A DNA stretch of 64,000 nt from Elusimicrobia bacterium HGW-Elusimicrobia-1 (GTDB lineage: Bacteria; Elusimicrobiota; Endomicrobiia; PHAN01). This document shows positions 1 through 64,000 of this stretch, one piece after another. Within the stretch, counting starts at the first letter, position 1. Each line of letters starts with the position of its first letter. The stretch spans positions 4,024 through 68,023 of the forward strand of contig PHAN01000016.1 of assembly GCA_002841695.1 (NCBI GenBank), in the 5' to 3' direction. The translations under genes were made by a program, and so were the position numbers. The notes below the pieces were generated by a model. It saw only the letters and a program-made list of their open reading frames with translations. It made no database searches and had not been told where the DNA came from.

Positions 1-51
1 TTTTGAATAATAAAACTTAATTCACGCGTCAATAAAGGCATTGGAGAAATC

Positions 52-1509
52 ATGGACAGAAACCTCGTTGAAAAAGTCACAAAACAAGTTATCGCCGACT
101 ACAGCCGCAAGTCCTCGTCGCCGCGAAAGATTATGGCGGTTTTTATGGGCGGAGACCGTAATCTCGACGATGCGCTGTCGGCCGTTCGCGAAATAGCCCG
201 CGCGGGCAACGAAACCAAAATCCTGATAACCCGCTCCGCCGCCTCCGTGATAGGCGTTGACAGAATCAAAAATACTACCGGCGTTTCCGACGTGATAATC
301 GACGACGGCAAACAGAATTCCGTGGCGCTTTCGTCGTGGCCGGATGCTCTGGTTATAGCCACCCTCACTCTGAACGGTCTTTCCAAAATAGCCAATCTCA
401 TAACCGACACGCTTCACTCCAATATCGTCGTAGGATGTCTTGAAAGACAAGTGCCGGTTATCGCCGCGCGCGACGCGGTTTTCTGCTCCTGCCATCCGGA
501 GCCGTCTTCCGCGAGCGGCCTGGCCAGAAAAGTCGAGTCGATGGTTTACGATCTCAAAAATATGGGCGTAACGGTGACCACCGCCAAAAATCTCGCCCGC
601 GATACGTCCTCGGCGACGGGCGCCCCAATCAAAAAAATTGAAGTTACCGTCGGAACGGCGGGAAAAGTGTTTTCGTACACGCCGCCCGCGGCCGTTGGCC
701 CGGCCGATAATTGTCCTGCTTTTAAGGATGGCGCGGACTGCGCTTCCTGCGGTAAGTGCATTGAGAAAAAACCCGGTTCCGTCGGCGCGGTAATATCGGC
801 CGGCGCCGACCGCGTAAGCGCCAGTGCGGGTACGCTTGCCCCCGGAAAACTCGCCAATTACATCGACCATACTCTCTTGAAAGCCAACGCCACTCAGGAA
901 GAAATCGGCAAACTCTGCGAAGAAGCCGCCAAATATAAGTTCGTTTCCGTTTGCGTGAACCCCGCCTACGTGGCGATGTCCGCGCAGCTTTTGCGCGGCT
1001 CCGGCGTTAAGGTGTGCACGGTAATAGGATTTCCTCTGGGAGCCACAACGCCCACGGTAAAAGCCATCGAGGCCAGAGACGCCATAGCCAACGGAGCCGA
1101 CGAGATAGATATGGTCATAAACGTCGGAGCCCTTAAAAGCGGAAACCATCAGTTGGTTCTTGAAGATATAAAAGCGGTGCGCGAAGCGACGCGCGGCAAA
1201 ATACTCAAAGTCATTCTTGAAACCGCGTATCTCACGCGCGAAGAAAAAATCAAGGCCTGCGAATTATCCAAAGCGGCCGCCGCGGATTTTGTTAAAACTT
1301 CCACCGGCTTCGGCCCGTCGGGCGCGACCGCCGAGGATATAAAACTTATGCGCGACACCGTCGGGCCGTCGATGGGCGTAAAGGCCTCGGGCGGTATTCG
1401 TTCCACCGCCGACGCGACGGCAATGGTCGCCGCGGGCGCCACGCGCATAGGCGCCTCCGCCAGCGTGGCCATAGTGATGGGCAAAGACGCCGGCGCGGGA
1501 AAATATTAA
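52..1509 (+). CDS. deoC: Fusion protein: N-terminal amphipathic helix plus linker, RpiB/LacAB-like Rossmann domain, Cys-rich linker, deoxyribose-phosphate aldolase (DeoC) domain
   Basis: C-terminal ~220 aa carry class I DeoC hallmarks ([47 protein letters not shown]). N-terminal ~150 aa ([43 protein letters not shown]) resemble the RpiB/LacAB (or flavoprotein-like) fold but are degenerate. The linker contains [16 protein letters not shown]. Residues 4-16 ([13 protein letters not shown]) followed by SRKSSSPRK look like a BMC encapsulation peptide. ATG 52 is preceded by GGAGAAATC. Confidence 0.8.
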
Positions 1510-1513
1510 AAGC

Positions 1514-1598
1514 AGTGGCGAGTGGCTAGTGATTAGTGGATAGTAAAGTCAAGAAGTTTTTCTAGCCACTAGCCACTAATCACTAGTCACTAACCACC
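1514..1598. repeat. Inverted element built from tandem heptads (AGTGGNN x4.5 on the left arm, CTARYCA x5 on the right arm) between deoC-fusion stop and BMC-H start
   Basis: Read directly: agtggcg agtggct agtgatt agtggat agt ... ctagcca ctagcca ctaatca ctagtca ctaacca. The arms are roughly reverse-complementary. Related copies occur at 17542-17587, 34186-34219 and 34326-34362. Confidence 0.7.
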
Positions 1599-1613
1599 AT
1601 GGAGGTCGTAAAA

Positions 1614-1895
1614 ATGTCGGAAATCAAAGAAGCGTTGGGTATGATTGAAACCAGAGGGCTCATCGGAATGATTGAGGCCTCTGATGCCATGGTCAAAGCC
1701 GCCAAAGTCCGTCTCGTCGGATATGAAAAGATCGGCGCCGGATTGGTCACCTCTATGGTCAGAGGAGAGGTCGGAGCCGTTCGCGCCGCCGTGGAAGCCG
1801 GAGCCGCCGCCGCCCAGAAAGTCGGCGAACTCGTAAGCGTTCACGTGATACCGCGTCCGCACGAAGACGTTGAAAAAATAATCCCCAACAAATAA
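1614..1895 (+). CDS. Bacterial microcompartment shell protein, BMC-H (PduA/EutM/CcmK family, Pfam00936)
   Basis: Near-canonical BMC-H sequence: [91 protein letters not shown] lies 8 nt upstream of ATG 1614. The ORF track start at 1599 is an in-frame alternative. Confidence 0.92.
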
Positions 1896-1971
1896 ACTTA
1901 CCGCATCGGCGAATGTCCGGCCGCCGTCCGCGTGTCGGCCGGCATCCTTGCGTTCCGGCGGTTTTTCGTAA

Positions 1972-2286
1972 ATGGATAAAAACGACATAGTCGACGTCGT
2001 GGCGGCCGTTCTTTCGTCCGCCCCCGCCCGCTCTTCCGGCGGCGAGCGGCCCGTTACGCCGTTTGGCGAGGCGGCCTCGCGGACGTATAAGTCCGGTGTT
2101 TACGCGTCAGGGTATCTGAAGCCGTTTACGGCGCTCAAAAGCGGTCGGCCTTTTCTGAGCGAGTACGACGTAAAGACAATGCTGAGTTCCAATCCGCGCG
2201 AAATAACGGTTCCCAAAAACGCCATTATCAGTCCGCTTGCCGAAGATCTTATACAGGAGAAAAACGTAAAAATCAATTATGTATGA
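1972..2286 (+). CDS. Hypothetical 104-aa protein with N-terminal encapsulation-peptide-like helix (DIVDVVAAVLSS) plus low-complexity linker; translationally coupled to pilT
   Basis: ORF with an amphipathic N-terminal helix followed by a Pro/Ser/Gly linker (APARSSGGERP). Its stop overlaps the pilT start (ATGTATGA at 2279-2286). No family recognised. Confidence 0.45.
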   Translation: MDKNDIVDVVAAVLSSAPARSSGGERPVTPFGEAASRTYKSGVYASGYLKPFTALKSGRPFLSEYDVKTMLSSNPREITVPKNAIISPLAEDLIQEKNVKINYV

Positions 2287-3355
2287 CGTAAAAAAACTTC
2301 TTGGCGCGATGATCCGCAACAACATATCGGACATCCATCTTAAATCTGATTCCGCGCCCTTAGTAAGAGTCAACGGAGAGCTTGTCACCGCGTCCGAGGA
2401 AAAGATAACGGCTGAAACGATGAAAACAATCGTTGAATCGGTGCTTTTGCCCGATCAGGCCGAGAAGTTTCGCAGGGATTGCGACATAGATTTTGCATAC
2501 TCCGTCGAAGGTCTTTCGCGGTTCCGCGTCAATATGAGCATGGAAAGGGGTAATCCGTCCATTGTTCTTCGAGTTATTCCGACGGAAGTAAAAACCTTTG
2601 AGGAACTCAACCTCCCCGACGAAGCATTCAGAAAACTCGCCAACGAATCCCGCGGGCTCATACTGATAGCGGGAATAACCGGCTCCGGAAAAACAACCAC
2701 TCTCAACGCCATTATCAATCACATCAACGAAAATACGCGCGCGAAGATCGTTACCATAGAAGATCCTATCGAGTATTATCATTTCGACAAAAAATCGTCG
2801 ATCTCGCAGCGCGAAATCGGCCGCGACGCCAAATCGTTTGAGAGCGCGCTGAAATATTCTCTCAGACAGGACCCCGATATCATAGTGCTGGGCGAACTCA
2901 GAGATTCCGAGTCGATGAAAGCCGCCATACTGGCCGCCGAGACCGGGCATCTGGTGCTTTCCACCATCCACACCATAGATACTTCTCAGACGATAGACCG
3001 CATCATCAGTTCTTACCCTCCGCATCTTCAGTCGGGCGTATGCGCCCAACTCGCCTATGTGGTCAAGGGGATAGTGGCACAGCGTCTGGTGCCTTCCAAA
3101 GATTGCTCCGCGCAATACCCCATTTGCGAGATACTTATAGGCACGTCGCTTATAAAAAATATCATCGCGGAGAAAAAGCTCGGCGATATAGCCAAGGCGC
3201 TTGAACAGGGCTCTTTTTACGGTATGCGCACGTTCGACCAGGATATATACAAGCTTTTTACCGAAGGTAAGATTTCGTCGGAAACCGCGTTTGAAAACGC
3301 CACTAACGTAGACGATCTGTCTTTGCGGCTAAAGGGTATAGAGCGAACCTCATAA
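2279..3355 (+). CDS. pilT: PilT-family type IV pilus retraction (twitching motility) ATPase
   Basis: Walker A GITGSGKTT, Asp box, Walker B DIIVLGELRD and His box TIHT are all present. Length 358 aa. N-terminus matches PilT-type (ISDIHLKSDSAPLVRVNGEL). Confidence 0.85.
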   Translation: MYDVKKLLGAMIRNNISDIHLKSDSAPLVRVNGELVTASEEKITAETMKTIVESVLLPDQAEKFRRDCDIDFAYSVEGLSRFRVNMSMERGNPSIVLRVIPTEVKTFEELNLPDEAFRKLANESRGLILIAGITGSGKTTTLNAIINHINENTRAKIVTIEDPIEYYHFDKKSSISQREIGRDAKSFESALKYSLRQDPDIIVLGELRDSESMKAAILAAETGHLVLSTIHTIDTSQTIDRIISSYPPHLQSGVCAQLAYVVKGIVAQRLVPSKDCSAQYPICEILIGTSLIKNIIAEKKLGDIAKALEQGSFYGMRTFDQDIYKLFTEGKISSETAFENATNVDDLSLRLKGIERTS

Positions 3356-3409
3356 AGGGACTTGCCTCCGCCCGCAGAGCCGACATCCGCAGTTGAAAGT
3401 CCGCGATCA

Positions 3410-5275
3410 ATGCTCAAAAAATGGGAATTTATCAGGCAGCCGGCGGAAAAAGATTCATCGCGCTGGCGTCTAAAACTCAAAATCGCCGAGGATGACGTCG
3501 ACAAAATCCTGGGCGAGCTGCCGGGCAATAAGGGAAGGCCGTTTCTGGTCGAGGACGGCGTCTTTGATTTCGGCGCGTATTTTTACAATCTCACGCAAAA
3601 CGACCACGCGGCCATAGCCGAAATACTCAAAAAGAAGTCGCCCGACGGCAAATGCGGCGGTTTTAACGAAGAAACCGAGGACGTTTTCGCTTCTCTGGCC
3701 GCCAAAATCGACGAATCCGCCCGCCTATCGCCGGTTTCTCAGGAATCCGCCAATCGTCCCGCGCCTCCTGCCGCGCCGCCATCCGGCCCACGCAACGGTC
3801 ATCACAACGGTAATAACGTCCCTGCTTCGCAGGCGGGCGCGGATGCTGCGGTCTCGCCGCAGGAAACTTATTCCGGCGCATTTCTCGTGGAGGATATGCC
3901 GCTTAATCCGGAGTATATTTTCGAGCAGTTTGTCGTGGGTTCCAATAATCGCTTTACCCACGCCGCCGCGCTCGCCGTGGCCAAGGCGCCCGGTAAAACT
4001 TACAATCCTTTCTTCATACACGGCGGCGTCGGCCTGGGTAAAACCCATTTGATGCAGTCCATCGGGCATTACGTCAAAAAAAACTTTCCGGATTTGAAGG
4101 TCCTCTATGTCACCACGGAGAAGTTCGTAGGCGACGTCATCGACGCCATAAGCCACGGCGAAAACAACGCTCTGAGGAACTTTTATAAAACCATCGACGT
4201 GCTTCTGGTCGACGATATACAGTCGCTGTCGCAATCCGAATCCATGCAGGACGAATTCTTTCATATTTTCAACCTGTTGCATCAGAATAAAAAACAGATA
4301 GTCATAACCTGCGACCGCCCGCCGAAACTTCTTAATATTCTGGAAGATCGGCTTCGCTCCCGTTTCGAGTGGGGGCTTATTGCCGATATGAAATCTCCCA
4401 CACTGGAAACAAGGGTCGCGATACTTAAGAAAAAAGAAGAAGCCGAGCATCTGGAACTCGACGATAATATACTGCTTTACATCGCTTCCAAGTTGAAATC
4501 CAATATAAGAGAACTCGAAGGTTTCCTGAAAAGAATAACCGCGTATTCCACGCTGACTAAGCAGGAAATCAATATTGCCCTGATAAAAACGCTTATGGCG
4601 GAACTTCTGCCCGGCGAGGAGAATCCGGATATTACCATGGCCGCCGAACAGGCAGCCAAGTCGCCTGTGCCGCAAATGCCGCCGCAGACAATTCCGAGTC
4701 AAAAAATACCCGAACACGATTCGCCCGAGCCGGAGCGTCCGTCTATGGATTCGCTTAGCGAGGCGGACATCAAAATAGTCCCCAAAGGCGTCCAATTTTC
4801 GCCCTCGCCGGCGCACACGATACCGCAGCCGGTTCATCAGCAGCCGTCCGTTCACGCCGCCGCGCACGCGTCATTGGATCCGACACTGCGTCCGGTTGAT
4901 GTGGTGTTCTTTTTTCCGTCGGGGAAAGAGAATGAACTGGCGAAAATAAAAGACAAGTTCGCCGAGGTCATCAAAAAACACAAACTCAAATTTCAACTCG
5001 TTTCCGTATTTGACAAACCATACGAAAATAAGGGCAAGATAAATTACGCCATGTTTACCGAACTCTGCAAGACAAACAAGGTCGGCATCTCCGTGGTGCT
5101 TGCGCCCCCGCCGGATGCGGGCATTCGGGAAGAGGATTTTGTCAATATTCTGGGAGCGATGATGAGCGATGAAAAAATATCTCTTCAACTGGTTCCGTGG
5201 AACGAGATAAACAAGGACTACCGCTATCTCAATCTGGCGTTGGATATAACACTTTCCGGCGCCGACGGCAAGTGA
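3410..5275 (+). CDS. DnaA-like AAA+ protein: DnaA domain III (including the RFEWGL signature) with non-DnaA N-terminal region and a ~230-aa C-terminal extension replacing DNA-binding domain IV
   Basis: NPFFIHGGVGLGKTHLMQSIG (Walker A), VLLVDDIQ (Walker B), RSRFEWGLIADMKSP (DnaA box VII) and ITCDRPP match DnaA domain III. No HTH domain IV sequence is present in any frame. The tail contains a Pro-rich linker and a distinct ~120-aa domain (VVFFFPSGKENELAKIKDKF...). An alternative TTG start exists at 3362. Confidence 0.7.
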   Translation: MLKKWEFIRQPAEKDSSRWRLKLKIAEDDVDKILGELPGNKGRPFLVEDGVFDFGAYFYNLTQNDHAAIAEILKKKSPDGKCGGFNEETEDVFASLAAKIDESARLSPVSQESANRPAPPAAPPSGPRNGHHNGNNVPASQAGADAAVSPQETYSGAFLVEDMPLNPEYIFEQFVVGSNNRFTHAAALAVAKAPGKTYNPFFIHGGVGLGKTHLMQSIGHYVKKNFPDLKVLYVTTEKFVGDVIDAISHGENNALRNFYKTIDVLLVDDIQSLSQSESMQDEFFHIFNLLHQNKKQIVITCDRPPKLLNILEDRLRSRFEWGLIADMKSPTLETRVAILKKKEEAEHLELDDNILLYIASKLKSNIRELEGFLKRITAYSTLTKQEINIALIKTLMAELLPGEENPDITMAAEQAAKSPVPQMPPQTIPSQKIPEHDSPEPERPSMDSLSEADIKIVPKGVQFSPSPAHTIPQPVHQQPSVHAAAHASLDPTLRPVDVVFFFPSGKENELAKIKDKFAEVIKKHKLKFQLVSVFDKPYENKGKINYAMFTELCKTNKVGISVVLAPPPDAGIREEDFVNILGAMMSDEKISLQLVPWNEINKDYRYLNLALDITLSGADGK

Positions 5276-5285
5276 CGCCTCGACG

Positions 5286-6941
5286 ATGAAAAAAACGGGA
5301 TTTTTGCACTCTCTGATTCTTTTTGCTTTCGCCGTGCTGTGGGTCGGCGGCGGTTTGTGGATTACGGTCTGCGCTACGCGTTCCTATGCGGCCGCGCGCG
5401 CCGTATCGGCGGCGAAGTCGGCAGTTTCTTCAGGGACGTCGCGCGGCATATATGAGCATTTCGCATCGGAGAAGACACTGGTCAAGATCGGACGCGTATC
5501 CGCCAAAACGGGCGCGATAGAGAAGCCCGTGACAAAGACCTCGCGTATGCCGGTGGAGTTTTTCTCCGCGGAGTTCGAGGCAGGGGGGGAATATTACAGA
5601 ATGTGGTATGCGGCGGCGTTTTATCTGGATTCGCTCAAGCATAAGATGACGCCGGTGGCAATCGGTTGGGTAGTGTGGCTGTTCGCGGGACTTTTTGCGG
5701 CGCACTGGCTCAACAGAAAACTTTTATTCGATCCATTGGATGCCCTCTCGTCGATCGAATCCTCGCCCGCCAGAATTCCCAAGGCCATCGAGGCCGCCGC
5801 AAGGGCGGTTTTCGACGCGCGATCCCATCTGGCGCTTCATTCGGTGCACTCTTCCGTGTTGCTGCAGGCCGCCAAATCCATATCTTCGCACGTGGACCTC
5901 AATCACGCCGTCTCGCGCATACTCGACATAGTTGTGGAGAAATTCCCCGACACTTCCTGCTCCGTGACGTTTCTCGACGATGACGGTTTCATAAGAATAA
6001 AAAACACCCGCGGGCTTTCCGCCGAGTTTATCAAAAAAATCAAGCTTCGCCGGGGAGAGGGTTTTGCGGGGGAATGCGTTGAAACCAAAAAAACCATAGT
6101 GGTACAGGATACCGATAAGACGTCGAATGCGGCCACCGATAAATTTGTCGCCGGTGAAAACATCAAATCGTTCGTCCACGTTCCCATAGTCGTCGAAAAT
6201 CGCGCCATCGGGACATTCAATATCAACTCGTACAAGAAGGACTATTTTACCCGCGACATTCTCAGCGTGGCCGCCACGCTCAGCGAATATCTGTCCGTGG
6301 CCGTTTCCAACGCCAAACTCTACGAACGTCTGCGAGATTTCAACCGGCGTCTGGAATCGGAAGTGTCCTACACCACCAGCGAATTGCTCAAGACCAACGC
6401 GAAACTGGTGCGTAAAATCAGAACGATGAAGAGCGCCATGGAAATCTTCGGCTATTTTGAATCCGAATCCCCGTCGACCGAAATATTGACGAAAGTATTT
6501 ACCAAAATCCGCGACGTTGTCGGCGCCGATTTTATAGCGTTTGTCACTTGCGACGCGGCTTGCGGACGGTTTAGGCCGCTTTTCAGGGTATCGGGTCTCG
6601 GCGATAACGAAACCGCTTTCGGCCGGACGGAATATGCGCCCGCCGAAGTCCCGCCCGCCGCCGAAGCTTTGGCGTCCGGCCGGCCCGTCATCAAAAATTC
6701 CCCGACGTCCGACGCTAAATGGAAGATAGTTCCGGAAGGCGTATTCATCAAAACGTCGGCGGTTTTTCCCGTTTTTGCCGGAGGAACCGCCGCGGGAGCC
6801 ATAATACTGGCAAATAAAATCGGCGAAGGTTTCGACGACGCCGACGCGGAATTCGCAGTTATGGCGGCTTCCCGTCTGGGCGTTTATATACACTGCGAGT
6901 ACCACTGTCACAAAAAAACGCCCGTTGCGGCGAAAAAATAA
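5286..6941 (+). CDS. Membrane-anchored tandem GAF-domain protein (no recognisable output domain)
   Basis: N-terminal TM helices (LILFAFAVLWVGGGLWITV, VVWLFAGLFAAHWL). The first GAF domain matches typical GAF sequence (...GEGFAGECVETKKTIVVQDTDK...IGTFNINS) and is followed by a second GAF-like region. Confidence 0.6.
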   Translation: MKKTGFLHSLILFAFAVLWVGGGLWITVCATRSYAAARAVSAAKSAVSSGTSRGIYEHFASEKTLVKIGRVSAKTGAIEKPVTKTSRMPVEFFSAEFEAGGEYYRMWYAAAFYLDSLKHKMTPVAIGWVVWLFAGLFAAHWLNRKLLFDPLDALSSIESSPARIPKAIEAAARAVFDARSHLALHSVHSSVLLQAAKSISSHVDLNHAVSRILDIVVEKFPDTSCSVTFLDDDGFIRIKNTRGLSAEFIKKIKLRRGEGFAGECVETKKTIVVQDTDKTSNAATDKFVAGENIKSFVHVPIVVENRAIGTFNINSYKKDYFTRDILSVAATLSEYLSVAVSNAKLYERLRDFNRRLESEVSYTTSELLKTNAKLVRKIRTMKSAMEIFGYFESESPSTEILTKVFTKIRDVVGADFIAFVTCDAACGRFRPLFRVSGLGDNETAFGRTEYAPAEVPPAAEALASGRPVIKNSPTSDAKWKIVPEGVFIKTSAVFPVFAGGTAAGAIILANKIGEGFDDADAEFAVMAASRLGVYIHCEYHCHKKTPVAAKK

Positions 6942-6999
6942 TAATGCCTTGTCGATCCGGCCTCGCGCCGGCGGCGGCAAAAAACACGGAGGTTTTACA

Positions 7000-8178
7000 A
7001 TGCAAATCAGATTAGCCGACAGATTGTCGCGGCTCGGCACCGAAACAGCGTTTGAAGTCCTGGCCAAAGCGAAAGCGCTCGAGGCCAAGGGCAAGGAAAT
7101 GGTGCATCTTGAAATCGGCGAGCCGGATTTCGATACTCCTAAAAATATCCGCGACGCCGCCAAGAAAGCCATCGACGACGGATGGACGCATTACGGGCCG
7201 TCGGCCGGGCTTCCGGAACACCGCGCGGCGATAGCCGAATATATCTCAAAAACCCGCGGCATAAAAGTGCTCCCGGAGGAAGTGGTGGTTACACCCGGCG
7301 CCAAACCCATAATCTTCTACACTATGCTCACGGTGTTGAAACCCCGCGACGAGGTTATCTATCCTAACCCGGGTTTTCCGATATACGAGTCGATGATAAA
7401 ATTCGTCAGCGGCATACCCGTGCCCATTCCCCTGCGCGAAGAAAACGACTTTAACTTCGACATAAAAGAATTCAAAAAACTGGTTACGCCCAACACCAAG
7501 GTCATAATACTCAACTCGCCTCAGAACCCCACGGGCGGAGTTCTTCCCAGAAAAGTTCTCGAGGAGATAGCCGATATAGTTCTTCAGCGCGACGACATCG
7601 TCGTTCTTTCCGACGAGGTTTACTCCCGTATGCTCTACGACGGACAGGAACATTTTTCCATTGCGTCCATACCCGGAATGAAGGACCGCACGATAATAAT
7701 CGACGGATATTCCAAAACCTACGCGATGACGGGCTGGCGCGCGGGTTACGGCGTTATGAACAAGGAATACGCCGGCTGGATGACTAAACTTATGACCAAC
7801 TCCAATTCCTGCACGGCTTCTTTCACGCAGATGGCCTGCATAGAGGCGTTGCGCGGCGACCAGAGCGAGGTCGACAAAATGGTTGCGGAGTTTGCCCGCC
7901 GCAGGGATGTTATGGTCGAAGGATTGAATAAAATCCCCGGCGTGAAATGCAAAAAACCCAAGGGAGCGTTTTACGTGTTCCCGAACTTCAGCGAATTCGG
8001 AATGAAGTCCAAAGAAATGGAAGAGTTCCTGCTGGAAGAGGCCGGCGTGGCCGCGCTTGCGGGAACATCCTTCGGAGATTACGGCGAGGGATACATACGT
8101 TTCTCTTACGCCAATTCCGTGGAGAACATCAAAAAGGCGCTTTCTAAAATAGAAACGGCCCTGAAGCGTCTCCGCTGA
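7000..8178 (+). CDS. Class I/II pyridoxal-phosphate aminotransferase (aspartate aminotransferase-like)
   Basis: AAT-like N-terminus (LSRLGTETAFEVLAKAKALEAKGKEMVHLEIGEPDFDTP). PLP-lysine region YSKTYAMTGWRAGY. GGAGG upstream of ATG 7000. Confidence 0.8.
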   Translation: MQIRLADRLSRLGTETAFEVLAKAKALEAKGKEMVHLEIGEPDFDTPKNIRDAAKKAIDDGWTHYGPSAGLPEHRAAIAEYISKTRGIKVLPEEVVVTPGAKPIIFYTMLTVLKPRDEVIYPNPGFPIYESMIKFVSGIPVPIPLREENDFNFDIKEFKKLVTPNTKVIILNSPQNPTGGVLPRKVLEEIADIVLQRDDIVVLSDEVYSRMLYDGQEHFSIASIPGMKDRTIIIDGYSKTYAMTGWRAGYGVMNKEYAGWMTKLMTNSNSCTASFTQMACIEALRGDQSEVDKMVAEFARRRDVMVEGLNKIPGVKCKKPKGAFYVFPNFSEFGMKSKEMEEFLLEEAGVAALAGTSFGDYGEGYIRFSYANSVENIKKALSKIETALKRLR

Positions 8179-8400
8179 TAAAAAGCATTTGACATCTCGT
8201 CGATAATTTCGTAGAATGTTCGGCTTTCCCCGATAGCCGCCGGGTTGTAGTTCTTCCGGCGGTCCGACGAAAATATCCACGCTTTGCGGATGGGCGTCGC
8301 GGCGCCGCTTCAAATCGCTTTCCCGACACAGTCGTTCCACAATATCAAAAGGAGGTCGGAAACCCTTCCAAAGAAAAAGACGGGGCTTCCGGTAATAACT

Positions 8401-10701
8401 ATGAGTCAGAAAGAAATCGTGAGCGCATCGGCGCTGGCGGCAAAAACATCGTATCCATCCTCGGAAATCGCATCGGCCGAACGGCTATTCGCGGCATATC
8501 GTTCGATAGTCGTAATGCTGTTCAACTTCGTGCAATCGGGCCATCCGGGCGGGTCGATATCGATGGGAAGGCCGCTGCTTAACATTACCCTCAATAAAAA
8601 CACCAAACTCGATATAACGGACCTCGACCGCCCCGACTCCGACATTATAGGTATGGCCGCCGGTCATAAGGCGCTGGGGCTGTATTCATATCTGGGGCTG
8701 CTCTTTGAGATAGTCAAAATAAAAGACCCCAAACTTTTTGAGTCGATAAAACGCAAAATGCGGTTCGAGGACCTTCTGGGCTTCCGCAAAAATCCCGCCA
8801 CCGAACTTCCTCTGATGAAGAAATTCTCTTCCAAGCGGCTCGACGGACATCCCACTCCCGAAACACCGGGCGTAGTGGTGGCTACGGGAGCGTCGGGCGT
8901 GGGTTTCGGCGCCCTGGGCGGATATGCTTTTGCCAAAAAAGAGTATTACGACGCGCCTCCGACGATAAACATTATCGAGGGAGAGGGGGGAATGACTCCC
9001 GGCCGCGTGCACGAGAATCTCGCGCATTTCTGGGCGCTGGACCTTTGGAATCTTATAATTCACGTCGACTGGAACAACGCATCCATCGACGCCGACAATG
9101 TGTGCGCCACGGACAAGTGCCGCGGACAATATGTCAACTGGTCGCCTCACACGCTGGGAGCATTGCACGGCCTCAACGTAGTTTACGTCGAAGACGGACG
9201 CGACCCTTCAAAAGTCCGCGCCGCGCAGGATCACGTATTCGGCGAATTTATGAGCCGGAAAGAATCGCCCAATATGATAGTGTACCGCACGGTGAAGGGC
9301 GAGGGATACTGGGAAGGAAGAAAGTCCCACGGCGCCGGATTCAAGACGGACGCGCCGGAGTATTTCGCCGCGCAGAAAACTTTCGAGGACGCTTTCAACG
9401 TAAAAATGATACCCGCCCCCGAAAAACTGACTCTTGAAACAAGAGAAGAGTATCTTTATAAAAATCTGCTCGTCGTCGAACAGGCGTTGAAATCCGACAC
9501 GAAACTCGTCGACTATGTATTCAACGCGCTGATGTCGTCCCGCGACGCCCTCAATAAAGCCGGCCGCAGGCCCGCGGCAAAAAGCGCCGATATATCGACG
9601 GTTAAGGCGCCGTCCGGCAAGTTCTCGGAAACGAATCCTCCCGCCGAAATCATCCATAAACCCGGTTCCGCGGTTACACTCAGGGAATCGCTCGGCAATA
9701 CGCTTCATTACTTCAACGCTTACACGGGCGGCGGTCTTTACGGCTTCGCGGCCGACCTCGTGGGTTCCACAAGCTTAAATCTTATGTGCGAGGACTTTCA
9801 GAAAAAGGGATTCCTCACCTGCGAAAATCCCTACGCCAAAATAATTCCCACGGGAATTTGCGAAGACGGCGGCTCGTCGCTGATATCGGGCATTTCGGCC
9901 ACCGGACATTATGTGGGAGTGGGAAGTTCGTACGCCACTTTCATGAGCCCCATGGGATTTACGGCCGCGCGGCTTTTTGCCATCGCCTACCAGGCGAAGC
10001 ACGGCGCCGATATGGCTCCGATGATACTGATTAACGCTCACGCGGGTCTTAAAACCGGAGAGGACGGACCGACTCACGCCTGTCCGCAGACCCTTTCTCT
10101 GTGGAAGGGATTTGATAAATTAAACGTGAAAGTTGTCACGCTTACTCCCTGGGATCCCAACGAAATCTGGCCGCTTATGATAGCGGCTCTCAAACTTCGT
10201 CCCGCCGTCATAATTCCTTACGTGACGCGGCCGGCCGAGACGGTTGTCGACAGGGAAAAAATAGGACTTCCTCCCGCCGCCGTCGCCGCCGCCGACGGCA
10301 TATACCGCGCGCGCACCGCTAAAAAATCTTCGAAAACGGTGATATATCAGGGCGCCGAAGTCGGCACGGAACTGCCGGGAGTGCTTGAAGCGCTGGACAA
10401 GGATGATGTTGACGTCAACATTCTCTACGTCGCGAGTTCCGAACTTTTCTCCAATCTTTCCGCCGATAAACGGGAAAAAATACTGCCGGTCGAGTTCAAG
10501 AAAAACGCTATGGCCGTCACCGGTTTTACGATTGATACAATGTACGAATACCTGCTTTCAGAAGAGGGCAGGGCAGCGTCGCTGCATCCTTTCAAGAAAG
10601 GCGTTTTCCTTGGTTCGGGACCGGGTTCGGAAGTGCTCAAACAGGCCGGACTCGACGCCGCTGCGCAAGTCAAAGCCATAAAAGAATTCGTCGGTAAGTG
10701 A
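8401..10701 (+). CDS. Divergent transketolase-family thiamine-diphosphate enzyme (766 aa)
   Basis: Collinear with transketolase: SGHPGGSIS (TK GHPG motif), GEGGMTPGRVHENLAHFWALDLWNLIIHVDWNNASID (TK GDGxxMEG...DNxISID). Carries extra insertions and a longer C-terminus than canonical Tkt. Confidence 0.6.
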   Translation: MSQKEIVSASALAAKTSYPSSEIASAERLFAAYRSIVVMLFNFVQSGHPGGSISMGRPLLNITLNKNTKLDITDLDRPDSDIIGMAAGHKALGLYSYLGLLFEIVKIKDPKLFESIKRKMRFEDLLGFRKNPATELPLMKKFSSKRLDGHPTPETPGVVVATGASGVGFGALGGYAFAKKEYYDAPPTINIIEGEGGMTPGRVHENLAHFWALDLWNLIIHVDWNNASIDADNVCATDKCRGQYVNWSPHTLGALHGLNVVYVEDGRDPSKVRAAQDHVFGEFMSRKESPNMIVYRTVKGEGYWEGRKSHGAGFKTDAPEYFAAQKTFEDAFNVKMIPAPEKLTLETREEYLYKNLLVVEQALKSDTKLVDYVFNALMSSRDALNKAGRRPAAKSADISTVKAPSGKFSETNPPAEIIHKPGSAVTLRESLGNTLHYFNAYTGGGLYGFAADLVGSTSLNLMCEDFQKKGFLTCENPYAKIIPTGICEDGGSSLISGISATGHYVGVGSSYATFMSPMGFTAARLFAIAYQAKHGADMAPMILINAHAGLKTGEDGPTHACPQTLSLWKGFDKLNVKVVTLTPWDPNEIWPLMIAALKLRPAVIIPYVTRPAETVVDREKIGLPPAAVAAADGIYRARTAKKSSKTVIYQGAEVGTELPGVLEALDKDDVDVNILYVASSELFSNLSADKREKILPVEFKKNAMAVTGFTIDTMYEYLLSEEGRAASLHPFKKGVFLGSGPGSEVLKQAGLDAAAQVKAIKEFVGK

Positions 10702-10800
10702 CTATGTCATTCTGAGGAGTCACCTTGCGGGTGACGACGAAGAATCTTGTCTTAATAGATTCTTCGCTTCTCTCAGAATGACGTGATTCGGACAATAATT
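10702..10800. repeat. Nested-palindrome intergenic repeat (MITE/REP-like), related to the copy at 27676-27900
   Basis: gtcattctgagg...ctcagaatgac (11-nt IR), gtcacc/ggtgac and gaagaatct/agattcttc sub-palindromes. A 27-nt block agattcttcgcNNCNctcagaatgacg is shared with 27805-27831. Confidence 0.6.
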
Positions 10801-12510
10801 ATGCAGATAAGCGAACTGATTCGCGCGGCATCCGGAAGCGTCAAGCCGGATTTATGCCTGAAAAACGGCCGGGTCGTCAACGTGCTTTCGGGCGAAATCG
10901 AACGCGCCGATATTCTGGTGCACAAGGGCTATATAGCGGCCGTCGGCGCGCATTTGCCCCGCGCCCGACATTCCATAGATATGGGCGGATCGTTTGTCGC
11001 GCCCGGTTTTATCGACGGTCACGTGCATATAGAGTCGTCGATGATGTCCGTATCCGAGTTCGCCCGCGCCGTGTCGTCGCGCGGTGTGACATCGGTAATC
11101 ACCGACGCCCACGAAATCGCCAACGTTCTTGGCATCGACGGAATAAAGTATATGCTTGAATCGGCAAAATATCAGCCGCTTAATGTATTTTTTATGCTTC
11201 CGTCGTGCGTTCCCGCCACCAAAATGGAAACGGCGGGCGCGCGTTTGTCCGGCTTCGACCTTTATCCGTTTCTTAAAGAAAAGTGGGTGGTCGGCCTGGG
11301 CGAAGTAATGAATTTTCCCGGCGTCATAATGGCCGACGAGGATTTGCTCGACAAAATGAAGATTGCCGCCGGCAAAAGAATCGACGGGCATTCTCCCGGA
11401 CTTTCCGGAGCGGGTCTGGCCGCCTATATAGCATCCGGCATAACGTCGGACCACGAATCCACCACCCTTGCGGAGGCGCGCGAAAAACTTCGCAGAGGAA
11501 TGTACGTAATGGTTCGCGAAGGCACTTCCGAGAAGAATCTCGCATCCCTGATACCTCTTGTCAACGAAAAAAATTACTCGCGCTTTTTCTTTGTTTCCGA
11601 CGACAGACATCCGCACGACCTGGTGAAAGAGGGTTCCATAGATCATCTTGTAAGAAAAGCCGTGTCTCTGGGTCTGGCCCCCCTGACGGCCATAAGAATG
11701 GCCACGATAAACACTGCGGAATACTTCCGTCTTCCGCGCATCGGCGCGCTGGCTCCGGGTTATCAGGCCGACATCGCCGTGTTCGACAGTATGCGCGCAA
11801 TTCGTCCGCGAATGGTTATGCGGCGCGGCGCGGTAGTCGCCAAAGACGGGAAGTTCGTTGCGCGCAAAGTCCGCATCGCGGCCCGTCTCAGAGGTTCGGT
11901 AAATGTGCGATGGCTCGACGCAAAAGATTTCGCGGTGCGCGCCGAGGGAAAGCGCATTAAAGTAATCGAGGTCGTTCCCCATCAAATAGTAACCCGCAAA
12001 AAAATAATGCGCGCAAAGGTCGAAAAAGGCCTGGCCGTTTCCGATACGGCGAACGACGCGCTTAAAATGGTCGTGGTGGAACGGCATCAGGCGTCGGGCG
12101 CAATCGGCAAAGGATTTGTGAAGGGCTTCGGTCTTAAAAGGGGCGCGATAGCCCAGTCCGTCGCGCACGACTCGCATAATATCATAGCGGTCGGCGCCGA
12201 CGACCGGTCCATTTATTCGGCCTGCGTCGACATAGTAAAAATGGGCGGCGGTTTAAGCGTTGCCGACGGCGACAACATTCTTGCGCGTATGCCTCTGCCG
12301 ATAGCCGGACTTATGACCGACGAGCCGCTTGAGTCGGTAGTGACGTCTCTGGAAGAACTGCTTGCCGCGGCGCGAAAACTCGGCTGCGGATTGCCCGATC
12401 CGTTTATGACGCTGTCTTTTATGGCGCTGCCGGTAATACCGGAACTGAAACTGACGGATAAAGGTCTTGTCGACGTAAATAAAATGAAAATTACGGAGCT
12501 TTTCGAATGA
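10801..12510 (+). CDS. ade: Adenine deaminase
   Basis: GFIDGHVHIESSMM metal-binding motif and overall collinearity with Ade (~570 aa). GTG 10783 is an alternative start. Confidence 0.85.
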   Translation: MQISELIRAASGSVKPDLCLKNGRVVNVLSGEIERADILVHKGYIAAVGAHLPRARHSIDMGGSFVAPGFIDGHVHIESSMMSVSEFARAVSSRGVTSVITDAHEIANVLGIDGIKYMLESAKYQPLNVFFMLPSCVPATKMETAGARLSGFDLYPFLKEKWVVGLGEVMNFPGVIMADEDLLDKMKIAAGKRIDGHSPGLSGAGLAAYIASGITSDHESTTLAEAREKLRRGMYVMVREGTSEKNLASLIPLVNEKNYSRFFFVSDDRHPHDLVKEGSIDHLVRKAVSLGLAPLTAIRMATINTAEYFRLPRIGALAPGYQADIAVFDSMRAIRPRMVMRRGAVVAKDGKFVARKVRIAARLRGSVNVRWLDAKDFAVRAEGKRIKVIEVVPHQIVTRKKIMRAKVEKGLAVSDTANDALKMVVVERHQASGAIGKGFVKGFGLKRGAIAQSVAHDSHNIIAVGADDRSIYSACVDIVKMGGGLSVADGDNILARMPLPIAGLMTDEPLESVVTSLEELLAAARKLGCGLPDPFMTLSFMALPVIPELKLTDKGLVDVNKMKITELFE

Positions 12511-13715
12511 CGCGCAAACTCGTCGCGCTTGTCATACTCGATTCATTCGGCGCGGGAGCCCTTCCCGACGCCGCTGAATACGGCGATGCGGGCGCCGACA
12601 CGCTCGGTCACATCGCCGGACAAACCAAGAATTTTAATCTGCCCAATCTGGCGCGGCTGGGACTTTATGAATTGATAGCTCCTTCGGCCCGGCCGGCTTT
12701 TCCGCCCGGAAAAATCACCGGCTGCTACGGCAAAATGGCCGAGGCCTCGGACGGTAAAGACACGCCCATAGGCCACTGGGAGATAACGGGACTTATCACC
12801 GAAAAACCGCTGCCCACTTATCCCGACGGCTTTCCCAAAGAATTAATCGAGCGCTATGAAAAAATCATAGGCGTCAAAACCCTCGGCAATTACGCCGCCT
12901 CCGGCACGGAGATTTTAAAACAACTCGGCGACGAGCATTACAAAACCGGATATCCGATAGTATACACTTCGGCCGACAGCGTTTTTCAGGTGGCCGCGCA
13001 CGAGGATCCCAAAATTTTCGGGCTCAAAAAACTTTACGAAATATGCGAAGCCGTCAGAAAAATGCTGGCGCCTCCGCATAACGTGGGCCGCGTTATCGCG
13101 CGGCCGTTTATCGGCGAGCCGGGGGCGTTTGCGCGCACGTCGAACCGTCACGATTACGCCCTCGACCCCGCCGGCGAGACGCTTCTTGACAAACTCCGGA
13201 AAGCCGGCGTGAGAGTGTCGGCCGTCGGAAAAATATACGACATATTCAACGGTAAAGGCATCGACGAAACCGTTCGCACGCGCGACAACCGCGACGGAAT
13301 GGCGCGAACGCTTGAAGCCGTCCGCAAAGCCGTCGACGGGCCGTCGGGAACCAAAACTTTCGTGTTCACGAATCTGGTCGATTTCGATATGCTCTGGGGA
13401 CATCGCAGAAATGTCGCGGCTTATTACGAGGGGCTTAAGGAGTTCGACGATTTTCTGCCGCGGCTGGAAGATGCTCTCGGCGATGAAGGCGTTCTTCTGA
13501 TAGCGGCCGACCACGGCTGCGACCCCGCCTACGCCGCTCATACCGACCACACCCGCGAACACGTGCCCGTGCTTGTCTCGGGACAAGGCGTTAAGAAAGG
13601 AATAAATCTGGGCGTCCGCAAAACCTTCGCCGACGCCGGGCAGACAATATCCGAATTGTTCGGGGCGGAGCGAACCGCCGCGGGAGTTTCATTCGCCAAG
13701 GAAATAGTTCTTTGA
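12507..13715 (+). CDS. deoB: Phosphopentomutase
   Basis: N-terminus VILDSFGAG, followed by GHWEITG and AADHGCDP motifs typical of DeoB. Its start overlaps the ade stop. Confidence 0.9.
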   Translation: MTRKLVALVILDSFGAGALPDAAEYGDAGADTLGHIAGQTKNFNLPNLARLGLYELIAPSARPAFPPGKITGCYGKMAEASDGKDTPIGHWEITGLITEKPLPTYPDGFPKELIERYEKIIGVKTLGNYAASGTEILKQLGDEHYKTGYPIVYTSADSVFQVAAHEDPKIFGLKKLYEICEAVRKMLAPPHNVGRVIARPFIGEPGAFARTSNRHDYALDPAGETLLDKLRKAGVRVSAVGKIYDIFNGKGIDETVRTRDNRDGMARTLEAVRKAVDGPSGTKTFVFTNLVDFDMLWGHRRNVAAYYEGLKEFDDFLPRLEDALGDEGVLLIAADHGCDPAYAAHTDHTREHVPVLVSGQGVKKGINLGVRKTFADAGQTISELFGAERTAAGVSFAKEIVL

Positions 13716-14746
13716 GCGCTTCCTTGTTACTTATCGTTTTGATAGTTGTTGTCGCGTTGGCGTTCGATTTTACCAATGGATTCAACGACTCCGCCAATAT
13801 TGTGGCGGCCGCCATAATGTCCCGCGCCATAGGACCGTCGACGGCGTTGTTGTTGGCGGCAGTTTCGGAATTCGTGGGAGCGTATTTTTTGGGAACGGCG
13901 GTCGCTTCAACGGTAGGGAAAGGCATCATAGACCCCGCGGGATTTACCGCTTCGGGCGGCGCCGCCGGCGGACTTGCGATTCTTTCGGCGCTGTTCGGCG
14001 CCATAGCGTGGAACGTAACTTCGTTGAGAATGGGAGTGCCGTCGTCGTCTTCGCACGCGCTCATAGGCGGACTTATCGGAGCATTCATAGCACTGGCCGG
14101 ATTTCACAGCGTTTACTGGAACAAGGTCGCGCAGGTAATCTCTATAATGATAATATCGCCTGTCATCGGAATTGCCTCGACTTTTATATTCGCGAAACTC
14201 ACGTTGCTGTTTGCATCGTGGAGTTCTCCGCGCATAAACAAGATATTCCGCAAGTTTCAGATCGTCGCTCTCGTGACACAGGCGCTTGCGCATGGCACCA
14301 ACGACGCGCAGAAGACAATGGGAGTGATAACTTTTGCTTTGATAGCGATGGGCTTTCTTGCCGCGCCCGATGCCGCCGCCGCGCTGGTCGTGCCCAAATG
14401 GGTAACAGCCGCCTGCGCCGCGGCGATAGCGCTTGGAATGGGTTCGGGCGGACGCAAGATAATAAAAACTCTCGGCGGAAAACTTTATAAAATCCGGCCC
14501 GTTCACGGCTTCGCTTCTCAGACGGCTTCGTCATTGATAATCGCGGCGACATCGTTTTTCGGATATCCCATTTCGACGTCGCAGGTCATTTCGTCTTCGG
14601 TGATGGGCGCCGGCGCGGCATTCCGCCCCAAAATGGTCCGGTGGCAGGTCGCAAAGGATATGGGTATGGCGTGGCTCGTAACCATACCGGTGAGCGCCCT
14701 TGTCTCGGCTTTGATTTTTTCGGTCGTCAAAAAGATTTTACTTTAA
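13712..14746 (+). CDS. Inorganic phosphate transporter, PiT family
   Basis: Polytopic membrane protein with PiT signatures (FDFTNGFNDSAN and a second HGTNDAQK repeat). Confidence 0.85.
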   Translation: MSASLLLIVLIVVVALAFDFTNGFNDSANIVAAAIMSRAIGPSTALLLAAVSEFVGAYFLGTAVASTVGKGIIDPAGFTASGGAAGGLAILSALFGAIAWNVTSLRMGVPSSSSHALIGGLIGAFIALAGFHSVYWNKVAQVISIMIISPVIGIASTFIFAKLTLLFASWSSPRINKIFRKFQIVALVTQALAHGTNDAQKTMGVITFALIAMGFLAAPDAAAALVVPKWVTAACAAAIALGMGSGGRKIIKTLGGKLYKIRPVHGFASQTASSLIIAATSFFGYPISTSQVISSSVMGAGAAFRPKMVRWQVAKDMGMAWLVTIPVSALVSALIFSVVKKILL

Positions 14747-14776
14747 CAAAAACCTCGCGGCATAAGGAAGGTTAAC

Positions 14777-15379
14777 ATGTGGCCTTTTAAAAAACGTCCC
14801 GATTTTTTCGATATGCTCGCGGCGCAATCGGCAAAAGTCGAGGAAGGACTGCAGACGCTTGTCGAGTTTATGGATGAACCGTCCAAAGAAAAAGCAAAAA
14901 AAATTAACGATCTTGAGGAAGAGGCGGACGAACTCCGCAGAGTGTTAATCGACGAATTGAACCGCACTTTCGTCACGCCGATAGACCGCGAGGATATATT
15001 CGCCCTGTCGCGCGACATCGACGATTTGATAGATTACGCTAAATCCACCGTCGAGGAAATGACTCTTTTTGAAGTCAAACCGGATATATCCATAAAAAGC
15101 ATGGTCGAAGCTCTTTCCGGCGCGGCGCGCGAGATAAACTTTGCGATGAAAAATCTCAAAGAACGTCCCGGCGTGGCCGAGGAACACATAGTAAGAGCCA
15201 AAAAAATAGAGAATTATGTAGAACATCGTTACAGGGAAGGTTTAGCCGAATTATTTAAGACAAACGACACCATAAATATAATGAAAACACGCGAGATTTA
15301 CCGCCACCTTTCCAACGCGGCCGACCGCGTATCGGACGCCGCCGACGTTATGGGCGATATTCTCGTTAAAACCGCATAA
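14777..15379 (+). CDS. DUF47/PhoU-like phosphate-transport accessory protein (PiT partner)
   Basis: Typical DUF47 N-terminus (FFDMLAAQSAKVEEGLQTLVEFM...EEEADELRR). Conserved pairing immediately downstream of a PiT gene. Confidence 0.75.
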   Translation: MWPFKKRPDFFDMLAAQSAKVEEGLQTLVEFMDEPSKEKAKKINDLEEEADELRRVLIDELNRTFVTPIDREDIFALSRDIDDLIDYAKSTVEEMTLFEVKPDISIKSMVEALSGAAREINFAMKNLKERPGVAEEHIVRAKKIENYVEHRYREGLAELFKTNDTINIMKTREIYRHLSNAADRVSDAADVMGDILVKTA

Positions 15380-15395
15380 AGGGAGACGTAGTAAG

Positions 15396-16214
15396 ATGAC
15401 TATAATTGAAAAACTCAAAGAATCCGAAAATTTTCTTGAGACCAAAACATCCATACGGCCCGAGATAGCGCTGGTTCTGGGCTCAGGTCTCGGCGGCGTG
15501 GTGGATATTATCGGGAACAAAACCGTGATACCTTACAAAGATATACCGCATTTTCCCGTGTCCACCGTTTGCGGACACGCCGGACAGCTCGTATTCGGAA
15601 CGCTCGAAGGCAAGTCGGTCGTGGCTATGCAGGGCCGCGTGCATTTTTACGAAGGGCATCCGATGAGCGTAGTCACCTATCCGATACGCCTGATGAAAAA
15701 ACTCGGCTGTTCCAAATTGATACTGACCTCCGCGGTGGGAGGTATAAACGAGAGCTATGCGCCCGGCGACGCCGTGGTCATAACCGACCATATAAACTTT
15801 ATGGGCACGAATCCTCTTATAGGCGGGCATTGCGACGATTTCGGACAGAGATTCCCGGATATGAGCCGCGTATACTCGTCGCGCCTGGCGGGCATTGCGA
15901 TTGATACCGCCCAAAAAATGAACATCCGCGCCCACGTCGGCGTTTATTTCGCGTCGACCGGCCCGTCATACGAGACACCTTCGGAAGTCAGGGCTTTTGC
16001 CAAACTCGGCGGCGACGTCGTGGGAATGTCGGTTGTGCCGGAAGCCATAGTGGCCAACCAGTCGGGCATTGAACTTCTGTGCCTTTCTTATGTGTCGAAT
16101 ATGGCCAGCGGAATTTCCAAAAAAGGACTCTCTCACGAAGAAGTCATGGAAGTCGGACGTGAGGCCGGCGGCCGCCTGTCTAAACTTATTGCCGCGGTCG
16201 TTAAGTCGGCTTAA
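15396..16214 (+). CDS. Purine nucleoside phosphorylase (trimeric PNP-I family, PunA/DeoD-type II)
   Basis: ALVLGSGLGG phosphate-binding motif, HFYEGH, and VGMSVVPEA. Confidence 0.85.
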   Translation: MTIIEKLKESENFLETKTSIRPEIALVLGSGLGGVVDIIGNKTVIPYKDIPHFPVSTVCGHAGQLVFGTLEGKSVVAMQGRVHFYEGHPMSVVTYPIRLMKKLGCSKLILTSAVGGINESYAPGDAVVITDHINFMGTNPLIGGHCDDFGQRFPDMSRVYSSRLAGIAIDTAQKMNIRAHVGVYFASTGPSYETPSEVRAFAKLGGDVVGMSVVPEAIVANQSGIELLCLSYVSNMASGISKKGLSHEEVMEVGREAGGRLSKLIAAVVKSA

Positions 16215-16229
16215 ACGCGGGAGATATAT

Positions 16230-17540
16230 ATGAGAATATACGACATAATCTATAAGAAGAGAAATAATCTGGAACTTTCCGCCGACGAAATTAAATATAT
16301 CGTCGAGGCGTATACCAAAGGCGACGTCCCCGACTACCAGATGGCGGCCTTTCTTATGGCCGTTTTTATACGGGGGATGGCCGACGCCGAACTGGCCGAA
16401 CTCACGGCCGCTATGACCGAATCCGGCGAGATAATGGATTTGTCCGACATAAAATCGCCCAAAATCGACAAACACTCCACGGGCGGCGTGGGCGACGGCA
16501 TATCGCTGGCGCTGGCGCCCCTTGCGGCCAGTTTCGGCGTGGTCGTGCCTATGATGTCCGGCAGAGGACTGGGGCATACCGGCGGCACTCTGGACAAACT
16601 CGAATCGATACCCGGTTTCAGGGTGGATCTTTCCGCGGGCGATTTCAAAAAGCAACTCGATAAAATAGGCGTCGCGATAATAGGTCAGACGGAAAAAGTC
16701 GCCCCGGCCGACAAAAAAATCTACGCTCTGCGCGATGTCACCGCCACGGTCGACTCCATACCTCTTATAGCCGCTTCCATAATGTCCAAGAAACTCGCCG
16801 AAGGCGCCGATGGTCTTCTGCTCGACGTAAAAACCGGCTCCGGCGCGTTTATGAAAACGCTCGAAGATTCAAAAAAACTAGCCGGAGTTATGGTAGCCAT
16901 AGGCCGCAAGTCCGGTAAAACTATGCGTGCCGTGATTACCGATATGAGCCAACCGCTGGGGAATGCGGTCGGTAATTCGCTTGAAATCGAACAGACGGTT
17001 TCCGTGCTCAAAGGCCGCGGCCCCGAAGATTTCAGCTCGCTTGTCGTAGAACTCGCCGCGCGGATGATAGTGATGGCCGGCGTTTTTGACAAAATTGAAG
17101 ACGCCCGTTCCGCCGCCGCAAAAAATCTTTCGTCGGGCGCCGCGCTTGCAAAATTCGCCGCTATGGTCGAAGCTCAGGGCGGCGACCCCGAAGTGGCCGC
17201 GTCTCCGGATAAAATTCTGCCTCGCTCCAAATTCGCGGAGGACATAAAAATTCCGGGCGGCGGTTATATATCGGAAATTAAGACCGACGACGTCGGCATA
17301 TGTTCTTTGGAACTGGGCGCCGGCCGCGCCAGTAAGGAAGATAAGATAGATTACTCCGCCGGAATAGTCCTGCATAAAAAGGTCGGCGACAAGATATCGT
17401 CCGACGAGGCCGTCGCGACATTTTCGTATAACAAAGCGCGTTCGCCCATTTCGGAAATAAAGAAAAAGTTCGCCGAATGTTTCAAGGTGTCTCAAACGCC
17501 GCCGCAAAAGCCGCGGATGATTCACGACGAGATAAAGTAA
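16230..17540 (+). CDS. pdp: Pyrimidine-nucleoside (thymidine) phosphorylase
   Basis: KHSTGGVGD, a Gly-rich loop and overall Pdp/DeoA collinearity (436 aa). Confidence 0.9.
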   Translation: MRIYDIIYKKRNNLELSADEIKYIVEAYTKGDVPDYQMAAFLMAVFIRGMADAELAELTAAMTESGEIMDLSDIKSPKIDKHSTGGVGDGISLALAPLAASFGVVVPMMSGRGLGHTGGTLDKLESIPGFRVDLSAGDFKKQLDKIGVAIIGQTEKVAPADKKIYALRDVTATVDSIPLIAASIMSKKLAEGADGLLLDVKTGSGAFMKTLEDSKKLAGVMVAIGRKSGKTMRAVITDMSQPLGNAVGNSLEIEQTVSVLKGRGPEDFSSLVVELAARMIVMAGVFDKIEDARSAAAKNLSSGAALAKFAAMVEAQGGDPEVAASPDKILPRSKFAEDIKIPGGGYISEIKTDDVGICSLELGAGRASKEDKIDYSAGIVLHKKVGDKISSDEAVATFSYNKARSPISEIKKKFAECFKVSQTPPQKPRMIHDEIK

Positions 17541-17541
17541 A

Positions 17542-17587
17542 AGTGAATAGTGGTTAGTCTTTTACTATTCACTAACCACTAACCACT
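17542..17587. repeat. Heptad-repeat hairpin element (CACTAAC x2.5 with inverted partner) immediately 5' of recJ
   Basis: agtgaatagtggttagtc tttt actattcactaaccactaaccact. Same module family as 1514-1598. Confidence 0.65.
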
Positions 17588-17603
17588 TGTCCTACACACT
17601 ACA

Positions 17604-19826
17604 ATGACAGATAAATGGCAAGTAGCAGAAATAGACCGTGACAAAGTCAGGGAGTTTTCCCGGGCGCTGGGCATAAAGCCCATAGTCGCCCAACTTCTTC
17701 TTGTCCGCGGTGTCAAAAATCTCAAAGAGGCCGAGGCGTTTCTTAACCCGGATCTGGCCTCTCTGCCCAACCCGTTTCTGCTGCGCGACATGGAAGCGTG
17801 CGTGGAGCGGATACGCAAGGCCATCGCCGCCGGAGAGAAAATCCTCATTTTCGGCGACCGCGACGTCGACGGTATAACATCGGTTTCCATACTTAACAGG
17901 ACGATTAAAACTTTGGGTGCCAAGCACGTTTTCTGGTATATACCTTCGACGGAGGGTTACGGGCTCAACGTGCCTGCCGTCGAGCGATTCAAAAAAGAGC
18001 ACAATATAACTCTCCTTATCACGGTAGATTGCGGCATATCGAACAGAGAAGAGATAAAAATCATCCGCGAAATGGGCATAGACGTAATCGTGACGGATCA
18101 TCACGAACCTCCGGAAAAAATCCCTGAGTGCACGGCGGTGCTCAATCCGAAACTCGCAGGTTCGCAGTATCCGTTCAGGGATCTGGCCGGATGCGCCGTG
18201 GCCTTCAAAGTCGCGCACGCTTTGCTTTTTTCGTACAACCCTTATTATAACGAGGAACTTGTGGCCGTCGACATAGAGACCACGGGGCTTCATCCGCGCT
18301 ATTCGGAAATATGCGAGATAGGCGCGGCCCTTACAAAAAACGGCGGGATAACGGCCACTTTTCAGACGCTGGTAAAAACGAAAAAACCGATCCCCTCGGA
18401 TGTCTCGGCGATTCACGGGATTACCGACGATATGTGCGTTTCGGCGCCGCCTCTTAAAGAGGCGCTCGTGAAACTCGCCGACTTTATCGGATCGAGGCGT
18501 CTGCTCATACACAACGCTCCTTTCGACCTTTCCTTTTTAAGACACGCTTTCAAGGCGGAGTTGCGCAGCTCTCTTGACAACGACTGCATAGACACGCTGA
18601 GGATGTCGCGGCTGCATTTTCCGTTTAAGTCGCACGCGCTTACTTCGCTGGTGTCCGATATGAAAATAAGCGTCAGCGAGCACCACAGGGCGCTTGCCGA
18701 CGCAATGGCCTGCGCGCAGGTATTCTGGCGCCTGCAGGAAATGTCCGATGCGCGGGTAAAATATTTTCTTGAGGACCATCTCGACCTTGTTTCCGTCGGC
18801 ACTCTTGCCGACATAATGCCTCTTGTGGGCGAAAACAGAATTCTCGTAAAGCGCGGACTCGAACTGCTTACCAATTCCAAAAAAGCCGGAGTAAAAGAGA
18901 TTGTCGAAGGCGCGCTGCGCGAGCGGAACACGCTTTCGCTTACGTCAAAATACGTTACGTGGAACATAACGCCGCTCCTTAACGCCGCCGGAAGAATGGG
19001 CAAAGCCGACGTGGCCTGCCGGCTTTTGATGTCGACAAAGACCGACGAGGCGCGCGACCTCTACGGCGAAGTCGTAAAACTGAATCTTGACCGCAAGGAA
19101 TTGCAGACAGTAAACGTAGAAAAATTTTTCTCGAAACTCAAAACACAGTGCGATACCCAAAAAGACAGAATAATAGTCATATCCTCCGACGAAGCCGAGC
19201 ACGGCGTCACGGGAATAGTCGCCTCCAATATCGTCAGGTCGCTCAAAAAACCGGCCATTCTTTTTGTCGTCAAAGACGGTATAGCGCAGGGCGCCGGCCG
19301 CTCTTCCGGAGGTTTCAACCTGCTTGCGGCCGTCGAGCAACTCTCGGGGATGCTGATAAAATACGGCGGACATAAATCCGCCGTCGGGCTTTCTATGAAA
19401 GTCGAAGACGTCGACGAGTTCCGCAGAAGGATAAACGAGATCGCCGCCAAAGAGCCGCCGCCCGTCGAGGAACCGGTGATACTGGTTGATGTCTGCGTTG
19501 CTCCGGAAGACATAACCTCTGATTTCCTCAGGCAGATAGAGCAGCTCGAACCTTTTGGCCTTGAAAATCCGGCTCCGGTCTTCTGGGTCAAAGGCCTCAG
19601 AGTTCAGTCGGTCTCGCGGATGGGCGCCGGCGGTGAGCATTTAAGATTGCGTTTCGCCAAAAACTCAACGGGACTCTCGGCCGTCGGATGGGGACTCGGA
19701 AGTATGAGCGATGACATTTCGCGCTGGGACAGTGTGGACGTCGTCGGTCAAATCGAATCGAATTTCTGGCAGGACAAAGAGTATATGCAGCTGCAGATAA
19801 TGGATATAAGCCCCGCGCCGCTTTGA
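17604..19826 (+). CDS. recJ: RecJ-like single-stranded-DNA exonuclease (DHH/DHHA1) carrying an inserted DnaQ-like DEDDh 3'-5' exonuclease domain
   Basis: DHH motifs (ILIFGDRDVDGITS; LLITVDCGIS; VIVTDHHEP), the RecJ linker (LDLVSVGTLADIMPL) and DHHA1 (GGHKSAVG). Between them lie Exo I VAVDIETTGL, Exo II LLIHNAPFDLSFL and Exo III HHRALADAMA. Confidence 0.8.
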   Translation: MTDKWQVAEIDRDKVREFSRALGIKPIVAQLLLVRGVKNLKEAEAFLNPDLASLPNPFLLRDMEACVERIRKAIAAGEKILIFGDRDVDGITSVSILNRTIKTLGAKHVFWYIPSTEGYGLNVPAVERFKKEHNITLLITVDCGISNREEIKIIREMGIDVIVTDHHEPPEKIPECTAVLNPKLAGSQYPFRDLAGCAVAFKVAHALLFSYNPYYNEELVAVDIETTGLHPRYSEICEIGAALTKNGGITATFQTLVKTKKPIPSDVSAIHGITDDMCVSAPPLKEALVKLADFIGSRRLLIHNAPFDLSFLRHAFKAELRSSLDNDCIDTLRMSRLHFPFKSHALTSLVSDMKISVSEHHRALADAMACAQVFWRLQEMSDARVKYFLEDHLDLVSVGTLADIMPLVGENRILVKRGLELLTNSKKAGVKEIVEGALRERNTLSLTSKYVTWNITPLLNAAGRMGKADVACRLLMSTKTDEARDLYGEVVKLNLDRKELQTVNVEKFFSKLKTQCDTQKDRIIVISSDEAEHGVTGIVASNIVRSLKKPAILFVVKDGIAQGAGRSSGGFNLLAAVEQLSGMLIKYGGHKSAVGLSMKVEDVDEFRRRINEIAAKEPPPVEEPVILVDVCVAPEDITSDFLRQIEQLEPFGLENPAPVFWVKGLRVQSVSRMGAGGEHLRLRFAKNSTGLSAVGWGLGSMSDDISRWDSVDVVGQIESNFWQDKEYMQLQIMDISPAPL

Positions 19827-19859
19827 GCGTCCGGAGAACTACATAAGGAGACACAATCA

Positions 19860-21113
19860 ATGAGTTATGCCGATTTCATTTCCGAACGCCTGTCCGCCGA
19901 CGCGGGTTTTGTCGCCGTCGTATCGAAAATCAAGTCCCTTAAAAAGGGCGACAAAGTGCTGCTGTTCCCGCACGACGATCCCGACGGCCTTACCGCCGGC
20001 GTCATACTCGAAACTCTTATGAAGTCGCGCGGAGCCGACGTCCGCACCGTGATACTTCCGACTTACGAACTCAGCGCCGCGGAACTCGACGCAAATCTTA
20101 AAGGTGAAAAACTGGTCGTCATAGCCGACAAAGGCACCATAGGATATTACGACGACTACACGACCAGGGCCGAAATAATGGTGGTGGACCATCACCCGCC
20201 CCAGAGCGGCGAAATCAAGAAGGCCATAGTGTTTAATCCGTCGGTAAAACAATACACGCAGACATCCACATCGCATATGGCGCACATGCTCGCCGCCGCG
20301 CTTTCATCCGCCGACGCCAGGACGGATTATCTTGCTCTCGTCGGAATGAAAGCCGACTGGGCGATAGAACCCGCCACGGATTTTGTGTGCGAATACTGCA
20401 AGCCGTTTTACGCCGAAGCTGCCCTGAAATATCCCTCGCTGACGGCAAAGGTAAAAGCCGCTCCGACGATGTTCGAGGTAAAACAGCGCGAAGTCACGAC
20501 GCTGCTCAACCAGATAAGCGAGTTCTATTTTGTGCTTTCGGGAGGCGGTTTTCAGTATTATTACGAGCCCCGCCAGAACGAGTTTGCCTACGAAGTGCTC
20601 AAAGCGTCGACCTTCGCGTCGTGGAGCGATTTCGCCGCGTTCCGGTCGTCGCTTTCCGAGAAACTCATAACTTCGGCGATTTACGAGCACTTCCGCGAGG
20701 ACTGGTCGAGTTTGTCCACGCTGTTCGATTATTCCGTCGAGATCGGGACCAAGGGAAATCAAAAAGTGTTTTTCTTCCTGGGTAACGACGTGCGCTGGAT
20801 GCCGATGGCCGGCTCCGTCAAACTTTATGATTTAAAGACCCGTGCCGGCGGAGGCGAAGCGGCCTTCATTATGACGAATCTCGAACCCGGCGGTGGAGTG
20901 CATTTCTCGTTCCGCTCGACGGGCGGCGATATTCATTTGGGAAAACTTGCGAGTTCCACCGCCGAGGCGCTCATAGCCAAATACGGTCAGCGCGGCGTCA
21001 TTTCAGGCGGAGGACATCCGGTCGCCGCCGAATGCAAAACCCGTTCGGCAGGCGTGCCCCTTGCGGAGGCCTTGAAGATATTTTTAGAGACACTGCCGGA
21101 AGCGTTGAAGTGA
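19860..21113 (+). CDS. DHH/DHHA1 phosphoesterase, NrnA-like (oligoribonuclease / pAp phosphatase family)
   Basis: DHH motifs (LLFPHDDPDGLTAG; VVDHHPP) and C-terminal DHHA1 (GGGHPVAAE). No OB or RecJ-specific regions. Confidence 0.75.
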   Translation: MSYADFISERLSADAGFVAVVSKIKSLKKGDKVLLFPHDDPDGLTAGVILETLMKSRGADVRTVILPTYELSAAELDANLKGEKLVVIADKGTIGYYDDYTTRAEIMVVDHHPPQSGEIKKAIVFNPSVKQYTQTSTSHMAHMLAAALSSADARTDYLALVGMKADWAIEPATDFVCEYCKPFYAEAALKYPSLTAKVKAAPTMFEVKQREVTTLLNQISEFYFVLSGGGFQYYYEPRQNEFAYEVLKASTFASWSDFAAFRSSLSEKLITSAIYEHFREDWSSLSTLFDYSVEIGTKGNQKVFFFLGNDVRWMPMAGSVKLYDLKTRAGGGEAAFIMTNLEPGGGVHFSFRSTGGDIHLGKLASSTAEALIAKYGQRGVISGGGHPVAAECKTRSAGVPLAEALKIFLETLPEALK

Positions 21114-21252
21114 AAAATTGAGTCAATTGAAAAATACTCCTTTTTCCCGTATGTCATTTCCGAATGTTGTTATCGGGAATCCATACTGCGGAGGAAACCT
21201 TGAATTTCCGCTTTAGCGGGAATGACGTGACAAGGGTTTTTCAACGGTCTCA
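21114..21252. repeat. Dispersed intergenic repeat (MITE-like), sharing both terminal blocks with 27676-27900
   Basis: 5' block caattgaaaaaRtaYcc (21124-21140 vs 27681-27697). 3' block gaatgacNNNacaaNNNgggtttttcaacggYctca (21218-21252 vs 27844-27879). Confidence 0.65.
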
Positions 21253-21336
21253 AATTAAGAAGTCGGTGAATTTAGCGATGGAAAGCGCCGGACGCCGACA
21301 GCGTCCCGGTGTTTTTCTGATATTTGCGGAGGCAAT

Positions 21337-22212
21337 ATGGCTGACAAAGACAAGCTGCCTGTGGTAAAAATCGGAGTTATAGGCGGCAGCGGAGTGTACG
21401 AAATCGAGGGCATTAAAAACTTAAAGGAATACGATATCCCCACACCCTTCGGGAAAACATCCGACACGATAATCGTCGGAGAACTCGGCGGCGTACCGTG
21501 CGCTTTCCTTCCGCGCCACGGCCGCGGGCATCGCATTTCTCCGTCGGAAGTCAACTCCCGCGCCAACATTTACGCGATGAAAGCGTTCGGTGTGGAAAGA
21601 ATTATCGCCGTGTCGGCGTGCGGCTCGCTCAAAGAGGAAATAGAGCCGGGCGATTTCCTGATACCCGATCAGCTCTTTGACAGAACCCGAGAGCGGCCTC
21701 GCAGTTTTTTCGGCGAGGGAATTGTGGGACACGTCGGTTTCGCGGAGCCGTACTGCAAACAATTAAGCGAATTGCTGTTCGCCAAAAGCAGGGAACTCGG
21801 CATTAAATCGCATCTCGGCGGCACATACGTCTGCATCGAAGGCCCTATGTTCTCGACCAAAGCCGAATCAAAGGTCTGGCGCGGGATGGGATTCTCCATC
21901 GTCGGTATGACCAACCTGCCGGAAGCGCGCCTGGCGCGCGAAGCCGAAATATGCTTCACCACGGTGGGGCTCGTGACCGACTACGACGTTTGGAAAGAAG
22001 GCGAAGAGGTTACCGTCGAGAAGGTGGTCGCCACCATCACCAAAAACGTGGCCAATGTCAAAAAACTTTTGAAGGCGCTCGTCGGAGAAATCAAGCCGGA
22101 ACGCGATTGCGCCTGCAAAGACGCTCTGCGCGGCGCCATAATGACGGCGCCCGAAGCCATAGATAAAAAGACGTCGGAAAAACTCAAACTGATAATAGGC
22201 AAATACATATGA
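21337..22212 (+). CDS. mtnP: 5'-methylthioadenosine / purine nucleoside phosphorylase (MTAP, PNP family 2)
   Basis: VKIGVIGGSG, PRHGRGHRISPSEVN, IIAVSACGSL and GPMFSTKAES. Confidence 0.85.
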   Translation: MADKDKLPVVKIGVIGGSGVYEIEGIKNLKEYDIPTPFGKTSDTIIVGELGGVPCAFLPRHGRGHRISPSEVNSRANIYAMKAFGVERIIAVSACGSLKEEIEPGDFLIPDQLFDRTRERPRSFFGEGIVGHVGFAEPYCKQLSELLFAKSRELGIKSHLGGTYVCIEGPMFSTKAESKVWRGMGFSIVGMTNLPEARLAREAEICFTTVGLVTDYDVWKEGEEVTVEKVVATITKNVANVKKLLKALVGEIKPERDCACKDALRGAIMTAPEAIDKKTSEKLKLIIGKYI

Positions 22213-23174
22213 AAAAAACAGCGTCATCGCCGTCCGCCCGAAAAAAATCGGCCGATTCGTCCATACTGGTAGTCGGTTCCGTGGCGCTCGACAGTGTCAA
22301 GACGCCCTTCGGCGAAGTCAAAGACGCCCTCGGCGGTTCGGCCACATACTTCGGCGTGTCGGCGTCGTACTTCGCGCCGGTAAAACTTGTTGCCGTAGTC
22401 GGAAAGGATTTTCCGTCCAAGCACGTCAAACTGTTGAAGTCCCGCGGAATCGACACGAGCGGTCTGCTCCGCGCGCCGGGCAAGACGTTTCGCTGGAAGG
22501 GCTATTACGAATATGACCTCAACAACGCGCGCACACTCGACACCAAGCTGAATGTCTTTGCCGATTTCAAGCCCGAACTCGACGATGCCGCCCGCGACAG
22601 CCGATATGTGTTTCTGGGCAATATAGACCCCGAAATACAGACGGGAGTTCTTAAAAAAATCAAAAAACCGCGCTTAGTCGGCGCGGACACCATGAACTTC
22701 TGGATAGAGCGCAAACCCGAAGCGCTCAAAGAAATGATACGTTTCGTCGATGTCCTCATAATCAATGAAGGCGAGACCAGAGAGTTCGCCAAGGAGAAAA
22801 ATCTCGTGCGCGCCGCCCGACGGATAATGTCGTGGGGGCCGCGATGGCTCGTCGTAAAACGCGGAGAGTACGGCGCCCTTCTGTTTTCGCAAAGCGAAGT
22901 TTTCGCCGCGCCGGCGTATCCGCTGGAAAATATTTCCGATCCCACGGGCGCGGGCGACAGTTTCGCCGGCGGCTTCATGGGCGCGCTGGCGTCGTCGGGA
23001 ATGTCGGCTTTGTCCGGGAAAATATTCCCGTCGATGGCCTCCGCCGTCGTTTCCGGCAGCGTGATGGCTTCGTTCAATGTGGAATCATTCAGCTTGGGCC
23101 GTCTGGCCAATCTCGACGGAAAAAAGATTGCCGCGAGGTTCGGGGAGTTTATTCGTCTTACGCGATTCGCCTGA
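22209..23174 (+). CDS. PfkB-family carbohydrate/nucleoside kinase (ribokinase/deoxyribokinase/adenosine kinase-like)
   Basis: N-terminal GG motif (ILVVGSVALD...ALGGSATY) and C-terminal DPTGAGDSFAGG anion-hole motif. Its start overlaps the mtnP stop. Confidence 0.8.
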   Translation: MKKTASSPSARKKSADSSILVVGSVALDSVKTPFGEVKDALGGSATYFGVSASYFAPVKLVAVVGKDFPSKHVKLLKSRGIDTSGLLRAPGKTFRWKGYYEYDLNNARTLDTKLNVFADFKPELDDAARDSRYVFLGNIDPEIQTGVLKKIKKPRLVGADTMNFWIERKPEALKEMIRFVDVLIINEGETREFAKEKNLVRAARRIMSWGPRWLVVKRGEYGALLFSQSEVFAAPAYPLENISDPTGAGDSFAGGFMGALASSGMSALSGKIFPSMASAVVSGSVMASFNVESFSLGRLANLDGKKIAARFGEFIRLTRFA

Positions 23175-23233
23175 AAGCCGATCGCCCGGTAAATATCGCC
23201 GCCGCGCATATCGCGGCGCAATGGAGAAAAGTT

Positions 23234-24217
23234 ATGATGAAGATAGGAAGAGATTTCACGAACCTGCTGAACACTTCGTTTCTGACGGAGTCGGAAAGAA
23301 AAGACCTTAAGTCGGGAAAACTTGCCGTGTCGGACATGGACGCGCGCGTGCAGATTCGCGCCAAAGCCGACGTCGTAAACCAGATAAAGGTCGCCAAGGA
23401 AACCGGTCTCGATCATGTGGAGTTAGATGGAGGCGTGCCGAATCCGTACCTTGAGCTTTCGTCGGACAAAATAGCCGAAGCGCGGGAATACGCCGTAAAA
23501 AACGGCATCTCCCTGTCATTTCATCTGCCCTACACTTTCGTGGCGGCGGCAACGGCTTCCTTCCAGGAGTCCGACCGGAAAGTCGCGGTGGAACTTCTGA
23601 AAAAATACATAGACGTGGCCAAAGCGCTGGGATGTAACAACGTTAACATGCATCCGGGCGCAGTGCCTTTTTACCAGGCGGTGGGAGAATACAAAAAAAT
23701 CGTGAAGTCCAGCGTGATAAAATCCCTGGAGGAACTTGTTCCCTACGCGGAGTCGAAAGGTCTTTCCTTCCATATGGAAAACAACACGGCTTTCGATTCG
23801 ATTTGTTTTGAAGTCGCCGAATGTCTGGAAATTATCGACGCCGTCAATAAAAAAGGTTCCAAGGTCAAGTTCTGTTTCGACATAGGTCACTGGTTCACAA
23901 GAGCCGACGTGGGGATGACGATTCCGGAACCTCCCGAAAATATAATGAACGAAATTCCCGCGGGCTATCTCGGGCAGATACATCTCAACGACTACATACC
24001 CGTCATAAAGAAATTTCATCCGCCCCTGCACTACCAGAAGGGTCTTCTGAAAAAAGACAATCTCGTCCGTCTGGCCAAAATGCTCAAAGATAAAGGCGCA
24101 GACCTGATAGTGGTTGAAACGGCCGTAAGAGACGTCGACGAGTTGCTCGCCGCCCGCGAAATAATGGATGCCGAGAGTAAGTTTTTGAGGGACGTGCTTA
24201 AAGAAGCGGGAGTGTAA
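23234..24217 (+). CDS. Sugar-phosphate isomerase/epimerase, xylose-isomerase-like TIM barrel (AP-endonuclease-2 fold)
   Basis: Family-typical segments (HVELDG, NNVNMHPG, FHMENN, FCFDIGHW). ATG 23234 (MMKIGRD) chosen; the ORF-track upstream extension overlaps the PfkB gene. Confidence 0.7.
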   Translation: MMKIGRDFTNLLNTSFLTESERKDLKSGKLAVSDMDARVQIRAKADVVNQIKVAKETGLDHVELDGGVPNPYLELSSDKIAEAREYAVKNGISLSFHLPYTFVAAATASFQESDRKVAVELLKKYIDVAKALGCNNVNMHPGAVPFYQAVGEYKKIVKSSVIKSLEELVPYAESKGLSFHMENNTAFDSICFEVAECLEIIDAVNKKGSKVKFCFDIGHWFTRADVGMTIPEPPENIMNEIPAGYLGQIHLNDYIPVIKKFHPPLHYQKGLLKKDNLVRLAKMLKDKGADLIVVETAVRDVDELLAAREIMDAESKFLRDVLKEAGV

Positions 24218-24282
24218 TGTTTTTGTTTCCGGCGCTTTTTCTTTGGACAAGTAAAAAGAGCGAATAACCAGGAGGATTACGA

Positions 24283-24939
24283 ATGTTCTACATTTTTCTT
24301 ATGGGAAGACCCGGCTGCGGCAAGTCGGAAATTTACCGCCGCGTGGCCGAAGAGCTTAAAAACCGAAAACTCGCGTCGGATTTCCTCAGAGTAGACGATT
24401 TTCCTAAACTCTGGGCCAAGTTTCAGGGCGATGACGCCGCTGACAAAGCCGGCACACCGCGCAAATATTCGCGCGCGACGGCGGACGGCGGTTATCTCGT
24501 CACCAACGACGGAGTATGGGACGAAATCCTCAAAGAAGTCGACGCCGACCTCAAAGACCTTTCGCGGCCCGGACGCGCGATATTCATAGAGTTTTCGCGC
24601 CCGAATTACGTGCATTCGATACTGGAAAATTTTTCCGGAAGCGTGCTCGACACCGGAGTCGTGGTCTACATCGACTGCTCCTTTGAAACCTGCTGGCAGA
24701 GGAACGTCAGACGTCACGAGGCCGCCGTCGCCGCGGGCGGCGACGACCATCTGGTAAGCCGCGAAGAGATGGAAAAAACTTATCTTCACGACGACCGCGA
24801 CGCTCTCGTGAAAAACAACAGGATACCGGTTGTCGTCGTTGATAACGAAAAAGACGGCACCGAGCATCTTGCCGCCGCCACCGCGGCCGTGCTCGCGGAA
24901 ATGGAGAAAATCGTCAAGTCAAGAAAAATAAGCATCTAA
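24283..24939 (+). CDS. P-loop NTPase, putative nucleoside/nucleotide kinase (family not recognised)
   Basis: Walker A at the N-terminus (IFLMGRPGCGKSE). Size (218 aa) and layout are reminiscent of adenylate/shikimate-kinase-like small kinases. Lies between the sugar-phosphate isomerase and add. Confidence 0.5.
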   Translation: MFYIFLMGRPGCGKSEIYRRVAEELKNRKLASDFLRVDDFPKLWAKFQGDDAADKAGTPRKYSRATADGGYLVTNDGVWDEILKEVDADLKDLSRPGRAIFIEFSRPNYVHSILENFSGSVLDTGVVVYIDCSFETCWQRNVRRHEAAVAAGGDDHLVSREEMEKTYLHDDRDALVKNNRIPVVVVDNEKDGTEHLAAATAAVLAEMEKIVKSRKISI

Positions 24940-24951
24940 AAGAGGCGTACA

Positions 24952-25983
24952 ATGATAGACGCAAAAACAGCACACCTGCTTCCCAAGGCCGACCTCCACT
25001 GCCATCTCGACGGTTCCGTGCGCACTTCCACGATCCGCGATCTGGCCGGGAAGGCCGGCGCTAAGCTTCCTGCCGAAGACCTTGCCGAACTGGAAAAATA
25101 CGTCAGGGTGCCCGAAACCTGCCGGTCGTTGACGGAGTTTCTGGCGTGCTTCAACTTTTTCTACGACTTCTTGAAATCGCCGGAAGCCGTCGAAAGGATA
25201 GCTTACGAGCTTGTCGAGGACGCGGCCAAAGAAAACGTGCGTATAATCGAGGTGCGCTTCGCCCCGCCCCTGCAGGAAACCGATAAGTTTTCCGCCGACG
25301 AAGTGGTGCGCCGCGCGCTTGCCGGTCTTGCCGCCGGAGAGAGTGATTTTAAGGTAAAGACGGGAGCCATACTTTGTTTCTATCGGTCGCTTTCCGAGAC
25401 CCGGAACGACGCCACGCTTTCGTCGCTCAAAAAATATTTCGGCAACGGCGTGATAGGCGCGGATCTTGCTGGCGACGAGTCGCGCTATCCGTTTTCGCTC
25501 TACGCGAAATATTTTCGCGCCGCGGTGGATATGAAAGTGCCGCTTACAGCCCACGCCGGCGAAGCCGCCGGGCCCCAGAGCATTAAAGCGGCTCTTGACC
25601 TCGGCGCAAAAAGAATAGGACACGGAACGCGCTTGCGCGAGGATTCCGAATTACTTAAACGGGTTGTCGCCGAGGGCGTGCCGCTTGAAGTGTGCGTCAC
25701 GTCGAACGTTCAGACGCAAACAGTGCCCGATTATTCCGATCATCCGATAAAAAAATACTACGACGCCGGCGTCAAGGTGACGTTAAACACCGACGACCGT
25801 TCCGTATCGGGCATTGATTTGAGCTACGAAGTAAAAAAAATATCCGAGGTCTACGGATTCGACGATAAAGACATAGCCCGCATACTGGAAAACGGATTCG
25901 ATGCGTCGTTTATCGACGAGAAAACAAGAAAAGAAGTTTTATCGCGGGCCTCAAAAGAGATAAAAGAAATACTGAAAATTTAA
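24952..25983 (+). CDS. add: Adenosine deaminase
   Basis: LPKADLHCHLDGS metal-binding start. Also HAGE and the C-terminal ...NTDD region. Confidence 0.9.
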   Translation: MIDAKTAHLLPKADLHCHLDGSVRTSTIRDLAGKAGAKLPAEDLAELEKYVRVPETCRSLTEFLACFNFFYDFLKSPEAVERIAYELVEDAAKENVRIIEVRFAPPLQETDKFSADEVVRRALAGLAAGESDFKVKTGAILCFYRSLSETRNDATLSSLKKYFGNGVIGADLAGDESRYPFSLYAKYFRAAVDMKVPLTAHAGEAAGPQSIKAALDLGAKRIGHGTRLREDSELLKRVVAEGVPLEVCVTSNVQTQTVPDYSDHPIKKYYDAGVKVTLNTDDRSVSGIDLSYEVKKISEVYGFDDKDIARILENGFDASFIDEKTRKEVLSRASKEIKEILKI

Positions 25984-26003
25984 AACGGAGGTTTCAAAAG
26001 TTT

Positions 26004-26399
26004 ATGGATAAAAAATATCAGGAATTGCTCGAAGCCGCAAAAGCCGCCCGCAAAAACTCTTACAGCCCCTATTCAAAGTTTCCCGTGGGAGCGGCTCTCT
26101 TGACGGAAGACGGAAAAATCTTTACCGGCTGCAATGTCGAAAACGCCTCCTACGGTTTGACTAATTGCGCCGAGCGCACCGCGATATTCAAAGCCATTTC
26201 CGAGGGCTCCAAAAAATTCAAGGCCATAGCCATAGTGCTCGACGCTCCCGATTACGGAGCGCCCTGCGGCGCGTGCCGTCAGGTTATATACGAGTTCGGT
26301 CCCAATATCGACGTCATAATGGGCACGGTGTCGGGTAAGTCCGAGGTAAAAAAAATCTCGGAACTTATACCTCTGGCATTCGGACCGGAGAATCTTTGA
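26004..26399 (+). CDS. cdd: Cytidine deaminase
   Basis: CAERTAI and PCGACRQV zinc-binding motifs. Length 131 aa. Confidence 0.92.
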   Translation: MDKKYQELLEAAKAARKNSYSPYSKFPVGAALLTEDGKIFTGCNVENASYGLTNCAERTAIFKAISEGSKKFKAIAIVLDAPDYGAPCGACRQVIYEFGPNIDVIMGTVSGKSEVKKISELIPLAFGPENL

Positions 26400-26494
26400 T
26401 AGAAAAACAGGAGTGTAGCGGCGGGATTGCTATCCCGCAATAATATGCCGCATAGCAATGCGGCCGCTATCATCTCCGCTAAAAAGGAGAAATA

Positions 26495-27673
26495 ATGACG
26501 AGAGAACTCAATCGCCGCAAAGAAACGAACGAGTTGCTTCTGAAACTATCCGCCAAGTACGGACTTCCGAAACTTGAAGCCGTCGTCAAGGACGAAAATT
26601 CCATACTTTTCGGCAAGGACGTGTATGTGTGTCTGCACGACATCGTGGCCGCGTCCATGGAGACCGGGGATACTCTTGAAAATCTGAAAAACGCCAAGAA
26701 TATTTATAACTCGCCGGTGTTCGCCGTCAACGCAGCCAAGGGAGTATTCAGAATACAGAATAAGCCCGACTTTCAGGCGGCTCTCGAACAGATGAAAAAG
26801 TATTCCAATCAGTTCGCGCTGAGCCCGTACGCGGTAATCAATACTTTTCTGGCGGTCATAGCGGCCGGCGTCGCGGGTTTTAATCTCGACGAGCTTTTGA
26901 AAAAAGGCGTGGGACATATCGAAGGGTTCATTGCCCACCAGATACAAAACGCCGCCGGATGGGACGCGAAAAATCTTTCCTCCGTCAACCCCGCTCTGAT
27001 AATGCCCATCGGCGGCGCGGGCACCGGCAAATCGACTTTTTACCGCGAAATGCCCAACGTGCTGAATTTGTCCTGCGACAACGTGCGCTACCTGCTTTTC
27101 AAAGAGTTCGGCCCGTGTTTCGCTTCGTGGGAAAGCACTTTGGCCTGGTGGGTGGTCAATCAGCTGACCGACCTGTATATCGGCAAGGGAATGAGCGTAT
27201 TTTACAACGGCGTAAATACCGATATGGAGTATCGTTCTCCGATAACGATGGAGAACCGCGACCCGCTCTATGCCGGCATTCCGTATAAGATAAAACTTGT
27301 TTACTTCGAGCCGCCCGTGCGTCTCAACGCGGATGAACTTTCGGAGCTTAAAAAAATAAATCTGTGGGCCGCTCCGATAGACGCCGTTGACTTCTCGAAA
27401 CTTTCGCCGAATGTCGCCAAGATAATGGAACTTATCAAGAACAATTATCAGCGCACGCTGTCCCGTACCAAAGAAATATCGGAAGGCAAAAAAACGCAGG
27501 ATCCCTACGATATTCTTTATTCCGTGCCCGCGGCGATAGTTAAGCTGTTCATAGAACAGTCGTTCGACGAGCCCAAAGGCGGCAACGTAATTTTCGTGCC
27601 GCGCCGCGAAATCTCCGACGAGAAAGAACGCGCCGCGTTTTATAAGGAACAAGCCGCAAAAGTGCTGAGATAA
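26495..27673 (+). CDS. Hypothetical two-domain protein: unknown N-terminal ~180 aa plus P-loop kinase-like C-terminal domain
   Basis: Walker A IGGAGTGKST at roughly residue 190. No family assignable from memory. Confidence 0.45.
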   Translation: MTRELNRRKETNELLLKLSAKYGLPKLEAVVKDENSILFGKDVYVCLHDIVAASMETGDTLENLKNAKNIYNSPVFAVNAAKGVFRIQNKPDFQAALEQMKKYSNQFALSPYAVINTFLAVIAAGVAGFNLDELLKKGVGHIEGFIAHQIQNAAGWDAKNLSSVNPALIMPIGGAGTGKSTFYREMPNVLNLSCDNVRYLLFKEFGPCFASWESTLAWWVVNQLTDLYIGKGMSVFYNGVNTDMEYRSPITMENRDPLYAGIPYKIKLVYFEPPVRLNADELSELKKINLWAAPIDAVDFSKLSPNVAKIMELIKNNYQRTLSRTKEISEGKKTQDPYDILYSVPAAIVKLFIEQSFDEPKGGNVIFVPRREISDEKERAAFYKEQAAKVLR

Positions 27674-27675
27674 TT

Positions 27676-27900
27676 TGTGACAATTGAAAAAGTATCCAAA
27701 ATGTCACCCTGAACCCTTCGTTTTTGTCACCCTGAGTGAAACGAAGGGTCTATCTTGTCGTCGAAAGACGAGATTCTTCGCGGAGTTTATCCTGAGGCAT
27801 TATGAGATTCTTCGCTACGCTCAGAATGACGCCGCCGAAGGACCAGAATGACAAATACGGGGTTTTTCAACGGCCTCAGTTTGTGATGACCGCTTTTTTA
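27676..27900. repeat. Composite intergenic repeat carrying blocks shared with 21114-21252 and 10702-10800 plus internal hairpins
   Basis: Internal hairpins cccttcgttt..aaacgaaggg and tcgtcgaaagacga, plus a gtcaccctga duplication. Contains an in-frame ATG (27802) that the ORF track used as an unlikely start for the transporter gene. Confidence 0.6.
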
Positions 27901-27915
27901 CGGGAGATACATAAA

Positions 27916-29955
27916 ATGAAAAGAAAAATGTTATTCGCTTTGGCTTTGGCAGCCGTAATATTTTCGCAGGCATATGCCGCGAAGATAGAAATAGTATCGG
28001 GCAACAAGCAGACCGGTGTCGTCGGAGAAAAAAGCGACGAATCTCTGGTAGTGCGCGTTCTGTCGGATGCGGGCAAGCCGCTGTCCGGTATGCGGGTGAG
28101 TTTCAGAATCGATCAGGAGCCCGGTCAGCCGTACAAAAAAGGACGGAAGGCGGAACTTTCTTCGGCGAGCGCCGCGACGGACAAAAACGGAACGGCGTCC
28201 GTGGACATTATTTTCGGGGAGCCCAAAGCGGGACAGTACGCCGTAACGGCTTTTATCGACGATAAAAATACAGTTCCCGCGGCGTTTGAACTCATGTCCG
28301 TGAAAAGCGGATGGCTGGTAATGGTCGCCCTCGGGGTTTTGGGCGGCCTGGGCGTTTTTCTGTTCGGAATGTTTTTCTTGAACGACTCTCTTCAAAAAGT
28401 CGCCGGCAACAAACTCAAAAACCTGCTGATAATGCTGACCAATAATCCGCTCAAAGGCCTGATGACGGGGCTTGTAGTGACCGGAATAAATCAGTCCTCG
28501 TCGGCCACTACGGTTCTTGAAGTCAGCTTGGTCAGCGTCGGTCTGATGACTTTTTACCAGTCGATGGCCGTCACCGTGGGCGCCGAGATAGGTTCCACGC
28601 TTCTGGCGCAGCTGGTGGCGTTTAAGGTATCTGATTTTGCGGCCATCATCGCCGGTCTCGGCTTTTTTATAACGTTTTTCAGCAAGTCCAAGAAAATCAA
28701 GCAGGTCGGCGATATCATACTGAGTTTCGGCGTGCTTTTTATCGGAATGAAGATAATGTCCGATTCTCTGTCTCCGCTTAAAACTTATCAACCCTTTCTT
28801 GAGTTGATGGAAAACGTCGCCAATCCGATAGTGGGAATTCTCGTCGGACTGGCCTTTACCCTCGTTGTTCAGTCGAGCGGAGCGACTACCGGTATAGTCA
28901 TATCTCTGGCGCTGGCCGGCACCATCACATTGAAACAGGCCATTCCGCTGAATCTCGGCGCTATGGTCGGCACGTGCATTACCGCCATACTCGGCTCCAT
29001 AGGCCGCGGGCGGGAGGGAAAACGCGTGGCGTTTTTCCACGTGCTTCACCAGATTGCGGGCGTCGCCCTGGTATTCCCGTTTATGACGATAATAAACTAT
29101 AAGGGAGCGCCGGCGTGGATACATTTTACGGAATGGTTCACGCTTACGTTTTTCGGCACCACGGACGTCACGCGTCAGATAGCTATGGCGCATACGCTGA
29201 TTTCCGTGTTTAACGCCGTATGGATTCTGCCGATTTTGCGTCCGGCTTACCGGCTTATCAATCTGGTGCTTCCGTCCAAGGAAGAGGAAAAACCTTTCGG
29301 GCCCATTTATCTCGACGAAAATCTTGTGGCGACTCCCGATCTGGCTCTGGTGCAGGTCCGCAAGGAAATAGTCCGCGAGGGCGAGATTGTCGTCGAAATG
29401 CTCAAGGAGACCATAAACGTTTTCGACTGCCGCGAGATAAGATTGTGCGACACGGTCTCCCTGAAGGACATCCGCGTGGACATTTTGCATAATGCGATAG
29501 TGCCTTACCTGACCAGAATAGGCCAGCAGGTGCTCAACGACGAACAATCCAAGGAACAGACGGCGCTTCTGTATATTACCGCGGATGTTGAGGCCGTGGG
29601 CGATATCATAGATAAAAATATTATGCCGCTTGCCCGCAAAAAATTCGAAAACAAACTCTGGTTTTCCGACGAGGGCTGGGAAGACATAATGCAACTGCAT
29701 ACGCGCGTTTTGAAGGTAATCGAACACGCCGTCAGGGCGATACGCGACAACGACAGGGAGTACGCCCAACTCGTCGCCAATTCCAAACCCGAAATCGGCA
29801 GTTACGAAGACGAACTCAGACGCAAGCACATCGCCCGCCTGAACGCGGGTCTCAAGGAATCGCTGGATACGTCCAGTATTCATATAGACCTCATCGATCA
29901 GTTCAAGCGCATCAACTCGCACACGTCGGCGATAGGTTTCGTTATTCTGTCCTGA
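27916..29955 (+). CDS. Na+/phosphate cotransporter (NptA/PhoU-domain type) with N-terminal signal peptide and extracytoplasmic bacterial Ig-like (Big_1-type) domain
   Basis: Signal peptide MKRKMLFALALAAVIFSQAYA. Big-like domain (EIVSGNKQTGVVGEK...ATDKNGTASVDI...GQYAVTA). Two Na/Pi cotransporter repeats (GINQSSSATT; VVQSSGATTG) and C-terminal PhoU-like repeats. Confidence 0.75.
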   Translation: MKRKMLFALALAAVIFSQAYAAKIEIVSGNKQTGVVGEKSDESLVVRVLSDAGKPLSGMRVSFRIDQEPGQPYKKGRKAELSSASAATDKNGTASVDIIFGEPKAGQYAVTAFIDDKNTVPAAFELMSVKSGWLVMVALGVLGGLGVFLFGMFFLNDSLQKVAGNKLKNLLIMLTNNPLKGLMTGLVVTGINQSSSATTVLEVSLVSVGLMTFYQSMAVTVGAEIGSTLLAQLVAFKVSDFAAIIAGLGFFITFFSKSKKIKQVGDIILSFGVLFIGMKIMSDSLSPLKTYQPFLELMENVANPIVGILVGLAFTLVVQSSGATTGIVISLALAGTITLKQAIPLNLGAMVGTCITAILGSIGRGREGKRVAFFHVLHQIAGVALVFPFMTIINYKGAPAWIHFTEWFTLTFFGTTDVTRQIAMAHTLISVFNAVWILPILRPAYRLINLVLPSKEEEKPFGPIYLDENLVATPDLALVQVRKEIVREGEIVVEMLKETINVFDCREIRLCDTVSLKDIRVDILHNAIVPYLTRIGQQVLNDEQSKEQTALLYITADVEAVGDIIDKNIMPLARKKFENKLWFSDEGWEDIMQLHTRVLKVIEHAVRAIRDNDREYAQLVANSKPEIGSYEDELRRKHIARLNAGLKESLDTSSIHIDLIDQFKRINSHTSAIGFVILS

Positions 29956-29991
29956 CGGCCGGTGCGATATTTTGACAAGGAGAAGTAAGTT

Positions 29992-31383
29992 ATGAGCGAA
30001 CAACATCAGCAGCAGCCCGCGCTTTTCAACGAAGACGAACTCTCAAAATTAAAAATCACCAAGGTGATCAAACGCGACGGCCGCATAGTGGCCTTTAACC
30101 GCGGGAAAATCGTCGATTCGATTTTCCGCTCGGCGGTCGACGTGGGCGGCTCTGACCGCGCTCTCGCGGAGTCCCTGGCCGACAAAGTCATAACGCTGAT
30201 GAAACAGATATATCCCATAGCCGCAATGCCGTCCGTCGAGGAAATACAGGATCTGATAGAAAAAGTTCTGGTCGGCAACGCGCATTACCGCACTGCCAAG
30301 GCGTACATTCTTTACCGCGACGAACACAGAAGGTTGCGCGAACATAAAGACGCCAAAATCGTTGTGGAGGACAATGTGCCTTATAAAGTTCTCTGGAGAG
30401 TTTATTCCTGGAATGTGGATCACGGCTGCGACACGACCGAGAATATAGAAAAAACAATCCGCGACGGCAGGTTCCCCGAATTGGTGGCGGCCGCCGAGAA
30501 GCAGTACCACGACAACATAGGCGACGTCGCCGACAGAATACTGGAAAGAGCCGACAAAATAAAACTGGTCATCGTCGCCGGTCCGTCGTCGAGCGGCAAG
30601 ACCACTACGACTCTTAAAATCGGGGAAAAACTCGCCGCAAAAAATCTTTCGTTTGTCTCCATCGGGCTGGATAATTATTTTAAGGACCTCCAAGAGCATC
30701 CCAAGGATGAATACGGCGATTATGATTTTGAGACGCCGGAAGCGCTCGACTTGAAACTCATAAACGAGCATCTCTTTGAATTGATGAAGGGAAAAACCAT
30801 AAAGATGCCCCTGTATGATTTCAAAACGGGCAAGCGCAAACTCAACGCTCAGGAATTCCGTCTGGAAAAAAACCAGATTCTTCTCATTGACTCGCTGCAC
30901 GGTCTTTATCCGGCCATGACGGCGTCGATTCCGCACAACAATAAGTTCAAATTCTACATCGAGGCGCTCTGTCAGATAAAGGATTCAAAGGGCGAGTTTA
31001 TGCGCTGGTGCGATTTAAGAATGCTTCGCCGCATGATCAGAGATTCCTGGCACCGCTCGTACGACCCCGTGCGCACCGTCGGGCACTGGCATTACGTAAG
31101 GCGTTCCGAAAAGCGTCACATTGTGCCTTTCATAAATAAATCGGATTATATTTTTAACGGGTCGCTTCCTTACGAACTTCCGCTTCACAAGAAATATCTT
31201 TTCAAATACTTTGATTCGATACTCGGCGCTTATAAGGACGATCCCAAAAAGATAGACGCCTACATCCGCGCCAAGCGCGTTTACGATATATTATCGGAAT
31301 TCAAAACGGATCCCGACGACACTTGCGTCCCCGACAATTCTCTGATGAGAGAGTTTATAGGCGGCAGTAAGTACAGCTACTGA
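29992..31383 (+). CDS. ATP-cone domain fused to uridine kinase/phosphoribulokinase-family nucleoside kinase
   Basis: N-terminal ATP-cone (KVIKRDGRIVAFNRGKIVDSIFRSAVDVG). PRK-family P-loop VIVAGPSSSGKTTT. Downstream LIDSLHGLY region typical of Udk. Confidence 0.7.
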   Translation: MSEQHQQQPALFNEDELSKLKITKVIKRDGRIVAFNRGKIVDSIFRSAVDVGGSDRALAESLADKVITLMKQIYPIAAMPSVEEIQDLIEKVLVGNAHYRTAKAYILYRDEHRRLREHKDAKIVVEDNVPYKVLWRVYSWNVDHGCDTTENIEKTIRDGRFPELVAAAEKQYHDNIGDVADRILERADKIKLVIVAGPSSSGKTTTTLKIGEKLAAKNLSFVSIGLDNYFKDLQEHPKDEYGDYDFETPEALDLKLINEHLFELMKGKTIKMPLYDFKTGKRKLNAQEFRLEKNQILLIDSLHGLYPAMTASIPHNNKFKFYIEALCQIKDSKGEFMRWCDLRMLRRMIRDSWHRSYDPVRTVGHWHYVRRSEKRHIVPFINKSDYIFNGSLPYELPLHKKYLFKYFDSILGAYKDDPKKIDAYIRAKRVYDILSEFKTDPDDTCVPDNSLMREFIGGSKYSY

Positions 31384-31454
31384 AAAAACCCGACGGCGTA
31401 ACAATATCCGCCCGCGATTCGTCTAATGCGCGGGCGGGCCGTAACGGCTTCTAT

Positions 31455-32474
31455 ATGCTCAGTGTAAGAGAGACGATCGAGGAGCGTGAAAAGACACTTG
31501 CGCCGCAGGCGCAGCTGTCCGGTAAAACCCGCGGTCGGGCATTAAGCGAAGACGAATGCCCCGTGCGCACCGTGTATCAGCGGGATCGCGACCGCATTCT
31601 CCACTCTCTGGCTTTCAGGAAACTCAAGCAGAAGACGAACGTGTTTCTGTCGACGACAGGCGAACAATTCCGCACACGACTTACCCATACGCTTGAAGTT
31701 TCCGCCATAGCCCGTACGATTGCCCAGGCGCTTAACCTTAATTCCGACCTCGCCGAGGCCGTAGCCCTCGGACACGACCTGGGGCACACGCCTTTCGGTC
31801 ACGCCGGCGAGGATGTCATAAAAAAAATCGATCCGGAATTTCATCACGCCCGACAATCGGTAAGGGTAGCCGAATTTTTCGAGAAAGAAGGCAAAGGGCT
31901 TAATCTGACGGTTGAGGTTCTCGACGGAATTCTTAAACACACGAAAGGCAAAAAAAAGATAAGCGAATTCGACGGCAACGGACTTTACGGCAAACCTCTT
32001 ACTCTTGAGGGTATGATAGTGCAATACGCCGACTGGGTCGCCTACATCAATCACGACCTTGATGACGCTATGCATATGGGACTTGTTTCTGAAAGCGATG
32101 TTCCGTCGTCCGTGGCAAAAACTCTGGGAACACGTCATTCGCGTCGCGTTAACACGATGGTTCAGGACATAGTGGAGTGTTCGGCCGGCCTCGAAGTCAT
32201 TAAGATGAGCGCCGGAGTCCTTGCGGCCACGGAAGAACTCAGAGATTTTTTATACCGCGACGTGTATCCGCGCCCGGAAGTTCTGGGAGCGGAAAATCAG
32301 TCCGAGCGGGTTATTGATTTCTTGACGGAAGGATTGACAAAACGTCCCGATATTATATATAAGGAATACCCTTGGTATCCGAGGGAAATACCGCTAAATT
32401 CGGCCGTAATCGATTTTGTCTGCGCCCTCACCGACAACGCCGCGCTGGCTCTTTACGGGGAGTTAAAAAAATGA
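31455..32474 (+). CDS. dgt: dGTP triphosphohydrolase-like HD-domain protein
   Basis: VYQRDRDRILHS, FRTRLTHTLEV, LGHDLGHTPFGH, and the Dgt-like subfamily length. Confidence 0.8.
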   Translation: MLSVRETIEEREKTLAPQAQLSGKTRGRALSEDECPVRTVYQRDRDRILHSLAFRKLKQKTNVFLSTTGEQFRTRLTHTLEVSAIARTIAQALNLNSDLAEAVALGHDLGHTPFGHAGEDVIKKIDPEFHHARQSVRVAEFFEKEGKGLNLTVEVLDGILKHTKGKKKISEFDGNGLYGKPLTLEGMIVQYADWVAYINHDLDDAMHMGLVSESDVPSSVAKTLGTRHSRRVNTMVQDIVECSAGLEVIKMSAGVLAATEELRDFLYRDVYPRPEVLGAENQSERVIDFLTEGLTKRPDIIYKEYPWYPREIPLNSAVIDFVCALTDNAALALYGELKK

Positions 32475-32698
32475 AATGCTACGTCGACCGTATCGAAGAC
32501 GGCAAGTACGCGGTGATAAATGTGACGGGCGGCGGCGAGATGATAATTCCCGTGAAGCAGTTCAAGTTCAAAATCCGCGAGGGGATGCATCTTGACGCGG
32601 ATTTCCGTTGCGACAAAAAATCCGAGCGCGCAACTCTCGACAGAGTAAAAAAACTTCAGGCCGAACTTTTGGCGCGTTCCGGTAAAAAAAACAAATGA
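32471..32698 (+). CDS. DUF3006-like small protein
   Basis: 75 aa. MKCYVDRIEDGKYAVI..GGG pattern typical of DUF3006. Start overlaps the dgt stop. Confidence 0.5.
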   Translation: MKCYVDRIEDGKYAVINVTGGGEMIIPVKQFKFKIREGMHLDADFRCDKKSERATLDRVKKLQAELLARSGKKNK

Positions 32699-34185
32699 TA
32701 AAAAGAGCTTCCGTTATTCTGGCGGCACTCGCCGTCGCGGCGCAAATAGCCGTTGCCTCCGACGACATCAAGATATGGTTCTCGAATCCGGACTCATCTT
32801 TGCCAAGCCCTCTTTCGCACGATACTTCCAAAAGAATAGACGCGGCGCTCTATGATTTCATAGATTCGGCTCAGAGCGGAACCACCGTCTACGTCGCCAT
32901 TTTTGAAATGAATCTCGACGGCTCCGGCGATGCCTCGGCGCTTAAAAACATAAAAGGCCTGCTTAACTCCAAAAGCGCCGACGGCGTCGCAATTTATGTC
33001 GTCGGGCACTCCACTGTAACTCTTGCCGGTCTCACTTTCCCGACTACGGTCTACCGCGCCGCTTACGAGGGCGAAGGCACCGAGGGTTCCGGCGGCCTCA
33101 TGCACAACAAGTTCGTCGTGCTGAAGGATTCCGCCGTCTGGACGGGGTCGTACAATTTTACTCTCAGCGCGACTTTGCAGCAGGACAACAACGCCGCGGA
33201 GATATTCTCGCCGGAACTGGCCGGGGTTTTCGAGACGGAATTCATCAATATGTACGGGCCGCTTGCCGTCGCTTCCAAAAAATTCGGCGACATTAAAACG
33301 TCTTCGGCGTCGGCGGCCGGCACAAACGTAAACGGCAGTTCCGTCACTATGCGCGACGGCACCGTCGTAAAAGTTTATTTCAACCCCTACACGACTCCGC
33401 AGACGGTAGCCGCGGCCATCGAAAGCGAAATCGCGCCGTCGCCTGTTTCGGGTATACCCGCGCCCGCGGAAAGCGTCGGTTTTGCCGCGGCGTGGTTTTC
33501 CAGAACGTCGATATCCGAAGCCATGAAAGAGGCGCTCGCGGCCGATGCCGGTCTTGATATATCAGGAATAATGGACGATCAGAGCAGCAATACGTCGAAT
33601 TTCTGGAGTTTGAAGACATCGACGATAAATGTCGTGTGGGACTCGCGCCGCTCGTCATTCGGGCGGGGGCTTATGCACCATAAATTTATTTTTATCGACC
33701 CGCGACGCTTAAACGGCCGTGTCGTTACCGGTTCGGCCAACTGGTCCAACTCAGGCGCGACTTCCGACGGCAACGACAACGACGAAAACATCGTCATAAT
33801 ATACAACTCTTCCGTAAGCGGTAAATATTACGACGAGTTCCGCAGAATGTTCGCGCTGACGGGTCAGGTTTCGGCGGGCGCCGTGGCAAAGGCCGTCGAC
33901 AACGTCATAATGTATCCGAGTCCCGCGCGGGCTTCCGCGGCTATAGGTTTCGATATCTCGGCGGTCGTCGAGAAAATCACCATCAAGATATACACGCTTT
34001 CGGGCGAATTGGCGCGGTCCATTACCCCTGAAACATATTATCCCGGGTTTTACAACGAGGTCGTCTGGAACCTGAAAAATTCCACGGGGCAGCGTGTCGC
34101 GCCCGGTCTTTATTTCATAAAAGTCGAAGCCGAAACTCCCGACGGAAAGTTTTTCGCGCTCAAAAAAGCCGCGGTGGGGAAGTGA
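32695..34185 (+). CDS. Secreted phospholipase-D-family (HKD) nuclease with C-terminal T9SS-type (Por_Secre_tail-like) sorting domain
   Basis: Signal peptide. Two HKD motifs (HNKFVVLKD...GSYNFT and HHKFIFID...GSANWS). C-terminal ~85 aa match the T9SS CTD consensus (YPSP...IKIYTLSGELARSI...VWNLKNSTGQRVAPGLYFIKVEA). Confidence 0.8.
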   Translation: MIKRASVILAALAVAAQIAVASDDIKIWFSNPDSSLPSPLSHDTSKRIDAALYDFIDSAQSGTTVYVAIFEMNLDGSGDASALKNIKGLLNSKSADGVAIYVVGHSTVTLAGLTFPTTVYRAAYEGEGTEGSGGLMHNKFVVLKDSAVWTGSYNFTLSATLQQDNNAAEIFSPELAGVFETEFINMYGPLAVASKKFGDIKTSSASAAGTNVNGSSVTMRDGTVVKVYFNPYTTPQTVAAAIESEIAPSPVSGIPAPAESVGFAAAWFSRTSISEAMKEALAADAGLDISGIMDDQSSNTSNFWSLKTSTINVVWDSRRSSFGRGLMHHKFIFIDPRRLNGRVVTGSANWSNSGATSDGNDNDENIVIIYNSSVSGKYYDEFRRMFALTGQVSAGAVAKAVDNVIMYPSPARASAAIGFDISAVVEKITIKIYTLSGELARSITPETYYPGFYNEVVWNLKNSTGQRVAPGLYFIKVEAETPDGKFFALKKAAVGK

Positions 34186-34219
34186 TGGTGATTAGTGGCG
34201 AGTGGTTAGTGATTAGTAA
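34186..34219. repeat. Heptad-repeat element copy (gtgatt agtggcg agtggtt agtgatt agtaaat) 5' of the outer-membrane protein gene
   Basis: Shares gtggcgagtggYtagtgattagt with 1514-1544. Its inverted partner lies at 34326-34362. Confidence 0.65.
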
Positions 34220-34235
34220 ATAAAACGGATAGCAT

Positions 34236-35207
34236 ATGAGCAAATTGTGTCTTTCGAGCAGTGTTCCGACGGCGCCCCGCGGACGAGGATGGCTCCTGCG
34301 ACGGATTGCCCTTGTCCTTGCCTTTACTATCCACTATCCACTCGCCACTAACCACTTACTATACGCCGCCGGTTCGTCCGCCGGAGAGTTTCTTAAAATA
34401 ATTCCCGGCGTCCGCGCCGCGGGTATGGCCGGGACTTTTACCGCTCTTGCCGACGATAAAGCGGCATTGTATTACAACCCTGCCGGACTTTCGCAGCTTC
34501 GCTGGAACGAGGCGTCGCTGTCCTATAACAGGTGGATAATCGACACTTCTCTGACGTCGCTGACCTACGGGCACACATTCGGCGTCAACGGCTCGGCGGC
34601 CGTCGGGTTTACCTATTACGATTCGGGCGATATAGAAAAACGCGGCGACACCAAAGACGCCGAGGGCAGTTTCAGGCATACCGGATTGGCCGCCCGCGCC
34701 GCTTACGGCAATGAATTTTTTGAAGGCGTGTCGCTCGGCATGGCGGTAAAATACGCCGCGGAGACGCTCGACGGCGATTCCACCGGCGCCATCGGCTTCG
34801 ACGCCGGAGTTCATTATAAGACCATTCTTGATTTCGGCGAAACATCTTTCGGCGCCGCCGCGCAGAACATCGGCTCCAAGATGTGGGAACAATATGATAT
34901 GCCTTTGCTTATTCGCGCCGGCGTCGCGCTAAAACCATCGAAAGATTTTCTTACGCTGGCCGCCGAATACGTCGCGCCTCAGGCGGGGATACCGTATATG
35001 GGGGTGGGTATGGAAATCACCCCCGGCGATTTGTCGCTGCGCGCGGGTTATAGGGCCGGCGTCTCCGACGTGTCGGGTCTTTCGGCCATCACGCTGGGAT
35101 TCGGTTACAGATATACGCAGGATTACGACTATCTGTTTAATTACGCCTTCTCGACGCAGGGCGACCTCGGCCTTATGCACAGGGTCGAAGTCGCAATGGC
35201 ATTCTGA
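34236..35207 (+). CDS. Outer-membrane beta-barrel protein (FadL/PorV- or PorP/SprF-like, uncertain)
   Basis: Signal peptide. Contains a YYNPAGL motif. Alternating beta-strand pattern with a C-terminal aromatic residue (MAF). Immediately downstream of the T9SS-CTD nuclease. Confidence 0.45.
   Translation: MSKLCLSSSVPTAPRGRGWLLRRIALVLAFTIHYPLATNHLLYAAGSSAGEFLKIIPGVRAAGMAGTFTALADDKAALYYNPAGLSQLRWNEASLSYNRWIIDTSLTSLTYGHTFGVNGSAAVGFTYYDSGDIEKRGDTKDAEGSFRHTGLAARAAYGNEFFEGVSLGMAVKYAAETLDGDSTGAIGFDAGVHYKTILDFGETSFGAAAQNIGSKMWEQYDMPLLIRAGVALKPSKDFLTLAAEYVAPQAGIPYMGVGMEITPGDLSLRAGYRAGVSDVSGLSAITLGFGYRYTQDYDYLFNYAFSTQGDLGLMHRVEVAMAF
34326..34362. repeat. Inverted heptad-repeat element copy (actatcc actatcc actcgcc actaacc act) inside the 5' coding region (signal peptide) of the outer-membrane protein gene
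   Basis: Approximately the reverse complement of 34186-34219 and 1514-1544. The two copies flank the RBS and start codon at 34236. Confidence 0.6.
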
Positions 35208-35224
35208 TAAAAGGTCGTTGGCCG

Positions 35225-36115
35225 ATGAAAAGACAAATAAAACATTATCGATATTCGGCGCTCATGCGCTTCTTATCCATTTTCGCGGCGCTGTCGCTGC
35301 GATGCGGCGCGGCCTTTGCCGACACATCGATACTGAAGGTTCATTTTCTCGACGTCGGACAGGGGGATTGCTCTCTCATTCAGACGCCCGGAGGAAAAAC
35401 TCTGTTGGTGGACGGCGGGCCCGAAGACGACTACTTCGACGCCGGCCGCGAAATTATTGTTCCGTATCTTAAAAAACTCGGCATCAAAAAAATAGACGCG
35501 ATATTTGTTTCGCACGCTCATCGCGATCATATAGGCGGCATTCCCGAAATAATAAAAAACTTCGAGGTAGGCGCTGTTTACGATACCGGCTACGCATATC
35601 CTTCGCCGATTTATGAAAAGCTCCTCCGGCAGATAAACGCCAATAAGATAACTTACATACAGGCGCGCGCCGACACCAAAGCGGTAATAGACCCGGACGT
35701 GGAAATAAAGATTCTGGCCCCCCCGAAGAAGCTTCCGTGGGACGATCCGAACAATAATTCCATGGTGGTACGGCTTTCGTACAAAGAAATCTCGTTTCTG
35801 TTTACCGGCGACATCGAGGCGGACGCCGAGGATTCTCTCGTCAGAATTTATCGCTACGGCCTGGAATCCAACATACTGAAAGTCGCGCACCACGGCTCCA
35901 AAACATCATCCGCCGATTATTTTCTGGAAGCGGTTAATCCCGAGGCCGCGGTCATACAAGTCGGACGCCGCAACCGTTTCCGGCATCCCAGCCCGTCTAC
36001 CGTCAAAAAATTAAAAGATTTCGGGATGAACGTCTACCGGAACGACATCGACGGCACCGTCGTCGTCGATACCGACGGTCATGTCTTTGAAGTCAAAAAA
36101 CTCGGGTTTCAGTAA
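35225..36115 (+). CDS. Secreted ComEC-type metallo-beta-lactamase-fold protein (putative nuclease), paralog 1
   Basis: Signal peptide. FLDVGQGDCSLIQTP start typical of the ComEC MBL domain. HAHRDHIGG metal motif. Also VAHHGS. Confidence 0.75.
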   Translation: MKRQIKHYRYSALMRFLSIFAALSLRCGAAFADTSILKVHFLDVGQGDCSLIQTPGGKTLLVDGGPEDDYFDAGREIIVPYLKKLGIKKIDAIFVSHAHRDHIGGIPEIIKNFEVGAVYDTGYAYPSPIYEKLLRQINANKITYIQARADTKAVIDPDVEIKILAPPKKLPWDDPNNNSMVVRLSYKEISFLFTGDIEADAEDSLVRIYRYGLESNILKVAHHGSKTSSADYFLEAVNPEAAVIQVGRRNRFRHPSPSTVKKLKDFGMNVYRNDIDGTVVVDTDGHVFEVKKLGFQ

Positions 36116-36137
36116 TCCTGCGGCACAATAAATATCC

Positions 36138-37070
36138 ATGATTGTAAAAAAAACAGCACGATTGTCGGCTGCGCTTTTTTTTGCCGTTTTACTGACGGGC
36201 TGCGCAACCGCTCCGAAGCGCGCAACTCGCCTCTTTGTCGCGCCTGCCGATTACATATCGGGCGACACCGACATCAAAATACATATGATAGACGTCGGCC
36301 AGGGCGATTCCATCCTTATACAGACGCCCAACGGACGCAATATGCTCATAGACGCCGGAGGCGTGCCTTCGTTTATGGGCGGGAATACCGATACCGGCCG
36401 CGAATACGTCATTCCGTTTTTACAGCGGCATTTGCGCCGGGGATTTACTCTGGACGCGGTTATAATGTCGCACCCGCACGCGGACCATATAGGCGGTATG
36501 CCGACGGTGCTGGAGAATGTGAAAGTCCGCAAGGTATACGATTCCGGCTACGCCCGCGGCGACAGCGAATACGGAAAGTGTCTTGAAATTATCAAGCGCA
36601 AGAATATCGACTACGAGGTCGTCTCCGCCGGAGACGTCATAGAACTTGACCCCGACCTGGAAATAACCGTGCTTTCGCCGCCGTCGGGCATATCATTCGA
36701 GGGCGCTAACAACAATTCCGTGGTAGTGCGGATAAAATACAAGGATTTTGTGACGATATTGACGGGCGACGCCGAGGTCGAAGCCGAGAACTATATGGTC
36801 CCAAGTTTTCGCGGCGGACTTCAGGCCAGCTTGCTTAAGGTCGGTCATCACGGGTCGCGCACTTCTTCCACGCCGGGATTTATAAACGCGCTGATTCCGG
36901 AAGTAGCCCTGATACCATGCGGGAGAAACAACCGTTTCGGTCACCCTCATTCCGAAACCGTTTCGCGTCTGAGAGGGGCCGATACATATGTTTATCGCAG
37001 CGATTACGACGGCGATGTCACCGTTACTTCCAACGGATTCAGTTTCACCGTCCGGACTTCGCGCAGATAA
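36138..37070 (+). CDS. Lipoprotein ComEC-type metallo-beta-lactamase-fold protein (putative nuclease), paralog 2
   Basis: Lipobox LLTGC. Also IDVGQGDSILIQTP, HPHADHIGG and VGHHGS. Confidence 0.75.
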   Translation: MIVKKTARLSAALFFAVLLTGCATAPKRATRLFVAPADYISGDTDIKIHMIDVGQGDSILIQTPNGRNMLIDAGGVPSFMGGNTDTGREYVIPFLQRHLRRGFTLDAVIMSHPHADHIGGMPTVLENVKVRKVYDSGYARGDSEYGKCLEIIKRKNIDYEVVSAGDVIELDPDLEITVLSPPSGISFEGANNNSVVVRIKYKDFVTILTGDAEVEAENYMVPSFRGGLQASLLKVGHHGSRTSSTPGFINALIPEVALIPCGRNNRFGHPHSETVSRLRGADTYVYRSDYDGDVTVTSNGFSFTVRTSRR

Positions 37071-37083
37071 TCAAAAAAAAACC

Positions 37084-37112
37084 TTGAATTCGCGCGTGGA
37101 TTTGTGTATAAT
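37084..37112 (+). promoter_or_regulatory. Consensus-like sigma70 promoter (TTGAAT-N17-TATAAT with extended TGTG) upstream of HIT-rpsU-nif3-dnaG-rpoD
   Basis: ttgaat tcgcgcgtggatttgtg tataat, read directly. Confidence 0.55.
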
Positions 37113-37181
37113 CAATCCCTGTTGAGTTTCGCATAATCAGTTGACATTTTGTCTCTGCCGTAATCGGCGGTTTTACCCGCG

Positions 37182-37520
37182 ATGGACTGTGTTTTCTGCA
37201 AAATAGCTTCGGGAGTATTGCCGTCATCCAAGGTCTACGAGGATGACAAAGTGTTCGCTTTCAGGGACATAACTCCTCAGGCGCCCGTGCATATACTGAT
37301 AGTGCCGCGCCGACATATCGAGGGTCTTGATTCATTGAGCGATACCGACGCTGATGTCTCCGCCGCCATACTTGCGGCCGCAAAAAAAATTGCCGCCGCG
37401 GAGGGCCTTAAAAACGGATGGCGGCTGGTCTCAAATTGCGGTCCCGATGCCGGTCAGGCCGTGGCTCATCTTCATTTTCATCTTCTCGGAGGACGCAAGT
37501 TTTTGTGGCCCCCGGGTTAA
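37182..37520 (+). CDS. HIT-family (histidine triad) nucleotide hydrolase
   Basis: CVFCKI, plus the HLHFHLLGG histidine triad. Confidence 0.85.
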   Translation: MDCVFCKIASGVLPSSKVYEDDKVFAFRDITPQAPVHILIVPRRHIEGLDSLSDTDADVSAAILAAAKKIAAAEGLKNGWRLVSNCGPDAGQAVAHLHFHLLGGRKFLWPPG

Positions 37521-37565
37521 AAATACAAGCAATAAATATACCAATGAAAGGTGGTGTTATCATTA

Positions 37566-37832
37566 ATGGTTAACGTTGTCGTCCGTCAGGGCGAAACTAT
37601 CGAAGAGGCGTTGCGCCGTTTCAAGCGCGAGTGCGAAAAGCACGGAGTTCTTCAGGAAATCAAAAGAAGAGAGTACTACAAACCTCCCAGCGTCGTCAAA
37701 AAAGAGAAAAATAACGAGATAAAAAGAAAGCTCCGCAGGAGAGCGTTCAAAGCGGCCAATCAGCGCAAGCGCCGCTTGCGCGTTGTGCGCCGGCCGGGCT
37801 CCCGCCCGCCGAGTCGTCCGTCGTCCAGATAA
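37566..37832 (+). CDS. rpsU: 30S ribosomal protein S21 (with basic C-terminal extension)
   Basis: MVNVVVRQGETIEEALRRFKRECEKHGVLQEIKRREYYKPPS. RBS AAAGGTGG lies 11 nt upstream. Confidence 0.85.
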   Translation: MVNVVVRQGETIEEALRRFKRECEKHGVLQEIKRREYYKPPSVVKKEKNNEIKRKLRRRAFKAANQRKRRLRVVRRPGSRPPSRPSSR

Positions 37833-37875
37833 TCGAGGGGAAAACTTCGTTTATTTCGTTAAAAAGGAAACTTGC

Positions 37876-38835
37876 ATGGCTTCATTAAAAGAGATATACC
37901 GCGCCGCCGTGGACGCAGGCATAAAAGCCGACCCGCGCGGCGAGGAGTTTGTCCGGCGCGAGTTGGCGCGCGAAAAGGAAAAATTCGAGAAGCTTTCGGA
38001 TATCGAAAAGTCCGAGTTCGACCGCGAAAAACTCGAAAATCCCTACTCCGACACCCGCATCCTCAACGATCCGTCCGGCGCCGGCATAAAAACCGCGCTG
38101 ACGGGCATAGATATGGAAGCGCCGGAGATACTTCTGTTCGACGCGCTCAAAAGGAAAGGTCGCTCGATAGACGCCGTAATCGGGCATCATCCCGAAGGCC
38201 GCGCGTACGCCAGGTTCTACGAAGTCATGAAGATGCAGGCCGACATTTTTTCGGCTGCGGGCGTGCCTATAAATATAGTCGAAGGCCTTACCGCCGAAAG
38301 AATGTCGGAAGTCGCGCGCAGGGTGGCGCCCGCCAACCATGAGCGCGCCGTCGACGCCGCCAAGTTGATGGATGTGCCGTTTATGTGCGTCCACACTCCG
38401 GCCGACAATCACGTCGCCTCGCACCTTTCGCGGCTCTTCGCCGAGAAGAAGCCCGAATTCCTCGACGACGTAATCAAAATACTCAAGGACATCCCCGAAT
38501 ATAAAATAGCCGTGGAGGCCGGTTCGGGGCCATTTATACTTGTCGGCGAAAAATCCCGCCGCGCCGGACGCGTCATAGTGGATATGACGGGCGGCACCGA
38601 GGGCTCAAAGGACATATTCGATTCACTGGCCACATCGGGCGTCGGAACCGTCGTCGCCATGCATTTGAGCGAAGATCATTACAAAAAAGCCAAGGAAAAC
38701 CGCGTAAACGTGGTTGTGGCCGGACATATATCCTCGGACAATCTGGGGCTTAATCTACTCTTCGACGCGCTTAAACTTCGCGGGATCGAGCTTGATACGG
38801 TTCCCTGCTCCGGTTTCCGTCGAGTCAACCGTTAA
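37876..38835 (+). CDS. NIF3 (NGG1p-interacting factor 3)-like dinuclear-metal-centre protein (YqfO/YbgI family)
   Basis: GHHPE..., HTPADN, and the overall NIF3 layout. Conserved position upstream of dnaG. Confidence 0.65.
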   Translation: MASLKEIYRAAVDAGIKADPRGEEFVRRELAREKEKFEKLSDIEKSEFDREKLENPYSDTRILNDPSGAGIKTALTGIDMEAPEILLFDALKRKGRSIDAVIGHHPEGRAYARFYEVMKMQADIFSAAGVPINIVEGLTAERMSEVARRVAPANHERAVDAAKLMDVPFMCVHTPADNHVASHLSRLFAEKKPEFLDDVIKILKDIPEYKIAVEAGSGPFILVGEKSRRAGRVIVDMTGGTEGSKDIFDSLATSGVGTVVAMHLSEDHYKKAKENRVNVVVAGHISSDNLGLNLLFDALKLRGIELDTVPCSGFRRVNR

Positions 38836-38891
38836 TTTTTGTACTTAATGCAAGCGCCGGTTCGACACCGCGCGTCCGCCCCTTTTTTTGT

Positions 38892-40733
38892 ATGGCCATC
38901 CCCTCAAAAACCATCGAAGACATAAAAGCGAAAGCCGATATAGTGGCCGTTATCGAGAAGTATCTGCCGGAGCTTAAAAAATCCGGACGCAACTATCGTG
39001 CGCGTTGTCCTTTCCATAACGAAAAAACCCCCTCGTTTTTCGTCAATCCCGACAAAGGGATGTACCATTGTTTCGGCTGCGGAGCCAATGGCGACGTGTT
39101 CAAGTTCGTGCAGGAATACGAAAAAATATCCTGGCCGGAGGCCGTGCGAAAAATTGCCGCCGACGTCGGCATATCCGTGCGCGACGAGTACGAAAACTCG
39201 GCCGCCGCCGCCGAAGACCGTCGTCTTTACGAGGCGCTCGAGCGCGCCGCGAGCCATTACAAAAAAACTCTTTTTGAAACGTACGCGGGCAAAAACGCGC
39301 TCGAATATCTTAAAGGCCGTTCGATTACCCTCGATACTATAGAACGTTTCGGCATAGGTTTTTCCCAGGGCGACGCCGTCCATGCGCTGGCCAAAGAGGG
39401 AATAACCGCCGAGCAGCTTGCAAAGGCGGGCCTGTCCCGCGACGGCGACGGAAGGACGTTCGAATACATGAGCGGGCGGCTGGTTTTTCCCATCAGAGAC
39501 GCGCGCGGAAGAATAGTGGCTTTCGGAGGCCGTTCGCTGGACGATACCCGTCAGCCGAAATACCTCAACACTCCCGAAACGCGCATTTACATAAAGGGAC
39601 GTCATCTGTACGGTTTTTTTGAGGGTTCCGAGCGCATAAAAAAATCAGCCGAGATAATAATTGTCGAAGGTTATGTCGACGTGGTTGCGTCGCACCAGTA
39701 CGGCCTTCCTAACGCGGTTTCCTGTCTGGGCACCGCTTTTACGGAATACCACGCCGCGCTCGTCGGGCGTTTCGTAAAAAAAACGGCTCTGATATTCGAT
39801 CCGGATAAAGCGGGACTTACCGCGGCTGTCCGCGCGGCGGAACATCTTATAAATACCGAGACGGAGTTTTACGTGGTCACTCTGCCCGATAAGACCGACC
39901 CTGACGAATATATAATTAAAAACGGAGCCAGGGAATTTGTCGACTACATCAGGCGCAGCAAAAAAAACTTTTTCGATTTTCACTGCGATTATCTTGCGGC
40001 CAAGCACGGCGCGGCTACGCCGCTTGAAAAACTCGCCTGTCTTAAAGAAATTTTCCCCAACGTGTCGCGCATAAAAAGCCCGCTGATCGCTCAGGAGACG
40101 CTCAAAATCGTCTCCCAGAAACTGGGAATTGACCTTAATATTGTGGCCGCCGAATACTCCATCGCGCTTAAAAAACTCGGCGGACATTCCGGCAATCGTT
40201 TTCAAACTTCGGAGCGGGTATATCCGTCGAGAGCGCCGTCGGAGCCCGCGCGGGCTCACGCCGCAAAAACTTCGTCAAGACCGCTTTCGGGCGAGGAGAC
40301 GCTTATTTCGGTGCTCTTGCGCAGTCCCGAGCGTTCCGCCGATTTCAGTCAGGAGATGTTTCTGGAACAAGGGTGTCTGTCCGTCTGGAAAAAGATCCGC
40401 GAAGATTATACGCATCGCGGCAAAATCGACGCCGCGGCCATAGCCGCCTCTTTGCCCGACGACGCAAAGGAATGGTTCTCTTCTCTGGCCGTCCGCGAAA
40501 TAAATCTTTCCGTGCACGAATGCGTCGAAAGAATCCACGGCGAAATGTCCGAGGCGCTGCTGCGCAAAAGATTGAAAGCGCTTGAGCCCGAGGTGCTCGC
40601 TTCGCTTGTCGGCGGTCGCCCAGATGCGGCCAAATGCGAGGAATACCAGTCGATACTGCGTCGTCTCAAAAATCCGCGCCCGCCGCGCGGCGCGGTCGAA
40701 AATGCCGCCGAGGTCAGCCCCGCCAGACGCTAA
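38892..40733 (+). CDS. dnaG: DNA primase
   Basis: Zinc ribbon CPFHNEKTPSFFVNPDKGMYHCFGCGANGD. TOPRIM motifs (IVEGYVDV; DPDKAG). Confidence 0.92.
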   Translation: MAIPSKTIEDIKAKADIVAVIEKYLPELKKSGRNYRARCPFHNEKTPSFFVNPDKGMYHCFGCGANGDVFKFVQEYEKISWPEAVRKIAADVGISVRDEYENSAAAAEDRRLYEALERAASHYKKTLFETYAGKNALEYLKGRSITLDTIERFGIGFSQGDAVHALAKEGITAEQLAKAGLSRDGDGRTFEYMSGRLVFPIRDARGRIVAFGGRSLDDTRQPKYLNTPETRIYIKGRHLYGFFEGSERIKKSAEIIIVEGYVDVVASHQYGLPNAVSCLGTAFTEYHAALVGRFVKKTALIFDPDKAGLTAAVRAAEHLINTETEFYVVTLPDKTDPDEYIIKNGAREFVDYIRRSKKNFFDFHCDYLAAKHGAATPLEKLACLKEIFPNVSRIKSPLIAQETLKIVSQKLGIDLNIVAAEYSIALKKLGGHSGNRFQTSERVYPSRAPSEPARAHAAKTSSRPLSGEETLISVLLRSPERSADFSQEMFLEQGCLSVWKKIREDYTHRGKIDAAAIAASLPDDAKEWFSSLAVREINLSVHECVERIHGEMSEALLRKRLKALEPEVLASLVGGRPDAAKCEEYQSILRRLKNPRPPRGAVENAAEVSPARR

Positions 40734-40747
40734 AAGGATAAAAATAA

Positions 40748-42472
40748 ATGTCTAAAAAAATACTTAAAAACATAGTAGAGTACGCCAAATCGCAGGGTTC
40801 GCGGATAACTTACGAAGACCTGAATTCGCGCATACCGCCCGAATATTTTTCAAAGGATTTCTACGACAGTTTGCTCGATGTCCTTAAGTCGTCCGGTATA
40901 ACCGTTGCCGACAAAAATGAGGAGCATCAAGGCGAGTCCCACGAAGCCGCCGTCGAGCATCATAAGGCCGAGCTGGCCAGCGCGATAGAAAAAGAGGCGC
41001 TGGAAAATCCCGTAAGAATTTACCTTCGTGAAACCGCCAAGACGCCTCTTCTGACATGGGAAGAAGAAATCGACCTTGCCCGCCGCATTCGCGATAACGA
41101 GAGAAAACTCGAGTTGATGATTCTCTCCTCGCCGATCATTTTCAAAGAAATCAAAAACTGGGCCACCCTTATCGACCAGGATGAAATGACCGAGAAAGAG
41201 CTTATGCAGCGCGGCCGCAAATCCGAGGGTCAGCTCGCCTATATGCGCCGCAAAATCCGCAAGGTCGTCAATTCCATCAACGCTTCGGAGCGTGTGCTCA
41301 ATCGTCTGATAGAAGAGGCGGCGTCAAAAAATTTAAGCGTCCGCGCCAGAGAGAGCATAACGGCCCAAAAAGAGGCCGCCAAGCTTAAACTTCTCAATCA
41401 GATAATTTCGCTTAATCTCAACCAGAATAAAATAAAACGCCTGACCAATAAAATAAAAACTCTTGCCGAAAAGGGAATGGAGTTGAGACGGCATTTGGAC
41501 GCGGTGGAGCGGCGCATAAAAATTAGTTTGTCTGATCTTAAAAATATATACGCCAAGTTGATGCGTCGCAAGATTTCGTCCCGCGATTTTGCGGCCAAGA
41601 CGCATATCAGCTCCGCCCTGGCCGAAAAAACTTTAACCAATAACGCCGAATATATCGCGAGTTTCAAGGATTTCGAGTCGGCTCTGCCGATGCCGGTTGC
41701 GGATCTTTTCTATATGAAGGAACGCATAGAAGTTCTCGAAAAACAGATCCACGACGATAAATCCAAACTTATCAGCGCGAACCTCCGCCTGGTGGTGTCT
41801 ATAGCCAAAAAATACATAAATCAAAGTCCTCTTGAACTCGCCGATCTTATACAAGAGGGAAACCACGGGCTTATGCGCGCCGTCGAAAAGTTTGAATGGA
41901 AAAGGGGATTTAAATTCTCGACATACGCCACATGGTGGATAAGACAGTCCATAAACAGGGCAATAGCCGATCACGGCCGCACAATACGCATACCCGTGCA
42001 TAAAAAAGAGATGATTTCCAAGATTTCTAAAATTCGGCGGAAGTACCAGCAGGAACATGCCCGCGACCCGCTTATAGCCGAATACGCCAAACACCTGCAT
42101 CTGGGCGCGGCGGAAACCCGCGAGATACTTTCGCTTATGCAGGAGCCCATATCCACCGCGACTCCCGTCGACGACGACGAATCGTCGCGTATAGAGGATC
42201 TCATCGAGGATCAGAACTCGCTTTCGCCTTCCAAGGCGCTTTATCAGATGCGTTTGCGCATAGCCATAGAAAAAATACTCTCCACCCTGCACGCCCGCGA
42301 AGCCGAAATCATCAGAATGAGATTCGGACTTGACGGGGGACATCAGCGCACACTTGAAGAAGTCGGTCAGGCGTTTAACATAACGAGAGAGCGTGTGCGC
42401 CAGATAGAAGCAAAGGTCCTGCGCAAACTCAAACATCCCTCCCGCAGCAAGCATCTCAGAGAGTATATTTAA
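40748..42472 (+). CDS. rpoD: RNA polymerase primary sigma factor
   Basis: Region 2 ([37 protein letters not shown]). Regions 3 and 4 ([27 protein letters not shown]). Confidence 0.92.
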
Positions 42473-42495
42473 CCCTATCTCCTGCCCCCGCCTCT

Positions 42496-42525
42496 TTGAC
42501 TGCCCCCGCCCCATTTTGCTACAAT
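42496..42525 (+). promoter_or_regulatory. sigma70-type promoter (TTGACT-N18-TACAAT) for the tRNA-Met gene
   Basis: ttgact gcccccgccccattttgc tacaat. Ends ~16 nt before the tRNA 5' end. Confidence 0.55.
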
Positions 42526-42541
42526 CTCCTTTCGAGTAATT

Positions 42542-42615
42542 GGGCCCGTAGCTCAGTTGGTTAGAGCAGACGACTCATAATCGTCGGGTCGTGGGTTCGA
42601 GTCCTACCGGGCCCA
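42542..42615 (+). tRNA. tRNA-Met (anticodon CAT; elongator type, could alternatively be tRNA-Ile2 if lysidinylated); CCA not encoded
   Basis: Cloverleaf read by hand. Acceptor gggcccg/cgggccc. D-arm gctcagttggttagagc. Anticodon stem gacga/tcgtc with loop ctCATaa. T-arm gtgggttcgagtcctac. G1-C72 rules out the initiator. Confidence 0.8.
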
Positions 42616-42698
42616 AACTTAATGCGGCAGAGTTGAACAGGCGGGGGTAAGGCGCAAAAAACCTTAACCGTCGTTTACTGCTGTCCGTTTTTCTCGTC

Positions 42699-42773
42699 GG
42701 ACGGTTAGCTCAGCGGTAGAGCATTGCACTCACATTGCAAGGGCCGCAGGTTCAAATCCTGCACCGTCCACCA
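42699..42773 (+). tRNA. tRNA-Val (anticodon CAC), CCA encoded
   Basis: Acceptor ggacggt/accgtcc. D-arm gctcagcggtagagc. Anticodon stem ttgca/tgcaa with loop ctCACat. T-arm gcaggttcaaatcctgc. Ends with 3' cca. Confidence 0.8.
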
Positions 42774-42828
42774 GATGTCTGCCCGCGCCGCTAAATTATG
42801 CGGCGTATAAAATAATGTCGCCAAAATA

Positions 42829-43578
42829 ATGTCAATAGTATCGGACACACTTGCAAAATTGATTAAACTTCAGGCGCTGGATGCGGAAGCGGCGCGTCTG
42901 GCGTGCGCGCTTGAGGGTATCCCCGCGCGCAAGAAAAGTGTCGAAGACGCGCTGGCGGCGAGTAAAAGGGAATTCGACGAAAAACAAAATCTCGCGCGGC
43001 GTTTGCAACTCGATCTTAAAAACAAGAACGCCGAACTTGAGGCGGCCGAAGCCGCCGTGCAGAAACACACCGCCGAACTTAACACCGTAAAAAGTAACCA
43101 GGCGTATCGGGCGTTGCTCGACGAGATCGAGGAAGCCAAGAGGCGTTCGTCGGAAATAGAAGACGCCATACTCAAAATCCTCGATTCCGCAGACAGGGAA
43201 AACAAGGCGGCGCTCGCCGCTTCGGCCGTAATAAAAAAGATGGAAGCCGATGCCGCGTCCGAGTTATCCGGAATCGACGAGGAAACGCGCAAAATTGAGT
43301 CGGAGTCGTCCGGTTTGCGCGCTCAAAGAGAAGCCGCGGCGGCCGAAGTCGATCCGAGATTCTTGAGCATTTACACTCATATGCTATCGGCCAAAGGCGG
43401 AATGGCGATAGCTAAGCTTGAGGGCTCCGGTTGCGGCGGTTGTCATATGAAACTGTCCGTGCAGAACATAAACGAGCTTGAGCGCGTGTACAGCGCGGGT
43501 TCGCAGTCGGTCGAACTTGTTCGCTGCGAAAATTGTTCCAGAATACTTTACTCGGAAAAATATTCAAAGCGGAGTTGA
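42829..43578 (+). CDS. Coiled-coil protein with C-terminal C4 zinc-ribbon (DUF164/zf-RING_7-like)
   Basis: Long heptad-rich region ending in CGGCHMKLS...CENCSRIL. Confidence 0.6.
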   Translation: MSIVSDTLAKLIKLQALDAEAARLACALEGIPARKKSVEDALAASKREFDEKQNLARRLQLDLKNKNAELEAAEAAVQKHTAELNTVKSNQAYRALLDEIEEAKRRSSEIEDAILKILDSADRENKAALAASAVIKKMEADAASELSGIDEETRKIESESSGLRAQREAAAAEVDPRFLSIYTHMLSAKGGMAIAKLEGSGCGGCHMKLSVQNINELERVYSAGSQSVELVRCENCSRILYSEKYSKRS

Positions 43579-43604
43579 TGGTTTGATGTGCCCGTTCTTT
43601 TATA

Positions 43605-44050
43605 AATAACGGCTCGCCGCGCGTCGGCGTGTCGCCCCGTCCCGCTTTTCCCGCGATAAATCGCGGGAAAAGCGGGGCGGGGAGGAACTTCCGGACTCTC
43701 GTCCTTCCGCCTCGTTTATTCGGGGACGGGGGAACAGGTAGCGGGTAATTCCCGTCGTCCCGCCTTGGCGGGGCAGAGGTGCGAACAGAAACGGCACGCG
43801 GCGAAAGTCGCGGGCCGCCCCGGCGTCAAGACCCGGGGCGAGACGCTCCATAAGCGCGCGAACGCATTAATTTGTGTGCGCGCGGACAAAGAGCGGATGA
43901 AACGGCTAAATCCTTACCCGAGAGCAAGGCCGAACATGGTGGGCCGCTTGACCCCGCCGGTAACGACGGGGCTTAGAGTAATGACACGCGTTCCGCCGCA
44001 GTATGGCGGGATACGAAATCCGGAGTATAGACGCGCGGCAGGTCGTCAAA
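43605..44050 (+). ncRNA. rnpB: Putative RNase P RNA (bacterial type A-like), boundaries approximate
   Basis: Non-coding, highly structured GC-rich segment. P2 is gccgcgcgtc (43616-25) paired with gacgcgcggc (44030-39). P3 is a 16-bp hairpin at 43641-43676. It is followed by GGAGGAAcuUCCGGAcuc (P4 5' strand, cf. universal AGGAAAGUCCGGGCUC) and later aAAUCCGGAGua (P4 3' strand). The segment GAUGAAACGGCUAAAUCCUUACCCGAGAGCAAGGCCGAACAUGGUGGG (43896-43943) closely parallels E. coli ACGGUAAACUCCACCCGGAGCAAGGCCAAAUAGGGG. P4 shows unusual deviations from consensus. Confidence 0.6.
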
Positions 44051-44066
44051 TACAGGGGGCGGCAAA

Positions 44067-44387
44067 ATGGATATCGCGGCTCTTATCAAGCATCGTATTT
44101 ACACATACGCCGAGTTTGCCAGGTACATTTTCGGCAGAGTGACCGGCAGTCGCTCGGCCGACAGGGAAAATAATTACTGGGGATATATCGCCTCCCTGAC
44201 CGAACATCGCCGCAAGAAGTGCCCCCACGCGTCTCTTCGGAAAATTTCTTCTACGAAATTTTTTTGCGAGAAATGCGGCGCCGAAGTCCGCTACATCCGC
44301 GAAGAACTCTCTATCGCGGCCGAAATTACGACGGTGCTTCTTGCCGCCGCGTTGGTTTACAAAATCCTCAAAAAACCCCGCTCGTAA
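44067..44387 (+). CDS. Hypothetical small protein with zinc-ribbon-like CPH...CEKCG motif and C-terminal transmembrane helix
   Basis: ORF of 106 aa. Hydrophobic tail IAAEITTVLLAAALVYKIL. Confidence 0.35.
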   Translation: MDIAALIKHRIYTYAEFARYIFGRVTGSRSADRENNYWGYIASLTEHRRKKCPHASLRKISSTKFFCEKCGAEVRYIREELSIAAEITTVLLAAALVYKILKKPRS

Positions 44388-44466
44388 AACAACCGACCCG
44401 CCTGAGTTTATTGACCCGCCGACACTTGACAAGGTCTCCGCTATTTTGTACACTTATCGGGAAACG

Positions 44467-44490
44467 GTGGATAAAAGTGGCGGAAAGTGT
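44467..44490 (+). promoter_or_regulatory. Putative MraZ operator: three GTGG/GTGT direct repeats at 10-nt spacing upstream of mraZ
   Basis: GTGGataaaaGTGGcggaaaGTGT. Matches the known MraZ-binding architecture (direct repeats one helical turn apart). A candidate promoter TTGACA-N17-TACACT lies just upstream (about 44428-44456). Confidence 0.5.
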
Positions 44491-44522
44491 TGATTTTCCG
44501 CATCTTCCGCGGGAGTCCGTCG

Positions 44523-44948
44523 ATGTATGTCGGCTATTTCCTTCACGCAGTAGACAAAAAAAATCGAATATTCATACCTTACCGCTTCCGCTCCGGAAAA
44601 AACAATTACGTCCTTTCGCGCGGTCTGGAAAAATGCCTTTGGCTTTTCGATTCTCCGCGCTGGTCGCAAATCCTCGATAAATTTGAAAATCTCTCCTGGC
44701 AGGACAAATCCAAACAGAGGGCTTTTAAAAGAACGCTTCTGGCCGGCGCCGTCGAGTGCGGTATGGACTCGCAGGGCCGTCTGATAATCCCATCGCATCT
44801 TATGGAGTACGCGGGCATCAGGAAAGAGTCGTCGGTAATCGGCATGGGCGACCGCATAGAGATATGGGACAGCGCCGTCTGGAAGAAATACTCCACGGGC
44901 TTCGGCGAAAAATCTTTTGCGGCGCTGGCTGAGAAACTGGATATATAG
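44523..44948 (+). CDS. mraZ: Transcriptional regulator MraZ
   Basis: Two DXXXR-type repeats (HAVDKKNRIFIP; GMDSQGRLIIP). ATG 44523 chosen so that the operator repeats remain upstream. Confidence 0.85.
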   Translation: MYVGYFLHAVDKKNRIFIPYRFRSGKNNYVLSRGLEKCLWLFDSPRWSQILDKFENLSWQDKSKQRAFKRTLLAGAVECGMDSQGRLIIPSHLMEYAGIRKESSVIGMGDRIEIWDSAVWKKYSTGFGEKSFAALAEKLDI

Positions 44949-45818
44949 ATGAAGCACATCCCGGTGCTCGTCGAAGAAATCGTGAATTTCCTGTCCCCCG
45001 TCACGGGCGGATTTTACGTAGACGCTACCCTGGGGACGGGCGGACACTCAAGAAGGATACTTGAATCCTGCCCCGACGCGCGGGTGACGGGAATGGACGT
45101 AGACCCGGCGGCGGTGGCGCTGGCCGTCGAGAATCTCAAAGATTTCGGCGGCAGATTTACCGCCGTGACCGACAATTACAGAAACATCGCCGCGGTTACG
45201 GAGCGATTCGGCAAAGCCGACGGCATACTGGCCGATCTGGGGATGTCGTCGCTGCAGCTCGACGACCCGTCGCGCGGGTTTTCGTTCGGCGCGGACGGCG
45301 TCCTCGATATGAGAATGTCGCCGCGGCTTCCGTTGACTGCCGCCGACGTCGTGAATAAATTCCCCGCCGACGAGCTTGAAAGAATATTCCGCGAGTACGG
45401 CGACGAAAGATACGCGCGACGGATAGCCGGTGCGGTCGCCTCGGAAAGAAAATCGCGCGCGTTTTGCGGCGCGGCGGATTTTGCGGCTTTTGTGGCTTCT
45501 AAGGCGCCGCGCGGCCGCGGGGGAATACATCCGGCCACGCGGGTTTTTCAGGCGCTCAGGATATACGTCAACTCGGAACTGGATAATCTCGACGCCCTGC
45601 TGGCGGCCGCTCCCGCCGCGCTCAAATCCGGAGGGCGTTTGGCGGTGATAAGTTTTCACTCGAAAGAGGACGGCGCCGTTAAAAGAGCTTTTAAGTCGAT
45701 GGCGGCCGACGGAACCGCGCGTTTGCTGACCAAGAAGCCCGTGAGGCCGTCGGACGGTGAGATTGCGTCCAACCCGCGCAGTCGCTCGGCTAAGCTGAGA
45801 GTAATGGAAAAAATATGA
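44949..45818 (+). CDS. rsmH: 16S rRNA (cytosine1402-N4)-methyltransferase
   Basis: HIPVLVEEIV..DATLGTGGHS, plus the C-terminal region typical of MraW. Confidence 0.9.
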   Translation: MKHIPVLVEEIVNFLSPVTGGFYVDATLGTGGHSRRILESCPDARVTGMDVDPAAVALAVENLKDFGGRFTAVTDNYRNIAAVTERFGKADGILADLGMSSLQLDDPSRGFSFGADGVLDMRMSPRLPLTAADVVNKFPADELERIFREYGDERYARRIAGAVASERKSRAFCGAADFAAFVASKAPRGRGGIHPATRVFQALRIYVNSELDNLDALLAAAPAALKSGGRLAVISFHSKEDGAVKRAFKSMAADGTARLLTKKPVRPSDGEIASNPRSRSAKLRVMEKI

Positions 45819-45840
45819 TATCTCGGGCGGTATTCTTTGA

Positions 45841-46095
45841 ATGAAAGAAAAAGTAACAGGGCTGGCTTTGGTTTTTCTGTTTCTGGGCGTGATAGTTTGG
45901 CAAAGCGTCTCAGTCGACAGAAATCGTTATATCCTGCGGGAGTATTTCGCGCGCAGAGACGAGCTTTCCGCGATAAACCAAAAATATTTTTTGCGCCTTA
46001 AAAGCATTATGTCGTCGGAAGCGATGATGCGCTACGCCTCAGGAAAAAAATATCGCTTCGCCTCCGCGAGCGATATAATCATAGCGGAACAATGA
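45841..46095 (+). CDS. ftsL: Cell division protein FtsL-like (single TM helix, small)
   Basis: 84 aa. TM helix LALVFLFLGVIVW. Conserved position between rsmH and ftsI. Confidence 0.6.
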   Translation: MKEKVTGLALVFLFLGVIVWQSVSVDRNRYILREYFARRDELSAINQKYFLRLKSIMSSEAMMRYASGKKYRFASASDIIIAEQ

Positions 46096-47753
46096 CAAAA
46101 AAGAGATTCGCCGGGATATTTATCGGAGTTTGCGCGGCATGGCTGCTCGTCGCCGCCCGTCTTTTTATGTTGCAGATTTGGTCTCCGCCCGACGGGTGCG
46201 ATGGATTCGCTCCCAAAGAGACGGTCGAAAACGGCCCGCGCGGAACCATTTATGATCGCAACGGCGAGGTCCTTGTGATGAGTCGCAAGATGACAGGGCT
46301 TTTTATGGACGCCAAGCTTGTCGAAGAGTCCGGCGGCGTTTCCTCGCTTTACGAAAGAATCAGATCTGTTTCTTCGATGAGCAAAAGCGAACTTGCCCGC
46401 ATGGCCGCCACAAAAAGAAGATACATACCGCTGGACATCGAGTTTCCCGCCGATGAAATCGCGGCGATAAGGTCCTTGAATATTCCGGGGATAGGCATGG
46501 AAGAGCGGGTGAGGCGGGTATATCCCGAGGGCGAACTCGCCAGAGAACTTCTGGGCATATGCGGCACACACGCTAAAACCGGCGCCGAGCTTGCCTTCGA
46601 CGGCCAGTTGAGCGGCCACGCCGTGCGGGTAAGAAAGCAGCGCGACGGCGCGGGCAGAAGCATTCCCGAAGATTTTTATTTTGAAGAAGTATCCCGCGGC
46701 GCCGACGTTTATTTGACGATAGACAAAAACATACAGCATATAGCCGAGCGGGCCGCCGCGGAATCCATGGAAGCGACAGGGGCCGCGGGGGTCGTCATCA
46801 TCGTGCAGAATCCTGTCGACGGGGAAATACTGGCGGCCGCCACCCGACGGAAAACGCCGTCGGCCAGAATATCTCCCATTGCCGAGGTGTTCGAGCCGGG
46901 CTCGACGTTCAAGATATTTACGTACGCGCTGGCTTTTGCCGAGGGCGCCATCAAGGATGACGAACTGATATTTTGTGAAAACGGAAAGTATAAAATTTAT
47001 GACAAATACATCGGCGACCACGAAAAAAAGGGGACGTTGACCGTGCGCGAGGCCTTCGCTTTTTCGTCAAATATCGCCTGCGCAAAAATATCGCAGCGCA
47101 TTTCCGTCGACAAAATCAGGACGTCCGTAAGAAATTTCGGTTTCGGCGCGCAATCGGGCATCAAGCTGCCCGGCGAAGAGAAAGGTCTTATGCCCCGTAA
47201 ATGGGACCCGTTTACGACCGCGACGGTTTCATTCGGACAGGGTATCGGAGTTACGCCCATACAGCTTGCCAACGCATATTCGTCTATAGCAAACGGCGGA
47301 TGGCTTCTGGAGCCCAGGATAGAAAAAAAAATTGTGTCGGCCGACGGGCGGCGCAGGGCGCAGGAAAGCGGCCGCACCGTCGTGCGGCGCGTTGCCGACG
47401 ACAAAACAGTCGCGGCTCTTAAGGAAATGCTGGGAGATGTGGTCAGTTACGGCACGGGACAGCACAGCGCGGTGCCGGGTTACAACATAGGCGGCAAGAC
47501 CGGCACGGCACAGAAAATCGACGTCGCCACGGGACGCTATTCTAAAAAACATTATGTGTCCTCTTTCTGCGGGATAGTGCCTCTGGAAGATCCGCGGCTT
47601 ACTGTTTTTGTAATGGTAGATTCGCCGGCCAAGGGCGATTACTGGGGTTCCACCGTCGCGGCGCCGGTATTCGCCAGAGTGGCGGGCGCCGCCGCCGCGT
47701 ATATGAGGATACCGCCGTCGCCTTCCGGCGCGAAGCTGGCTTCGATCAAATGA
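46092..47753 (+). CDS. ftsI: Penicillin-binding protein (FtsI/PBP3-type transpeptidase)
   Basis: SxxK (GSTFKI), SxN (SSN) and KTGT motifs. N-terminal TM helix plus dimerisation domain. Confidence 0.88.
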   Translation: MTKKRFAGIFIGVCAAWLLVAARLFMLQIWSPPDGCDGFAPKETVENGPRGTIYDRNGEVLVMSRKMTGLFMDAKLVEESGGVSSLYERIRSVSSMSKSELARMAATKRRYIPLDIEFPADEIAAIRSLNIPGIGMEERVRRVYPEGELARELLGICGTHAKTGAELAFDGQLSGHAVRVRKQRDGAGRSIPEDFYFEEVSRGADVYLTIDKNIQHIAERAAAESMEATGAAGVVIIVQNPVDGEILAAATRRKTPSARISPIAEVFEPGSTFKIFTYALAFAEGAIKDDELIFCENGKYKIYDKYIGDHEKKGTLTVREAFAFSSNIACAKISQRISVDKIRTSVRNFGFGAQSGIKLPGEEKGLMPRKWDPFTTATVSFGQGIGVTPIQLANAYSSIANGGWLLEPRIEKKIVSADGRRRAQESGRTVVRRVADDKTVAALKEMLGDVVSYGTGQHSAVPGYNIGGKTGTAQKIDVATGRYSKKHYVSSFCGIVPLEDPRLTVFVMVDSPAKGDYWGSTVAAPVFARVAGAAAAYMRIPPSPSGAKLASIK

Positions 47754-49243
47754 AACTTTCAGAACTGCTTGCAAATATCCCCGGAATAAACGCGGAACAT
47801 AACAATATCCCCGATGTGGAGATATCGGGCGTCCGCACGGATTCAAGAAAGACGCGCCGCGGCGATCTTTTTGTGGCGCTCGATGGAGCCCGCGCGAAGG
47901 GCGCGGATTTTGCGTCCGCGGCGTTTGCCGCCGGAGCCGTCGCGGCCCTCGTTCCCGCGACGAGCGGTCTTGCCCCCGAAGGCAAAATAATAACGGCCGC
48001 CGACATCAACGCCGCCGTCGCCGCGATAACTTCGCGGTTTTTCGGAAATCCTTCCGCGAAAATGCAAGTGATAGGCGTGACGGGCACCAACGGCAAAACC
48101 ACTTTCACTTATCTTATGGAAGCGATATCTTCCCGCGTCAAAAAAACAGGCGTTATAGGCACAATAAATTATCGCTACGGCGGAAAAATTTTCCCGGCGC
48201 CCAACACGACGCCGTTTGCCGGCGATCTTGCCGAACTTTTGGCGAATATGAAGTCGCGCGGGGTCAAGACCGTCGTTATGGAGGTGTCGAGCCATTCGCT
48301 TTCGCAGCGCCGCGTCGACGGTGTGGAGTTCGACTGCGCCGTGTTCACCAATCTCACGCAGGATCATCTGGACTATCACGGAGATATGCAGAGTTATTTT
48401 GAAGCCAAGAAGCGCCTGTTCGCGGACTTGATGGCCAAGAGTCCGAAAAAGAATAAAACCTGCGTGGTCAATATCGACGATGAATGGGGGGGGAAACTCG
48501 CGCAGTCGATTGCTTCCATCGAGGGCGGCGCGCGGATTGTGACTTGTTCCGCGCAAGGTTCCGCCGACGCGCGGATGTCTGACTTGCGTATGAGCCCGCG
48601 AGGCGCCGCTTTTACGTGCGAGATATCGGGGCTCAAACATAAATTCGAGACGCAATTGATAGGGAGATATAATATTTCCAACGCTTTTCTGGCGGCGGTC
48701 GCGGCGCTGTCCTGCGGGTTTTCCGCGTCCGACGTCAAAAAGGGCATATCAGCCCTGAAGCGCATTCCCGGACGTCTGGAAACTATTCATGCCAGAAAAG
48801 GTTTTACAGTCGTCATAGATTACGCGCACACTCCCGACGCCTTATCCAAAGTGATAGGCACTCTGCGGGATCTTCGACCCGGCCGTCTGATAACCGTTTT
48901 CGGATGCGGCGGCGACCGCGACAGAACCAAGCGTCCCATGATGGGCGCCGCCGCCGCGGAGGGCAGCGACTTAGTCGTGGTGACGTCGGATAATCCCCGC
49001 ACGGAGGATCCGCATAAAATAATTCTGGATATCGAGATAGGCATAAAAAAAACCGGCGCTTCAAATTACAGCATAATAATGGACAGAAAAGAGGCCATCG
49101 GCTATGCCATAGGAGCCGCCCGTCCGCGGGATATTGTGCTTCTTGCGGGCAAGGGCCACGAAACCTGCCAGATAATAGGCGAAGAAAAAATACCGTTCAG
49201 CGATTATGACGTCGCCGTCGAGGCAATTAAAAACCGCGCATGA
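47750..49243 (+). CDS. murE: UDP-N-acetylmuramoyl-L-alanyl-D-glutamate--2,6-diaminopimelate ligase
   Basis: GVTGTNGKTT. DNPR motif present (DNPRTEDP), consistent with meso-DAP specificity. Mur ligase layout. Confidence 0.88.
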   Translation: MKLSELLANIPGINAEHNNIPDVEISGVRTDSRKTRRGDLFVALDGARAKGADFASAAFAAGAVAALVPATSGLAPEGKIITAADINAAVAAITSRFFGNPSAKMQVIGVTGTNGKTTFTYLMEAISSRVKKTGVIGTINYRYGGKIFPAPNTTPFAGDLAELLANMKSRGVKTVVMEVSSHSLSQRRVDGVEFDCAVFTNLTQDHLDYHGDMQSYFEAKKRLFADLMAKSPKKNKTCVVNIDDEWGGKLAQSIASIEGGARIVTCSAQGSADARMSDLRMSPRGAAFTCEISGLKHKFETQLIGRYNISNAFLAAVAALSCGFSASDVKKGISALKRIPGRLETIHARKGFTVVIDYAHTPDALSKVIGTLRDLRPGRLITVFGCGGDRDRTKRPMMGAAAAEGSDLVVVTSDNPRTEDPHKIILDIEIGIKKTGASNYSIIMDRKEAIGYAIGAARPRDIVLLAGKGHETCQIIGEEKIPFSDYDVAVEAIKNRA

Positions 49244-50661
49244 ATACGACTCGTCTGATGGATTTCGTCAAAATTGTCGGAGGCGTGTTTATCAGCGGCG
49301 ACCCGCACGAGTGCTTCCGCTCGGTTTCCGTGGATACGCGCACTCTGGCCGCCGGCGATTGTTATTTCGCGCTGGTCGGCCCGGTTCACGACGGACACGA
49401 TTTTATAAAAGAGGCGGTTTCAAAAAACGCCGGAGTAATAGTGTTTTCCCGCGGCGATATAACCCTCTCCGAAAACAAAATATCCCTGGGCATCCCCGCG
49501 CTTATAAAAGTTGACGACACTCTTAAGGCGCTCGGAGATTACGCGGCGGCTTCCAGACGGGAGTTTGACGCGCGAGTGGCTGTCGTAGCCGGTTCCAACG
49601 GCAAGACGACGGTAAAAAATATGCTTTCAGACATTCTGACTCTCGAAGGCAATACTCATAAGAGTCCTTCTAATTACAATAATCTGGTGGGATTGCCGTT
49701 ATCTATACTGGGCGCGTCCGGCGACGAAAAATTTGTCGTGCTTGAGGCGGGCATATCGGTGCGCGGAGAGATGGAGCGGCTGGGAAAAATCGCCTCTCCG
49801 GACGTCGCGATTTTAACAAACATAGGGGCCGAGCATCTTGCCGGTTTCGGCGATATGGAAGGAGTTCTGCGGGAAGAGACCAAACTGCTCGATTCGCTGC
49901 GGCCGGGAGGCGTGGCCGCGCTTAACATCGACGACGAACGCCTGTCGGGCGTTTCGCGCACACTGAAAAAATCGGTTATACGTTATTCGGTTCGTTCAAT
50001 GCCCGGCGCCGACATTTCGGCGGCGTCGGTGACCGTCTCTCCGGACGGTGTGGAATTTATAATGGATTATGCCGGCGAGGCGCTGGATATAAATCTTCGA
50101 GTCAACGGGGTTTTCAATGTTTCAAACGCTCTTGCCGCCGCCTCCGCGGCCAAGGCCTTCGGGGCGCCGGCCGAAAAAGTTAAAGCGGGTCTTGACGGCT
50201 TTGCTCCGGTGGCGGGCAGGATGCAGAAGTTGAAACTGCCGAACGGCGGAGTCATAATAAATGACGCGTATAACGCAAACCCGGATTCTATGAGGGCGGC
50301 TCTTGCGGCTTTCTGCGAGGCATATCCCCAGTGTTCAAAAATTTTCGTGCTCGGCGATATGCTTGAAACCGGCGCGGCCGAAACCAAAGAACACGAAGCG
50401 CTCGCCGACTTCATAATGACGCTGCCCTTCGACGAGGTGTTGCTTGTCGGAGAAAGAATGCGCCATGCGCTGCGACGCATGAAAACTCTGCATCCTCCGG
50501 CGCCCGTACGCCATTTTGCTTCCGTGCGCGAATTATCGGAAGAATTGCGCGACCCCAAATACACGTCCGGCTCTTCGGCCGTGTTTTTTAAAGCGTCGCA
50601 TTCAATCGGACTTTCTGAGCCGGCAACGCAGTTATATGCGGATCATTCCCGCGAAATATAG
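49240..50661 (+). CDS. murF: UDP-N-acetylmuramoyl-tripeptide--D-alanyl-D-alanine ligase
   Basis: GSNGKTT P-loop. Mur ligase middle and C-terminal domains. Conserved gene order. Confidence 0.88.
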   Translation: MNTTRLMDFVKIVGGVFISGDPHECFRSVSVDTRTLAAGDCYFALVGPVHDGHDFIKEAVSKNAGVIVFSRGDITLSENKISLGIPALIKVDDTLKALGDYAAASRREFDARVAVVAGSNGKTTVKNMLSDILTLEGNTHKSPSNYNNLVGLPLSILGASGDEKFVVLEAGISVRGEMERLGKIASPDVAILTNIGAEHLAGFGDMEGVLREETKLLDSLRPGGVAALNIDDERLSGVSRTLKKSVIRYSVRSMPGADISAASVTVSPDGVEFIMDYAGEALDINLRVNGVFNVSNALAAASAAKAFGAPAEKVKAGLDGFAPVAGRMQKLKLPNGGVIINDAYNANPDSMRAALAAFCEAYPQCSKIFVLGDMLETGAAETKEHEALADFIMTLPFDEVLLVGERMRHALRRMKTLHPPAPVRHFASVRELSEELRDPKYTSGSSAVFFKASHSIGLSEPATQLYADHSREI

Positions 50662-50679
50662 GTATTCAAGGAGCCGCGG

Positions 50680-51765
50680 ATGCTTTATCATTTACTGTTC
50701 GGTTTAAGGAACATCTTTTCGCCGCTTAATATTTTCCAGTATATAACCTTCCGTGCTTTCGGCGCCATATTTACGTCTTTCATCCTGACGATTATTCTGA
50801 CCAATCTTATGGTCGCGTATATGAAGCGCCGCATGATTACGCAGCCGATAAGAGACGACGGTCCCGCCACGCATCACGCCAAGCAAGGCACCCCGACAAT
50901 GGGCGGAATAGCCATACTTGTTTCCATGGCGGTTACTACCGCGCTTTGGGCGCGACTTGATAACAGGTTCATACTCTGGCTTCTTGGCGGTGTTATATTT
51001 TTGGGGATGCTGGGCTTTGCCGACGACTATCTTAAACACGTCAAGAAAAATTCGCGGGGACTGTCCGCGTCAAAAAAACTTGCAGGGCAGATTGTTCTGG
51101 CCGTATCCGTGGCGCTCTACCTGAGGCAATATCCGGCGGCGGCGGCTTTTGCCGACACCATCAACATTCCGTATCTTAAAGACGCCTACATAGGCCTCGG
51201 CGCGCTTTATGCGGCGTTTGTCGTATTCGTCATTCTCGGCGCGTCCAACGGCGTAAACTTTACCGACGGGCTCGACGGTCTGGCCATAGGCAATCTTGTG
51301 GTGGCGGCTTTCACTTTTTCGATTTTCGCTTATCTGGCCGGCAATGTGCGTTTTGCGCAGTATCTTAAAATAATTTATGTGCCGGGAGCGGGCGAAATAA
51401 CGGTTTATCTGGCGGCTATGCTCGGCACCGGTCTGGGTTTTTTATGGTACAACACGCATCCCGCGCAGATATTCATGGGCGATACCGGTTCGCTTTTTCT
51501 TGGCGGCGGATTGGGCATGGTGGCGGTTTTCATAAAACAGGAACTGCTTCTGGTTATTATCGGAGGTGTTTTCGTGGCCGAAGTTTTATCCGTGATACTG
51601 CAGGTGCAGTATTTTAAAAGAACGGGCAAAAGAATTTTCCGCATGGCGCCGCTGCACCATCATTATGAACTCGGCGGGTTATCCGAACCCAAAATAACCG
51701 TAAGATTCATAATAATTTCGATAGTGCTTTCTCTGGTGGCGCTCGCTTCGTTAAAATTGCGTTGA
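50680..51765 (+). CDS. mraY: Phospho-N-acetylmuramoyl-pentapeptide transferase
   Basis: Polytopic protein. KxGTPTMGG, NGVNFTDGLDGLA and the HHH motif (APLHHHYE). Confidence 0.92.
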   Translation: MLYHLLFGLRNIFSPLNIFQYITFRAFGAIFTSFILTIILTNLMVAYMKRRMITQPIRDDGPATHHAKQGTPTMGGIAILVSMAVTTALWARLDNRFILWLLGGVIFLGMLGFADDYLKHVKKNSRGLSASKKLAGQIVLAVSVALYLRQYPAAAAFADTINIPYLKDAYIGLGALYAAFVVFVILGASNGVNFTDGLDGLAIGNLVVAAFTFSIFAYLAGNVRFAQYLKIIYVPGAGEITVYLAAMLGTGLGFLWYNTHPAQIFMGDTGSLFLGGGLGMVAVFIKQELLLVIIGGVFVAEVLSVILQVQYFKRTGKRIFRMAPLHHHYELGGLSEPKITVRFIIISIVLSLVALASLKLR

Positions 51766-51766
51766 T

Positions 51767-53095
51767 ATGAAAATAGGAATAATGGGTTTCGGCTTAACCG
51801 GAGCGGCGGTTGCGCAATTCGCTCTGGATTCCGGATGCGATGTTTTCGTGTCCGAATCGCGGGCTTCCTCGCCGCTTGCTCTTGATCCGTCGCTGCGCCG
51901 AAAAAAAACTTTCGGCGCGGAATTCGGCGGGCATACCGCCAAGCTTCTTGACGCCGATCTGATAGTCAAAAGTCCCGGCATCCGTTCCGACGAGAAAATT
52001 CTTCTGTCGGCCGCAAAAAAGGGAATTCCGGTCACGGGGGAACTTGATTTCGTGTTCGCGCGGATTCCCCGTCCCGCAAAAGTAGTGGCTATAACCGGCA
52101 CCAACGGCAAGACCACGGTCACGGCGCTTGCGGGCGCGATACTCAAAAAGAAATTTCCGAGAGTATTCGTTTGCGGCAATATAGGGCTGCCTCTTGCGGC
52201 GGTGGCAAAAAAAATCGGTCCGAGGGACGCGCTTGTTCTTGAGGTTTCAAGCTATCAGCTCGAGGATGCCCGGTTTTTTCGTCCGGATGTGTCCGTGATA
52301 CTCAATGTGACTCCCGATCACCTGGAACATCACGGCAATATGAGCGCGTACGCGGCCGCAAAGAGCAGAATATTTTTGAATCAGCGTCCTGATGACCGCT
52401 GCGTACTCAACTTTGACGACAAAATCTGCCGTCATCTTGCGGCCAAGGCGCCGTGCAAAAAAGTATTTTTCAGCGTTCGCCGCAAACTTTCCCGCGGGGC
52501 TTATTATGACGACGGTGTGTTTAATCTGAATCTGTCGGGCCGCGCGGAAAAAATAAAACTGAATCTGGCGATTCCGGGCGAGCACAACATATCCAACGCT
52601 CTGGCGGCTTTCGCCGCGTGTCGTTTGGCCGGCGCCGGTGTGGCTCAGATAAAATCCGCCGGCTCGAAATTCAATGGCGTGGAACATCGCATAGAGTCCG
52701 TCGCGGTAAAAAAAGGAGTCGGATATATCAACGATTCCAAGGCCACCAATGTATCTTCCGTCGAAGTGGCGCTCAAAGCGCTGCCCGTCGGCATTTGGCT
52801 GATTATGGGCGGACGCGATAAGGGATCGCCTTACGCGCCGCTGCTGCCGCTCATACGGAAAAAAGTAAAGGGTATATTTCTGATAGGAGAGGCCGCCGTC
52901 AGGATAGGCGCCGAGCTTCGCGGTTCCGCCGCGGTATATTTCAGCGGAGATTTGAAAACGGCCGTTTCGTCGGCCGCTAAAAAGGCGCAAGCCGGCGATA
53001 TCGTTTTACTGTCGCCCGCGTGTTCGTCGTACGACCAGTTCGAAAATTTCGAGCGTCGCGGAGAGGCCTTCAAAAAAATCGTGGGGGCTCTCTGA
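51767..53095 (+). CDS. murD: UDP-N-acetylmuramoylalanine--D-glutamate ligase
   Basis: ITGTNGKTT. MurD layout and conserved gene order. Confidence 0.88.
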   Translation: MKIGIMGFGLTGAAVAQFALDSGCDVFVSESRASSPLALDPSLRRKKTFGAEFGGHTAKLLDADLIVKSPGIRSDEKILLSAAKKGIPVTGELDFVFARIPRPAKVVAITGTNGKTTVTALAGAILKKKFPRVFVCGNIGLPLAAVAKKIGPRDALVLEVSSYQLEDARFFRPDVSVILNVTPDHLEHHGNMSAYAAAKSRIFLNQRPDDRCVLNFDDKICRHLAAKAPCKKVFFSVRRKLSRGAYYDDGVFNLNLSGRAEKIKLNLAIPGEHNISNALAAFAACRLAGAGVAQIKSAGSKFNGVEHRIESVAVKKGVGYINDSKATNVSSVEVALKALPVGIWLIMGGRDKGSPYAPLLPLIRKKVKGIFLIGEAAVRIGAELRGSAAVYFSGDLKTAVSSAAKKAQAGDIVLLSPACSSYDQFENFERRGEAFKKIVGAL

Positions 53096-53111
53096 TTCCG
53101 GGCGTTTCGGT

Positions 53112-54257
53112 TTGATGAAGATATTTATTATGAATAAAATCCAGCGCACCGACACAAAACTGCTTCTGGCCGTGACGGCTCTGGCGCTTTTCGGGGCTGT
53201 GATGGTGCTATCGGCCAGTATGCTTCTGGCGTTTAAGCGCTTCAACGCGCCTTACAGTTTTTTCTTCAAACATCTTATGTGGATGACCGTCGGTTTCGGA
53301 TGTCTCTGGTCGGCGGTGCACATAAAAACGGCTTTCGTCAGAAAATACGCCCGATGGTTTTACATCGGCATGACGGCCATGCTGGGCGGAGTTTTGCTTT
53401 TCGGCCGCGAAATAAACGGGGCAAAGCGATGGTTTGATCTTGGTTTTACGACCTTTCAGCCGTCGGAAGCCATGAAAGTGGCTATGATAATATTTCTGGC
53501 CGATTACCTTGACAGAAAAAAAAGCCGTCTTAAAACACCCGCCGGTTTCGCGCAGCTGGCGGCGCTTGTGGCAGTGCCGCTCGGTCTTATACTCGTGCAG
53601 CCCGACCTCGGCGGCGCGATAGTAATCGTCTGCGTGGCGCTGGCGATGTTTTTTCTGGCCGGCGTCAAATTGCGATATCTTGCCGCGGCGGGTTTGATTT
53701 GCGTCGCGATAGGCGCTTCGGCGATAGCCGTTACGCCTTACCGTCTCGCCAGGGTCAAAAACTTCGCCGCGACGGCCTTGTCGCCGTCGCGTGGATCCAA
53801 AACTCCGAGCGGCCCCGCCGAAGTCGAAAGTCAGCAGGGCGCCGCTCTTGCCGCGCTTGCCCGCGGCGGATGGCTTGGCGCCGGGCCGGGCTCGAGCCGT
53901 CTGAAAGTGTTCTATCTGCCGGAGCCGCACACGGATTTCGTTTTCGCGGTAATAGGCGAAGAGTTCGGCTATCTGGGCGCCATAGTCGTAATAGGTCTGT
54001 TTTTTGCGGTTTTTGCGCGAGGTCTGAGGGCCGCTTCCCTGAGCAACGATATGTTTGTGTCGCTGGCGTCGGCCGGCATAACGATCTATTTTACCGTGCA
54101 GGCGCTGTTTCACATAAGCGTCAGCTGCGGGCTTCTGCCGACAAAAGGTCTGACTCTTCCGTTTATATCCTTCGGCGGGAGTTCGCTGGTCGTAACGCTC
54201 GCCGCCGCGGGTATGCTGCTTAATTTTTCGTCGGGAAAGGGAGAACGCGCGCGATGA
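53112..54257 (+). CDS. ftsW: Peptidoglycan glycosyltransferase FtsW (SEDS family)
   Basis: Ten-TM SEDS layout with conserved PSE motif (QPSEAMK), ...TDFVFAVIGEE... and a conserved C-terminal region. Confidence 0.88.
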   Translation: MMKIFIMNKIQRTDTKLLLAVTALALFGAVMVLSASMLLAFKRFNAPYSFFFKHLMWMTVGFGCLWSAVHIKTAFVRKYARWFYIGMTAMLGGVLLFGREINGAKRWFDLGFTTFQPSEAMKVAMIIFLADYLDRKKSRLKTPAGFAQLAALVAVPLGLILVQPDLGGAIVIVCVALAMFFLAGVKLRYLAAAGLICVAIGASAIAVTPYRLARVKNFAATALSPSRGSKTPSGPAEVESQQGAALAALARGGWLGAGPGSSRLKVFYLPEPHTDFVFAVIGEEFGYLGAIVVIGLFFAVFARGLRAASLSNDMFVSLASAGITIYFTVQALFHISVSCGLLPTKGLTLPFISFGGSSLVVTLAAAGMLLNFSSGKGERAR

Positions 54258-55333
54258 AAAACATAAAGGTTCTTATAGCCGCCGGCGGCACGGGCGGACA
54301 TCTTTATCCGGGGATAGCTTTGGCCTCGGAGTTGATTTCACGCGGATGCGAAGTTTCGTTTGCCGTAAAAAATGACGATCTCGGCAAGGATATACTTTCC
54401 GAGCTTAAAATAGATTACGATTGCGTCGTCGCCCATCCTTTTCCGCGCCGCTCGCCGTCGGCGCTGGCGGTTTTTGCCGCAGTCAACTTAGCCGGTATAA
54501 TCTCGGCGGTACGGCTGCTTAGGCGCCGCCGTCCGTCCGTGGTGGCGGGAATGGGCGCTTACGTCTCTTTTCCGGTTATCGCGGCCGCGCGTTTGTCGGG
54601 CATACCGACGATCATACACGAGCAAAACTCCGTGCCGGGCCTCGCCAATAAAGCGCTGTCGTATATCGCGGACAAAATAGCGATCAGTTTTCCGTCGTCG
54701 GAGGTTTTCTTCAAAAAAGCCAAAACGGTCGTGACCGGGAATCCCGTTCGCGGGGCCATATCCTCGGCGGAAAGAAACCTTCGCAAATTCGATCTCGAAG
54801 ACGGCAAGCGCGCGATTCTTATTTTCGGCGGAAGCCAGGGCGCCTCCGCAATAAATTCCGCGGCCATCGGAGCGTTGCGGCATCTCGAAGAGTTTAAGTC
54901 GAGAATACAGTTTCTGCATCTTACCGGCGAAGCCGATTATTTCCGTGTAAAAGAGGCCTACGCCGCTTCCGGATTCCGCGCGGCGGTGTACCCGTATCTC
55001 AGGGAAATGGGAACCGTGTACGCATCCTCGGACATTGCCGTGTGCCGAGCAGGAGCCACCACCATAGCCGAACTGGCCGCCACGGGACTTCCGGCGATAC
55101 TGGTTCCGTATAAACGCGCAACGGCGGATCATCAGACGAAAAACGCTCAAGCCCACATCGCCGCCGGATACGCGGCCGAAATCATCTCCGAAGACGACCT
55201 GAATCCCGGGATACTCGCCAAGAAACTGAGCGAATCCGCGCTTAATCCCGTCGGAAGGCGCCGCGCCGCTCCGCACGGATCGGCGGCGTCCGACCTCGCC
55301 GCAGTCGTACTGTCGCTGGCCGCCTCCCGCTGA
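54254..55333 (+). CDS. murG: UDP-N-acetylglucosamine--N-acetylmuramyl-(pentapeptide) pyrophosphoryl-undecaprenol N-acetylglucosamine transferase
   Basis: AAGGTGGHLYPG, GGSQGA, and GT-B layout. Confidence 0.9.
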   Translation: MKNIKVLIAAGGTGGHLYPGIALASELISRGCEVSFAVKNDDLGKDILSELKIDYDCVVAHPFPRRSPSALAVFAAVNLAGIISAVRLLRRRRPSVVAGMGAYVSFPVIAAARLSGIPTIIHEQNSVPGLANKALSYIADKIAISFPSSEVFFKKAKTVVTGNPVRGAISSAERNLRKFDLEDGKRAILIFGGSQGASAINSAAIGALRHLEEFKSRIQFLHLTGEADYFRVKEAYAASGFRAAVYPYLREMGTVYASSDIAVCRAGATTIAELAATGLPAILVPYKRATADHQTKNAQAHIAAGYAAEIISEDDLNPGILAKKLSESALNPVGRRRAAPHGSAASDLAAVVLSLAASR

Positions 55334-55446
55334 AAATAGCGTTCAAACATGCAATAATTCCGACGCTTTTTTTACGGAATCCCGGGCATAATTTGCTATT
55401 ATCTTCCGTGCGACGGACCATCCGCCAACCGAAAGGAATTCCCTTA

Positions 55447-56193
55447 ATGAAAAAACGAACGATACTCGTGACCAACGACGACGGCATTCACGGCGCCGGT
55501 TTGCGGCCTTTGGTGTCCGAACTTAAAAAAATAGGCAGGGTAATAGCCATCGTTCCTGATCAGGAACGCTCCGGCATGAGCCATTCCATAACCCTGCATA
55601 AACCGTTATGGATAAGAAAGGTCGATGACGATTTTTATATGACCACGGGAACTCCCGTCGACTGCGTGCGATTTTCGATACTGCATATGTTCAAGAAAAA
55701 AATCGACATGGTCGTTTCGGGCATAAACACGGGGCCGAATCTGGGCGAGGACGTCATATACTCCGGCACCGTCGCCGGCGCCCGCGAAGGAGCGCTTCTG
55801 GGCAAACCGTCGCTGGCGGTATCTCTGTCTGATCTCGGCAATATCAATTTCCGCGACGCGGCGATATTCGCGAGGCATTTGGCCGAAAAAGTTTTCGCCC
55901 AAGGCATTCCTGACGATATTTATCTGAATGTGAACTATCCCAAAGTGAAGCGGGGGGTGGAAGTTACCACCCTGGGCAAGCGGGTTTACGACGAGAAAAT
56001 ATTGACTCGCCGCGATCCGCGCGGCGGAACTTATTTCTGGCTGTCCGGCAAGATACTCAAAAGCAAGTTCGTAAAAGGCACCGACACCGGAGCCGTCGAT
56101 CGCGGCCGCGTTTCCATCACGCCTCTGCGCATTGAGACGGCGAATCCCGCAATATACGGCGAAACCGCAAAGTGGCTGAAAGATTTAAGCTGA
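55447..56193 (+). CDS. surE: 5'/3'-nucleotidase SurE
   Basis: ILVTNDDGIHGAGL and SGINxGPN motifs. ATG 55447. Confidence 0.88.
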   Translation: MKKRTILVTNDDGIHGAGLRPLVSELKKIGRVIAIVPDQERSGMSHSITLHKPLWIRKVDDDFYMTTGTPVDCVRFSILHMFKKKIDMVVSGINTGPNLGEDVIYSGTVAGAREGALLGKPSLAVSLSDLGNINFRDAAIFARHLAEKVFAQGIPDDIYLNVNYPKVKRGVEVTTLGKRVYDEKILTRRDPRGGTYFWLSGKILKSKFVKGTDTGAVDRGRVSITPLRIETANPAIYGETAKWLKDLS

Positions 56194-58199
56194 TATCGCC
56201 GTTTGCGCCCGCCGGCGACCAGCCGGGGGCTATAGACGCTCTCGCCGACGGAGTCCGTTCCGGCAAGAAGCACAACCTTTTGCTCGGCGTTACCGGCGCC
56301 GGCAAAACTTTCGTAATTGCTTCCGTCATAGAAAAACTCCAGAAACCCGCCCTGATAATCTCGCCCAATAAAATTCTGGCCGCGCAGCTTTACGCGGAAT
56401 TCAAGAAATTCTTTCCCGAAAACGCCGTAGAATATTTCATCTCGTACTACGATTACTACCAGCCCGAAGCGTATATTCCTCGGACGGATACTTTCATAGA
56501 AAAGGACTCCGCCGTCAACGAACATATCGACCGGCTCCGTCTGAAAGCCACGTCTTCGCTGATGTCGCGCAGGGACGTTATCGTAGTGGCGTCGGTATCC
56601 TGCATTTACAATCTGGGCTCTCCCGAGGACTACAAAAAATTCTCGGTTCTCGTCGAAAAAGGGGCGTCCAAGGGCATCGGGGATCTTCTGCGGGAACTTG
56701 TGGCCGTGCAGTATGCCAGAAATGATTTTGAGCCGTCCAGAGGGCATTTCCGCGTGAAAGGCGATATCGTCGACGTGTTTCCGGCATATCTGGAAACGGG
56801 CGTCAGGATTGAGTTTTTCGGCGATATCATCGAGAGCGTATCCGAAATAAATCCTCTTACCTCCGAACGTCTGCGCCCGCTTGAAAAAATCTATATATAT
56901 CCGGCCAAGCACTTTTTGACCGAGCCGCAGAAAATCTTGGACGCCGTTTCTGTAATCGAGGCCGAGCTCTCCGTGCGCGTAAAATATCTTGAGTCGATAG
57001 GAAAACTCGTCGAAGCGCAGCGTATCGCCCAGCGCACCCGTTACGATATGGAAATGCTCAAAGAGACGGGTTTTTGTCACGGCGTCGAGAACTATTCGAG
57101 GCACCTTTCGGGACGCCCGTCGGGCGCCCGCCCGGAATGCCTGATGGATTACTTCGGCGAAGATTTTCTCGTCGTAATCGATGAATCGCATCTTACGGTT
57201 CCGCAGATAAGGGGAATGCACGAAGGCGACCGCGCCCGAAAGACCACCCTTGTCGATTTCGGATTTCGTCTGCCGTCCGCGCTCGATAATCGCCCCCTGA
57301 GATTCGACGAATTCGAGTCGATGGTCAAGACCGCGCTTTACGCGAGCGCGACGCCGGGCGAATACGAAATATCACGTTCGGGATCGCCTGCCGAGCTTGT
57401 CATACGTCCGACGGGACTGGTCGATCCCGATGTGGAGATAAGGCCGTCGGAACGCCAGGTAATGGACGTCTCGTCGGAAATAGAGAAACTTTCGCCTCGC
57501 GGCCGCATCATAGTAAACACTCTTACAAAAAAAACCGCCGAGGATTTCGCCGCATGGCTCGACGAAAAGAAAATCCGCGCCAAGTATCTTCATTCCGGCA
57601 TCCCCGCTCTCGACAGAATCGCCATAATAAAAGATTTCCGTCTCGGAAAATTCGACGTTCTCGTCGGCGTGAACCTTCTGCGCGAGGGCCTGGATATGCC
57701 GGAGGTTCTCCTTGTGGCTGTGTTCGACGCCGACAAAGAAGGTTTTCTCAGGAGCGAAAGGACTCTTATACAGATAGCCGGACGCGCGGCACGGAATCTC
57801 GAAGGCAGAATAATACTCTACGCGTCTTCCGTCACGGATTCTATGCGGCGCGCGCTCGACGAAATGTCCCGCCGCCGCGTAAAGCAGCTGGAGCATAACA
57901 GAGTCCACGGAATAACACCGCGCACCATAATAAAAGCTGTCGACGATCTGGAAGAATTCGAGCGCATCGCCCGACGGGAATCGCTTGCCGTGGTTGTGGG
58001 GGAATCCGCGGCCGAATATATGTCCGGAGATAAACTGCCTTCCTACATAGCGCAGTTGGAGGAAGAAATGCTGCGCGCCGCCGACCAGCTGGATTTTGAA
58101 CTCGCCGCCGCGCTGCGCGACAAGATAGCGGAACTTAAAGAGATGTCAGCGGCGGCCGCCTTGCCTAAAAACTCCGCGCCGCGCCGGCGGAAAAAATGA
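56172..58199 (+). CDS. uvrB: Excinuclease ABC subunit B
   Basis: GDQPGAIDAL, GVTGAGKT, a helicase motif set and the C-terminal UvrB/UvrC interaction helix (LAAALRDKIAELK). Confidence 0.92.
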   Translation: MAERFKLISPFAPAGDQPGAIDALADGVRSGKKHNLLLGVTGAGKTFVIASVIEKLQKPALIISPNKILAAQLYAEFKKFFPENAVEYFISYYDYYQPEAYIPRTDTFIEKDSAVNEHIDRLRLKATSSLMSRRDVIVVASVSCIYNLGSPEDYKKFSVLVEKGASKGIGDLLRELVAVQYARNDFEPSRGHFRVKGDIVDVFPAYLETGVRIEFFGDIIESVSEINPLTSERLRPLEKIYIYPAKHFLTEPQKILDAVSVIEAELSVRVKYLESIGKLVEAQRIAQRTRYDMEMLKETGFCHGVENYSRHLSGRPSGARPECLMDYFGEDFLVVIDESHLTVPQIRGMHEGDRARKTTLVDFGFRLPSALDNRPLRFDEFESMVKTALYASATPGEYEISRSGSPAELVIRPTGLVDPDVEIRPSERQVMDVSSEIEKLSPRGRIIVNTLTKKTAEDFAAWLDEKKIRAKYLHSGIPALDRIAIIKDFRLGKFDVLVGVNLLREGLDMPEVLLVAVFDADKEGFLRSERTLIQIAGRAARNLEGRIILYASSVTDSMRRALDEMSRRRVKQLEHNRVHGITPRTIIKAVDDLEEFERIARRESLAVVVGESAAEYMSGDKLPSYIAQLEEEMLRAADQLDFELAAALRDKIAELKEMSAAAALPKNSAPRRRKK

Positions 58200-58214
58200 T
58201 AGAATACGTTTCGT

Positions 58215-59045
58215 ATGCGAATAAATAAAATAATTTCCGCGGCCTTGACGGAAGACAGAGCGTTCAGCGACGCCACTTGCGCGCTTTTGCCGCCCCGCGC
58301 TGCGAAAGCCGGGGCCATTGCCGTGATGACGGCCCGCGAGACAGGAGTGGTCTGCGGTCTCGGTGTCGCCGCCGGTGTTTTTCGCGCGACGTCCCGCCGC
58401 GTCCGTGTCGAAATTCTTGTCCCCGACGGAAAAAAGGTCGCGCGCGGCGAAGTACTTCTTAAAGCGCGCGGGCCGCTTCGGGCGCTTCTTGCCGCCGAAA
58501 GAACCGCTTTGAATTTCGCCGGACGGCTTTCGGGAATCGCCACGCTCACCGCGCGATTCGTCGAGGCCGCGCGCGGAACCCGCGCCCGCATATTCGACAC
58601 GCGCAAAACGACTCCGTGTCTCAGGGAACTCGAAAAGTCCGCCGTCCGGGCCGGAGGCGGCCGCAATCATCGGATGAATCTTGCGGATATGATTCTGGTC
58701 AAGGACAACCACTTGGCGGTCGTTCCGGACCCGCTCCTGTGGGTTAAAGCCGCCCGCCGTCGTCGGAAACAAATCGAAATAGAGTGCGACTCCATAACTC
58801 GGCTTCCCGCCGTCGCGGCCGCCGCGCCGGACATTATCCTGCTCGACAATATGAAGCCGCCGGTTCTGCGACGGGCGATAGCTTATATAAGGAAATTCCG
58901 CCCGTCCGCGCAAATTGAGGTGTCGGGCGGAGTGAATATTAAAACTGTCCGCGGGATAGCGCGGCTCGGACCGGACAGAATTTCCGTCGGAGCGCTCACG
59001 CATTCGGCGCCGTCGCTGGATCTGTCGCTTGAAATAAAGAGTTAA
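58215..59045 (+). CDS. nadC: Nicotinate-nucleotide pyrophosphorylase (quinolinate phosphoribosyltransferase)
   Basis: Segments RTALNFA, DTRKTTP, GGGxNHR, ILLDNM and EVSGG. Confidence 0.85.
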   Translation: MRINKIISAALTEDRAFSDATCALLPPRAAKAGAIAVMTARETGVVCGLGVAAGVFRATSRRVRVEILVPDGKKVARGEVLLKARGPLRALLAAERTALNFAGRLSGIATLTARFVEAARGTRARIFDTRKTTPCLRELEKSAVRAGGGRNHRMNLADMILVKDNHLAVVPDPLLWVKAARRRRKQIEIECDSITRLPAVAAAAPDIILLDNMKPPVLRRAIAYIRKFRPSAQIEVSGGVNIKTVRGIARLGPDRISVGALTHSAPSLDLSLEIKS

Positions 59046-59058
59046 AAAATTCTCGTTT

Positions 59059-60042
59059 ATGCCGGATTCAGTCAGAAAAAAAATATTCCGCGAACTTAAA
59101 AAGGGCGCTCTGGTGTCAGGCGAAGCCCTTGCCGGGGCCATCGGCGTGTCCCGGGCGGACGTCAACAAACATATAAAAAAACTCCGTGAAATGGGCTGCG
59201 ATATTCACGCGGCCAGAAAGTCGGGCTACATTATGAAATCCGGCCCGGATAAAATCACATTCGATAATCTCGAACTGGCGCTTTCCGACGATATTCCGGG
59301 ATTGTGTTTCGTCAATCTGACCAAAACGGATTCCACGCAGACGCGCGTCAAGGCGCTGGCCGAGAAGGGCTCCGCCGAATGGCTTGTCGTTCGCGCCGGC
59401 GAGCAGACCGCCGCCTACGGCCGGCTCCGCCGCCGCTGGGAATCTTCTCCGGGCGGTCTGTGGTTCTCAGTGTTGCTCAGGCCAAATATGGCTCCGTCCG
59501 CCGCGCCCGCGTTTTCGCCCGCGTTTTCCCTTGCGGTTCGCGCGGCGGTGGAGCGCGCGAGCGGAGTTAAATGTTACGTTAAATGGCCCAACGACGTGCT
59601 TGCGAAAAACCGCTCCGGCGAGTTCGTTAAAATCGCGGGGATAATAACCGAGATATCGGCCGATTCGCAGAAAATACACTGGCTGGCCGTCGGATGCGGG
59701 CTCAATGTTTCAAACAAAGTTCCGTCGGGCGCGCTGTTCGCGGCCTCGTCTCTTCTTGAAGCGGGCGCGCCGCCGTCCGTCGAGCCCGCGCGGATTCTGG
59801 CCGGGATACTCGCGGCAGCCAAAGACGTTTACGACAGGTACTCTCGCGGCGGCTTCGCGCAGTTCGTCCGCGAGTATGACACATACAACGCCCTGGGCGG
59901 CCGCGCCGTCGCGGCGGAAACTTTCGACGGAGAGACGGAAGGCGCGGTAAAAGGCGTCGACAACGAGGGGCGGTTGATTCTTGAAACATCGTCGGGGTTA
60001 AAGACCATAACGGCGGGCGACGTCACCATCAAAAAGGCGTGA
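59059..60042 (+). CDS. birA: Bifunctional biotin--[acetyl-CoA-carboxylase] ligase / biotin operon repressor
   Basis: N-terminal HTH (VSGEALAGAIGVSRADVNKHIKKLREMG). Catalytic GRxGRxW-type region (GRLRRRWESSPG). C-terminal SH3-like domain. Confidence 0.85.
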   Translation: MPDSVRKKIFRELKKGALVSGEALAGAIGVSRADVNKHIKKLREMGCDIHAARKSGYIMKSGPDKITFDNLELALSDDIPGLCFVNLTKTDSTQTRVKALAEKGSAEWLVVRAGEQTAAYGRLRRRWESSPGGLWFSVLLRPNMAPSAAPAFSPAFSLAVRAAVERASGVKCYVKWPNDVLAKNRSGEFVKIAGIITEISADSQKIHWLAVGCGLNVSNKVPSGALFAASSLLEAGAPPSVEPARILAGILAAAKDVYDRYSRGGFAQFVREYDTYNALGGRAVAAETFDGETEGAVKGVDNEGRLILETSSGLKTITAGDVTIKKA

Positions 60043-60089
60043 CGGCATTCCGGCTTCCGTCGCGATATTTTATAACGGAGACCAAAACA

Positions 60090-60728
60090 ATGGATGAACA
60101 CGTAATCTGGTGGAGAAAGAAAATACTTGCGCGGACGGCTAAGGCGCTGGAGGCCAACGGTTTTACCGCGGTCGCAGCCGACACGCTCAAAGATGCCGCG
60201 TCGTTTGCGGCCGATGCGGTTCCTGCCGGCTCGACGGTGGGGTTGGGCGGGTCTATGAGCGTGCGGGAACTGGGCCTGGCCGAAATGCTCTCGTCCCGCG
60301 GTCACGGCATAATAATGCCTCTTGCGGGAATGAGCCGCGAAGACGCTCTGGCCAAAAGGCGCGCGGCGCTTTCGGCGGACGTATATCTGGCGTCGCCGCA
60401 GGCGGTTACCGTCGACGGAAAACTTATTTTCGTGGACATGCACGCAAACAGGACGGCGGCCGTAAGCTTCGGGCCGTCGAAAGTGGTGCTGGTCGCGGGA
60501 TTCAACAAAATCGCCTTCGATGAGGCGGCGGGTATTTTCCGCGCCAGAAACGTCGCCGCGCCCATAAACGTAAGGCGTCTCGGGCGAAAAACCCCGTGCG
60601 CTGAAACCGGACTTTGTTCCGACTGCGACTCCGAGGGGCGTATATGCAGGGTGGTCGAGGTAATACTTAAAAAACCCGGCTCGACGGAAATATGCGTTGT
60701 TTTGTGCGCGCAAGATTTGGGCTATTGA
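60090..60728 (+). CDS. LUD-domain protein (LutC/YkgG-like lactate-utilisation family)
   Basis: Rossmann-like LUD layout (VGLGGSMS...ADVYLASPQAVTVDGKLIFVD...VLVAGFNK). Cys cluster near the C-terminus. An alternative upstream start exists at 60039. Confidence 0.55.
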   Translation: MDEHVIWWRKKILARTAKALEANGFTAVAADTLKDAASFAADAVPAGSTVGLGGSMSVRELGLAEMLSSRGHGIIMPLAGMSREDALAKRRAALSADVYLASPQAVTVDGKLIFVDMHANRTAAVSFGPSKVVLVAGFNKIAFDEAAGIFRARNVAAPINVRRLGRKTPCAETGLCSDCDSEGRICRVVEVILKKPGSTEICVVLCAQDLGY

Positions 60729-60822
60729 TTTGACACGACAAGTATAAATAAGTAGAATTGTGCGCAATAGAAAAAAAATGCCGGTCGTATTCCGGTCGGC
60801 GTAAAAAACGAGGAGGCCTGCA

Positions 60823-61005
60823 ATGGCTGAAGTTCTGGTAGTGGTCAGCAAGATCAAAAAGATGGTCAAAGAGTCCGATTTGAGAACCGGCGGAGATTAC
60901 ATCGATAAGCTTTCCGAAAAAGTCGATGCCATCGTCAAGGCGTCGGTCGAAAAAGTGAAAGCCGAAGGCGGTAAAAAAACCCTCGGAGCCGAGGATATAA
61001 TCTGA
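60823..61005 (+). CDS. Bacterial histone-fold protein (DUF1931/HBb-like, single 60-aa histone fold)
   Basis: MAEVLVVVSKIKKM...IDKLSEKVDAIVKASVEKVKAEGGKKTLGAEDII parallels archaeal HMfB (...IASEAVKLAKHAGRKTIKAEDIE) including the GRKT-x3-ED signature. Good RBS AGGAGG upstream. Confidence 0.6.
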   Translation: MAEVLVVVSKIKKMVKESDLRTGGDYIDKLSEKVDAIVKASVEKVKAEGGKKTLGAEDII

Positions 61006-61055
61006 AAAAGAGCCGTCCGACGGAAATCGCCGCGGGGGTAAGGCCCCCGCCGTCG

Positions 61056-62297
61056 GTGACGTTTGAAAGCGCCGCGCGGCTGATAACCTCGACCGTCCGG
61101 CGCCGGCTGCGCCCGTCGGGGGAAGTCGTGCGTCTTGAGGCCGCGCTCGGCCGCGCCGCAGCCAAAGACATCCGCGCGCGTATGCCGTCGCCGCCGTTCG
61201 ACAACTCCGCGATGGACGGATACGCCGTCCGCTCGCGCGATGTCCGTCGGGCCGTCGCGCGGCTTAAGGTCGTGGAAGTGATACCCGCGGGCAGAACGCC
61301 GTCTGAAAAAATCGGCCGTTGCGAGTGCGCCCGCATAATGACCGGCTCCCGCGCGCCCGCCGGCGCCGACGCCGTGGTAATGAGGGAAAACGCGTCGGCC
61401 GAAGCCGGCGGTTTCGTCACAATACTGCGCTCGGTCCGTCGGGGAGAAAACCTGCGCTTCGCGGGCGAGGACGTAAAAAAGGGCGCGTTGCTTATACCCA
61501 AAGGTTCGCTTCTGGGGCCCGCCGAACTTGGCCTTGCGGCCTCGCAAGGTCTTAAATCCGCGGCCGTTCTGCGGCGTCCCGTCGTAGGTTTTTTTACGAC
61601 CGGCGACGAAGTTGTAATGCCGGGCCGTCGGCTTAAATCTTCCCTGATATACAACGCCAACCGCTACACGCTGGGAGCGGCCATCGCCGAATCGGGTTGC
61701 TCGCCTCTCTACGCGGGGCATCTTTCCGACGATGAGCGTTCCGCGGCTTCCGCCATATCGTCGGCCGTCGCGCGCTGCGACGCGCTCATTACCTGCGGCG
61801 GAGTTTCCATGGGCGACTTCGATATAGTAAAAAAATCCCTGCGGCGTCTCGGCGCGAAATTTATTTTTGAAAGAATAGAAATGAAACCCGGGCGTCCGAC
61901 GGGTTTCGCGTTGTTGAGGGGCAAACCGGTTTTTACGCTTCCCGGAAACGTTGTGTCGTCTTTACTGTCCTACGAACTCTTGGTCTCGCCGCATCTTTCG
62001 CCGCACGGAAGCGGATTCGGACGTGTCTCCCGCGCCGTATCCGGTTTCACATACTCCAAAAACGATTCCCGCCGCCACTTTCTGCGGGTCAACGTGGAAA
62101 GCGACGACTCTCTCGTCCCGTCGGCGCGTTTGACCGGCGCTCAGGGTTCGGGCATTTTAAGCTCAATGTCCGGCTATGACGCGCTGGCCGTAATACTCGA
62201 AGGCCGCGTCTCTATACGGCGCGGATCGATAATTAAAATAATATCCCGCCGCCCGAAATTATCCCGAACCGTTACCACGCGCGGTTCCCGCAGGTGA
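61056..62297 (+). CDS. moeA: Molybdopterin molybdotransferase
   Basis: PPFDNSAMDGYAV. MoeA domain layout with GGVSMGDFD in the MoCF-biosynthesis domain. GTG start. Confidence 0.85.
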   Translation: MTFESAARLITSTVRRRLRPSGEVVRLEAALGRAAAKDIRARMPSPPFDNSAMDGYAVRSRDVRRAVARLKVVEVIPAGRTPSEKIGRCECARIMTGSRAPAGADAVVMRENASAEAGGFVTILRSVRRGENLRFAGEDVKKGALLIPKGSLLGPAELGLAASQGLKSAAVLRRPVVGFFTTGDEVVMPGRRLKSSLIYNANRYTLGAAIAESGCSPLYAGHLSDDERSAASAISSAVARCDALITCGGVSMGDFDIVKKSLRRLGAKFIFERIEMKPGRPTGFALLRGKPVFTLPGNVVSSLLSYELLVSPHLSPHGSGFGRVSRAVSGFTYSKNDSRRHFLRVNVESDDSLVPSARLTGAQGSGILSSMSGYDALAVILEGRVSIRRGSIIKIISRRPKLSRTVTTRGSRR

Positions 62298-62668
62298 AAA
62301 CAAAATTCAATATCTTCGACGCCCTGCTGGCCGTCGTTCTGGCCGCGGCGGCGTTTTTTTTATTTTTTTACGGAAGCGCGCGCTGGTCGGGAGGGCGGTC
62401 CGGCGGTCTTTTTGTCAGGGTGTTGTCCGGATCCGACGAAATCCGCTCCGCTCCTCTTGACGTTGACCGTATAATAAAAATCCGCGACGGCTTTACCGTC
62501 AAAATAGAAAAATCGCGGGTTTCCGTGCTTTCGTCCGACTGCCCCAAAAAAATTTGCGAGCATTCGGGAAGCATCTCCCGCGCCGGAGATTCTATCGTAT
62601 GCGCGCCGAATAAAATCGCCGTGACAATAGTCGCGAAAGACATAAATTATGACGCAGTCACAAAATAA
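62294..62668 (+). CDS. NusG domain II-containing (DUF1312) membrane-anchored protein
   Basis: TM helix followed by an ICEHSGSI...GDSIVCAPNKIAVTI pattern typical of NusG_II. Usual partner of Gx transporter genes. Confidence 0.6.
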   Translation: MKTKFNIFDALLAVVLAAAAFFLFFYGSARWSGGRSGGLFVRVLSGSDEIRSAPLDVDRIIKIRDGFTVKIEKSRVSVLSSDCPKKICEHSGSISRAGDSIVCAPNKIAVTIVAKDINYDAVTK

Positions 62669-63686
62669 GCCATTGTCGTCCGACGACAAAATCATCAATC
62701 TGGCCGCCGCCGGCGCCGCCATTCAGGCGGCCGAGTCGCTCATCCCCCTGCCCGTCCCGGGGGTAAAGCCGGGGCTTGCCAACGTCGCCACGCTGTCGGC
62801 CATAGAGGGGATGAACTTTGCCGACGCGTTTCTTGTCGCGCTGTGCCGTCCCGTGGCCGCGTCTTTTCTGACCGGCACATTTTTATCGCCCGCTTTCATA
62901 ATAAGTTTCGCGGCCTCGCCCGCCTCTTTTCTGGCGATGTCCCTGGCCGCCCGCGCCGGCGTTTTTTCGACTTACGGCGTCAGTATGGCCGGAGCCGTGG
63001 CGCACAACGCCGCGCAGCTTGCCGCGGTATATTTTTTGTTCGCCGGCGCGCTGAACATCTTCCGGCTGCTTCCGCTGCTCGTGATTGCGGGGGCGGTCAG
63101 CGGCGTGTTGACGGGCGCCGTTGCCGCGGCGGTCTTTTCGCGTTCCCGCGACGGCGAACCGGCGGAAGCGCGCGGAACGCCGTCGGAGGCGGCGGCCGCG
63201 CCGCCGGTTTCCTGGCGACGGCTTGCCGCCGCGCTGACGATTGTCGCGGTAAGTTTTTTTGTCGACAGGTGGGACGCGCTTGCCGCCGCCGGCGCGCTGT
63301 TCGTGCCGGCGGTATTTATAGGCGGTGGAATTGGCCTGTCGCGGCGCTATGCGCGATTCGCTCCGGCCGCCGCGGTTTTTTTCGCGCTGCCGTATTTATT
63401 GGGATCGGGTCTTTCGGTCGCCCTGACTTCGGGATTAAGAATAATTCTGGTTTTTCAGGCGTCCGCGTGGCTGTTTAAAAAAAACCCCGCCGGCTCTCTG
63501 CCCGAGATAAAAAATCGCGCGTTTGCAATATTTCCGTTGAGCGCATTCGCAAGGGCTTGGCGGATAACGGGGCGGGCGATATCGCTTGCCCCCGACGTCG
63601 CATCCGCGCTTGCCGCGGGAGATTCCGGGCCGGACAAAGAGGGATTTTTTCGACGGGCGGCTAAAATTCTTTCCGTGGGACGCTGA
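62649..63686 (+). CDS. Gx transporter family protein (heptaprenyl diphosphate synthase component I-like, Hpre_diP_synt_I)
   Basis: Polytopic membrane protein. Conserved pairing with the upstream NusG_II gene. Confidence 0.55.
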   Translation: MTQSQNKPLSSDDKIINLAAAGAAIQAAESLIPLPVPGVKPGLANVATLSAIEGMNFADAFLVALCRPVAASFLTGTFLSPAFIISFAASPASFLAMSLAARAGVFSTYGVSMAGAVAHNAAQLAAVYFLFAGALNIFRLLPLLVIAGAVSGVLTGAVAAAVFSRSRDGEPAEARGTPSEAAAAPPVSWRRLAAALTIVAVSFFVDRWDALAAAGALFVPAVFIGGGIGLSRRYARFAPAAAVFFALPYLLGSGLSVALTSGLRIILVFQASAWLFKKNPAGSLPEIKNRAFAIFPLSAFARAWRITGRAISLAPDVASALAAGDSGPDKEGFFRRAAKILSVGR

Positions 63687-63703
63687 TTCCGCCCGCCATT
63701 TCT

Positions 63704-64000
63704 TCAGTAGGTAAAAGGGATTGTTTTGAGCCCCGCAGTTTTGTGTATCCCGCCCCGTTTATCGACGATAACGCATTCCGCGCCTTCGATTTTTTCTATC
63801 AGCGCGATACCGCGTTTCGCCCCCAGCACGAACACAGCCGTCGACAGAGCGTCGGCGGTAAGGCAGTCGTCGGCGATTATACTGACCGATATTACGCCCT
63901 CGGCGGGAAAACCCGTGAACGGGTCGATGATATGATGGTACCTGCGTCCGTCGAGTTCCCTGAATCTTTCGTAGTCGCCGCTGGTCGCCACCGCCTTGTC
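63704..64000 (-). CDS. apbE: FAD:protein FMN transferase ApbE, C-terminal part (gene runs off the window end)
   Basis: YHHIIDPFTGFP and C-terminal ApbE-like sequence on the minus strand. The N-terminus lies beyond 64000. Confidence 0.7.
   Translation of the reverse strand, partial: DKAVATSGDYERFRELDGRRYHHIIDPFTGFPAEGVISVSIIADDCLTADALSTAVFVLGAKRGIALIEKIEGAECVIVDKRGGIHKTAGLKTIPFTY

What the first reader, a model, noticed from the sequence alone, without database searches (positions are those of the whole stretch)
60823..61005. 60-aa bacterial histone-fold (DUF1931/HBb-like) gene with strong RBS
The sequence tracks archaeal histone HMfB through helix 2 and the RKT-x3-ED loop (AEGGKKTLGAEDI versus HAGRKTIKAEDI). 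It starts MAEVLV, as I recall for Bdellovibrio/Leptospira-type bacterial histones.

Bacterial histones are rare and have only recently been shown to be major chromatin proteins in a few lineages. Finding one here is taxonomically and functionally notable.
Basis: partly seen in the sequence, partly recalled or inferred. Interest (0 to 1): 0.7.

Follow-up and report, generated by a model that had tools for sequence, protein, structure and literature searches.

The report
HBb-type bacterial histone gene, Elusimicrobiota
This is a real 60-residue gene for a short bacterial histone of the kind studied in Bdellovibrio (HBb); that kind is already reported as common in this phylum (Elusimicrobiota), so it is a correct call but not a new discovery.

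Summary
The ORF at 60823..61005 (+) is real. It encodes 60 aa, has a GAGGAGG ribosome-binding site 6 nt upstream and a near-consensus promoter (TTGACA-17-TAGAAT).

It matches the crystallised Bdellovibrio histone HBb/Bd0055 over its full length (E 7e-9; clade profile 1e-11). It matches the face-to-face (FtF) histones HLp and HTkC more weakly. An AlphaFold2 model (pLDDT 84) gives a histone fold with a short helix 2 and a 3-residue helix 3. The best solved-structure match is HBb (TM 0.79), and all 50 matches listed are histone-fold chains or histone-fold complexes.

The exact protein is PKN00943.1, "hypothetical protein" of Elusimicrobia bacterium HGW-Elusimicrobia-1. More than 600 relatives of 59-72 aa (nearly all 59-60) exist. 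All named ones, and 76 of the 80 genome loci fetched, are Elusimicrobiota or Endomicrobiia.

Published surveys (Hocher 2023, Schwab 2024, Hu 2024) already list Elusimicrobiota as a main home of these "bacterial dimer" histones.

Two details were wrong. It is not DUF1931 (no Pfam hit), and the loop motif is KKT, not RKT.

The DNA-bending nucleoid-protein role is inferred from HBb, not shown here.

Verdict: a correct identification and a new member of a known kind, of modest interest.

The parts
60730..60758 (+). Predicted sigma-70-type promoter of the histone gene: -35 TTGACA (60730-60735), 17-nt spacer, -10 TAGAAT (60753-60758). It implies a 5' UTR of about 57 nt.
   Evidence: 11 of 12 consensus positions. 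It was the only such site in 60500-61300 (shuffles give a mean of 0.4). It lies in a low-GC intergenic stretch (43% against 54% for the window). This is a consensus match only; no transcription data are available.
60810..60816 (+). Shine-Dalgarno sequence GAGGAGG, 6 nt upstream of the ATG.
   Evidence: sequence. A Shine-Dalgarno-like core was found upstream of the start codon in 70 of the 80 sequences scored: the window plus 79 orthologous loci.
60823..61005 (+). Coding sequence of the 60-aa histone-fold protein (stop codon included), 6.46 kDa, pI 7.9. Identical to PKN00943.1 of Elusimicrobia bacterium HGW-Elusimicrobia-1.
60826..60873 (+). Helix alpha1 (residues 2-17). It carries the S9-K10 motif and lysines K12, K13 and K16. 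S9, K10, K12 and K16 match DNA-backbone contacts of HBb.
   Evidence: AF2 model. S9, K10, K12 and K16 are invariant in 55 clade members. They are also conserved across 184 domains of the wider family: S9 in 170, K/R10 in 168, K/R12 in 171. HBb contacts come from PMC11317129.
60874..60891 (+). Loop L1 (residues 18-23), containing the invariant R21-T22-G23. R21 aligns with N22 of HBb, which has the most DNA contacts in that paper's simulations. It also aligns with the R of the MRVS motif of archaeal HTkC.
   Evidence: R is the commonest residue at this position in the wider family (96 of 184 domains).
60892..60966 (+). Helix alpha2 (residues 24-48, 25 residues). This is the short central helix. 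It carries hydrophobic residues L30, V34 and I37, which align with the HBb dimer-interface residues L31, I35 and L38.
   Evidence: AF2 model; alignment to HBb; HBb interface from PMC11317129.
60973..60996 (+). Loop L2 and truncated helix alpha3: K51-K52-T53-L-G-A-E57-D58. This is the clade's version of the histone RKTxxxxD motif (RD clamp plus KT DNA contacts). Helix alpha3 spans only residues 56-58.
   Evidence: K51, K52, T53, L54, G55, E57 and D58 are invariant in 55 clade members. The alignment places K51 opposite R51 of HBb, and D58 opposite D58. Helix alpha3 comes from the AF2 model.
61032..61050 (+). GC-rich hairpin (8-bp stem, 3-nt loop) between the histone stop and the moeA start (GTG 61056). 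It has no T-run, so it is not a canonical intrinsic terminator. Read-through into moeA cannot be excluded.
   Evidence: The fold of 61000-61075 is -30.1 kcal/mol, z = -1.29 against shuffles, so not significant. The terminator scan found nothing on the + strand here.

Best explanation
The gene encodes a single histone-fold protein of the alpha3-truncated family, 'bacterial dimer' subfamily, whose studied member is HBb/Bd0055 of Bdellovibrio bacteriovorus. It is the orthologue of this histone in an Elusimicrobiota bacterium (HGW-Elusimicrobia-1).

**Shown here:**
- homology to HBb;
- a predicted histone fold with a short helix 2 and a one-turn helix 3;
- purifying selection;
- its own strong promoter-like site and RBS;
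- a chromosomal housekeeping context.

**Inferred from HBb:**
- Two chains pair head-to-tail through the antiparallel alpha2 helices. The hydrophobic residues I11, L30, V34, I37 and I59 are kept.
- The dimer binds the DNA backbone at minor grooves without sequence specificity. Contacts would come from S9/K10/K12/K16 (alpha1), R21-T22-G23 (L1) and K52-T53 (L2). Loop L2 would be held by a K51-D58 salt bridge in place of the usual Arg-Asp clamp.
- The result is bending and compaction of DNA, as for an abundant nucleoid-associated protein.
For: **Sequence**
- phmmer against PDB sequences: HBb chains 8fvx_A and 8cmp_A, E 7.4e-9 and 8.3e-9, aligned over residues 1-60.
- The clade profile hits only alpha3-type histones: HBb 1.2e-11, HLp 5.1e-8, HTkC 7.4e-8. 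The next hit has E 1.4.

**Structure**
- AF2 mean pLDDT 83.9; helices at residues 2-17 and 24-48, plus a one-turn helix 56-58.
- Foldseek against PDB: ranks 1-4 are HBb (TM 0.78-0.79, rmsd 2.0-2.7 A, 43-46% identity), then HLp and HTkC. All 50 listed matches are histone-fold chains or histone-fold complexes.

**Conserved residues**
- 6 of the 10 main HBb DNA-contact residues are identical: S9, K10, K12, K16, K52, T53.
- N22 becomes R21.
- The dimer-interface positions stay hydrophobic.
- None of the FtF tetramer residues R49/N53/R55 is kept.

**Selection and expression signals**
- Third-position bias in substitutions.
- Lengths of 59-72 aa (nearly all 59-60) among the 120 listed of 606 homologues.
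- Promoter matching 11 of 12 positions, and a GAGGAGG RBS.
- An RBS core in 70 of the 80 sequences scored.

**Taxonomy**
- The exact protein is PKN00943.1, Elusimicrobia bacterium HGW-Elusimicrobia-1.
- 146 species-representative genomes encode a relative. Of the best 80, 76 are labelled Elusimicrobiota or Endomicrobiia and 4 only 'bacterium'.

**Literature**
- Bacterial dimer histones are 'predominantly found in Bdellovibrionia, Elusimicrobiota...' (PMC11390915).
- HBb is dimeric, essential and bends DNA (PMC11317129).
Against: - No Elusimicrobiota histone has been studied experimentally. DNA binding, dimer state and abundance are all extrapolated from a protein that is 43-47% identical.
- R57 of HBb, its second most important DNA contact, is an invariant Glu here. 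T8 is Val. The clamp Arg is Lys. Loop L2 is one residue longer.
- The window protein is the least basic of the 55 clade members aligned: net charge +1, pI 7.9, against a clade median pI of 9.2.
- Pfam, NCBIfam and PHROGs give no significant hit.
- No multimer prediction could be run.
- The two published HBb studies disagree on the binding mode: straight filament or bending.
Confidence: 0.8

Rival explanations
1. It is an FtF (face-to-face) type alpha3 histone, like Leptospira HLp or Thermococcus HTkC. Two dimers would form a closed tetramer around which about 60 bp of DNA wraps.
For: - HLp and HTkC are also significant matches (E 1.2e-4 and 4.8e-5 for the single sequence; 5e-8 and 7e-8 for the profile).
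- The fold is equally similar (TM 0.73, rmsd 1.5 A).
- The nearly invariant K44 aligns with the HTkC arginine that corresponds to the 'R48' tetramer position (alignment).
Against: - The three conserved FtF tetramerisation residues (R49, N53, R55 in HLp numbering; PMC12701072) correspond here to V45 (or K44), G49 and K51. None is kept.
- HBb is the better match by about 12 bits.
- The published survey places Elusimicrobiota histones with the dimer class, for which AlphaFold gave no confident oligomer above the dimer.
Confidence: 0.07
2. It has the same fold and dimer as HBb, but it coats straight DNA as an end-on nucleoprotein filament without bending it. This is the binding mode first proposed for Bd0055.
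For: Hocher et al. 2023 proposed this mode from a co-crystal structure (summarised in PMC11390915). The L1/L2 contact residues used in that structure (K52, T53, T22/G23) are kept here.
Against: Later solution data, a second crystal form and simulations favour bending for HBb (PMC11317129). Nothing in the sequence distinguishes the two modes. The loss of R57 and the gain of R21 could shift the mode either way.
Confidence: 0.1
3. It is a histone-fold protein with a role that does not involve DNA. It could be a small protein-protein scaffold, as proposed for DUF1931 proteins or the TAF-type histone folds of eukaryotes.
For: - The net charge is close to neutral (+1, pI 7.9).
- One major DNA-contact arginine of HBb is a glutamate here.
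- In most other Elusimicrobiota the gene sits just upstream of the nuo (complex I) operon, which could hint at another association.
Against: - The residues that are invariant in the clade are those that touch DNA in HBb and HLp: S9, K10, K12, K16, K52, T53.
- The clade as a whole is basic (median pI 9.2).
- No DUF1931 match.
- The nuo linkage is absent in this genome.
Confidence: 0.05
4. It is a chance ORF, or a phage-derived or mobile small gene, and not a cellular chromatin protein.
For: - One JGI record calls a homologue 'phage-related protein' (P0099).
- One 101.8-kb IMG/VR contig encodes a full-length copy (L087).
Against: - 606 homologues with conserved length, and third-position substitution bias.
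- No match in 50,697 phage genomes, and only 1 of 2.9 million viral contigs.
- The neighbours are housekeeping genes: uvrB, nadC, birA, moeA.
- The same gene order appears on 12 independent metagenome contigs.
Confidence: 0.01

Closest known systems
HBb / Bd0055 of Bdellovibrio bacteriovorus (PDB 8FVX, 8CMP, 9EZZ, 9F0E): 'bacterial dimer' alpha3-truncated histone
   Same: - Same length class (60 against 64 aa), and an identical N-terminus MAEVLVV.
- 43-47% identity over the full length.
- Same predicted helix layout, with a short alpha2 and a one-turn alpha3 (TM 0.79).
- S9-K10, K12, K16, K52-T53 and D58 are kept, as are the hydrophobic dimer-interface positions.
- A stand-alone gene.
   Different: - The clamp residue is Lys51 in place of Arg51.
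- Glu57 replaces the DNA-contacting Arg57; Val8 replaces Thr8; Arg21 replaces Asn22.
- Loop L1 is one residue shorter and loop L2 one residue longer.
- Lower net charge (+1 against +3).
- No experimental data exist for this protein.
HLp of Leptospira perolatii (PDB 9QT0-2) and HTkC of Thermococcus kodakarensis (PDB 9F2C): FtF alpha3 histones
   Same: - Same alpha3-truncated fold (TM 0.73, rmsd 1.5 A).
- The same S-K motif at the start of alpha1.
- An Arg in L1 (HTkC).
- T and D of the RxTxxxxD motif.
   Different: - The FtF tetramer residues R49, N53 and R55 are not kept.
- Sequence similarity is weaker (26-27 bits against 39 for HBb).
- FtF proteins form tetramers and wrap DNA.
Archaeal nucleosomal histones HMfA/HMfB (Pfam PF00808)
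   Same: The L2/alpha3 motif: GRKTIKAEDI in HMfB against GKKTLGAEDI here. The overall histone fold is shared (fold matches to archaeal and eukaryotic histones at TM 0.5-0.6).
   Different: - No significant sequence match outside that motif.
- Pfam score below threshold.
- alpha3 has 3 residues rather than about 10.
- alpha2 is shorter, and there is no tetramerisation surface for hypernucleosomes.
DUF1931 (PF09123) pseudodimeric histone-fold proteins (Aquifex Aq_328, Thermus 1WWI)
   Same: Bacterial histone-fold proteins.
   Different: - No sequence match.
- DUF1931 proteins carry two folds in one chain and lack the DNA-binding residues. This protein has one fold and keeps those residues.
- The PDB depositor's name 'DUF1931 domain-containing protein' for HLp (9QT0) is only a label.
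HU / IHF (functional analogue only)
   Same: A small, abundant, dimeric, sequence-nonspecific DNA-bending protein. This is the role proposed for HBb.
   Different: An unrelated fold, with no sequence similarity.

Membership tests
alpha3-truncated histones, 'bacterial dimer' subfamily (HBb-like; Schwab et al. 2024) | Sequence clusters with HBb/Bd0055. The category was defined by sequence clustering. | tested here: met
   - Full-length phmmer match to HBb, E 7.4e-9; clade profile 1.2e-11.
- HBb scores about 12 bits above HLp and HTkC.
- PMC11390915 names Elusimicrobiota as a main phylum of this category.
alpha3-truncated histones, 'bacterial dimer' subfamily (HBb-like; Schwab et al. 2024) | A single histone fold with no other domain, alpha3 of only 3-4 residues, and alpha2 4-5 residues shorter than in nucleosomal histones. 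| tested here: met
   - 60 aa in all.
- AF2 model: alpha1 2-17, alpha2 24-48 (25 residues), alpha3 56-58; pLDDT 83.9.
- Best solved-structure matches are HBb, HLp and HTkC.
alpha3-truncated histones, 'bacterial dimer' subfamily (HBb-like; Schwab et al. 2024) | RKTxxxxD (RxTxxxxD) motif in L2/alpha3, the RD clamp. | tested here: inconclusive
   - The motif here is K51-K52-T53-x4-D58. T and D are kept.
- The Arg is Lys in all 55 clade members.
- Close cluster representatives have GKRKT with Arg (P0123, P0124, P0142).
- This is a conservative change. Whether Lys forms the clamp is untested.
alpha3-truncated histones, 'bacterial dimer' subfamily (HBb-like; Schwab et al. 2024) | Conserved Ser-Lys at the start of alpha1, and alpha1 lysines. 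| tested here: met
   S9, K10, K12 and K16 are invariant, and K13 nearly so. The same positions are conserved across 184 domains of the wider family.
alpha3-truncated histones, 'bacterial dimer' subfamily (HBb-like; Schwab et al. 2024) | Homodimer is the largest oligomer; binds and bends DNA; abundant in the cell. | not testable with these tools
   Only monomer prediction was available, and only for sequences of the window or of search hits. There are no expression or biochemical data.
FtF (face-to-face) alpha3 histones (HLp, HTkC) | Conserved tetramerisation residues R49, N53 and R55 (HLp numbering). | tested here: not met
   Anchored on the RxT motif, these positions are V45 (or K44), G49 and K51 here. 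All are invariant or nearly so in the clade.
DUF1931 (Pfam PF09123) | Match to the PF09123 profile; pseudodimer of two histone folds in one chain. | tested here: not met
   No PF09123 hit at E <= 10 for the protein, or at E <= 1 for any of 55 clade members. The protein has a single 60-aa fold.
Archaeal/eukaryotic-type histone fold, Pfam PF00808 (CBFD_NFYB_HMF) | Score at or above the Pfam gathering cut-off (21.4 bits); full-length alpha3. | tested here: not met
   - 13.2 bits, E 0.11, covering residues 30-59 only.
- Only 7 of 55 clade members match at all, best E 0.02.
- alpha3 is truncated.
- The fold is nevertheless a histone fold, by structure comparison.
ZZ histones / phage histones (other alpha3 subfamilies) | N-terminal ZZ zinc-finger domain; or encoded by phages. 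| tested here: not met
   - No extra domain in the 60-aa protein.
- No match in 50,697 phage records; 1 of 2.9 million viral contigs.
- The PHROGs best hit has E 0.1.
- The genomic context is chromosomal.

The most novel reading that the evidence does not exclude
The Elusimicrobiota clade differs from HBb at several positions that are invariant within the clade: Lys in place of the clamp Arg, an extra Gly in loop L2, Glu in place of the DNA-contacting Arg57, Arg in L1, and a conserved Lys44. The clade might therefore bind DNA or assemble differently from HBb, for example by minor-groove insertion of the L1 arginine as in archaeal and eukaryotic histones, or by a higher-order assembly. It might also be the main chromatin protein of a whole phylum. 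In most members the gene is kept directly upstream of the respiratory complex I operon.
Probability: 0.15. Interest if true: 0.55.

Novelty: new member of a known kind. Interest (0 to 1): 0.3.

Why it matters
Bacterial histones are rare overall. A published survey found them in about 2% of bacterial genomes (PMC10627809). Here, the clade profile found only 391 clusters at 50% identity among 1.84 billion representative proteins.

Only two bacterial histones, HBb and HLp, have been characterised. This gene confirms that an uncultured groundwater Elusimicrobiota bacterium carries the HBb-type histone with strong expression signals.

Standard annotation misses the whole clade. NCBI calls it "hypothetical protein", and Pfam, NCBIfam and PHROGs give nothing above threshold. 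That is a practical annotation gap.

It opens no new question. The presence of this histone class in Elusimicrobiota is already published. The clade's sequence differences from HBb (KKT clamp, E57, R21) make it a reasonable third target for biochemistry.

Tried and rejected
**Profile libraries**
- Pfam, NCBIfam and PHROGs gave no significant hit.
- The DUF1931 label is rejected.

**Comparison with HMfB**
- A clade profile against HMfB aligned only 17 columns, probability 4%.
- tblastn of HMfB against the window gave E 0.48.
- The clade profile against PDB sequences did not reach any archaeal nucleosomal histone at E <= 10.
- The link to histones therefore runs through HBb and the fold, not through HMfB.

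**Phage or mobile origin**
- No phage record matched, and only one viral contig did. Rejected.

**Conserved operon partner**
- The window's neighbours (LUD-domain gene, moeA) are shared only with a few Endomicrobiia-like genomes. There is no evidence of functional coupling.

**Other nucleoid proteins**
- HU and IHF were not found in the window or in the fetched flanks. This says nothing about the rest of the genome.

**Terminator**
- A GC-rich hairpin lies downstream without a T-run and is not significant against shuffles.

- No dimer or tetramer prediction is possible with the tool.
- The afdb50 fold library was unavailable.

Full report
**1. Observation**

It runs from ATG 60823 to TGA 61003-61005 on the + strand and encodes 60 aa: MAEVLVVVSKIKKMVKESDLRTGGDYIDKLSEKVDAIVKASVEKVKAEGGKKTLGAEDII.

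- GAGGAGG lies at 60810-60816, 6 nt before the ATG.
- A promoter-like site, TTGACA-17-TAGAAT at 60730-60758, matches 11 of 12 positions. It starts 2 nt after the stop of the upstream LUD-domain gene. The gene therefore appears to have its own strong signals.
- The intergenic stretch is 43% GC against 54% for the window.
- Downstream, a GC-rich hairpin (61032-61050) without a T-run precedes moeA (GTG 61056). It is not significant against shuffles.
- The long antisense ORFs over this region (59829..60869 and 60897..61721, minus strand) have no support and are typical of GC-rich DNA.

**2. It is a real, conserved gene**

- 606 database proteins match at E <= 1e-3. The 120 listed are 59-72 aa (nearly all 59-60) and 68-92% identical. 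Wherever a source names an organism, it is Elusimicrobia, Elusimicrobiota or Endomicrobiia (one record says only 'bacterium'), and the protein is usually called 'hypothetical protein'.
- The exact sequence is PKN00943.1, 'hypothetical protein CVU77_07940' of Elusimicrobia bacterium HGW-Elusimicrobia-1. It occurs on 12 metagenome contigs. The six places examined share the window's gene order wherever flanking sequence is present: uvrB, nadC, birA, LUD-domain gene, histone, moeA, NusG_II-domain gene, Hpre_diP_synt_I gene, apbE.
- Against seven orthologues, nucleotide differences fall mainly on third codon positions, e.g. 9/8/37 and 8/3/24.
- In the species-representative genome collection, 146 genomes encode a confirmed relative. 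Of the best 80, 76 are labelled Elusimicrobiota or Endomicrobiia and 4 only 'bacterium'.
- 70 of the 80 sequences scored (the window plus 79 loci) have a Shine-Dalgarno core upstream.

**3. What it is**

Curated profile libraries fail on this protein.
- Pfam gives only CBFD_NFYB_HMF at 13.2 bits (cut-off 21.4, E 0.11) and nothing for DUF1931.
- Among 55 clade members, only 7 give even a sub-threshold PF00808 hit.
- NCBIfam and PHROGs give nothing.

Solved structures settle the question.
- The protein matches the sequence of the Bdellovibrio histone HBb/Bd0055 (8FVX, 8CMP) over its full length at E 7.4e-9. It matches HTkC (9F2C) at 4.8e-5 and HLp (9QT0) at 1.2e-4.
- A profile of the clade hits only these three: 1.2e-11, 7.4e-8 and 5.1e-8. 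The next hit has E 1.4.
- An AF2 model built from a 55-sequence alignment (mean pLDDT 83.9) has helices at 2-17 and 24-48 and a one-turn helix at 56-58. This is the short-alpha2, truncated-alpha3 layout that defines 'alpha3 histones' (PMC11390915).
- Foldseek against the PDB ranks HBb first (TM 0.78-0.79, rmsd 2.0-2.7 A), then HLp and HTkC. The remaining listed matches are archaeal and eukaryotic histones, NF-Y and TAFs. All 50 listed matches are histone-fold chains or histone-fold complexes.

**4. Subfamily**

FtF histones are defined by a tetramer interface with conserved R49, N53 and R55 in HLp numbering (PMC12701072). Anchored on the RxT motif, these positions are V45 (or K44), G49 and K51 here. 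The FtF features are therefore not met.

HBb is the better sequence match, by about 12 bits. Schwab et al. define the 'bacterial dimer' category by sequence clustering with HBb and list Elusimicrobiota among its main phyla. Hu et al. and Hocher et al. also mention Elusimicrobia. The protein is therefore a member of that category.

DUF1931 is a different family of pseudodimers that lack the DNA-binding residues. It is not matched.

**5. Mechanism (inferred from HBb)**

The main DNA contacts of HBb are N22, R57, S9, T53, T8, S24, K10, K12, K52 and K16 (PMC11317129).
- Identical here, and invariant in the clade: S9, K10, K12, K16, K52, T53.
- Changed: N22 to R21, S24 to G23, T8 to V8, R57 to E57.

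The HBb dimer-interface residues V11, L31, I35, L38 and I59 correspond to I11, L30, V34, I37 and I59.

The RD clamp R51-D58 becomes K51-D58. The Lys is invariant in the 55 clade members, while near relatives in the representative library have GKRKT with Arg.

Arg at the L1 position is the commonest state in the wider family (96 of 184 domains). It aligns with the R of the RVS motif of HTkC.

I therefore infer a head-to-tail homodimer that contacts DNA phosphates at minor grooves through alpha1, L1 and L2, and that bends or compacts DNA without sequence specificity, acting as a nucleoid-associated protein.

Points against this inference:
- The window protein is the least basic of the clade (net +1, pI 7.9; clade median pI 9.2).
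- R57 is lost.
- No Elusimicrobiota histone has been tested experimentally.

**6. Rivals**

- FtF-like tetramer: the defining residues are absent.
- Straight-filament binding, as first proposed for Bd0055: cannot be told apart from bending by sequence.
- A role that does not involve DNA: unlikely, because the invariant residues are the DNA-contact residues.
- Phage or mobile origin, or a spurious ORF: rejected. No phage record matches, only one of 2.9 million viral contigs does, and the context is housekeeping.

**7. Context in relatives**

The window's gene order is shared only with a few Endomicrobiia-like genomes (L081, L069, L082, L086, L036).

Most other Elusimicrobiota show a different arrangement.
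- In 59 of the 67 loci with at least 2.5 kb of downstream sequence, the histone gene lies 0.4-1.6 kb upstream of nuoB, on the same strand, within a nuoA-B-C-D cluster. A methyltransferase gene often lies between them.
- In 39 loci a NarL-type response regulator lies divergently upstream.
- The window has no nuo genes.

**8. Rarity and novelty**

With the clade profile, only 391 clusters (50% identity) among 1.84 billion representative proteins match at E <= 1e-3, and 41 at E <= 1e-10. The family is rare overall. Within Elusimicrobiota it is common, and this is already published.

The finding is a correct identification of a new member of a known kind. The DUF1931 label and the 'RKT' reading are wrong, and the taxonomic surprise is overstated.

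Its practical value is twofold. It flags an annotation gap, and it points to clade-specific substitutions worth testing. Interest: 0.3.

Noticed in passing
L007-L086 (e.g. L032:6001-9324; histone at 6001-6177, nuoA 7184-7540, nuoB 7545-8093, nuoC 8094-8666): In 59 of the 67 Elusimicrobiota species-representative loci with at least 2.5 kb of downstream sequence, the histone gene lies on the same strand 392-1615 nt upstream of nuoB, within a nuoA-B-C-D (complex I) cluster. A methyltransferase gene often lies between them. In 39 loci a NarL/LuxR-type response regulator lies divergently upstream. The window's lineage lacks this arrangement. I know of no report of this linkage, and its meaning (co-regulation or mere conserved gene order) is open.
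   Followed up: partly
L087:4116-5123 (IMGVR_UViG_3300032401_001693, 101.8 kb): This is the only viral-collection contig with a relative. It encodes a full-length 59-aa Elusimicrobiota-type histone (4944-5123). Directly upstream is a 269-aa ORF with a Cys-rich, zinc-finger-like C-terminus (CDDCGY...CCMCHKDLCEKC...CKDC) and no Pfam hit. The arrangement recalls the fused 'ZZ histones'. The contig may be a large phage that took up a host histone, or a misclassified cellular contig.
   Followed up: partly
Representative-library hits P0125, P0140, P0146, P0148, P0150, P0152, P0153 and others: Many relatives of 118-150 aa match the 60-position profile twice. They are tandem doublets of the alpha3-type histone fold in one chain. 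Their organisms are unknown because the library carries no names.
   Followed up: no
window 62294-64000: Downstream of moeA lies a cluster of three genes: a NusG_II-domain gene (62294-62668), a heptaprenyl diphosphate synthase component I-like membrane protein gene (62649-63686), and a convergent ApbE gene on the minus strand from 63704. The same trio follows the histone-moeA pair in L081 and partly in L036 and L086.
   Followed up: partly
window 42542-42615 and 42699-42770 (+): Two tRNA genes are the only Rfam matches in the 64-kb window. There is no rRNA, so taxonomy had to come from protein matches.
   Followed up: no
window 59829-60869 (-) and 60897-61721 (-): Long antisense ORFs (346 and 274 aa) overlap the birA and LUD-domain genes, the histone gene and moeA. 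They have no support and are artefacts of the GC-rich composition. In some metagenome records similar antisense ORFs were called as genes in place of nadC or uvrB (L002, L004).
   Followed up: partly
window 60039-60042: The LUD-domain ORF, as listed from its first in-frame start codon (GTG 60039), overlaps the end of birA by 4 nt. Metagenome gene callers start it at window position 60090 (212 aa). The true start is therefore uncertain.
   Followed up: no
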